A stretch of 32,507 nt of DNA from an uncultured Christensenellaceae bacterium (lineage in GTDB: Bacteria > Bacillota > Clostridia > Christensenellales > SZUA-584): positions 1 through 32,507 of the forward strand of contig CAZLRM010000001.1 of NCBI GenBank assembly GCA_964561895.1, read 5' to 3'. The notes under the pieces are model-generated. The model was not told the origin of the DNA. It saw nothing but the letters and a program-made list of their open reading frames with translations, and did no database searches. The translations under genes were made by a program, and so were the position numbers. The number at the start of each line of letters is the position of its first letter. Position 1 is the stretch's first letter. This document shows, in pieces, positions 1-32,507 of the stretch.

Positions 1-306
1 CATGAACATCGAATCGCCCGAGAACATGCGCCCGAGCGCTTTGCCGAAGCCGCCCTGCATGTTGGTCTGCATCGTGATTCCGCTGTCCATCCAGATCATG
101 CCGCCCGACTGTGTAAAAATGCTTTCACCCGCGTCCAAACGGATGGAGACCGCGGGCAGGTTGCCGCCGAAGATTTCGTACCGTAAAGATTTTTGCGCGT
201 TGGGGGCCTGCGCCGCGCTCTGGGGCGCTTCGCCCAGCTGTGCGCCGCACGAATTACAGAAGCGCGTGCCGTCGGGGAGTGACGCGCCGCATTTGGGACA
301 GAACAT
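1..306 (-). CDS. AIM24/DUF124 (TIGR00266-type) family protein with N-terminal zinc ribbon; 3' end lies beyond the window
   Basis: Reverse-strand ATG at 306-304 preceded by GGAGG (caggaggtgcaattATG). The frame is open to position 1. Translation MFCPKCGASLPDGTRFCNSCGAQL (CxxC-x10-CxxC) then LRYEIFGGNLPAVSIRLDAGESIFTQSGGMIWMDSGITMQTNMQGGFGKALGRMFSGDSMFM, the typical N-terminal pattern of AIM24/DUF124 proteins. Absent from the ORF track because no stop lies inside the window. Confidence 0.8.
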   Translation of the reverse strand, partial: MFCPKCGASLPDGTRFCNSCGAQLGEAPQSAAQAPNAQKSLRYEIFGGNLPAVSIRLDAGESIFTQSGGMIWMDSGITMQTNMQGGFGKALGRMFSGDSMFM

Positions 307-679
307 AATTGCACCTCCTGTTAATTTAGTTTCACAGATTCAATATACCATACCGCGTAAGGAAATGTATACCAAGAAAACGGAGAAGCGCGGGAGTGGG
401 GAAGGGGGAGGTATGGAATAACCAGCGTGGTACATTTTTAGTTTATATGGGATATATTGAAGAAATATGGGGGAAGGTGGTATAATGGGGGAGGTGGGGA
501 TAATGTCTATAATGTGGTGTTGGTTGATTTGCTAACAGATACCCATTATTAGTACCTTGGAACGTGGGGTATGCGGCTCTATTTGCTTATTTTATATTGT
601 ATCAGTTATATAGATGTATTTATTCAATAACACACAGACGGATAAAATTTTCTTCAAAGAATATAGGAGGAATAAAACC

Positions 680-1381
680 ATGGCAAGATGTACAGCACCA
701 GTTTACGGTCATCGCACAGCGAGTGGAAGGGCAAACTGCCCAGTGTGTGGAGGTGGTTATCGAGGTTACAACTCTTATTCCTCATATTCGTCCTCATATT
801 CTTCACCGTATTCTTCATTATCAAACAGTTCACCAAGTCGTAGTAGTGGTGGCGGACAAACAAAGACGAAAGCACGTTGGTCTCCAGTTGGTTCCACTAT
901 TTTATATACTCCTGCAGAAATTCGAACACTTACTCCTGTGCGTGAAAATGTTGAGAAACGTTCGAAATTACCAGATTTACGAGATGTTTTTCTTTGTCAC
1001 GCTTGGGATGACCGTAAAGATGCAGCTAAAGAACTACACGACTTACTTGAAGCAAAAGGTGTAACTACTTGGTTTAGTGAAAGGGATGTTCCTTTAGGTT
1101 CATCTTTGCTTCGTGAAATTGATAAAGGGTTGGCGAAATCTCGCGTCGGTATTGTATTGGTTACACCTTCATTCCTTAAACGTGTTGAGGGAGAAGGAAT
1201 TGCAGATAAAGAACTTTCAGCTTTGCTAGCTCGTGATTTGCTTGTTCCTATTGTACATAATACGACTTTTGAAGATTTACGTGAAGTTAGTCCGTTACTT
1301 GGTTCGCGAAGTGGCTTAAGTACTATTGAAGAATCAATGGTAGATATTGCAGCTAAAATAGCGGAATTGGTTGCTTCATAA
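680..1381 (+). CDS. TIR-domain protein with N-terminal CHCC zinc knuckle and Ser/Tyr-rich low-complexity linker (233 aa)
   Basis: ATG at 680 lies 9 nt after AGGAGG (665-670); the track start at 614 is an in-frame upstream extension. Residues 102-233 show the TIR secondary-structure motifs: DVFLCHAWDD, TTWFSERDVPLGSSL, VGIVLVTPSFLK, DKELSALLA, LVPIVHN. The N-terminus has C-x6-H-x8-C-x2-C. Residues 27-59 read YRGYNSYSSYSSSYSSPYSSLSNSSPSRSSGGG. Confidence 0.85.
   Translation: MARCTAPVYGHRTASGRANCPVCGGGYRGYNSYSSYSSSYSSPYSSLSNSSPSRSSGGGQTKTKARWSPVGSTILYTPAEIRTLTPVRENVEKRSKLPDLRDVFLCHAWDDRKDAAKELHDLLEAKGVTTWFSERDVPLGSSLLREIDKGLAKSRVGIVLVTPSFLKRVEGEGIADKELSALLARDLLVPIVHNTTFEDLREVSPLLGSRSGLSTIEESMVDIAAKIAELVAS
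779..826 (+). repeat. Imperfect 12-nt tandem repeat (about 4 units) inside the TIR gene, encoding the S/Y-rich linker
   Basis: tcctcatattcg / tcctcatattct / tcaccgtattct / tcattatcaaac read consecutively from 779. Confidence 0.6.
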
Positions 1382-1386
1382 ACGAC

Positions 1387-1518
1387 ATGGAAAAATCAAA
1401 CTCTATTCTAATTGACGATATGTCTGGATTTTTAAATGAAAAAAGTGTATCTGAAAACAATCCGGATCAAATCGAAGCTGAAAATTTGGCAGATCAAATG
1501 CTTGCTAATACAAATTAA
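1387..1518 (+). CDS. Hypothetical 43-aa acidic peptide immediately downstream of the TIR gene
   Basis: ATG at 1387 lies 5 nt after the TIR stop; translation MEKSNSILIDDMSGFLNEKSVSENNPDQIEAENLADQMLANTN. No clear Shine-Dalgarno. It sits upstream of the first intrinsic terminator (1576-1610), so it would be co-transcribed with the TIR gene. Below the ORF-track size cutoff. Confidence 0.25.
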   Translation: MEKSNSILIDDMSGFLNEKSVSENNPDQIEAENLADQMLANTN

Positions 1519-1575
1519 TTTGAATGCGTTTCAGCGCAATAAATATCCCCCGGCCTAGTGAACCTGTAAAATAAA

Positions 1576-1610
1576 AGTAGACATAATAAAAGAAATAGTG
1601 TCTACTTTTT
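1576..1610 (+). terminator. Rho-independent terminator ending the TIR transcription unit
   Basis: Perfect 8-bp stem AGTAGACA (1576-1583) / TGTCTACT (1599-1606), 15-nt loop, followed by TTTTT. Confidence 0.7.
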
Positions 1611-1647
1611 CTTATGAGGGGGCAGGTCAGGGTTTATTACGCTTATA

Positions 1648-1656
1648 TGATATAAT
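1648..1656 (+). promoter_or_regulatory. Extended -10 promoter candidate (TGaTATAAT) pointing into the ORF-free region
   Basis: tgatataat at 1648-1656, just downstream of the terminator. No good -35, which extended -10 promoters tolerate. Confidence 0.35.
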
Positions 1657-1807
1657 CGTATAGACGTACTTTAACGGGAAGAAACGGTAAAAGCATAAAG
1701 CAAAGCATCGCCAAGCTGCCTGTAGTAAGATGATTATTAATGGGAAAGTCGGTATTAGTTACATATAGAGAATTCAAAGACAATGGCAAAATAGCGGATT
1801 TGAGTTT

Positions 1808-1911
1808 TGTGTGATTATTTCTTGTTCGCTCTAAGTAATGTGTCACCCATAATATTAAAAAGTGCAAGCAAAATATGTGTGATTATTTCTTATTTTTGTG
1901 TGATTATTTCT
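1808..1911. repeat. Three exact direct copies of the 15-mer TGTGTGATTATTTCT
   Basis: Copies at 1808-1822, 1876-1890 and 1897-1911. The last two start 21 nt apart, about two helical turns. They lie in ORF-free AT-rich DNA. Confidence 0.9.
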
Positions 1912-2274
1912 AATCTCTTATCAGTTGGACAGCCGATTTTGTTTACTTCACTTCTACTACATTTTCTGTAGCATAGCATAGATAGGTACTTTTTAGACCG
2001 CATAGACACAGTAGAATCGCTCAAAACCCCTTTAGATCGGCGCTGCGGCTTACTGCCTTATGCGTTCCGAACCATGTGTCTACCTCCTACTAAACTCCGT
2101 GCAGGAGGGATTGCAGATGATATTGTTTTTGAAAGTTTAAATTCAAATCAGACAGAGTACTTACGAGATACATAAATGAATCAGACATGCACATTATCCG
2201 TATTACGCTCACTCCCACAAATTATAGCGAGCTCAGCTTATTTACAATTCTATACTTTTAACCCTTGTGGACTA

Positions 2275-2375
2275 CACATAGTAACATGCCTTTTGAATGG
2301 GCCGCCCCCGAGAAAGGCAATCATAAGGACGGGTAATGCACGTAAAAACCGCTGACAAACGAAGCTTGGCAGCGG
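2275..2375 (+). repeat. Copy A of a roughly 101-nt structured element; its inverted partner is at 22991-23092
   Basis: Hand alignment to the reverse complement of 22991-23092 gives 84 of 102 identical columns. Both copies contain the outer palindrome TGCCTTT..AAAGGCA and a terminal GC-rich hairpin. Confidence 0.85.
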
Positions 2376-2385
2376 CTATTTTTTT
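2349..2385 (+). terminator. Intrinsic terminator-like hairpin at the end of repeat copy A
   Basis: CCGCTG-a-CAA / TTG-g-CAGCGG stem followed by ctaTTTTTTT. An A-run precedes it, so it could act in both directions. Confidence 0.6.
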
Positions 2386-2458
2386 GAGCGCCCCTGAGCG
2401 ATGGCGCCGCGCAGAATGAGTGCAGCAAATGGCAGTCACTGCCGGAAGGAGATAGGGT

Positions 2459-2851
2459 ATGCAGATCGATATGACACAGATCATCATCGCGGGGGTGGGC
2501 GTGCTGTTCACCGCGGTAATCGCGCCGCTTGTCAAGGCGGCGTTTGAATGGCTCAAGGGCAAGAAGAGCAACGAGGCGATGCGCGCCGCGCTGGAGGAGG
2601 CGAAGGCCGTGGCGGACAACGTGGTCGCGGGCGTGCAGGCGAGCGTGGTGGACGGGCTCAAAGCCAAAAGCGCGGACGGCAAGCTGTCGGCGGACGACGC
2701 GGCGGAGGTCGCGGATATGGCGCTTTCGATGTTCCTCTCCGATATCTCGGAGCGCACGCTTTCCGTGCTTGAATCGGGCGCGGACGACATCACGGCCTAC
2801 ATCAGCAACCTGATCGAGTCGCGTCTGGCGCAGAGCAGGAAGCAGGGGTGA
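2459..2851 (+). CDS. Phage holin-like membrane protein (LL-H-type architecture)
   Basis: RBS GGAAGGAGA lies upstream. One N-terminal TM segment (IIIAGVGVLFTAVIAPLV) is followed by a long Ala/Glu/Lys-rich helical tail, as in LL-H family holins. The assignment rests on architecture and recalled similarity only. Confidence 0.5.
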   Translation: MQIDMTQIIIAGVGVLFTAVIAPLVKAAFEWLKGKKSNEAMRAALEEAKAVADNVVAGVQASVVDGLKAKSADGKLSADDAAEVADMALSMFLSDISERTLSVLESGADDITAYISNLIESRLAQSRKQG

Positions 2852-2855
2852 GCGC

Positions 2856-3431
2856 ATGGCGGCAATCCACTCGCAGCTCATCGACGACCAGTACAAGAAG
2901 CGGGCCGAAGCGCAGACAGCTAAGCTGAAGGCGGAGCGCGACGCCGGCAAGGCGCAGTACGAAAATCAGCTAAATAAGTCGGACGAGACGTATCAGCCGC
3001 TGCGCAACGAGGCGTATGTCAACCACGCGCTCGCGGAGAAAGCGCGCAAGGAGAACATGGCCAACATGGGGATGTCGGGCGAGGGCGGCACGTCGCTCTC
3101 TCTGCAGCAGCAAAACGCCGGCAATCTCTTAAACACGCTGGGCGATGCGTCGCGGCAGCAGCGGGGCTACGAGGACGAGATCAACCTCGCATTGGCCAAT
3201 CTCGATACGGCGTATCGGGCCAACGTGAACAGCGCAGCGGCGGAAACCGAGGCGCAGCGTATCGCGGCGCAGCTTTCGCAGAGCCACTTCGAAGTCAGCA
3301 ACGCGCTGAGTCAAAACCAGTACGAGCTGTCGAAAAGCGGCAGCCTGTTCAGCCAGTATTATCAGCTGCTTAAAGCCAAGCGCATCACCAAGAAGCAGTT
3401 TGAGCAGGCCACGGGAATCGATCTGAAGTAA
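2856..3431 (+). CDS. Hypothetical coiled-coil protein, prophage-associated
   Basis: 191-aa ORF starting 4 nt after the previous stop. It is Gln/Ala/Glu-rich with a heptad-like composition. No family recognised. Confidence 0.55.
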   Translation: MAAIHSQLIDDQYKKRAEAQTAKLKAERDAGKAQYENQLNKSDETYQPLRNEAYVNHALAEKARKENMANMGMSGEGGTSLSLQQQNAGNLLNTLGDASRQQRGYEDEINLALANLDTAYRANVNSAAAETEAQRIAAQLSQSHFEVSNALSQNQYELSKSGSLFSQYYQLLKAKRITKKQFEQATGIDLK

Positions 3432-3442
3432 CTAAGACGCAT

Positions 3443-3833
3443 ATGAGTCTTTCCATCAGCGATATTTACGGCGAGGTGCAAAAGGCAGTGAGCGCCCGGC
3501 GCGCCGCGGATGAAATCGCGAACGCCTTGCGGTACGGCGCCGCGCGGGACGCGGCGCTCGCTTCGCAGGGCAACTTTCGACAGAGCGATGAATCTGCAAA
3601 GGCAGCAGCTGGAGTTGCAGCGCTTTTATGCAGGCGTATTCGTGCCCGACAGCAGCCAGACGGGCAACGCGGGCTTTACGGAGATGACGGGCATCGGCGT
3701 GAATAACCCGCTGCGGAGCATAGGGAAAGCCAGTTCACAAGAAGCCGGAGCAGCAACGCGTATCTCGGCTCCGCCACCGGTAAACATATTGACATCACCG
3801 CGGGTAAAACGCCGGACCTTTTTGACGCGGTGA
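3443..3833 (+). pseudogene. Disrupted hypothetical phage-remnant gene (two overlapping frames)
   Basis: The frame from 3443 gives a plausible MSLSISDIYGEVQKAVSARRAADEIANALRYGAARDAALASQGNF and then degenerates into Arg/Gly-rich text. A second frame gives plausible NLQRQQLELQRFYAGVFVPDSSQTGNAGFTEMTGIGVNNPL from about 3588. This is consistent with a frameshift near 3575-3590, or with two short genes. Confidence 0.3.
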
Positions 3834-3976
3834 AAATTCTGCTTCATCTTATTCCTGATTTTTGCGGCCAAATATGATTCGCGTACATTATTAAAGCTAC
3901 AGCGAGTGAACGATATACATATGATATTGACGCGCTTTTTTGCGGTATATTTCACAAAATCCACCATAAAGTCCGA

Positions 3977-4005
3977 TTGACAATCAGCTGTAACAAGACT
4001 ACACT
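3977..4005 (+). promoter_or_regulatory. Sigma-A type promoter for the ATP-grasp/KamA pair
   Basis: TTGACA (3977-3982), 17-nt spacer, TACACT (4000-4005). The TTG used as the ORF-track start at 3977 is the -35 box. Confidence 0.5.
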
Positions 4006-4042
4006 CACAAAAGATTTATTCAAAAAGGACGGTGATTCCGGC

Positions 4043-5071
4043 ATGGAAGATGAAGCCAAACCGGAGCCTGGGCCGCTGCTGAAGGTGGGCCTGACTTACA
4101 ATCTGAAAAAGCATATCACTTCCCATGTCGCGGACGCGGAGGCGGAGTACGATAACATGGAGACCGTGCTCGCGATCAAGGAAGCTTTACAAGACGATCA
4201 TTGCTGTGTGGAGCTGATGGAGGCGGACGAAACGCTGCCCGGAAAGCTTGCGAAACATACGGTGGACATCGTCTTTAATATTGCCGAGGGCATACAGGGG
4301 AGAGGGCGCGAAGCCGAAGTGCCCGCGCTGTGCAACATGATGCGCGTGCCGTATACCGGTTCCGATGAAACCACGCTCTGTATCGCGCTCGATAAAGCGC
4401 TCACAAAGCGCCTGCTTTCCACATACCGTATCTTAACGCCCAAATACCGTGTGATCACGAAAGGCCAGCCCCGCATCGGCGCAGGATTTACTTTTCCCGC
4501 GATCGTAAAGCCCAACGCGGAAGGCTCGAGCAAAGGGATATCGGATGTCGCCATCGTTTCCGACAGGAAAGAGCTGCGCGCATTGGCCGAAAAGAACATC
4601 CGCGACTACGATCAGGACATGCTCGCGGAAGAGTATATCCCCGGCCGCGAGTTTACGGTGGGCATTTTGGGCAACGGCGAAGATACGCACGTATTTGCGC
4701 CCATGGAGATTATCTATCTCGACAAGCAAAACCCGTATAACATCTACAGCTTCACAGTCAAGCAGAACTACAAAAAGCTGATCCGGTATAAAAGCCCCGC
4801 GGATATTGACGCCCGCACGGAGGCGGAGATGATCCGCAAGGCGCGTACAATATACGACGCGCTTTCATGCCGAGATTTTTCGCGCATGGATTTTCGGCTC
4901 GCGCCGGACGGCAAGCTCTATTTTATAGAGATCAACCCGCTGCCCGGGCTTGCGCCAGGGTACAGCGATTTCCCCATGCTGGCTGAAATGAACGGCGTTG
5001 ATTACAAAACGCTCGTGCGCGGCGTATTAACGGCGGCGCTCAAACGGTACCACATTCAATCTCATTTGTAG
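4043..5071 (+). CDS. D-alanine--D-alanine ligase family ATP-grasp enzyme (substrates unknown)
   Basis: Ddl-like motifs: AEGIQGRGREAEVPALCNMMRVPYTGS, LDKALTKRLL, FPAIVKPNAEGSSKGIS, EEYIPGREFTVGILGNG, SRMDFRLAPDGKLYFIEINPLPGL. ATG at 4043 is preferred over the TTG at 3977. Confidence 0.85.
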   Translation: MEDEAKPEPGPLLKVGLTYNLKKHITSHVADAEAEYDNMETVLAIKEALQDDHCCVELMEADETLPGKLAKHTVDIVFNIAEGIQGRGREAEVPALCNMMRVPYTGSDETTLCIALDKALTKRLLSTYRILTPKYRVITKGQPRIGAGFTFPAIVKPNAEGSSKGISDVAIVSDRKELRALAEKNIRDYDQDMLAEEYIPGREFTVGILGNGEDTHVFAPMEIIYLDKQNPYNIYSFTVKQNYKKLIRYKSPADIDARTEAEMIRKARTIYDALSCRDFSRMDFRLAPDGKLYFIEINPLPGLAPGYSDFPMLAEMNGVDYKTLVRGVLTAALKRYHIQSHL

Positions 5072-5084
5072 AGAGGTAAAGACG

Positions 5085-6203
5085 ATGAGCAGCAGTACTT
5101 TTACAATAGAGGAACCTGAACCCCACGGAGAACAATGGTACGACTGGAAATGGCAGATCAAAAACCGCATCACCACCGTGGAAGCGCTTGAAAAGGTAAT
5201 ACGGCTTTCAGATAAAGAAAAACAGGATATCGGCTATTGCCTCAATCTGTTCCGTATGGCGATTACGCCATACTACGCGTCGCTGATGGACCCCACGGAC
5301 ACAAGCTGCCCGGTCCGTATGCAGGCGGTGCCCAATATCGGCGAAACGCATATATTGCCGTGCGAGATGGCCGACCCGCTCGATGAGGGGCGGGAAAGCC
5401 CGGTAAAAAACATCGTACACCGGTATCCCGACCGTGTATTGTTTCTTGTGACGCGCACCTGCGCGATGTACTGCCGCCATTGCACGAGGCGGCGCATGGT
5501 GGGTGAGGAGGACAATTTCATCTCCGAAGCTGAGATCAAAGTGGCGGTGCATTACATCGAAAAGAACCCGGCCATCCGCGACGTGCTGGTCTCGGGCGGA
5601 GACCCGCTCACGATGGGCGATAATAAGCTGGAGAGCATCATATCGCGCCTGCGCGCCATTCCGCACGTAGAGATCATCCGCATCGGCACGCGCGTGCCGG
5701 TCGTGCTGCCCATGCGCATTACGCCGCAGCTGCTCGCGATGCTTAAAAAGTACCAACCAATATGGATCAACACGCACTTTAACCACCCCAAAGAGCTGAC
5801 GCCCGACGCCATAAAAGCATGCGGGGATATCGTGGACTCAGGCGTACCGCTCGGCAACCAGAGCGTGCTGCTGCGCGGCATCAACGACAACGTAGATACG
5901 ATGAAAGAACTGCTCTTAAAGCTCGTGAAAGCGCGCGTAAGGCCGTACTATCTCTACCAGTGCGATTTAAGCCAGGGCCTTGGCCATTTCCGTACGCGCG
6001 TGGAAACAGGCGTTGAGATCATCCGTGCGCTGACGGGCAATATCTCCGGCTATGCCGTTCCTAAGTTCGTGATCGACGCGCCGCACGGCGGCGGCAAGGT
6101 GCCGATTAACCCGGAGTACGTGACGGAGATGAACGACAAAGAGGTTGTGATGCGCAACTATGCGGGCAAGAGATACACTTACCCGCAGCCGCGGGAATAT
6201 TAA
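5085..6203 (+). CDS. kamA: KamA-family radical SAM aminomutase (lysine 2,3-aminomutase-like, short form)
   Basis: CAMYCRHCTRRR (CxxxCxxC), RMAITPYY, HRYPDRVL, SGGDPL, PLGNQSVLLRG, YQCDLSQG and VIDAPHGGGK (PLP lysine) align with Clostridium subterminale LAM. It lacks that enzyme's C-terminal CxCxxC zinc motif. Confidence 0.9.
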   Translation: MSSSTFTIEEPEPHGEQWYDWKWQIKNRITTVEALEKVIRLSDKEKQDIGYCLNLFRMAITPYYASLMDPTDTSCPVRMQAVPNIGETHILPCEMADPLDEGRESPVKNIVHRYPDRVLFLVTRTCAMYCRHCTRRRMVGEEDNFISEAEIKVAVHYIEKNPAIRDVLVSGGDPLTMGDNKLESIISRLRAIPHVEIIRIGTRVPVVLPMRITPQLLAMLKKYQPIWINTHFNHPKELTPDAIKACGDIVDSGVPLGNQSVLLRGINDNVDTMKELLLKLVKARVRPYYLYQCDLSQGLGHFRTRVETGVEIIRALTGNISGYAVPKFVIDAPHGGGKVPINPEYVTEMNDKEVVMRNYAGKRYTYPQPREY

Positions 6204-6209
6204 AAACCG

Positions 6210-6241
6210 AAACAGTTTGGGAACATCCCAAGCTGTTTTAT
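6210..6241. terminator. Bidirectional intrinsic terminator between convergent kamA and deoR-family genes
   Basis: 12-bp stem AAACAGTTTGGG / CCCAAGCTGTTT (one G-U pair), loop aacat, A-run upstream and T-run downstream. Confidence 0.7.
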
Positions 6242-6351
6242 TGAATGGGAGGATTGCCTTTCCTCCGAGGGGAAGCGTGTTGTATGGAGCCGTGCAGCGT
6301 TTTGTGCACTTACCACCGTAGGCTTCGAACACTTCGTTTTATTCGTTAAAT

Positions 6352-7113
6352 TCATTTTACAATAATGACCTTGCCCGCATGTTCTCCCAGCGCTTCCACC
6401 TGCTCTGCGGATATCCCGGAATCGGTGACGATATGCGCGAATTCCTCCAGTCCCGCGATGCGCATGAAACTGGAACGTCCGAACTTGCTGTGGTCGGCGA
6501 GCAGCCAAGATTCCTGCGCGATGCGCATCATCTGGCGCTTGGCGAGCGCGGCGGGCTCGCTCGCGTCGCTGACGCCGTGCCCGCCCTGTATACCCTTGCA
6601 CGATAGAAAAGCCTTGCTTACGCGGTACATGCCGAGCATCGCCTGTGTGGCCTCCCCGTAAAAGCTTAAGGACTGGCGCAGCAATGTACCGCCCAGCAGC
6701 ACCACTTCGATTTTGGGCTTGGCGGCGAGTTCCGCGACAACGCGGAACGAATTGGTAAGCACCGTGAGCGACATATCGGGCAGCTCCCGCGCGACAAATA
6801 CGCACGTGGAGCTCGCGTCAAGTACGATCTGTTCATGCGGCGCGATGTGGCGTACCGCTTCGTGCGCGATGCGCGTTTTATCGGTAACGTTCATGACCTC
6901 GCGGCGCGCGTAGGGCTCGTCACCCTGATCGTCCGGCGCGGCGCACACGCCGCCGTGTACGCGCACGGCCTTACCCTCGCGCTCAAGCCGGTTTAAGTCC
7001 TGCCGGATGGTCTCGGTGGAAACATTTAAAACGTCCGCGAGTTCGGATACCTTGACGGTTCCTCGCGCGCCGATCATTTCCAGCATCTTTTGTTGTCGCT
7101 CGTTTGCCAACAT
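6352..7113 (-). CDS. DeoR/GlpR family transcriptional regulator
   Basis: N-terminal HTH ERQQKMLEMIGARGTVKVSELADVLNVSTETIRQDLNRLEREG plus a C-terminal DeoR sugar-phosphate sensor domain (VLDASSTC.., LTVLTNS.., AFLSCKGI..). Confidence 0.9.
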   Translation of the reverse strand: MLANERQQKMLEMIGARGTVKVSELADVLNVSTETIRQDLNRLEREGKAVRVHGGVCAAPDDQGDEPYARREVMNVTDKTRIAHEAVRHIAPHEQIVLDASSTCVFVARELPDMSLTVLTNSFRVVAELAAKPKIEVVLLGGTLLRQSLSFYGEATQAMLGMYRVSKAFLSCKGIQGGHGVSDASEPAALAKRQMMRIAQESWLLADHSKFGRSSFMRIAGLEEFAHIVTDSGISAEQVEALGEHAGKVIIVK

Positions 7114-7119
7114 ACACCC

Positions 7120-7148
7120 ATTTTACTCTAGTCCGGTTCAGGTTTCAA
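7120..7148 (-). promoter_or_regulatory. Candidate promoter of the DeoR gene, placed for a leaderless mRNA
   Basis: On the minus strand: TTGAAA (7148-7143), 17 nt, TAAAAT (7125-7120), then only 6 nt before the ATG (7113). No Shine-Dalgarno. Confidence 0.35.
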
Positions 7149-7239
7149 TCAAATTCTTTGAATTAACCTTGTAAAACAGCAAAATACTAATCGAAACGAA
7201 GAAAAAGCAAAAGAAGAAAAGGATAAACCAAAAATGTTC

Positions 7240-7268
7240 TTGTTCAAAGCGTTCCATATGTGTATAAT
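7240..7268 (+). promoter_or_regulatory. Sigma-A promoter of the srlD-like/PHP/kinase operon
   Basis: TTGTTC (7240-7245), 17-nt spacer ending in TG, TATAAT (7263-7268). Confidence 0.55.
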
Positions 7269-7303
7269 GAAAACGAAATCAGCAAAAAGAACAGGTGAGG
7301 ACA

Positions 7304-8092
7304 ATGAGATTACAGAACTGTGAAAGGCTTAATGGCAAGGTCGCCGTCATTACAGGCGCGGCGCAGGGGCTGGGGCAGGCGCTGGCCGTCCGGCTTTCGG
7401 AGGAAGGCGCGAAGGTCGTCGTGGGCGATGTGAATGTGGAAGGCGCGAAAGAGACCGCTGCGCTGCTGAAGGGCGGAATTGCCGCCGCCGTGGATGTGAC
7501 GGACTTTTCAAGCTGCGAAGCGCTCATGAAAACCGCGAAAGACGCGTTTGGCCGCATCGACATACTCGTGTCCAACGCGGCGATACTGCTCTCGGGCGCG
7601 GTGACGGAATTTGATCCCGTGAAATGGAAGAAAGTCATCGACGTAAACCTGTGCGGGTTTTTCAATATCGCCAAGGCCGCCGCACCGCATCTGATAGAAC
7701 AGGGGAGCGGCTCCATCATACAGATCAATTCCAAGTCGGGAAAGAAGGGATCGTTCAAAAACTCGGCCTACGCCGCGAGCAAGTTCGGCGGTATCGGCCT
7801 CGTGCAGAGCCTCGCGCTGGAGCTTGCGCCGTACCAGGTGCGCGTCAACGCGATATGCCCCGGCAACCTGCTCGATTCGCCGCTGTGGGTGAACAGCCTG
7901 TTCAAGCAATACGCGGCCAATCAGGGAATATCGGAGGAGCGGGTACGCCAGAAGTACATCGACCAGGTACCGCTTAAGCGCGGCTGCCAATACGACGACG
8001 TCGCAAACGTACTCGTGTTCCTCGCGAGCGACGAGGCGGCGTATATGACGGGGCAGGCCATCAACGTGACCGGCGGCCAGCAGATGATATGA
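7304..8092 (+). CDS. srlD: SDR oxidoreductase, sorbitol-6-phosphate 2-dehydrogenase-like
   Basis: TGAAQGLG cofactor motif. IQINSKSGKKGSFKNSAYAASKFGGIGLVQSLALELA, YIDQVPLKRGCQYDDV and TGQAINVTGGQQMI closely parallel E. coli SrlD as recalled. ATG at 7304 follows AGGTGAGG. Confidence 0.75.
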   Translation: MRLQNCERLNGKVAVITGAAQGLGQALAVRLSEEGAKVVVGDVNVEGAKETAALLKGGIAAAVDVTDFSSCEALMKTAKDAFGRIDILVSNAAILLSGAVTEFDPVKWKKVIDVNLCGFFNIAKAAAPHLIEQGSGSIIQINSKSGKKGSFKNSAYAASKFGGIGLVQSLALELAPYQVRVNAICPGNLLDSPLWVNSLFKQYAANQGISEERVRQKYIDQVPLKRGCQYDDVANVLVFLASDEAAYMTGQAINVTGGQQMI

Positions 8093-9396
8093 GCGTAAAG
8101 AATATGAATACAGACGAATGCATACAGGCGCTGAACAGCAGCACGGCGCAGACGAGGCTTGACGCACTGGCACAGCTGAAATACAAGCTGGACAACGGGC
8201 AGATGCCAAGGCCAGATTCGGAAGGCCTGATGAACAACCATGTCCATACGATATATTCCTTTTCTCCGTATTCCCCCGCAATGACGGCATGGAAGGCGTA
8301 TGAGGCCGGGCTTTGCACGGTGGGCATCATGGATCATGATTCTGTGGGCGGCGCGCAGGAGTTCATTCGTGCGGGGCGAACCATCGGCATCGCGACCACT
8401 GTGGGCTTTGAGATGCGTACCGACTGGAGCGAAACGCCGATGAAGGGGAAAAGACTCAACAACCCCGATCAGGTCACATCGGGTTATATTACGGTGCACG
8501 GGCTGCCGCAGTGCAGCTTCGCCGCGGCGGAGGCATACCTTGCGCCGCTGCGCGCCGCGCGCAACCAAAGAACCCGGCGCATGATATCGCGCCTCAATGA
8601 GATCATCCGCCCGCTGGATCTTTTGATTGACTTTGACGCCGACGTGCTGCCGCTCTCCATGGCGGCGGAGGGCGGCGGCGTGACAGAACGCCACATGCTG
8701 TTTGCTTTAGCAAAGCAGCTGATCGCGCGATTTGGCGCAGGCAATGCGCTTGCTGAGTTTGTCCGCCGGGATCTGAAGATACCGCTCAACACGAAACAGC
8801 GTGCGATGCTTACGGACCCTTCAAACAGCGTCGTGGCCTACGACCTGCTGGGTGTACTCAAAGGATACTTCGTTTCTCAAATCTTTATAGACGCACGGAA
8901 GGACGAAGCGCCTGATGTCGCGGAAGTGGTGCTTCGCGCCAAGGCGATGGGTGCGATACCCACGTACTGCTACTTAGGTGACGTGGGGGAATCGCCTACG
9001 GGCGACAAGGCCGCGCAGAAGTTCGAGGATGATTATCTGGATGAAGTATTTGCGGTATGCAGGGATCTGGGGTTTGATGCGGTTTCGTTCATGCCCACGC
9101 GCAATACCTCGGAGCAATTGCAGCGTGTGATGAGGCTATGCCGCGAGTACGGCTTTATGCAGATCAGCGGCGAGGATATCAACCAGCCGCGCCAATCCTT
9201 CGTCTGCCGCGAACTGCTTAAGCCCGAATTCCGCCACCTCAATGAAAGCTCCTGGGCGCTTGTCGGCCACGAGATGGAAGCGGCGGGCGATATATCGCGC
9301 GGGATGTTTCAAAGCTGCGGCAGGCGGTCCGCGCAGGATATCGACGCATTGGTTGAACGCTATGCGCGTACCGCTAAAGAGGCGTATCATCAATAG
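8089..9396 (+). CDS. PHP-domain metal-dependent phosphoesterase family protein
   Basis: NNHVHTIYSFSPYSP and GIMDHDS histidine motifs are typical of PHP domains. The start overlaps the srlD-like stop (ATGA). Confidence 0.7.
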   Translation: MSVKNMNTDECIQALNSSTAQTRLDALAQLKYKLDNGQMPRPDSEGLMNNHVHTIYSFSPYSPAMTAWKAYEAGLCTVGIMDHDSVGGAQEFIRAGRTIGIATTVGFEMRTDWSETPMKGKRLNNPDQVTSGYITVHGLPQCSFAAAEAYLAPLRAARNQRTRRMISRLNEIIRPLDLLIDFDADVLPLSMAAEGGGVTERHMLFALAKQLIARFGAGNALAEFVRRDLKIPLNTKQRAMLTDPSNSVVAYDLLGVLKGYFVSQIFIDARKDEAPDVAEVVLRAKAMGAIPTYCYLGDVGESPTGDKAAQKFEDDYLDEVFAVCRDLGFDAVSFMPTRNTSEQLQRVMRLCREYGFMQISGEDINQPRQSFVCRELLKPEFRHLNESSWALVGHEMEAAGDISRGMFQSCGRRSAQDIDALVERYARTAKEAYHQ

Positions 9397-9432
9397 GGTA
9401 TAGCCCGTCAAAACAATATGGGAGGAGCGCGT

Positions 9433-10920
9433 ATGAAGAACTTTCTTGCCGCCGACCTCGGCGCCAGCAACGGGCGGCTGATACTTGGCCGTTTCGACGG
9501 CAAAAAGCTGACGCTGGAGGAAATCAATCGCTTCGAAAACCACTATGTGCGCGTACTGGACGGTTACTACTGGGACATACTGCGCCTGTATGGCAGCATA
9601 CTTGAAGGCGTCGGGCGCTGCGCGAAGGCGTATTCGCAGCCGCTCTCCGGTATCGGCATAGACACGTGGGGTGTCGATTTCGGTCTGATCGACCGGCAGG
9701 GGCGGATTTTGGGTAATCCGCGTTCCTATCGCGACCCGCGCGGCGCGCGCGGCATGAAGGCGTTCCATGAGGAATACGGAGTCAGGACGCCTTTTGACAT
9801 GACGGGCATCGCGAGCTACGAGTTCAATACGCTCTATCAGCTATACGACATGATCCGGCAGGACGACCCGCAATTGCGCGTGGCCGACAAGCTGCTGCTC
9901 ATGCCCGACTTGCTGGGGTATATGCTCTGCGGCACAAAATCGACGGAGTATACCAACGCAAGTACGACGCAGTTTTTAGACTGCCGCACAGGCGCATGGT
10001 CTAAGGTAGTGCTCGACCTTGCGGGGATCGACTTATCGCTGCTCACAAATATACAGAAGGCGGGAGAGGTGAAAGGGCAGCTTTGCTCCGCTGTGCTGCA
10101 GCATACGGGGCTTAGCAGCGCGGTGGATGTGATCTGCGTAGGTTCGCACGATACCGCGTCGGCGGTGGCCTCCGTGCCCGCGGAAACGGAGAACTACGCG
10201 TTTATATCGTCGGGCACATGGTCCATCATCGGTATGGTCTCAGGCAGCCCGCTGATCAGCGATCAGGCTTACGACGCCCAGCTTTCGAGCGAAGGCGCGA
10301 TCACGGGCGGCTGCCTGCCGCTGCGCAACATCATGGGAATGTGGATCATACAGAGCTGCAAGCGCAGTTGGGAAAGGGAAGGCAGCCTCAGCTGGGACGA
10401 TATTGTAGGCATGGCGGAGGCTGCGCCCGCGTTTGTCTCGTTTATCGACGTAAGCGCGCACGACTTCTACAGCGGCGAGGATATGCCGGGCAAGATCCAG
10501 CGGTACTGCGCGTCCACGGGGCAGGCTGTGCCCCAGACCAAAGGGGAGATCGCACGCACGGTGTACGAGAGCCTCGCGATGAGCTACCGCGAGGCGTTTT
10601 ATGACCTCGAACACATGAAGGGCAATAACATTGACGCGCTGCATATCGTGGGCGGAGGCGCGAAAAACGTGCTGCTCAACCAGTTTGCCGCGAGCGCAGT
10701 GAACCGCGAAGTGATCGCGGGGCCGTATGAGGCCACGGCGATCGGCAACCTCATGCTGCAGGTAAAGTCATCCGGCGAGGTGAAGGATTTTAAACAGATG
10801 CGTGAGGTGATCGCGCGCTCGTTTACGGTGGAGCGGTATGAGCCAAGGGATGCCGCGCGATGGGCGGAAGGCTATGAGGCATATAAGGCGGCGGTGTCGT
10901 GCGGGAAGGCGGATAACTAA
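9433..10920 (+). CDS. rhaB: FGGY carbohydrate kinase, rhamnulokinase-like
   Basis: DLGASNGRLILG, GIGIDTWGVDFGLID..YRDPR, FNTLYQL, LLMPDLLGY..EYTNASTTQ, GSHDTASAV, SSGTWS, LHIVGGGAKNVLLNQ and AGPYEATAIGN all parallel E. coli RhaB. ATG at 9433 follows GGAGGAG. Confidence 0.85.
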   Translation: MKNFLAADLGASNGRLILGRFDGKKLTLEEINRFENHYVRVLDGYYWDILRLYGSILEGVGRCAKAYSQPLSGIGIDTWGVDFGLIDRQGRILGNPRSYRDPRGARGMKAFHEEYGVRTPFDMTGIASYEFNTLYQLYDMIRQDDPQLRVADKLLLMPDLLGYMLCGTKSTEYTNASTTQFLDCRTGAWSKVVLDLAGIDLSLLTNIQKAGEVKGQLCSAVLQHTGLSSAVDVICVGSHDTASAVASVPAETENYAFISSGTWSIIGMVSGSPLISDQAYDAQLSSEGAITGGCLPLRNIMGMWIIQSCKRSWEREGSLSWDDIVGMAEAAPAFVSFIDVSAHDFYSGEDMPGKIQRYCASTGQAVPQTKGEIARTVYESLAMSYREAFYDLEHMKGNNIDALHIVGGGAKNVLLNQFAASAVNREVIAGPYEATAIGNLMLQVKSSGEVKDFKQMREVIARSFTVERYEPRDAARWAEGYEAYKAAVSCGKADN

Positions 10921-10943
10921 CCTATACAGAAATGAAGATAAGG

Positions 10944-10975
10944 ACGGGCTGCGTATTTGTATGCGGCCTGTTTTA
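10944..10975 (+). terminator. Intrinsic terminator after the kinase gene
   Basis: 9-bp stem ACGGGCTGC / GCGGCCTGT (two G-U pairs), 10-nt loop, TTTT. Confidence 0.55.
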
Positions 10976-10997
10976 TACCGTCTGCCGACTTTTTGGA

Positions 10998-11026
10998 TTG
11001 ACTTTTTGGCTGAGAATCCATACAAT
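10998..11026 (+). promoter_or_regulatory. Sigma-A promoter of the lipoprotein gene
   Basis: TTGACT, 17-nt spacer, TACAAT. RBS AAAGGAG at 11041-11047. Confidence 0.55.
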
Positions 11027-11057
11027 AGTTGAAAATGGACAAAGGAGTGCATAGCGA

Positions 11058-11639
11058 ATGAAAAAAAGCCGCGCGATATTGTTGGTGCTGGTGATGATGC
11101 TGACGGCGCTGCTGGCCGCATGCACTAAAAATGCGCCATCGGAGCAGACGTCCGGAACCGCTGCGCCCGCGCAGCCCACACCAACCCCGATCAGCTACGT
11201 GGTGGCCGATTTTAAGGGCAAATGGGCGGTATCGGCGCTGTACGATTCCACGGGAGCGGCGCTGACCACGGACGAGATCGCGCAGGCGGGTGCGGATTTT
11301 ACTTTAGAGCTTTTGGACAGCGGATGCTATTTTTTATACGATGCGCAAGGAGTGCCGATTGGGCAGGGAAGCTTCAGCGTGACGCAGATGGGGCTGACGT
11401 TCAGCGCGGACGGGGCGCAGACGGTGTATGTCATTGAAGACGAAAATACGCTGCGCTGCGAAGCGGAGGACGGCAGCGTGACCGTGATGACGCGTCTTCC
11501 TGCCGATACGGAAGAGGAACTTACTGAGCCGGAGCAAGAGGATACGGCGGAGACGGATATGGATGAGCCTGAGGAGGAAGATGCCGAAGCGCCCGATACA
11601 TCACCAACGGATTCGCAGCAGACGGATCCGGAGGCGTAG
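11058..11639 (+). CDS. Putative lipoprotein with acidic C-terminal tail
   Basis: Signal peptide MKKSRAILLVLVMMLTALLAAC with lipobox LAAC. The C-terminus is Glu/Asp/Thr/Pro-rich. Confidence 0.75.
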   Translation: MKKSRAILLVLVMMLTALLAACTKNAPSEQTSGTAAPAQPTPTPISYVVADFKGKWAVSALYDSTGAALTTDEIAQAGADFTLELLDSGCYFLYDAQGVPIGQGSFSVTQMGLTFSADGAQTVYVIEDENTLRCEAEDGSVTVMTRLPADTEEELTEPEQEDTAETDMDEPEEEDAEAPDTSPTDSQQTDPEA

Positions 11640-11654
11640 CATCTGACGGTATGG

Positions 11655-11689
11655 CAGGAGGCCGCCTTAAGCGGGCAGCTTCCTGTTTT
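11655..11689 (+). terminator. Intrinsic terminator after the lipoprotein gene
   Basis: CAGGAGG-CCGC cttaa GCGG-(gcag)-CTTCCTG followed by TTTT. Confidence 0.5.
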
Positions 11690-11711
11690 AATAAAGAAAC
11701 GGCAGCCGGCC

Positions 11712-11741
11712 TTGACTTATGCATAAGGACTATGGTTAAAT
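11712..11741 (+). promoter_or_regulatory. Candidate promoter of the ECF S-component operon
   Basis: TTGACT (11712-11717), 18-nt spacer ending TGg, TTAAAT (11736-11741). Confidence 0.4.
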
Positions 11742-11784
11742 GATTGCGTAGTCGGCATGAAGTCGGTTGCGCTCCAATGAGATG

Positions 11785-11840
11785 ATACCATGAAGGTATA
11801 CAGCTTTTCATTATGGGAAGCCTTCTCGTGGTATTTTTTT
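11785..11840 (+). terminator. Leader terminator/attenuator hairpin immediately upstream of the RBS (class unknown)
   Basis: ATACCATGAAGG (11785-11796) pairs with CCTTCtcGTGGTAT (11821-11834). An inner CTTTTC/GGGAAG extension is present, then TTTTTTT, then GGAGGAG and ATG at 11855. Confidence 0.5.
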
Positions 11841-11854
11841 ATTTGGAGGAGAAA

Positions 11855-12418
11855 ATGCAATCCGTAAAATTACGAAAACTGTTGCTTGCCGCGATGTTTC
11901 TCGCGCTGGGGCTACTGCTTCCGCTGCTGATCGGCCATATTGTTCCGATGGGCTGGACGCTGCTGCCGATGCACATCCCCGTGCTGCTCTGCGGTTTTAT
12001 CTGCGGCGGGCCGTGGGGGCTGGCGGTAGGCTTTGTTACGCCGCTATTAAGCAGCGTTATATTCGGTATGCCCGGCCTGTATCCCGGCGCTGTCGCAATG
12101 GCGTTTGAACTTGCGGCATACGGGTTTCTCGCGGGGCTGTTTTACCGCGTGTTTCCCAAGAAGATTGTGTTTATATTTGCGGACCTGATACTCACGATGG
12201 TCGGCGGACGCATCGTGTGGGGTACGGTAAGCTACGTGTTGTATGGCTTTAATGGTACGGCCTTTACCTGGCAGGCGTTCATGGCAGGAGCGGTACTGAT
12301 GGTTTGGCTGGGTATCGTCATACAGATCGTACTGATACCGGCGCTGCTCATCGCACTGCGCCGGACAAGAATCATGCAAGAGGTAACGCAAAACGGAAAC
12401 CAGAAAACTGCTGCTTGA
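11855..12418 (+). CDS. ECF transporter S component (substrate unknown)
   Basis: 187 aa, about 6 TM segments, with the pattern LRKLLLAAMFLALGLLLP...LPMHIPVLLCGFICGGPWG...AFELAAYGFLAG typical of ECF S components. ATG at 11855 follows GGAGGAG; the track start at 11813 lies inside the leader hairpin. Confidence 0.75.
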   Translation: MQSVKLRKLLLAAMFLALGLLLPLLIGHIVPMGWTLLPMHIPVLLCGFICGGPWGLAVGFVTPLLSSVIFGMPGLYPGAVAMAFELAAYGFLAGLFYRVFPKKIVFIFADLILTMVGGRIVWGTVSYVLYGFNGTAFTWQAFMAGAVLMVWLGIVIQIVLIPALLIALRRTRIMQEVTQNGNQKTAA

Positions 12419-12440
12419 ACATTTCGCCCGTTATCCCCTG

Positions 12441-13469
12441 ATGAGGGCGACGGACGCTTTCAAGCTGATCTATCAAAGCGAGTTCGCGGGCGGGCATATG
12501 GTCTCAAGCGAAGCGAAAAGCGAAGAGCGTATAAAAGAGGAACGCCGGACGGCGAAGGCAGGGCACGCCCCTTCGCTTGCGTTCGAGGATATCGGCGGAG
12601 GGCTTTGCCGCATGCACCTTGGTGCGCTGGATGCGTTGGGTCTTGCGGCTTCAACGGCGAACCGGTTTTTCCTTAATACCGCGGATGCGGTGCGCGGGGA
12701 TGCCGCGCGTTTCGAGAGAAAGCTGTCCGTGCTGCTGGAATGCTGCCGCACCGGAGCGCTGCCGCTTGACGCGGAGGAAACTGCGGCATATATCGCGGCA
12801 CTAAAGGCCAAGGGGTATCCTCCTGCGAGCCACAGCGAGCCGTACCGCTTAGCGTACGCGCCCGCTTACCGCGTGGTAAGCGCCGGTTACCGCGATTATA
12901 TTGAGGTGTTCTGCCGCATCGATGCACTGATGAAAAAGGGAGAGCCGGTGCGCGTCGCTATCGACGGGCGCAGCGCGGCGGGCAAGAGCCGGCTCGCAGA
13001 GCTGATCAAAGGGGTATACCGCGCGACTGTGTTCCATATGGACGACTTTTTTCTGCCGCCGGAAAAAAGAACGCCGCGGCGGCTTGCCGAGCCGGGCGGC
13101 AACGTGGATTACGAGCGCTTCTTAGCGGAGGCTGCGCCGGGTATAAAAAGCGGCAGCGAGGTTTTCTACCGCGCATATGACTGTAAAACCGGCATGCTGA
13201 GCGAGCCGATCAAGGCGGTACCCGCGCCGCTGTGCATCGCCGAGGGCGCTTACAGCCTGCACCCCGCGCTTTTTGACCTGTACGATCTGAAGATTTTCTT
13301 AGGGGTTGGCAAAGAGGAGCAGAGACGCCGCATACTGCAGCGAAACGGCGAGGCGATGCTTCGGCGGTTCATGGAGGAATGGTTACCCCTGGAGGAGGAA
13401 TACATCACGGCGCTTCATATACCGTGCCGCTGTGATATCGTTTATAACGCGAGTGAAGAAATCTTGTGA
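12441..13469 (+). CDS. Two-domain protein: uncharacterised N-terminal domain plus uridine-kinase/PRK-family P-loop kinase domain
   Basis: The C-terminal half carries Walker A GRSAAGKS, then FHMDDFF, NVDYERF, IAEGAY and IFLGV..EEQRRRILQR in Udk-like order. The N-terminal roughly 165 aa were not recognised. The start is uncertain (see findings). Confidence 0.7.
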   Translation: MRATDAFKLIYQSEFAGGHMVSSEAKSEERIKEERRTAKAGHAPSLAFEDIGGGLCRMHLGALDALGLAASTANRFFLNTADAVRGDAARFERKLSVLLECCRTGALPLDAEETAAYIAALKAKGYPPASHSEPYRLAYAPAYRVVSAGYRDYIEVFCRIDALMKKGEPVRVAIDGRSAAGKSRLAELIKGVYRATVFHMDDFFLPPEKRTPRRLAEPGGNVDYERFLAEAAPGIKSGSEVFYRAYDCKTGMLSEPIKAVPAPLCIAEGAYSLHPALFDLYDLKIFLGVGKEEQRRRILQRNGEAMLRRFMEEWLPLEEEYITALHIPCRCDIVYNASEEIL

Positions 13470-13499
13470 GGTTTTTTAAGTTTAAGGGATTCAATATTG

Positions 13500-13531
13500 A
13501 AAAAAGAAGGAACGGTGTTGGCCGCTCCTTC
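13500..13531 (-). terminator. Intrinsic terminator of the NlpC/P60 operon
   Basis: On the minus strand: GAAGGAGC...GTTCCTTC hairpin followed by TTTTTT (plus-strand A-run 13500-13505). Confidence 0.5.
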
Positions 13532-13575
13532 ATTGTTCCGTATCTGTTCACTGATTCTGGCAATGCCCTTTTCAT

Positions 13576-15390
13576 CTAGAATATCCGGTATCCGCAGATA
13601 AAATATCTCTTCCAATAGCTGCTGCCGACGTATTGGCGCTTGACGACCTTATGGTTGCTGGACGATGCGTCGATCATGTAACCGTTGCCCGCGCATATCG
13701 CCACATGCCCTTTGAATACGATCACGTCGCCGCGCTTCAAGTCGCTCATGCTCTTGATTCTGGTGTATTTAGTGCAGCTGCGCCATGTGTACGATGTCAT
13801 GTAGCTTTGCTTGACGCCCACCTGTTTTAAACACCAGTATACAAAGCCCGAGCAGTCGAACACATTGGGGCCCTTTCCGCCGCCCACATATTTGCAGCCT
13901 ATCTTCGACTCCGCAACCGATATGAAGGACTCCACGTTCGCGCCGGTGATATTGGCCGAAGAGCCGGAGCCGGAGCTTGAACCGGAGCCGGAGCTTGAAC
14001 CGGAACCGGAGCTTGAACCGGAACCGGAGCTTGAACCGGAACTTGCCGCTTTTTTCGCTTTTGAGGAGCCCAGCATATTCATTGTGACTCTCCCGACCTT
14101 ACCATCCGCGCTGAGCTTGTTTCTGCTCTGAAAGTTTTTCACGGCTTTTTCTGTTGCCTCGCCGAAATACCCGGTAATTTTGCCTTTGAAATAGTTGAGC
14201 TTTTTGAGCTGCTGCTGGATATAGGTGACCTGGTCTCCGCGGTCGCCCACGGTATACGCGTTGCTTTTGGCATCACCGGACATCAGCGCGCTTGCGGTGG
14301 CCGGGCCTAAATACCCGTCCGCGATGAGGCCGTTGGTCTCCTGAAACTGCCGGATGGCTTCCTTGGTATCCTTCCCGAAAGTACCGTCCGGTTCCGAAAA
14401 CAGATAGTTCAGTTTTTTGAGGCGTTTCTGGTATTCCAGTATCTCGTCGCTCTTATCGCCGATGGCGAAAAACTTGGCGACCACGTCTTCGGAATACAGT
14501 TTTTCGCGCGCATCCTGGCCGATCATACCGTCCTGGCTCAAATTGTTAAGCTTCTGGAATTTCATAACTGCAGCCTTGGTTTCGTCTCCGAAGTAGCCGG
14601 TGGACTTGTCCATATAGCCGAGCTCCACAAGCCGCTGCTGCAATTCCCTAACGTCCGTGTCCACGTCGGTGTCCTTTGCGCCAACCGAGAGCGTGTAATA
14701 CTGCGCTTGCTCGCTCATGAGCAGTTCATAGGTTGCCTCGTCCACGACGCCGTCCGCGGCGAGCCCGCTTTGCGTCTTGAAATGATTGATCGCAATCTCC
14801 GTCTGATCACCGAAAATGCTGTCAGGTTCGTCCGCGTCTAGATACCCGAGATCCATGAGGCGAATCTGTATATCGGACACAACAGTGGCCGTGACGCCTG
14901 TGGTGATATGCACCGATTCGTATACCGGCTTCACCACCGTAATGCTTGCGAGCTTGGTGGGCGCGGGAGAGGAAAGCAAGTCGGATTGGCTGGCTTTCTG
15001 CGCCGCGGTTTGCCGCGCGTTCCCGCCCGGCAGCGCGATTATAAGCACGATACCTGCGATTAAGGCGGCGGCAAGCGCTCCGCCCGCGATGAGTACTTTT
15101 CGCTTATCCTTGATACGAAATATGCGGCGGTGTCCGTAACCTTTGCTGCGCAGCTGTGCGGCGGTGGGCGTGCTGCGCTGCGTTCTGTAACCGGAGGGCA
15201 CAGCATCGGTTTTTACGGCAGCCCCGGCGGAGGTTTTTCCGGTCAGGCGCTTCATCAGCGTTTTTATCTGCTGCGCCACTGCGCCGAGCCATTCTCCCGC
15301 ACGCTTCAAAAGAGCGCGGGTCAGCTTTCCCATCTGACGCCAAAGGTTTTTATGATATTTGAATTGCTTTCTTTTTCGATGCTGTGACAT
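13576..15390 (-). CDS. Membrane-anchored cell-wall hydrolase: 4 x PG_binding_1 repeats plus C-terminal NlpC/P60 (C40) peptidase
   Basis: ATG at 15390 follows AGAGAGG. One TM segment (VLIAGGALAAALIAGIVLIIAL). Four LGY..DG.FG..T..A...FQ...GL..DG repeats, a Ser/Gly linker, a catalytic Cys in FDCSGFVYWCL and a His in KGHVAI. Confidence 0.9.
   Translation of the reverse strand: MSQHRKRKQFKYHKNLWRQMGKLTRALLKRAGEWLGAVAQQIKTLMKRLTGKTSAGAAVKTDAVPSGYRTQRSTPTAAQLRSKGYGHRRIFRIKDKRKVLIAGGALAAALIAGIVLIIALPGGNARQTAAQKASQSDLLSSPAPTKLASITVVKPVYESVHITTGVTATVVSDIQIRLMDLGYLDADEPDSIFGDQTEIAINHFKTQSGLAADGVVDEATYELLMSEQAQYYTLSVGAKDTDVDTDVRELQQRLVELGYMDKSTGYFGDETKAAVMKFQKLNNLSQDGMIGQDAREKLYSEDVVAKFFAIGDKSDEILEYQKRLKKLNYLFSEPDGTFGKDTKEAIRQFQETNGLIADGYLGPATASALMSGDAKSNAYTVGDRGDQVTYIQQQLKKLNYFKGKITGYFGEATEKAVKNFQSRNKLSADGKVGRVTMNMLGSSKAKKAASSGSSSGSGSSSGSGSSSGSGSSSGSGSSANITGANVESFISVAESKIGCKYVGGGKGPNVFDCSGFVYWCLKQVGVKQSYMTSYTWRSCTKYTRIKSMSDLKRGDVIVFKGHVAICAGNGYMIDASSSNHKVVKRQYVGSSYWKRYFICGYRIF
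13961..14045. repeat. 18-nt tandem repeat (about 4.7 units) encoding the (SSGSGS)n linker of the first P60 paralog
   Basis: Units gaaccggaRccggagctt at 13961, 13979, 13997 and 14015, plus a partial unit at 14033. Confidence 0.9.
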
Positions 15391-15419
15391 AAATTTACCT
15401 CTCTGATGATAGCTGCCGT

Positions 15420-17066
15420 TTAAAATACACGAAACGCGCAAACGAAACCGATCCCCGTGGTCAGCTTGCGCTGTACTACCTTGTGATTCCTGGATGACGC
15501 ATCGATCTGCATACCGCCGCCCAGCGCGATCGCGCAGTGGCCTTTAAAGATAATGATGTCGCCGCGTTTTAATTCTCTGATGCTCGTGATCTTGGTATAC
15601 TTAGTACAGCTTGGCCACGCGTGAGACGTCAGATAGCCCTGTCTGACACCCACCTGATTGAGGCACCAGTATACGAATCCGGAACAGTCGAATACATTGG
15701 GCCCTTTTCCGCCGCCTACATACCTGCAGCCCAGCTTCGATTTCGCTACAGAGATGAACGAATCGACATTGGCGCCGGTGATACTCACGCCCGTGGATTT
15801 CTTCGCGTTGGGCGAATTGAGCGCTCTTAAGGTAGCGGCGCCTACCTTGCCGTCCACGGAAAGCCCGTTGCGGTATTGGAAACTGCGTACGGCGGTCTCG
15901 GTACCGGGGCCGAAATTACCGTCCGCCTTACCTTTGAGGTATTTAAGGTCGATAAGCCTTTGCTGCACGTTGACAACCTGCGCGTTGTTGTCGCCCCTTT
16001 TCAGCGCGCCATCTTTCGCTTCTTCCGACATCAGCGCGGCCTGTGTGGCGGGCCCTAAAAAACCGTCCGCGATAAGGCCGTTAGCTTCCTGAAAGCGCTG
16101 TACGGCAGCTTTGGTATCCTTGCCGTAGTTGCCGTCGGGCTCGGTGGTTAAATAGCCCAGCTTTTTAAGGCGCTTCTGGAAATCCAGTATTTCGTCGCTT
16201 TTCTCGCCGGAGGAGTAGAAATTGGCGATGGCATTCTCGGCGTAGAGCATCTCGCGCGTGGCCTGATCAATACTGCCGCTTTGCTCGAGGCTATTGATCT
16301 TTTGGAACTTATTGACCGCGCCCTCGGTATCCTCGCCGAAAGTCCCTGTGGCTTTGTTCAAATAGCCGAGCTCTACAAGCCGCTGCTGCAGTTCATAGAC
16401 GTCGGTATCGTCCTCCGTATCCTGCGCGCCGCGAGAGACCGTGTAATACTGCGCGTCGCCGCCCATCAGCAGCACATAGGCTGCTTCATCAACGATGCCG
16501 TCCGCGGCAAGCCCGTGCTGCGCTTTAAAGTGGTTGACCGCGATGGCGGTTTGGTCGTCGAATACGCCGCTTGTTTCGTCCGCGGCCATGTACCCCAGCT
16601 CCATCAGCTGCTTTTGAACATCGGAAACCACCATTGCGGCGGTACCCTGCTCGATATGCACCGATTCGCTGACCGGCATTACTACTGTGACGTCCGCGAG
16701 CCTCATTGCGGAGGATGAGGCGCCCGTTCCCGTGTGCCCGGCAGTCTGCTTCGGGTTTCCCGTCAGCGTCACAAGCAACACGGCGCAGATGGCGACTGCA
16801 GCCACTGCGCTGCCCGCGATGATCGCAATGCGTTTATTCATGCGGAAAAAACGAAGAAGCCCTGCGCCGCGGCTGACAGAATGCGAAACAGCGGCAGGCG
16901 GCCTGCGGTATGTTTGCCGCGCGGAAACGCGCGGCGCGGCGGTATAACGCCTGCCAAAAGCCTGCGGCTGCCGTTTCCCGTGTGAAAACAGCGCCGCAGC
17001 GCGCGATAACGTTTCCCGCAATATTTTAATGATATAAGGTTCAGACTTATAACGGTGTTTGGACAT
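15420..17066 (-). CDS. Paralogous membrane-anchored hydrolase: 4 x PG_binding_1 plus NlpC/P60
   Basis: ATG at 17066 follows GGAAGAGGA. It has the same architecture and a near-identical catalytic region (FDCSGFVYWCLNQVGV, KGHCAI) but no Ser/Gly repeat linker. Its stop lies 29 nt upstream of the next gene's start. Confidence 0.9.
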   Translation of the reverse strand: MSKHRYKSEPYIIKILRETLSRAAALFSHGKRQPQAFGRRYTAAPRVSARQTYRRPPAAVSHSVSRGAGLLRFFRMNKRIAIIAGSAVAAVAICAVLLVTLTGNPKQTAGHTGTGASSSAMRLADVTVVMPVSESVHIEQGTAAMVVSDVQKQLMELGYMAADETSGVFDDQTAIAVNHFKAQHGLAADGIVDEAAYVLLMGGDAQYYTVSRGAQDTEDDTDVYELQQRLVELGYLNKATGTFGEDTEGAVNKFQKINSLEQSGSIDQATREMLYAENAIANFYSSGEKSDEILDFQKRLKKLGYLTTEPDGNYGKDTKAAVQRFQEANGLIADGFLGPATQAALMSEEAKDGALKRGDNNAQVVNVQQRLIDLKYLKGKADGNFGPGTETAVRSFQYRNGLSVDGKVGAATLRALNSPNAKKSTGVSITGANVDSFISVAKSKLGCRYVGGGKGPNVFDCSGFVYWCLNQVGVRQGYLTSHAWPSCTKYTKITSIRELKRGDIIIFKGHCAIALGGGMQIDASSRNHKVVQRKLTTGIGFVCAFRVF

Positions 17067-17135
17067 ATCCTCTTCCTGTGGGCTTAAAGCCTTGATTTTT
17101 GCTTGAGTATTTTCACAGGTTGTACTGACGGCTCT

Positions 17136-17164
17136 ATTATAGCGAATTGCGGAGCTTTTCGCAA
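17136..17164 (-). promoter_or_regulatory. Sigma-A promoter of the P60 operon
   Basis: On the minus strand: TTGCGA (17164-17159), 17 nt, TATAAT (17141-17136). The spacer carries the inverted repeat ATTGCG-n8-CGCAAT. Confidence 0.55.
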
Positions 17165-17243
17165 TACTTTTGTAATATTTAATGTGCGTGCCGGCAAATT
17201 TTGCGCAACATAGATGGATGAAAAAGAACTGCGATGTGCAATA

Positions 17244-17273
17244 TTGACAAGCTTGTTGGCGCGCCTATATAAT
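17244..17273 (+). promoter_or_regulatory. Consensus sigma-A promoter of the gcv operon
   Basis: TTGACA (17244-17249), 18-nt spacer, TATAAT (17268-17273). Confidence 0.65.
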
Positions 17274-17297
17274 GAGTTAATCGAAAAATACATGGAT

Positions 17298-17487
17298 GAC
17301 GGATGCGGGAGAGTTGAAATACACCGAAAATGTAAGCCGCAAAACGCGGTGGAACTTTCAGGTAAAATGGTCTGATACTGACAACACTCTGGAGAGCTTT
17401 ATGACACAAAAGGAGCAACGGGTTTATCCCGGATCTCTCAGGTCAGAATACAGAGGGGGACGGCATTTTTGTTGTCTTCCTTTTTTT
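17298..17487 (+). promoter_or_regulatory. Tandem glycine riboswitch with expression-platform terminator
   Basis: Aptamer 1: GCGGGAGAG..CACCGAA..ACTTTCAGGTAAAATGGTC. Aptamer 2: CTCTGGAGAG..CACAAAAGGAGCAA..ATCTCTCAGGTCAGAATACAGAG. Terminator: AGGGGGACGGCA tttt TGTTGTCTTCCT (17454-17481) followed by a T-run. It lies directly upstream of gcvT. Confidence 0.85.
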
Positions 17488-17512
17488 ATTTGAGAGGCAG
17501 AAAGGATTTTTT

Positions 17513-18616
17513 ATGAAACAAACGCCGCTGTATGACAGGCACATAGCTTTAAACGCGCGCATCATTGATTTTGGCGGCTGGGCGCTGCCCGTGCAGTACT
17601 CGGGCATCATGGAGGAGCACGAAAGCGTTCGAAGCACGGCGGGGCTTTTTGATGTGTCGCACATGGGCGAGATCGTTGTCACGGGCAGGGATGCGCAAAG
17701 CTTTTTGCAGCATGTTCTCACAAACGATATTGTTAAAGCAGTAGACGGGCAGGCGGTGTATTCGCCGATGTGTTATCCGACCGGCGGTGTGGTGGACGAC
17801 CTCATCGTATACCGCCTCGGCGCTGAAAGCTATCTGCTTGTCGTCAACGCATCCAACACGGACAAGGATTACGCCTGGATCACGGAGCAGCTTTCGGGCG
17901 ATGTGTGCGTAAGCAACGTTTCGGGCGACTGGGCTCAGCTCGCGCTGCAGGGGCCGAAAGCACAGACGGTACTGCAAAAGCTTACGGACTATCCGCTTGA
18001 CAGTATCCGCTTCTTCCACTTCGCAACGGATGTCCGCGTAGCGGGAATACCCGCGATCGTATCGCGCAGCGGCTACACCGGCGAAGACGGTTTCGAGATA
18101 TACCTGCCGCCCGGTGGCGCAATAAAGCTTTGGGACGCGCTGCTGGAAGCGGGCAGCGGGGAAGGGCTGCTGCCGTGCGGGCTCGGCGCGCGTGATACGC
18201 TGCGCTTTGAGGCGGCGCTGCCGCTGTACGGACAGGAGATATCGCAGGATATCTCGCCATTGGAGGCAGGGCTTTCGCGCTTTGTCAAGCTGGACAAACC
18301 CGACTTTATCGGCAGGGACGCACTGGCAAAACAGGCCGCGCAGGGAACCGCTCGCAAGCTCGTGGGCTTCGAGATGACCGGGCGCGGCATACCGCGCAGC
18401 CACTACGAGATTGAAAAGGACGGAATCGCAATCGGCTTTGTGACGACGGGCAGCTTTTCGCCCACGCTCAAAAAGAACATCGGCCTCGCGCTGGTGAAAT
18501 CGCAACACGCGGCGGACGCAACGCAAATGGATATCATTATCCGCGATAAGCCGGTGGAAGCGCGCGTAATACCGATACCTTTCTATACAAAAAAGTATAA
18601 AAACACGGGGAAATAA
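17513..18616 (+). CDS. gcvT: Glycine cleavage system aminomethyltransferase (T protein)
   Basis: MKQTPLYDRH..FGGWALPVQY..GLFDVSHMGE..SRSGYTGEDGFEIY are typical GcvT motifs. Confidence 0.95.
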   Translation: MKQTPLYDRHIALNARIIDFGGWALPVQYSGIMEEHESVRSTAGLFDVSHMGEIVVTGRDAQSFLQHVLTNDIVKAVDGQAVYSPMCYPTGGVVDDLIVYRLGAESYLLVVNASNTDKDYAWITEQLSGDVCVSNVSGDWAQLALQGPKAQTVLQKLTDYPLDSIRFFHFATDVRVAGIPAIVSRSGYTGEDGFEIYLPPGGAIKLWDALLEAGSGEGLLPCGLGARDTLRFEAALPLYGQEISQDISPLEAGLSRFVKLDKPDFIGRDALAKQAAQGTARKLVGFEMTGRGIPRSHYEIEKDGIAIGFVTTGSFSPTLKKNIGLALVKSQHAADATQMDIIIRDKPVEARVIPIPFYTKKYKNTGK

Positions 18617-18667
18617 CCTGGCATTACAAAGGAAAGGGGATGCGGCGAGCGCCGCAAAGGGAAGGCT

Positions 18668-19051
18668 ATGGAAATCATCGACGGGCTTTATTACACGGAG
18701 GAGCACGAGTGGATCAGGGTTAAGGGCAGCCGCGCTTATATCGGCATCACGGACCACGCACAGCATCATCTCGGCGAGATCGTATTTGTCGAACTGCCCG
18801 ACGCGGGTACGGAACTGGAAGCGGGCGATATACTCGGCGTGGTGGAATCGATCAAAGCCGCATCGGACGTTTATACCGCAGTTTCGGGTACGGTTGCCGA
18901 GGTCAACGAAGCGCTCGTCGATCATCCGGAGAAAATTAACGAAGCGCCGTATGACTGCTGGATCGCTGTGATCGATATGTCGGACGAAACCGAACTCGAC
19001 GAACTCATGGACGCTTCGGCCTACGGCAAGTTTTGCGAGGGCATCGAATGA
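18668..19051 (+). CDS. gcvH: Glycine cleavage system H protein
   Basis: YTEEHEWIRV, GITDHAQ and the lipoyl-lysine motif VESIKAASDVY. Confidence 0.95.
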   Translation: MEIIDGLYYTEEHEWIRVKGSRAYIGITDHAQHHLGEIVFVELPDAGTELEAGDILGVVESIKAASDVYTAVSGTVAEVNEALVDHPEKINEAPYDCWIAVIDMSDETELDELMDASAYGKFCEGIE

Positions 19052-20382
19052 GGTACATACCCAATACGGCGGGGCAGCGGCAGCAGATGCTGCACGAGAT
19101 CGGCATGAGCGGCGCGGACGAGCTGTTTGCGTGCGTGCCGGAAGACGTGCGCCTAAAGCGCGGCCTTGACTTGCCCGAAGCGATGAGCGAGCCGGAACTC
19201 ATGGCGCATATGAAACAGCTTGCCGCGCGCAACACGAATTGCGACGACGCGGTTTGCTTCCTTGGCGCAGGCGCGTACGACCATTTCATCCCCAGTGTCG
19301 TGCATCATGTGCTTTCCCGGCAGGAGTTTTACACCGCTTATACGCCCTACCAGCCCGAGATCAGCCAGGGTACGCTGCAGGCGATATTCGAGTTCCAGTC
19401 GATGATCTGTATGCTGACCGGTATGGATGTCGCGAACGCGTCCATGTACGACGGCGCTTCGGCCTTGGCCGAGGCCGCGATGATGGCGTGCCGCGCCTCC
19501 GGACGCAATGAGGTGCTCGTCTGCCGCAGCGTATCGCGCAGCAGCCGGGAAACGCTGGGGACATACGCGCATTTCAAAGGTGTGAAGGCTGTTGAGTTTG
19601 GTTATCAAAACGGAAAAGTTGATTTATCCGCGCTGGAAAGCGCGGTATCGGATAGTACCGCCGCCGTGATCATACAGTCGCCCAATTTCTTCGGCGTGAT
19701 CGAGGATGTTGCCGCGATCGCTGAAATTGCGCACAATCACAAGGCGGCGCTGATCGTATCGTGCGATCCCGTTTCGCTGGGGTTGCTGGCTTCGCCAGGC
19801 TCACTCGGCGCGGATATCGCGGTGGGCGAGGGGCAGCCGCTCGGCATCCCGGTCAGCTTCGGCGGGCCGTACCTTGGGTTGTTCGCCGCGAAGCAGGAAT
19901 GGCTGCGTAAGATGCCCGGACGCATCGTGGGTGAGACGGTGGACAAGAACGGAAGGCGCGGTTTCGTACTCACGATACAGGCGCGCGAGCAGCATATCCG
20001 CCGAGAGAAGGCAACCTCCAACATCTGCTCCAACGAAGCGCTCTGCGCGCTCGCAGCGACGGTGTACCTCACCGCGATGGGGCGGCAGGGTTTGAAGGAA
20101 GTCGCGGAGCAATGCGCGGCCAAGTCGCGCTACGCATACGACAAGCTGATCGGTACGGGGAAATTCGAGCCGTTGTTCGATGCACCGTTTTTCCGGGAGT
20201 TCGCGCTGCGCTATACGGGCGACGTCGCTTCGCTGAACGCTCGGCTGCTAAAGCGCGGCATCATCGGCGGGTACGACGCGGGCAAGGACTACGAAGAACT
20301 TCAAGGCGCGTGGCTTGTCGCGGTGACGGAGAAGCGCACGAAACAGGAGATTGACGCGCTGGCAGAGGAGGCGGGGATATGA
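19048..20382 (+). CDS. gcvPA: Glycine dehydrogenase (aminomethyl-transferring) subunit 1
   Basis: MRYIPNT..., FLGAGAYDH and [17 protein letters not shown] at 19048 overlaps the gcvH stop (ATGA); the track start at 19033 is an upstream extension. Confidence 0.9.
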
Positions 20383-21830
20383 ACACGAAACCGCAGCCTT
20401 TGATATTCGAACTGAGCCGCGAAGGCAGAACGGCATACTCGCTGACTAAGTGCGACGTGCCGGTGACCGTGGATGAATTTATTCCAGAGCGTATGCGCGG
20501 GCAAACGCCGCCGCTGCCCGAGGTCAGCGAGTTCGATCTGATCCGGCATTTCACGCAGCTTTCGATGAAGAACCACGGCGTGGACGCGGGGTTTTACCCC
20601 TTAGGGTCGTGCACAATGAAGTATAACCCGAAAATCAACGAGGACATGGCGGCGCTTCCCGGCTTTTCTAAGGCGCACCCGCTATTACCTGCGCAGGCTC
20701 AGGGCTGTCTGCAATTGCTGTATGAGATGGATATGATGCTGTCCGAGATCACGGGCATGGCGCGCGTGTCGCTGCAGCCCGCGGCGGGCGCGCACGGCGA
20801 GCTCACCGGACTCATGATCATCAAAGCGTACCACGAGCATCGCGGCGACTTGAAGCGCAAAAAGATCGTCGTACCGGACAGCGCACACGGCACCAATCCG
20901 GCCTCCGCGGCGGCGGCGGGCTTTAGCGTGGCCGAGGTTAAATCCAACGCGCGCGGGCTCGTGGATATCGCGGTGCTGCAATCGATCATGAGCGACGAAA
21001 TCGCGGGGCTGATGCTCACGAACCCCAACACATTGGGGTTATTCGAGGAGGATATCTTAAAGATTTCGGACATCGTACACGCAGCGGGAGGTTTGTTGTA
21101 TTACGACGGCGCGAACGCCAACGCGATACTCGGCGCAGCGAGGCCGGGCGATATGGGCTTTGACGTAGTGCACTTAAACCTTCATAAAACCTTCGCCACG
21201 CCGCACGGCGGCGGCGGGCCGGGTTCCGGCCCGGTGGGCGTGAAGGAGTTTCTCGTGCCGTTCCTGCCAAAGCCGGTGATAGAAAAAGCGGGCGAAGCAT
21301 ACGTGCTGGACGGGGACAGGCCGCTGTCCATTGGCCGCTTGCATTCGTTCTATGGTAACTTTGGCGTGATCGCGAAGGCGTACGCCTACATCCGATCGAT
21401 GGGGCCGGACGGGCTTAAGGAGGTTTCCGAGGCGGCGGTGTTGAACGCCAACTATATCCGCGAAAAGCTAAAGAGCGAATACGCGCTGCCGGTAGACCAG
21501 CCGTGTATGCACGAGGCGGTGTTCTCCGCCCAGAAGCAAAAGGAGCATGGAATCGGTGCGCTCGATATCGCAAAGCGCCTGATCGACTTCGGCGTGCACC
21601 CCCCTACAATCTATTTTCCGCTCATCGTTTCGGAGGCGCTCATGATCGAGCCCACCGAGACGGAGAGCCGCGAGACGCTGGACGAATTTATTGCTGTGAT
21701 GAAGCAGATTGCGAAGGAGGCGGAGGAAGCGCCGGAGTTGCTGCGCGAAGCACCGCACGGCACGCCCGTTTCGCGCCTCGACGAAGCCAAGGCTGCGCGG
21801 GATATGAGGCTGAAGTACACGCGGCAGTAA
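20379..21830 (+). CDS. gcvPB: Glycine dehydrogenase (aminomethyl-transferring) subunit 2
   Basis: [36 protein letters not shown] (PLP lysine). ATGA overlap with gcvPA. Confidence 0.95.
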
Positions 21831-21854
21831 AATACGGCCGGAGGGAGCCGGAGT

Positions 21855-22634
21855 ATGCAGCAGATCGACAAGGGCGGCATGGCGGCGATTAAGCCGCTGT
21901 TTGCGGGCATGGACGATACCATGATACTCTCCTGCCTGCAGGGGCATATGGGGTGCGCGTGGGCGGATGACGCACAGCGCCCGAAAGCAGCACAAATCGT
22001 CACGGGAGATTTATGTTTTCTTGCGGGCGACAGCGAATGCGAAGGTGCGCAGCAGCTTGCCTCGCACATACCGCAAGGTTACGCTTCGCCGTCGCTTCAT
22101 GTCTTCTGCCAGAGCGGGGGATGGCGAAAGCTCGTTGAGGATATTTTCGGCGCGCGGGCGGTGAAGTATACGCGGTACGCGCTATGCCGTGACGCAAGCG
22201 GGTTCGATGCGGAAAAGCTGGCAGATATCGCGCATAGGATACTGCCGGAATACCGCGTTGTGCCGATTGATGCGCGGCTGTTTGATCAAACGCGGCGGGA
22301 GGCATGGTCGAAGGACTTTTGCTCGCAGTTTAAGGATTATGCGGATTACCAGCGCCGCGGCCTCGGCTTTGCTGCAATGGCGGGTGAAGAGCCCGTTAGC
22401 GGCGCGTCCTCCTATACGGTATATGACGGCGGCATTGAGGTCGAAATCGCCACAAAGACGGAGCATCGCCGCAAAGGGCTTGCGGCGGCATGCGCTGCGC
22501 GGCTCATGCTTGCGTGCATGGAGCGCGGTCTGTTCCCCAACTGGGACGCGGCAAATCAAAAATCACTGGCGCTGGCGTGCAAGTTGGGTTACCGCTTCGA
22601 CAGGGAATATATCGCTTATGAACTGCACATATAA
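21855..22634 (+). CDS. GNAT family N-acetyltransferase
   Basis: C-terminal GNAT core EVEIATKTEHRRKGLAAACAARLMLACMERGLFPNWDAANQKSLALACKLGY (acetyl-CoA-binding R-R-K-G-L pattern). Confidence 0.75.
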   Translation: MQQIDKGGMAAIKPLFAGMDDTMILSCLQGHMGCAWADDAQRPKAAQIVTGDLCFLAGDSECEGAQQLASHIPQGYASPSLHVFCQSGGWRKLVEDIFGARAVKYTRYALCRDASGFDAEKLADIAHRILPEYRVVPIDARLFDQTRREAWSKDFCSQFKDYADYQRRGLGFAAMAGEEPVSGASSYTVYDGGIEVEIATKTEHRRKGLAAACAARLMLACMERGLFPNWDAANQKSLALACKLGYRFDREYIAYELHI

Positions 22635-22752
22635 CGTGCGGTATTTGTTAGGAAAGACAGAAAAAAGCAATAATTAGATCGGGAAGGCTTTACAGACCGG
22701 TAATTTTCGTGTAATATGTGTATTCAAATGGTATTATGATGTGAGGGATATT

Positions 22753-22941
22753 ATGAAAGAAAAGAAATATATTGAGTTTATGAACGATATGTCGTTTCCA
22801 AACGAGAGGGTCAGATATATCGGGAAGGTCAAATACCGCGTACAGGATGAGACCGTTGATAAATACCTGATATCCAGAAAAAAGAATATATCGCTGAGCA
22901 AATCCAAAGAGGGAGAGCTGTACTCGGTACGGGAATTCTGA
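22753..22941 (+). CDS. Orphan hypothetical protein (62 aa) on a small AT-rich islet
   Basis: ATG at 22753 follows GAGGGA. Lys-rich MKEKKYIEFMNDMSFPNERVRYIGKVKYRVQDETVDKYLISRKK... Its composition is unlike the flanking genes, and two hairpins follow it. Confidence 0.45.
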   Translation: MKEKKYIEFMNDMSFPNERVRYIGKVKYRVQDETVDKYLISRKKNISLSKSKEGELYSVREF

Positions 22942-22966
22942 ATATCAGAGAGATCAGATATTATAA

Positions 22967-23023
22967 AAGGCTGCATGCGCAGCCTTCAGACCGCTGACAA
23001 ACTTCGTTTGCCGGCGGTTTTTT
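22967..23023 (+). terminator. Two consecutive hairpins; the second is an intrinsic terminator and is also the end of repeat copy B
   Basis: First hairpin AAGGCTGC atgc GCAGCCTT (22967-22986). Second hairpin ACCGCTGACAAAC ttc GTTTGCCGGCGGT (22990-23018) followed by TTTTTT. Confidence 0.6.
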
Positions 23024-23092
23024 ATGTGCCTTACCCATCTTTATGATTGCCTTTCTCAAGGTCGGCCTTGTAGAAAGGCATGTTTCTATGTG
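22991..23092 (-). repeat. Copy B of the roughly 101-nt structured element, inverted relative to copy A at 2275-2375
   Basis: The reverse complement reads cacatagaaacatgcctttctacaaggccgaccttgagaaaggcaatcataaagatgggtaaggcacataaaaaaccgccggcaaacgaagtttgtcagcgg. Confidence 0.85.
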
Positions 23093-23229
23093 GAATCCCT
23101 CATCTGAGGGAGTCAGTATTAAATTATATCGACAGCCTGAATAACCCTGTGTGATTTTTACGGAGCAGGGTTATTTCCGCAGCGAAGAAGAGAAAATAAT
23201 GCTATGAAAATCGCAGGCGGGCATATGAC

Positions 23230-24663
23230 TTGAATAAGAAAAAGGGGCTGTCGGTGTGGCAGCTTGTGATGATGGCGCTGGGTACGGTGATCGGCGGCTC
23301 GTACTTTTTGGGCAGCGCGGTTGCGATCAATGCTGCGGGGCCGTCTGTGCTGATCGGCTTTATCATCGGCGGCGCGATGGTGTACTTCATACTGTTCGCG
23401 CTCTCCGAGATGACGGTGGCCAGCCCGGAGGTCGGCTCGTTCCGCGCTTACGCGGCAAAAGCATTTGGCCCGGGCATGGGTTTCGTCGTGGGCTGGGTGT
23501 ACTGGACGGGCATGGCACTCGCGATGAGCAGCGAGGCCACGGCGGTATCCATACTGCTTCGGCAATGGATACCGGAGCTTTCGCTGCCGCTCGTGGGCAG
23601 CATTATTATCGTTGCCGTCACGCTGATCAATCTGCTCGGTGCGGATCAGCTCGGCAGGCTCGAGAGCGGCCTCGCCGCGGTTAAGCTGTTTGCGGTCGTG
23701 GCGTTTATCGTAACGGCGGTGCTGCTGGTCGCGGGGGTGTTGACAGGCCGCGCGGCGGTGGGATTTGGCGCGGTGGGTACGGAACCGTTTTTCGCGGGCG
23801 GCGCGCCGGGCTTTGCAGGCAGCCTGCTCATTGTGATGTTTTCCTACGCGGGATTCGAGGTGATCGGCCTCGCCGCGTCCGAGGCGCGGGAGCCCAAAAA
23901 CGTGGTGATCCCCAAGGCGATACGACGCACGGTGCTGTGCCTCGTCGGGCTCTATGTCGTATCCGTCGCGCTGTTGCTGCCGCTTGTGCCCGCAAACAGC
24001 CTCAGTGCGGACGCGAGCCCGTACGTGCAGGCGCTGTACGCCGGCGGCGTCGGCTGGGCGGGGACGGCGATGAATATCGTGCTGATTTCGGCGATACTTT
24101 CTACGATGCTTGCGGCGATGTTCGGCCTCGGGCGCATGATGCGCTCACTGGCGGACGAGGGCATGGCGCCGCGCTGGCTCAGGGACAAAACAGACGTACC
24201 CCGCCGCGGCATTCTCGCCTCGGGCACGGCGATGCTGGTTTCGCTCGGCGTCGGCCAACTGCTGCCCAGCGTATACGTGTTTTTAATCAGCTCGGGCGGC
24301 TTCGCGCTGCTTTTAACCTATGCTGTGATTATGGCAACGCATATCCGCTTCCGCCGCAGGCACGGCTGCCCGCCCGACGGCAAATGCCAGCTTTGGGGCT
24401 TTCCGTACACCTCTGCCGTTGTGCTCGTGCTGCTCATCGTCGCGATCGTGAGCATGCCTTTTATCGCAGGACAGCTTTCAGGGCTCATCGCGGGCTGCAT
24501 ACTGGTTGCGATTTATGCGGCCGCCTATGCAGTGATGCACCGGCTTCGCCGCTGGCAACTGCGTGCGCAGGGGCCGCAGGGCCTTACACAAAGCTTTTCG
24601 ACGGAAGCCTCAGAAGAATTGCGTCCCGGCCGCAAGTGTGATAGTAAAAAGAGACGGCCATAA
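23230..24663 (+). CDS. APC-superfamily amino acid permease
   Basis: 12-TM style sequence with an N-terminal KKGLSVWQLVMMALGTVIGGSYFLGS signature and later FSYAGFEVIGLAASEA. Apparent TTG start at 23230, 8 nt after AGGCGGG. Confidence 0.85.
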   Translation: MNKKKGLSVWQLVMMALGTVIGGSYFLGSAVAINAAGPSVLIGFIIGGAMVYFILFALSEMTVASPEVGSFRAYAAKAFGPGMGFVVGWVYWTGMALAMSSEATAVSILLRQWIPELSLPLVGSIIIVAVTLINLLGADQLGRLESGLAAVKLFAVVAFIVTAVLLVAGVLTGRAAVGFGAVGTEPFFAGGAPGFAGSLLIVMFSYAGFEVIGLAASEAREPKNVVIPKAIRRTVLCLVGLYVVSVALLLPLVPANSLSADASPYVQALYAGGVGWAGTAMNIVLISAILSTMLAAMFGLGRMMRSLADEGMAPRWLRDKTDVPRRGILASGTAMLVSLGVGQLLPSVYVFLISSGGFALLLTYAVIMATHIRFRRRHGCPPDGKCQLWGFPYTSAVVLVLLIVAIVSMPFIAGQLSGLIAGCILVAIYAAAYAVMHRLRRWQLRAQGPQGLTQSFSTEASEELRPGRKCDSKKRRP

Positions 24664-24718
24664 TCCCGTTGTGGTATAAGCCCAACCTTAGGCGAGACGC
24701 GTAGCAGCTGTTTATTCA

Positions 24719-24747
24719 TTGAAGGCCTCGCGTTTTCATGATATAAT
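24719..24747 (+). promoter_or_regulatory. Promoter of the MarR-family gene
   Basis: TTGAAG (24719-24724), 17-nt spacer ending TGa, TATAAT (24742-24747). Confidence 0.55.
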
Positions 24748-24768
24748 GAAAAAGGCAAGGGGCGTATT

Positions 24769-24788
24769 AAATGACTTGTCCGTCATTT
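24769..24788. promoter_or_regulatory. Perfect inverted repeat AAATGAC-n6-GTCATTT, candidate MarR/FabT-type operator
   Basis: It lies between the -10 box and the start codon of the MarR gene. Confidence 0.4.
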
Positions 24789-24809
24789 GTATCGGGGTGG
24801 GGGAATATC

Positions 24810-25259
24810 ATGGACGAGCGGGAAATCAAAAAGCTGCTGAATCAGGTGCTCAAAGACCTGTTCTATAAAATACTCCGTTTACAGGAAAGAAACGTATCGC
24901 AGTCGTCCGGAAGCGCGGTCAGCCGCACGGAGATGCATATATTGGAAGCTGTGCAGGACGAACCGGACGCCACGCTTACGCACATCGCGGATACGATGGG
25001 CATCACCAAACCGACTGTGAGCGTATCGGTAGCGCGCCTGACGGAAAAGGGCCTGCTTAAAAAAGCAGTGTCTGAAAAAGACAAGCGAAAAAGCATTTTG
25101 AAGCTGACCGAAGCGGGGGAAATTTGCTGCCATAAACACAGACAGTTCCACGATATGATGATTGAAGGCCTCGTACGCGATTTTAAAATTGAGGAATACC
25201 CGTATGTATTAAAATCCCTTCAGGCGCTGCTCGACTTTTTTAGCCATCTCGAACACTGA
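24810..25259 (+). CDS. MarR family transcriptional regulator (FabT-like by position upstream of the fab cluster)
   Basis: Winged-HTH TLTHIADTMGITKPTVSVSVARLTEKGLLKK..DKRKSILKLTEAG. ATG at 24810 follows GGTGGGGGA. Confidence 0.8.
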   Translation: MDEREIKKLLNQVLKDLFYKILRLQERNVSQSSGSAVSRTEMHILEAVQDEPDATLTHIADTMGITKPTVSVSVARLTEKGLLKKAVSEKDKRKSILKLTEAGEICCHKHRQFHDMMIEGLVRDFKIEEYPYVLKSLQALLDFFSHLEH

Positions 25260-25456
25260 GAATCGCACTTTACGGATCAGTTTGTGCTCACCGGAAAATA
25301 CAATCACGCAAACAATATTAAAAGAGTAATAATAATCAAAACGCTTTCGAAAATGTTTCTTAATAAACATAGCCATATTATACGATGGACAGCCATCTGC
25401 CGTCTTTCTCTATGAACGTTTTATAAATCCTGTTACATTTGTTAACAATCGTTTCA

Positions 25457-25485
25457 TTGACATCACCGAATCAAGGTGTTAATAT
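25457..25485 (+). promoter_or_regulatory. Promoter of the acc/fab operon
   Basis: TTGACA (25457-25462), 17-nt spacer ending TGt, TAATAT (25480-25485). The inverted repeat GTTAG-tagtg-CTAAC at 25502-25516 lies just downstream, and the palindrome TGTTAACA just upstream. Confidence 0.55.
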
Positions 25486-25586
25486 TCTTTAAAAATGAAT
25501 TGTTAGTAGTGCTAACCTTAATGGATGTATGACTACTATTTTTACGGCAATAGATACTAGGAACGCCTTGAATTGCGGAGGATGGC

Positions 25587-26012
25587 ATGGACGTAGAAAA
25601 AATTTTCAGCCTGATCGACAAAGCGGAATCATCATCGTTTGATAAAATCGAAATTCAGATACAGGATGTAAGGCTTTGCCTGGAGCGCAACAAATGCCAG
25701 ACGGGCATACCGGCTGTTCCTGCCCCCCAAAAGGAAACCGCAGCGTCGGCAGCCCAGGAGGCGGAAACGGAGGATGTTCTGTTTGCGCCGATTTCGGGTG
25801 TGTTTTATGCAGCGCGCGAACCGGGTGCCGAGCCGTATGTGCGTGAGGGCCAGCATGTACACAAGGGCGATACGGTCTGCATTATCGAGGCGATGAAGAT
25901 GATGAATGAGATTTGCGCACCGAAATCCGGTGTGATTGAACGGATTTTTGTAGAAAATACGCAGGCAATAGAAGCAAGCGACGCGCTGTTTTTATTTGCG
26001 AAGGAAGCCTGA
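25587..26012 (+). CDS. accB: Acetyl-CoA carboxylase biotin carboxyl carrier protein
   Basis: Biotinylation motif CIIEAMKMMNEI. RBS GCGGAGGA. Confidence 0.9.
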   Translation: MDVEKIFSLIDKAESSSFDKIEIQIQDVRLCLERNKCQTGIPAVPAPQKETAASAAQEAETEDVLFAPISGVFYAAREPGAEPYVREGQHVHKGDTVCIIEAMKMMNEICAPKSGVIERIFVENTQAIEASDALFLFAKEA

Positions 26013-27382
26013 TGAATACGGTGCTTATTGCAAACCGCGGGGAGATTGCCGTCCGCATTATCCGCACGTGTAAAAAGCTGGGGCTCAAGACGATATCGGT
26101 GTTTTCCGAAAACGACCAAGGCAGTCTGCACGTCAGGCTTGCGGATGAAAGCGTGTGTATCGGCCCGCGGCCTGCGGAAAAAAGCTATCTTAACATCGAA
26201 AGCATCGTTGCGGCGGCAAGGGCATATCACGCCGATTATATCCACCCGGGCGTAGGCTTTTTGTCGGAGAACGCGGAGTTCAGGCGCGTGTGCGACGAGG
26301 AAGGCATTCGCTTTATCGGCCCGGATGCGGATGCGATGGTGCTGCTGGAGGACAAGCAGAAAGCGCGCACGTGGATGCAGGAGAACGGTTTCCCGGTGGT
26401 ACCTGGCAGCCAGGGCCATGTTGAAAACGTCAAGGCGGCGGTTTCGGTCTGCAAGAACACAGGCTTTCCGGTAATGCTCAAGGCGGCCAAAGGCGGCGGC
26501 GGAAAGGGCATCCGCATCGTGGGTAACGTACAGGAACTTGAAAAGGAATTCCCGCTCGTGAGCCGCGAGGCCGAGCTCGCCTTCGGCGATAACAGCATGT
26601 ATATCGAAAGCTACCTGCCACAGGCGCGCCATATCGAAGTACAGATAATCGCGGACGAGTATGGCAGCGTGCTGCACCTGGGCACGCGTGAATGCAGTTT
26701 GCAGCGCAAGAACCAGAAGCTTTTGGAGGAAGCCCCCGCGCCTTTTATTGAACCCAAGGTACGAAGCGCGATGGAGAAAACCGCGGTAGAAATAGCGCGG
26801 CGCAGCGGCTATAAAAACGCGGGTACGGTGGAGTTCCTGTATAAGGACGGCAAATATTACTTCATGGAGATGAACACGCGCATACAGGTGGAGCATCCCG
26901 TGACGGAGAGCATATTCGGCGTAGACCTCATCAAGGCGCAAATACAAGTGGCCATGGGGCATCACTTAAATTTGCGGCAGGAGGATATCGTATCGCGCGG
27001 GCATGCGATCGAATGCCGCATCAACGCGGAGAACGTGATGGAGAACTTCCGGCCTTCGCCGGGAGTCATTAAATCGATGCGGATGCCGGGCGGCAACGGC
27101 GTGCGTGTGGATACAGGCTACGGCCCGGGCGACGAGATACCGCCCTACTACGACTCGATGATTATGAAAATCATCTGCGTTGGCGACGATCGCGACGAAG
27201 CGGTGCGCTTAAGCCATGCCGCACTCGGTGAGCTTAAGATTGAAGGAATTGCGCATAACGCCGCTTTTACGCAGGCGATACTGAGGCATCCCGCGTTTGG
27301 CAGCGGCGGTGTGCATACCAAGTGGATCGAGCAGGAATTTATCCATCAGTTTTTGGAGAGACAGCATGAATCTGTTCACTGA
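26012..27382 (+). CDS. accC: Acetyl-CoA carboxylase biotin carboxylase subunit
   Basis: VLIANRGEIAVRIIRT, KAAKGGGGKGIR, EMNTRIQVEHPVTE. Confidence 0.95.
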   Translation: MNTVLIANRGEIAVRIIRTCKKLGLKTISVFSENDQGSLHVRLADESVCIGPRPAEKSYLNIESIVAAARAYHADYIHPGVGFLSENAEFRRVCDEEGIRFIGPDADAMVLLEDKQKARTWMQENGFPVVPGSQGHVENVKAAVSVCKNTGFPVMLKAAKGGGGKGIRIVGNVQELEKEFPLVSREAELAFGDNSMYIESYLPQARHIEVQIIADEYGSVLHLGTRECSLQRKNQKLLEEAPAPFIEPKVRSAMEKTAVEIARRSGYKNAGTVEFLYKDGKYYFMEMNTRIQVEHPVTESIFGVDLIKAQIQVAMGHHLNLRQEDIVSRGHAIECRINAENVMENFRPSPGVIKSMRMPGGNGVRVDTGYGPGDEIPPYYDSMIMKIICVGDDRDEAVRLSHAALGELKIEGIAHNAAFTQAILRHPAFGSGGVHTKWIEQEFIHQFLERQHESVH

Positions 27383-28214
27383 AAAAATCGAGACGGACAG
27401 CGCATCTCAGCGTATAGTGGTAGAGACGCTGCGCTGCGGCAAATGCGGCAAGGATCTGCTCGCGGATATATTTCACGCGAACGATTCCACCTGCCCGTAC
27501 TGCGGCGCGCTGTTTCGGCAGCCCGCCTACAAACGCATCGAGTCCATTACGGATTCGGGCAGCTTCATTGAGATCGAGCGAGAGGCGGAGAGCAGCGACC
27601 CGCTCTCGTTTCCGGGCTATAAGACGAGGATCGCCAAGGAGAAGAGCAAATCGAGTGCACAGGAAGGCGTGGTGATCGGCAAAGCGACGATACAGGGACA
27701 CCGCACCGCACTTGCCGTAATGGATTCGTATTTCATGATGGGCAGCATGGGTACGGTCGTGGGTGAAAAAATCGTAATCATCGCAGAATTCGCGACGCTG
27801 AACCGTCTGCCGCTTATCATATTCTGCGCGTCGGGCGGCGCCCGCATGCAGGAGGGCATACACTCGCTGCTGCAGATGTCGCGCACGACGATAGCGCTTG
27901 CCCGCCACGCGGAACAAAAACTGCTGCACGTCAACGTATTGACGCACCCCACGACAGGCGGCGTCACGGCGAGCTTTGCGATGCAGGGCGATATTACGAT
28001 CGCGGAGCCGGGCGCTCTGATCGGCTTCGCCGGGCCACGCGTGATCGAACAGGCGGAGAGGTGCAAACTTCCTGAGGGGTTCCAGACCGCAGAGAGCCTC
28101 TATGCCCATGGCCTTATCGACCGTATCGTGGAAAGAAAAGACCTGCGCAATACGCTGGGCGATATACTTGCGCTGCACGGCAGCGACGCACATAAACCGA
28201 TCAAAAAAACGTGA
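27366..28214 (+). CDS. accD: Acetyl-CoA carboxylase carboxyltransferase beta subunit
   Basis: N-terminal zinc ribbon CGKCGK..CPYCG, then GSMGTVVGEK and SGGARMQEG. ATG at 27366 follows GGAGAG and overlaps the end of accC. Confidence 0.9.
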   Translation: MNLFTEKIETDSASQRIVVETLRCGKCGKDLLADIFHANDSTCPYCGALFRQPAYKRIESITDSGSFIEIEREAESSDPLSFPGYKTRIAKEKSKSSAQEGVVIGKATIQGHRTALAVMDSYFMMGSMGTVVGEKIVIIAEFATLNRLPLIIFCASGGARMQEGIHSLLQMSRTTIALARHAEQKLLHVNVLTHPTTGGVTASFAMQGDITIAEPGALIGFAGPRVIEQAERCKLPEGFQTAESLYAHGLIDRIVERKDLRNTLGDILALHGSDAHKPIKKT

Positions 28215-28232
28215 TAAAGGGAATGAAAAAGA

Positions 28233-29063
28233 ATGCCACCTAAAGGAGCTGAACCGCGCGGCGCAGTCAGAGAAAAAAAGTCCTGGGATAAAGTGATGAG
28301 CGCGCGTAAGGAGAACCGCCCTCAGGCGCGGGATTATATCGATAAGCTGTTTACCAGCGTGTTCGAGGTGAAGGGCGATCGCTGCTTCGGCGACGACGAC
28401 GCAATCGTGACAGCGATTGCGTGGTTCGAGGATTGGCCCGTCACGGTGATCGGACAGCAGAAAGGGCATACGCTCGAAGAGCGTATGCGCTGCAGGTTCG
28501 GTATGCCAAGCCCCGAAGGCTACCGTAAATCCATCCGGGCGCTTAAACAGGCGGAGAAGTTCCGGCGGCCTGTGATCTGCATCGTGGATACGCCGGGCGC
28601 TTTTGCCGGAGTCGAGGCTGAGGAGCGCGGGCAGGGGCTCATTATCGCGGAGCATCTTCGTACGATGGCAACGCTTAAAACCCCCGTCATATCGATCATC
28701 ATCGGCGAGGGCGGCAGCGGAGGCGCGCTGGCATTGTCGCTAGCCGACAGGCTGATCATGATGGAGAACAGCTATTTTTCCGTCATCGCACCCGAAAGCT
28801 GTGCGACAATACTATTCAAGGACAGCTCAATGGCACAGCAGATGGCAGAGGATTTAAAACTCACGGCGGAGGATTTAAAGCGCTTCAGCATTGTGGACAA
28901 TGTGATCGACGAACCTGAGGGCTTTAACCGGTTTAATATGGATAAAAGCGTGGAGGATATCCGCCACCTGTTCAGGATGTACTTAAAACGGTTGACAAAG
29001 GTATCGCCGAACCGGCTTGTAGAAAAACGTCATGAGAAATTTTTAGGCATGAGGGGATTATAA
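28233..29063 (+). CDS. accA: Acetyl-CoA carboxylase carboxyltransferase alpha subunit
   Basis: ARKENRPQARDYIDKLF, GDRCFGDDDAIV, IDTPGAFAGVEAEERGQ, IGEGGSGGALA. Confidence 0.9.
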   Translation: MPPKGAEPRGAVREKKSWDKVMSARKENRPQARDYIDKLFTSVFEVKGDRCFGDDDAIVTAIAWFEDWPVTVIGQQKGHTLEERMRCRFGMPSPEGYRKSIRALKQAEKFRRPVICIVDTPGAFAGVEAEERGQGLIIAEHLRTMATLKTPVISIIIGEGGSGGALALSLADRLIMMENSYFSVIAPESCATILFKDSSMAQQMAEDLKLTAEDLKRFSIVDNVIDEPEGFNRFNMDKSVEDIRHLFRMYLKRLTKVSPNRLVEKRHEKFLGMRGL

Positions 29064-29067
29064 ACGA

Positions 29068-30039
29068 ATGGCATATGTGAAGATCGCAGGGATGGCAAGC
29101 AGCCTGCCCGAAAAGATAGTGACCAATTTCGACCTCGAGAAAATCGTCGATACGAACGATGAATGGATACGCAAGCGTACGGGTATCCATGAGCGCCATG
29201 TTATCACGCACGAAACTACGACGGGTATGGCAGCGGATGCCGCGCGTAAAGCGATAGAGAACGCGGGTGTCGATCCGAAATCCATCGGGCTTATCGTCGG
29301 CTGCACGATCACGGGCGATTACGTGACGCCCTCCATGGCGAGCCACGTGCAGCGGGAACTTAGGATAGAATCGTGCGCTGCGATGGATATATCGGCGGGC
29401 TGCACGGGCTTTGTGTATGCGCTTGTAACCGCGTCGAACCTCATGGAAGCGCTGGGGATAGACGCTGCGCTCGTGGTAGCGGGTGAGGCGCTGACAAAGC
29501 TAACCGACTGGACCGACCGCGGCACCTGTGTGCTTTTCGGCGACGGCGCGGGCGCGGCGGTACTGAAGAAAAGCGACAAGGAGAACGTCAGGTTCCCCAT
29601 ACTTGGCGGTTCTCCCGATCCCGAGGATGTGCTTTCGTGCAAAGCTACGCGTGAGACGCCTTTTACGGGAGGTGCAAAGCAGTCTAAAATGGAGTACATC
29701 CAGATGAAGGGCAAGGAGGTGTTCACTTATGCGGTGGGCGCCATTGAGGATGTACTGAAAAAATTGCTTGCCAAGTGCGGTGACAAGCCGTTTAATAAGG
29801 TGATACCGCATCAGGCCAATGCCAAGATCATCGACTGCGTGATTCGCAGCATGCATCTGGATCCGGATCAGTTTTTTGTGGATATCAACAAATATGCCAA
29901 CACCTCTTCCGCAACGATACCCATCGCGATGTGTGACGCAGCGCAGCACGGCTGGCTCCGCAACGGAGACCGCGTGGCGCTCGTCGGCTTTGGCGCGGGG
30001 CTCACATGCGGCGGAGTGGTGATAGATTGGGTAATTTAA
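29068..30039 (+). CDS. fabH: 3-oxoacyl-ACP synthase III
   Basis: NDEWIRKRTGIHERH, active-site AGCTGFVYAL, HQANAKII, GFGAGLT. Confidence 0.95.
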   Translation: MAYVKIAGMASSLPEKIVTNFDLEKIVDTNDEWIRKRTGIHERHVITHETTTGMAADAARKAIENAGVDPKSIGLIVGCTITGDYVTPSMASHVQRELRIESCAAMDISAGCTGFVYALVTASNLMEALGIDAALVVAGEALTKLTDWTDRGTCVLFGDGAGAAVLKKSDKENVRFPILGGSPDPEDVLSCKATRETPFTGGAKQSKMEYIQMKGKEVFTYAVGAIEDVLKKLLAKCGDKPFNKVIPHQANAKIIDCVIRSMHLDPDQFFVDINKYANTSSATIPIAMCDAAQHGWLRNGDRVALVGFGAGLTCGGVVIDWVI

Positions 30040-30060
30040 TAACATACGGAGGGTAAAATT

Positions 30061-30294
30061 ATGGAGGAAAAGATCATTGCCAAGATTGTGGAGCAGCTCG
30101 ATATCGATCGAGAAACCATCACGTCAAACTCGCGCTTTGTTGAGGACTTCGAAATGGATTCGCTTGATATGGTGGAAATGCTGATCGGTATCGAAAAGGA
30201 GCTCGACATCATGATCCCCAACGAGGAGATCAAGGACGTCCATACGGTGGGTGAGCTCGCGGCATATCTGGAGAAGAAGCGAAATGAGGCGTAA
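30061..30294 (+). CDS. acpP: Acyl carrier protein
   Basis: 77 aa, with the phosphopantetheine-attachment motif EMDSLDMVEM. Confidence 0.95.
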   Translation: MEEKIIAKIVEQLDIDRETITSNSRFVEDFEMDSLDMVEMLIGIEKELDIMIPNEEIKDVHTVGELAAYLEKKRNEA

Positions 30295-31234
30295 CATTGC
30301 TTCCATACTGGGCATTGAATATCCGCTGATACAGGGCGGCATGGCGTGGGTTTCAAACGCCAGCCTTGCTTCGGCGGTGTCGATGGCGGGAGGCCTTGGC
30401 GTGATCGCGGCGGGCAACGCGCCGCCGGACTGGGTGCGCGCGCAGATCAAAGAACTTCGTGGCAAGACAGACAAGCCTTTTGGACTCAATGTGATGCTTC
30501 TTAGCCCCTATGTGGAGGATATCGCTAAAATAGTCTCGGAGGAGCGCGTGTCGGTGGTCATCACGGGCGCGGGCAACCCGGCGTCTTTTGTGCGTTCCTG
30601 GAAGGAAGCGGGCTGTATTATCGCGCCGGTCGTCGCAAGCAGCGCGCTCGCACAGATGATGCAGCGCGCGGGTGCGGACTTTCTGATCGCAGAAGGTTGC
30701 GAGGCGGGCGGCCACATCGGCGAGCTAACGACGATGGTACTCACCCCTGATATTATCAGGGCTGTGGATCTGCCTGTGGTAGCGGCGGGCGGAATATACG
30801 ACGCGGAGACAGTCGCGGCGGCTTTCTGCCTCGGCGCTTCGGGTGTTCAGGTGGGGACAAGGTTCATACTTGCGCAGGAGTGCACCGCAAATGACGAATA
30901 CAAGCAGCGAGTGATTAAGGCCAGGGATATCGACAGCAAGGTGACGGGACGCGTGACGGGGCATCCGGTGCGTCTGATCAGAAGCCCTATCGTGCGTGAG
31001 ATGATGCGGCTGGAGTATGAGGAAGACGGTGCGGAGAAACTCGAAAAGCTTGGCGAGGGTTCGCTGATGCGCGCGGTGTTGTACGGCGACAAGGATACGG
31101 GTTCGTTCATGGCGGGACAGTGTGCGTGCATGATGGATAAAGTGCAGCCTGCGGCGCAGATCATCCGTGAACTGTTTGACAAGTCGGCCTTGAAACGCAT
31201 ACGGGACGATGCTTTCGGCTTTTTGCTGGACTGA
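30284..31234 (+). CDS. fabK: Enoyl-ACP reductase II (FMN-dependent, nitronate monooxygenase fold)
   Basis: ILGIEYPLIQGGMAWVS, VITGAGNP, EAGGHIG, AAGGI. ATG at 30284 overlaps the acpP 3' end by 11 nt. Confidence 0.85.
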   Translation: MRRNIASILGIEYPLIQGGMAWVSNASLASAVSMAGGLGVIAAGNAPPDWVRAQIKELRGKTDKPFGLNVMLLSPYVEDIAKIVSEERVSVVITGAGNPASFVRSWKEAGCIIAPVVASSALAQMMQRAGADFLIAEGCEAGGHIGELTTMVLTPDIIRAVDLPVVAAGGIYDAETVAAAFCLGASGVQVGTRFILAQECTANDEYKQRVIKARDIDSKVTGRVTGHPVRLIRSPIVREMMRLEYEEDGAEKLEKLGEGSLMRAVLYGDKDTGSFMAGQCACMMDKVQPAAQIIRELFDKSALKRIRDDAFGFLLD

Positions 31235-31246
31235 AGGGGTAACGCT

Positions 31247-32164
31247 ATGAGGACAGCGTTTTTATTCCCCGGCCAGGGCGCTCAAATGCCCGGCATGGGA
31301 GCGGACTTATACAATTATCATACGATCTATACCGAAACATTTAACCTGTGTGAGCAGGGCGCGGAACTGAACCTAAAAGCTGCCTGTTTTGAAGGCAAAC
31401 GACTGGACGAAGGCGAGGTCTGCCAGCCCGCTATATTCGCGCATACCATTTCACTGCTAAAAGCGGTCCGGAACGAATGCGCGGATGCGCAAATCTGCGC
31501 CGGGCTGTCACTCGGCGAATACAGCGCGCTCACTGCCTCGGATGTATTCGGCGTCGCGCAGTGCGCCGCGCTCGTGCGTCAAAGAGGGCGCATTATGGAC
31601 GAAGCGTTCCCGCCCGGAGTGGGCGGCATGCTCTCGGTAATCGGTTTTACCGCAGAACAGGTGGAGGAAGCAATCGCGGGCTTTTCGAGCGCAAGCGTTG
31701 CCAACCACCTCTCGGAGCTGCAAACCGTTGTGGCGGGTGAGACAAGAGACCTGACGGCGCTCAAAGAGAAGTTTGAACAGGCAGGCGCAAAGATGGCCAC
31801 GCTGCTTTCGGTACGCGGTCCGTCGCATTCGCCGCTGCTGAATGACGCATCACGAAAATTCATTTCGGTGCTTCGGCGCGAGGACATCGGCGTATCAAAT
31901 AAAACCGTCTACTCCAACGCGCTGGGTGCGCCGTATCCAAAGGATGCGGATATCAGCGGATTGCTTACGGAGCAAATGCGAAGCCGTGTGCGCTGGCATG
32001 ATTGCACCGAGCACATGATCGCGCAGGGAGTATCGCGCTTTGTGGAGATCGGCCCGGGTAATGTGCTTTCTAAAATGCTCAAGCGCCGCGTGGACAAGGA
32101 TACACAAGTCGTCTCGGTGAGGGACAGGGATACGCTTGAAAAGTTTTTGGATGCTGTGAGGTAA
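31247..32164 (+). CDS. fabD: Malonyl CoA-ACP transacylase
   Basis: FLFPGQGAQ, active-site GLSLGEYSAL, VEIGPGNVL. Confidence 0.9.
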   Translation: MRTAFLFPGQGAQMPGMGADLYNYHTIYTETFNLCEQGAELNLKAACFEGKRLDEGEVCQPAIFAHTISLLKAVRNECADAQICAGLSLGEYSALTASDVFGVAQCAALVRQRGRIMDEAFPPGVGGMLSVIGFTAEQVEEAIAGFSSASVANHLSELQTVVAGETRDLTALKEKFEQAGAKMATLLSVRGPSHSPLLNDASRKFISVLRREDIGVSNKTVYSNALGAPYPKDADISGLLTEQMRSRVRWHDCTEHMIAQGVSRFVEIGPGNVLSKMLKRRVDKDTQVVSVRDRDTLEKFLDAVR

Positions 32165-32166
32165 CG

Positions 32167-32507
32167 ATGATGAACAAGGTTGCATTGGTCACAGGCGCGT
32201 CGGGCGGCATCGGCTGCGCGATATGCCTTTCGCTGGCCGAAGCAGGATTTGATATCGCGGTGCACTATAATCGAGGCAGGCATGCGGCAGAGATCCTGGC
32301 ACAGGAGATTGCGGGGATGGGCTGCTGCGCGGAAACGCTGCAGGCCGACCTGACCGATTCCGCGCAGTGTGCACGGTTGGTAGAGCAGTGTATCGAAAGA
32401 ATGGGCGGGCTGTACGCGCTCGTCAACAACGCAGGCACGACGGACGATGGGCTGCTGATGCGCATGAGCGATGCGCAGTACGAGAACGTGATGCGCGCCA
32501 ACATCGG
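32167..32507 (+). CDS. fabG: 3-oxoacyl-ACP reductase (SDR), 5' part only; continues beyond the window
   Basis: ATG at 32167; MMNKVALVTGASGGIGCAI...LVNNAGTTDDGLLMRMSDAQYENVMRANI. Not in the ORF track because no stop lies inside the window. Confidence 0.85.
   Translation, partial: MMNKVALVTGASGGIGCAICLSLAEAGFDIAVHYNRGRHAAEILAQEIAGMGCCAETLQADLTDSAQCARLVEQCIERMGGLYALVNNAGTTDDGLLMRMSDAQYENVMRANI

What the first reader, a model, noticed from the sequence alone, without database searches (positions are those of the whole stretch)
680..1381. Stand-alone TIR-domain gene (zinc knuckle + Ser/Tyr low-complexity linker + TIR) on an AT-rich islet beside a prophage remnant: candidate single-gene anti-phage effector
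Seen in sequence:
- A 233-aa ORF with a strong RBS.
- Its C-terminal 130 aa carry the TIR motif series (DVFLCHAWDD / WFSERDVPLGSSL / VGIVLVTPSFLK / DKELSALLA / LVPIVHN).
- Its N-terminus is a C-x6-H-x8-C-x2-C knuckle.
- Residues 27-59 are almost only S, Y, G and P.
- The gene and its surroundings are visibly AT-rich, between a GC-rich host gene and phage-type genes.

Established knowledge: bacterial TIR domains act as NAD-consuming or signal-generating modules in Thoeris, CBASS, Pycsar, SPARTA and some retrons. In each case they work with a dedicated partner (ThsA, cyclase, short pAgo, RT).

None of those partners is present in this window, and the only neighbours are a 43-aa ORF and ORF-free DNA.

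Inference: this may be a self-contained defence or abortive-infection gene. The zinc knuckle would be the sensing part, and the Tyr/Ser low-complexity stretch would promote the concentration-dependent self-association that generally activates TIR NADases.
Basis: partly seen in the sequence, partly recalled or inferred. Interest (0 to 1): 0.78.

Follow-up and report, generated by a model that had tools for sequence, protein, structure and literature searches.

The report
Stand-alone zinc-knuckle TIR gene, recently imported
This is an intact, recently imported copy of a very widespread and unusually conserved one-gene TIR protein (zinc knuckle, Ser/Tyr/Gly-rich linker, TIR enzyme domain) that never has a fixed partner gene and most likely stops growth of an infected cell by destroying NAD+, although nobody has yet tested it.

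Summary
ORF 680-1381 encodes a 233-aa protein behind an AGGAGG RBS. It has a C4/H11/C20/C23 knuckle, a Ser/Tyr/Gly linker and a C-terminal TIR domain (Pfam TIR_2, 1.5e-15). It lies in roughly 1.9 kb of 34-39% GC DNA inside a 54-64% GC genome.

It is not a one-off. The same full-length architecture occurs in at least 548 species across many phyla at 65-91% identity, on 212 plasmids, and in 109 complete E. coli genomes.

PADLOC labels it ThsB (8e-111, full length). However, no ThsA or any other partner is conserved in 82 loci, and the window holds only housekeeping genes.

The TIR domain is closest to AbTir, PdTIR and TcpB. The catalytic Glu (E178) and the BB-loop Gly/Ser are kept. The WxxxE tryptophan needed for ADP-ribose cyclisation is Ile or Val throughout the family. 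That points to an NAD+-hydrolysing effector rather than a signal maker.

GC3 tracks the host (0.13-0.76), and dN/dS in the TIR domain is 0.04-0.19.

Best reading: a single-gene abortive-infection TIR NADase carried by mobile DNA. The sensing and condensation roles proposed for the knuckle and linker remain inference.

The parts
430..2290 (.). AT-rich islet (approximate limits) between the host AIM24-like gene and the GC-rich holin-like gene
   Evidence: GC is 0.34-0.39 for 501-2000, against 0.54 and 0.64 in the flanks. The sequence was read. Region 1400-2460 has no match in the phage or plasmid collections.
608..679 (+). Conserved 5' leader that travels with the gene; includes the RBS AGGAGG at 666-671
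   Evidence: DNA homology to the closest relatives, which sit in unrelated contexts, begins at 557-628. The RBS is seen. The predicted fold is not significant (z = -1.26).
680..1381 (+). CDS of the 233-aa stand-alone TIR protein
680..754 (+). N-terminal CHCC zinc knuckle (residues 1-25; ligands C4, H11, C20, C23)
   Evidence: The pattern is present in all 82 family members examined. The fourth ligand is His instead of Cys in the distant members P0125 and P0139. dN/dS is about 0.1-0.2 in most pairs, up to 0.64 in some close pairs with few sites. No Pfam model covers it. Zinc binding itself is inferred.
755..865 (+). Ser/Tyr/Gly-rich low-complexity linker (residues 26-62)
   Evidence: Across the family it is 34-51 residues long, with S 35.5%, G 18.5%, Y 12.9% and a median of 5 Tyr. 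The sequence is relaxed (dN/dS 0.08-1.4) while the composition is kept. AF2 pLDDT is below 50 here.
866..979 (+). Conserved pre-TIR linker (residues 63-100; RWS...YTPxEIRxLTPVR)
   Evidence: W67, Y76, P86 and R88 are invariant. The YTPxE motif is shared with the coiled-coil relatives P0210, P0231, P0233 and P0265.
980..1378 (+). TIR domain (residues 101-233)
   Evidence: Pfam TIR_2 E 1.5e-15. Nearest solved structures are PdTIR, AbTir, BtTir and TcpB, by sequence at 1e-16 to 5e-12 and by fold with TM about 0.7-0.8 on the target. dN/dS is 0.04-0.19.
1199..1213 (+). I174-A-D-K-E178: the family's version of the WxxxE motif. E178 (1211-1213) is the putative catalytic Glu; I174 (1199-1201) sits where the Trp should be.
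   Evidence: Alignment with relatives that keep GW[AT][DEN][KREY]EL. The position is Ile in 78 and Val in 3 of the 81 members where the motif pattern matched; the remaining member, L052 (SIADKEL), also has Ile. The role of the Trp in cyclisation comes from bioRxiv 10.1101/2022.05.07.491051.
1382..1406 (+). Short conserved 3' tail; end of the portable unit in this copy
   Evidence: Homology to L001, L006, L008 and L012 stops at 1406. Those loci continue into a further roughly 100-210 nt shared element that the window lacks.
1387..1518 (+). 43-aa ORF; not part of the unit
   Evidence: Not conserved in any of the 82 loci. No Pfam, PADLOC or PHROG hit.
1573..1615 (+). Hairpin (AAAAGTAGACA / TGTCTACTTTT) followed by a T-run; a possible terminator of the TIR transcript
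   Evidence: Inverted repeat I7, 11 nt, 100% complementary. The terminator scan did not call it because the loop is 15 nt, so this is tentative.
1808..1915 (+). Three direct repeats of TGTGTGATTATTTCT in ORF-free AT-rich DNA; origin unknown
   Evidence: Repeat family D1.

Best explanation
The gene encodes a self-contained TIR-domain NAD+ hydrolase of the AbTir/PdTIR/TcpB clade. It is carried as a one-gene cassette by mobile DNA and most likely acts as a single-gene abortive-infection (anti-phage or anti-MGE) effector.

Shown:
- The protein is intact and under purifying selection.
- It never has a conserved partner gene.
- It keeps the catalytic Glu (E178) and the BB-loop Gly/Ser (G140, S142).
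- In place of the coiled coil found in its nearest relatives, it carries a conserved CHCC knuckle plus a Ser/Tyr/Gly disordered segment.
- This copy was imported recently from a low-GC donor.

Inferred:
- In uninfected cells the protein is dispersed and inactive.
- A trigger that acts on the N-terminal module brings TIR domains together. The trigger could be a phage protein or nucleic acid, or simply a rise in local concentration.
- The composite active site forms across two TIR domains, as in AbTir filaments.
- E178 then cleaves NAD+.
- Because the aromatic residue of the WxxxE motif is Ile or Val, the product is expected to be linear ADP-ribose plus nicotinamide rather than a cyclic ADPR signal.
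- The outcome would be NAD+ depletion and growth arrest rather than signalling to a second protein.
For: Domain and active site:
- TIR_2 E 1.5e-15.
- Nearest structures are the NADases and TIRs AbTir, BtTir, PdTIR and TcpB.
- E178 aligns with the Glu of GWxxxEL in relatives and is conserved in at least 90% of members.
- G140 and S142 correspond to AbTir G174 and S176, whose Ala mutants lose activity.

Stand-alone status:
- No recurrent neighbour in 82 loci.
- No ThsA, SIR2, SLOG or Macro among the top families of 148 flanking ORFs.
- A SIR2 neighbour in one locus only.
- DNA homology is limited to the gene, about 60-120 nt upstream and 25 nt downstream.
- The gene sits alone on 9.9-kb mobilizable Acinetobacter plasmids and on many other plasmids.

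Effector rather than signal maker:
- The WxxxE Trp is Ile or Val in all 82 members examined.
- An aromatic residue at this position is found in all tested cyclic-ADPR producers, and the W204A mutant lowers cyclisation.

Role of the N-terminal module:
- The coiled-coil relatives share the YTPxE linker plus TIR.
- AbTir needs its coiled coil plus TIR for self-association, and its activity rises disproportionately with concentration and crowding.

Precedent: single-protein TIR-only systems defend E. coli and need the TIR active site.

Functional gene:
- dN/dS is 0.04-0.19 in the TIR domain.
- GC3 ranges 0.13-0.76 and tracks host GC, r = 0.78.
- This copy has GC3 0.21 in 0.55 flanks.

Context: neighbours include RM, AbiL, and Gabija/PARIS/Septu-like ATPases, RmrA, conjugation genes and recombinases.
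Against: - No member of this family is known to me to have been tested. NADase activity, phage defence and zinc binding are all unproven here.
- Loss of the WxxxE Trp lowers NADase activity in AbTir and SARM1, so the enzyme could be weak or could use another substrate.
- Conservation of 65-91% identity across phyla is atypical for fast-evolving defence genes. It hints at a constraint I cannot name.
- The family is essentially absent from phage genomes. Only a minority of immediate neighbours are defence genes, and I made no formal enrichment test.
- The AF2 model is poor outside the TIR core (mean pLDDT 58; residues 26-85 below 50). It therefore says nothing about how the knuckle relates to the TIR domain.
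Confidence: 0.5

Rival explanations
1. It is an orphan Thoeris-type ThsB: a TIR sensor that makes a nucleotide signal read by an effector (ThsA-like or other) encoded elsewhere in the genome.
For: There is a full-length match to the PADLOC model PDLC00424 'ThsB1|ThsB' (8e-111). Thoeris TIRs expressed alone do produce signal on infection. TIR signalling systems are diverse, with about 30 effector types.
Against: No effector is linked in 82 loci or in this window. The gene moves alone on small plasmids and IS-associated cassettes between phyla, where a signal without a receiver would be useless. The aromatic residue found in all tested cyclase TIRs is missing. The closest structures are AbTir, PdTIR and TcpB, not BcThsB. 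NCBIfam gives only a far sub-threshold hit to a Thoeris model (19 bits against a 220-bit cutoff).
Confidence: 0.15
2. It is a mobile-element maintenance or competition gene, for example plasmid addiction, exclusion of rival plasmids or ICEs, or a passenger that benefits its IS. It would not be a phage-specific defence, though it would still work through TIR-mediated NAD+ loss.
For: It lies on 212 plasmids, 102 of them conjugative. On Enterococcus plasmids it sits next to serine recombinases. In Klebsiella and E. coli it is directly downstream of an ISNCY transposase. On plasmids it is near MazEF and RES toxins. It is nearly absent from phages.
Against: There is no cognate antitoxin gene and no conserved flanking RNA. 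Many copies are chromosomal with no element genes nearby, including this window. Single-gene TIRs that have been tested acted against phages.
Confidence: 0.12
3. The TIR domain acts on something other than free NAD+. The zinc knuckle could bind nucleic acid and the TIR could act as a nuclease or 2',3'-cNMP synthetase, or as an ADP-ribosyl transferase, as described for some plant and bacterial TIRs (this comparison rests on my own knowledge).
For: The NAD-stacking Trp is replaced family-wide. Retroviral-type knuckles bind single-stranded nucleic acids (my own knowledge). The strong conservation would fit a universal substrate.
Against: There is no direct evidence. The knuckle matches no known nucleic-acid-binding model. 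The catalytic Glu and the BB loop are those of NADase TIRs.
Confidence: 0.07
4. It is a Tcp-type virulence factor (like TcpB/BtpA, TcpC, TcpF) that interferes with eukaryotic TLR signalling.
For: The TIR domain is closest to TcpB and PdTIR.
Against: The family occurs in groundwater, rumen, soil and marine bacteria of many phyla. The architecture differs from TcpF (N-terminal TIR, 274 aa) and BaTdp (TIR at 126-266).
Confidence: 0.03
5. This particular copy is a dead passenger: imported but no longer expressed or functional.
For: It lies in ORF-poor, foreign AT-rich DNA. It has lost the roughly 100-210 nt downstream element kept in its nearest relatives.
Against: The reading frame is intact. All family-invariant residues are present. 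The RBS and conserved leader are kept. The identical protein is found in two other sequencing runs.
Confidence: 0.03

Closest known systems
AbTir / BtTir / PdTIR / TcpB clade of bacterial TIR proteins (AbTir: NADase making 2'cADPR; PDB 7UWG, 7UXU, 8G83, 7UXR, 3H16, 4LQC)
   Same: This is the closest TIR domain by sequence (E 1e-16 to 5e-12, about 30-40% identity) and by fold. The catalytic Glu and the BB-loop Gly/Ser are shared. The overall plan is the same: an N-terminal assembly module, a linker, then a C-terminal TIR. Intermediate relatives (P0210, P0231, P0233, P0265) share the YTPxE pre-TIR linker.
   Different: The N-terminal coiled coil is replaced by a CHCC knuckle plus a Ser/Tyr/Gly low-complexity segment. 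The WxxxE Trp, needed for cyclisation, is Ile or Val. Conservation is far higher and the distribution far wider.
Single-protein TIR-only anti-phage systems of E. coli (TIR-V, TIR-VI, TIR-IX; Wang et al. 2024, PMC11350192)
   Same: These are one-gene systems in which only a TIR domain is recognisable. Defence depends on the TIR active site and has an abortive-infection phenotype. The E. coli orthologue of this family is present in full length in 109 of 5426 complete genomes, so that screen may have sampled it.
   Different: I could not map the family to any of their clusters because the supplementary data are not held. Their triggers (portal and tail-fibre proteins) are known for those systems only.
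Thoeris ThsB (types I-IV and the newer types)
   Same: TIR-domain protein. PADLOC files this family under a ThsB model, with a full-length hit at 8e-111.
   Different: No ThsA or other effector is linked in any of the 82 loci or in the window. The cyclase-associated aromatic residue is missing. The systematic Thoeris survey explicitly discarded stand-alone TIRs.
PADLOC candidate PDC-S66 and phage TIR families phrog_15646 / phrog_9211
   Same: These are single-gene TIR candidates with the TIR at the C-terminus. Matches cover residues 91-231 (5.7e-29; 1.4e-22).
   Different: Only the TIR part matches. Their N-terminal 130-150 residues are unrelated to the knuckle and low-complexity module.
TIR effectors of CBASS, Pycsar, SPARTA and retron type XII
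   Same: In those systems the TIR domain is used as an NAD+-depleting executioner. The matches here are weak, domain-level hits.
   Different: In those systems the TIR is fused or linked to SAVED, cNMP-binding, APAZ/pAgo or RT modules. None of these is present here.

Membership tests
TIR-domain superfamily (Pfam TIR_2 / TIR) | Significant match to the TIR profile above the curated cutoff | tested here: met
   TIR_2 scores 58.2 bits against a cutoff of 28. TIR scores 23.4 against 21.3. Foldseek probability to bacterial TIR structures is 1.00.
Enzymatic (NADase) TIR | Catalytic Glu in the alpha-C region | tested here: met
   E178 aligns with the Glu of GWxxxEL in relatives and in the AbTir-like P0251. 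It is conserved in at least 90% of members.
Enzymatic (NADase) TIR | BB-loop Gly and Ser needed for head-to-tail assembly and activity (AbTir G174, S176) | tested here: met
   G140 is invariant and S142 is at least 90% conserved. The correspondence comes from the pairwise alignments.
Enzymatic (NADase) TIR | Measured NAD+ cleavage | not testable with these tools
   Needs biochemistry.
Cyclic-ADPR-producing TIRs (AbTir, ThsB type I and similar) | Aromatic residue (W, Y or F) four residues before the catalytic Glu (WxxxE) | tested here: not met
   The position is I174 in the window. It is Ile in 78 and Val in 3 of the 81 members where the motif pattern matched, and Ile in the remaining member L052. 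The aromatic residue was present in 12 of 12 cyclic-product TIRs.
AbTir-type Tcp proteins | N-terminal coiled-coil domain | tested here: not met
   Residues 1-62 are a CHCC knuckle plus a low-complexity segment. The coiled-coil-like N-termini are seen only in the more distant relatives P0210, P0231, P0233 and P0265.
Thoeris (ThsB) | TIR protein matching a ThsB profile | tested here: met
   PADLOC PDLC00424, 8e-111, residues 1-232 of a 234-position model. NCBIfam and Pfam ThsB-specific models do not match above threshold.
Thoeris (ThsB) | Encoded next to a ThsA-type effector (SIR2-SLOG, TM-Macro or another described effector) | tested here: not met
   None in the window. No recurrent neighbour in 82 loci within +/-7 kb. 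No ThsA, SIR2, SLOG or Macro among the 25 most frequent families of 148 flanking ORFs. A SIR2_2 neighbour occurs only in the Dysgonomonas locus, where it follows a Piwi gene.
Thoeris (ThsB) | Produces a signalling molecule on infection | not testable with these tools
   Needs LC-MS of infected lysates.
Single-gene TIR anti-phage systems (TIR-V, -VI, -IX type) | One protein is sufficient, with no operon partner | tested here: met
   The genomic evidence is as above. The conserved DNA unit is the gene plus short flanks.
Single-gene TIR anti-phage systems (TIR-V, -VI, -IX type) | Protects against phage in a TIR-active-site-dependent way | not testable with these tools
   I found no experimental record for this family.
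Zinc knuckle / zinc ribbon | Four conserved metal ligands with Cys/His interchange | tested here: met
   C4, H11, C20 and C23 are present in all 82 members. C23 is replaced by His in P0125 and P0139. Actual metal binding was not tested.

The most novel reading that the evidence does not exclude
The family could be a self-contained sensor-effector that works by regulated condensation. The CHCC knuckle would recognise a cue common to infections in all bacteria, such as a nucleic-acid species or a host-state change, rather than a phage-specific protein. That would explain why the protein stays 65-91% identical from Bacillota to Pseudomonadota and Acidobacteriota. The FUS-like Ser/Tyr/Gly segment would then drive a phase transition that assembles the TIR domains into an active NAD+ hydrolase. 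If so, this would be a bacterial counterpart of concentration- or phase-activated TIR enzymes such as SARM1 (my own knowledge). It would also be a one-gene immune module small enough to ride on IS elements and 10-kb plasmids.
Probability: 0.2. Interest if true: 0.8.

Novelty: new variant of a known kind. Interest (0 to 1): 0.5.

Why it matters
Stand-alone bacterial TIR proteins were deliberately left out of the largest survey of TIR immunity, so their biology is largely unexplored. This family may be one of the most widespread and best conserved of them. It occurs in hundreds of species across many phyla, on more than 120 Klebsiella plasmids, on small Acinetobacter resistance plasmids and in E. 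coli chromosomes.

It is a compact, tractable test case for two questions:
- How is a TIR NADase kept off and switched on without any partner protein?
- Does a tyrosine-rich disordered segment act as the assembly switch?

Its presence on clinical plasmids also means it could affect phage-therapy outcomes.

Tried and rejected
- Partner gene nearby: all-against-all clustering of ORFs within +/-7 kb of 82 homolog loci found nothing recurrent. PADLOC and Pfam scans of 148 nearest neighbours found no family in more than 7. phmmer with the one SIR2 neighbour found no others.
- The 43-aa ORF as a partner: it is not conserved and has no family hit.
- A non-coding RNA partner:
  - Rfam on 1-4000 gave only a chance miRNA hit (E 0.25).
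  - There are no tRNAs.
  - The possible pairing between the RBS and the linker coding region (inverted repeat I2) is not supported: fold z = -1.26.
  - The roughly 100-210 nt element downstream of the gene in a sub-lineage is absent from the window.
- Overlapping ORFs: the alternative-frame ORF (564-1064) and the antisense ORFs that recur in homologs look like by-products of the conserved, stop-poor sequence. The window lacks the long antisense ORF.
- Origin of the islet: region 1400-2460 has no match in the phage or plasmid collections. An exact-protein look-up of a neighbouring gene found nothing, and the TIR protein itself is found only on two short contigs. I could therefore not obtain an empty-site comparison. 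The 19-nt direct repeat at 567 and 2455 is 79% identical and may be chance.
- Alternative architectures: longer 'fusions' among the 50% cluster representatives look like frameshifted or chimeric gene calls.
- Identity with named Tcps: TcpF and BaTdp have different layouts.
- Structure: the AF2 model is usable only for the TIR core, so I did not interpret the knuckle or linker from it and did not spend the second job.
- Mapping to Wang et al. clusters: no supplementary data are held and the accession is not found in the library.
Full report
**1. The observation**

The ORF is exactly as described. ATG is at 680, the stop at 1379-1381, and the product is 233 aa. AGGAGG lies at 666-671.

The protein starts with MARCTAPVYGHRTASGRANCPVCGG, which gives C4-x6-H11-x8-C20-x2-C23. 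Residues 27-59 are 29/33 Ser, Tyr, Gly or Pro. The C-terminal 130 residues match Pfam TIR_2 (1.5e-15, residues 103-195) and TIR (5.7e-05) above their curated cutoffs.

The gene lies in DNA of 34-39% GC (501-2000). The flanks are 54% and 64% GC.
- Upstream, on the other strand, is a GC-rich zinc-ribbon/AIM24 gene that runs off the window.
- Downstream there is only a 43-aa ORF and ORF-poor DNA, then a small GC-rich gene at 2459 with a weak holin match (5e-05). Two further small ORFs have no match.
- The remaining ORFs scanned with Pfam either gave no hit or are housekeeping: a Ddl-like ligase, a lysine-aminomutase-like enzyme, sugar kinase, glycine cleavage, acetyl-CoA carboxylase/fatty-acid synthesis, and NlpC/P60 hydrolases. 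The window holds no SIR2, SLOG, Macro, cyclase, Argonaute or reverse transcriptase.

**2. It belongs to a very large, very conserved family**

- A search of 5.8 billion proteins hit the scoring limit: all 8000 candidates scored were significant, and the best 120 are full-length at 78-91% identity.
- One genome per species gave at least 548 species with a relative. The 80 loci kept are 65-91% identical over residues 1-231/233. They come from Bacillota, Bacteroidota, Alpha-, Beta-, Gamma- and Deltaproteobacteria, Verrucomicrobiota, Acidobacteriota, Chloroflexota, Actinomycetota and Vampirovibrionales.
- At 50% clustering the family collapses to a handful of full-length representatives plus many fragments.
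- It is on 212 plasmid records: small MOBQ Acinetobacter plasmids with tet(39), Enterococcus plasmids, B. cereus pCER270, rhizobial plasmids, and more than 120 Klebsiella IncF-type plasmids.
- It is present in full length in 109 of 5426 complete E. coli genomes.
- It is essentially absent from phage genomes, with two distant TIR-only hits.

**3. It is stand-alone**

- I called ORFs within +/-7 kb of the gene in 82 non-redundant loci and clustered them all-against-all. Apart from the gene itself and ORFs overlapping it, the most widespread cluster covers 10 loci and is an ABC-type ATPase with variable position and strand.
- I then took the nearest ORF on each side (148 proteins) and scanned them. 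No PADLOC or Pfam family occurs in more than 7. None of the 25 most frequent is a ThsA, SIR2, SLOG or Macro family.
- The neighbours are a mixture:
  - XRE-type regulators;
  - AAA_15/21 ATPases that hit Gabija, PARIS and Septu models;
  - RmrA, AbiL, type I RM specificity subunits and conjugative coupling proteins;
  - unrelated metabolic genes.
- One locus (Dysgonomonas) has Piwi plus SIR2_2 downstream. phmmer with that SIR2 finds no counterpart in any other locus.
- At the DNA level, homology between the window and its closest relatives runs only from 557-628 to 1406. Those relatives sit in unrelated contexts. The shared unit is therefore about 60-120 nt of leader, the ORF and 25 nt beyond the stop.
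- The 43-aa ORF lies outside this unit.
- In Enterobacteria the gene lies directly downstream of an ISNCY transposase, on plasmids and inside a disrupted hipA on the chromosome. On an Enterococcus plasmid it lies between serine recombinase genes.

**4. It is a working gene, and this copy is a recent import**

- GC3 of the gene ranges from 0.13 to 0.76 among loci and follows the GC of the flanks (r = 0.78). Synonymous sites have therefore been rewritten to each host while the protein stayed 65-90% identical.
- Nei-Gojobori estimates give dN/dS of 0.04-0.19 for the TIR domain and about 0.1-0.2 for the knuckle in most pairs (up to 0.64 in some close pairs with few sites). The linker is looser at 0.08-1.4 and keeps composition rather than sequence.
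- Against a Xanthobacter copy, synonymous sites are saturated (pS 0.98) while pN in the TIR domain is 0.135.
- The window copy has GC3 0.21 in flanks of 0.55. Its closest relatives are from low-GC Clostridia (L012 at 91%). That marks it as a recent acquisition.
- All family-invariant residues are present.
- The identical protein occurs in two other sequencing runs.

**5. What kind of TIR it is**

- By sequence, the nearest solved structures are PdTIR (1e-16), AbTir (2e-16), BtTir (7e-16) and TcpB (2e-12 to 5e-12). The fold search gives the same set, with TM about 0.7-0.8 on the target. ThsB structures do not appear among the matches.
- PADLOC gives a full-length hit to PDLC00424 'ThsB1|ThsB' (8e-111) and a C-terminal hit to the single-gene candidate PDC-S66 (5.7e-29).
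- NCBIfam has no model for the family.
- Pairwise HMMER alignments disagree on gap placement in the alpha-C region. An alignment through intermediate relatives resolves it. Relatives with coiled-coil-like N-termini read G-W-A-[DE]-[KRE]-E-L, with Phe in one. A knuckle-bearing relative (P0251) reads G-W-T-N-Y-E-L-D-G, exactly as in AbTir.
- That position is Ile in 78 and Val in 3 of the 81 members where the motif pattern matched. The one remaining member (L052, SIADKEL) also has Ile.
- In the AbTir study, E208A is dead. W204A drops 2'cADPR from 93% to 24% of product. All twelve cyclic-product TIRs examined have W, Y or F at that position. BB-loop G174A and S176A lose activity. The window keeps the corresponding G140 and S142.
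- My reading is a catalytically competent TIR that hydrolyses rather than cyclises. This is an inference from sequence.

**6. The N-terminal module**

- The four putative ligands are present in all 82 members. In two distant members the fourth Cys is His. That is the kind of exchange expected of a metal site.
- The low-complexity segment is 34-51 residues long, with 35.5% Ser, 18.5% Gly, 12.9% Tyr and a median of five Tyr.
- The module is portable. P0251 joins it to a canonical AbTir-like TIR without the YTPxE linker.
- In the nearest relatives the same position is occupied by a coiled-coil-like segment.
- For AbTir itself, the coiled coil and the TIR are both needed for concentration-dependent self-association. 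Activity rises disproportionately with concentration and crowding.
- This supports the idea that the knuckle plus linker is the assembly or regulation module. Whether it senses anything is unknown.
- The AF2 model (mean pLDDT 58; TIR 70-88; residues 26-85 below 50) does not help here.

**7. Mechanism I commit to**

A one-gene abortive-infection NADase. It is dispersed and inactive until a trigger acting through the N-terminal module brings TIR domains together. A composite active site then forms, E178 cleaves NAD+ to ADPR and nicotinamide, and the cell stops growing.

There is a precedent. In a screen of E. coli TIR proteins, three single-protein systems in which only a TIR domain is recognisable (TIR-V, -VI, -IX) protected against phages. 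Protection depended on the TIR active site, and portal or tail-fibre proteins acted as triggers.

[quoted passage not shown] It may therefore have sampled the E. coli orthologue of this family, but I could not map it because no supplementary data are held.

The Thoeris survey explicitly set stand-alone TIRs aside.

I put about 0.5 on this explanation as a whole. I am much more confident (about 0.9) in the parts that are shown: a functional, partner-less TIR protein of the AbTir-like clade, recently imported.

**8. Rivals**

- Orphan ThsB signalling to an unlinked effector: 0.15.
- Mobile-element maintenance or competition: 0.12.
- A substrate other than NAD+: 0.07.
- Eukaryote-directed Tcp: 0.03.
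- A dead copy: 0.03.

**9. Novelty and score**

The domain, the enzyme class and the one-gene logic are known. A defence database already carries a profile for the family, though under a label (ThsB) that its genomic context does not support.

What I could not find described in the literature I could search:
- the CHCC knuckle plus Ser/Tyr/Gly segment in place of a coiled coil;
- the family-wide loss of the WxxxE Trp;
- the exceptional conservation across phyla of a sporadic, mobile, partner-less gene.

I therefore rate it a new variant of a known kind, with moderate interest (0.5).

Noticed in passing
L001:8694-8915, L006:6137-6345, L012:4186-4370, L008:10697-10900, L091:4747-4970, L092:1275-1493(-), L093:179-360; window 1382-1406 only: A conserved non-coding element of roughly 100-210 nt lies directly after the TIR stop codon in one Bacillota sub-lineage. 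A long-range helix is predicted, and L012 and L093 lack exactly its apical 42 nt. It was found only 3' of this gene: an exact 23-mer scan of the metagenomes gave 3 hits, and the two whose upstream sequence is held are next to the TIR gene. There is no Rfam match. The window keeps only the first 25 nt.
   Followed up: partly
window 1808-1826, 1876-1894, 1897-1915: Three direct repeats of TGTGTGATTATTTCT lie in ORF-free AT-rich DNA downstream of the gene. They look like operator or iteron sites. The whole 1400-2460 stretch has no match in the phage or plasmid collections.
   Followed up: partly
P0251 (228 aa) and P0262 (236 aa): P0251 joins the same knuckle and low-complexity N-terminus to a canonical AbTir-like TIR with an intact GWTNYELDG motif, so the module has been shuffled. 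P0262 keeps the knuckle but has degenerate TIR catalytic motifs and no Pfam TIR hit.
   Followed up: partly
L094:5495-7705, L095:3983-7705, L096:6491-8687: In Klebsiella and E. coli, the orthologue (58.6% identity by tblastn, full length) sits directly downstream of an ISNCY-family transposase in the same orientation, on IncF plasmids. On an E. coli chromosome it lies inside a truncated hipA next to hipB. It may be an IS passenger. 257 further complete E. coli genomes carry only partial matches.
   Followed up: partly
window 2459-3706: A GC-rich holin-like ORF (phrog_13712, 5e-05) is followed by two small ORFs with no family match. It may be a remnant of a prophage lysis module, with no other phage genes nearby.
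   Followed up: partly
window 13576-17066 (-): Two tandem paralogous genes each encode four PG_binding_1 repeats plus an NlpC/P60 peptidase domain (620 and 547 aa).
   Followed up: no
window 17001-17500, 22501-23000, 25001-25500: Further AT-rich dips (GC 0.39-0.43) occur between housekeeping operons. The last one flanks a MarR-family regulator at 24771-25259.
   Followed up: no
window 564-1064 (+), and homolog loci: An alternative-frame ORF of 166 aa overlaps the knuckle and linker coding region and recurs in 40 loci. An antisense ORF recurs in 65 loci but is absent from the window. Both are judged by-products of conserved, stop-poor sequence.
   Followed up: partly
L003:9071-12039: In Dysgonomonas, a 635-aa Piwi protein and a 349-aa SIR2_2 protein lie 375 nt downstream of the TIR gene. 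Neighbourhoods of this kind might explain why the family was filed as ThsB.
   Followed up: partly
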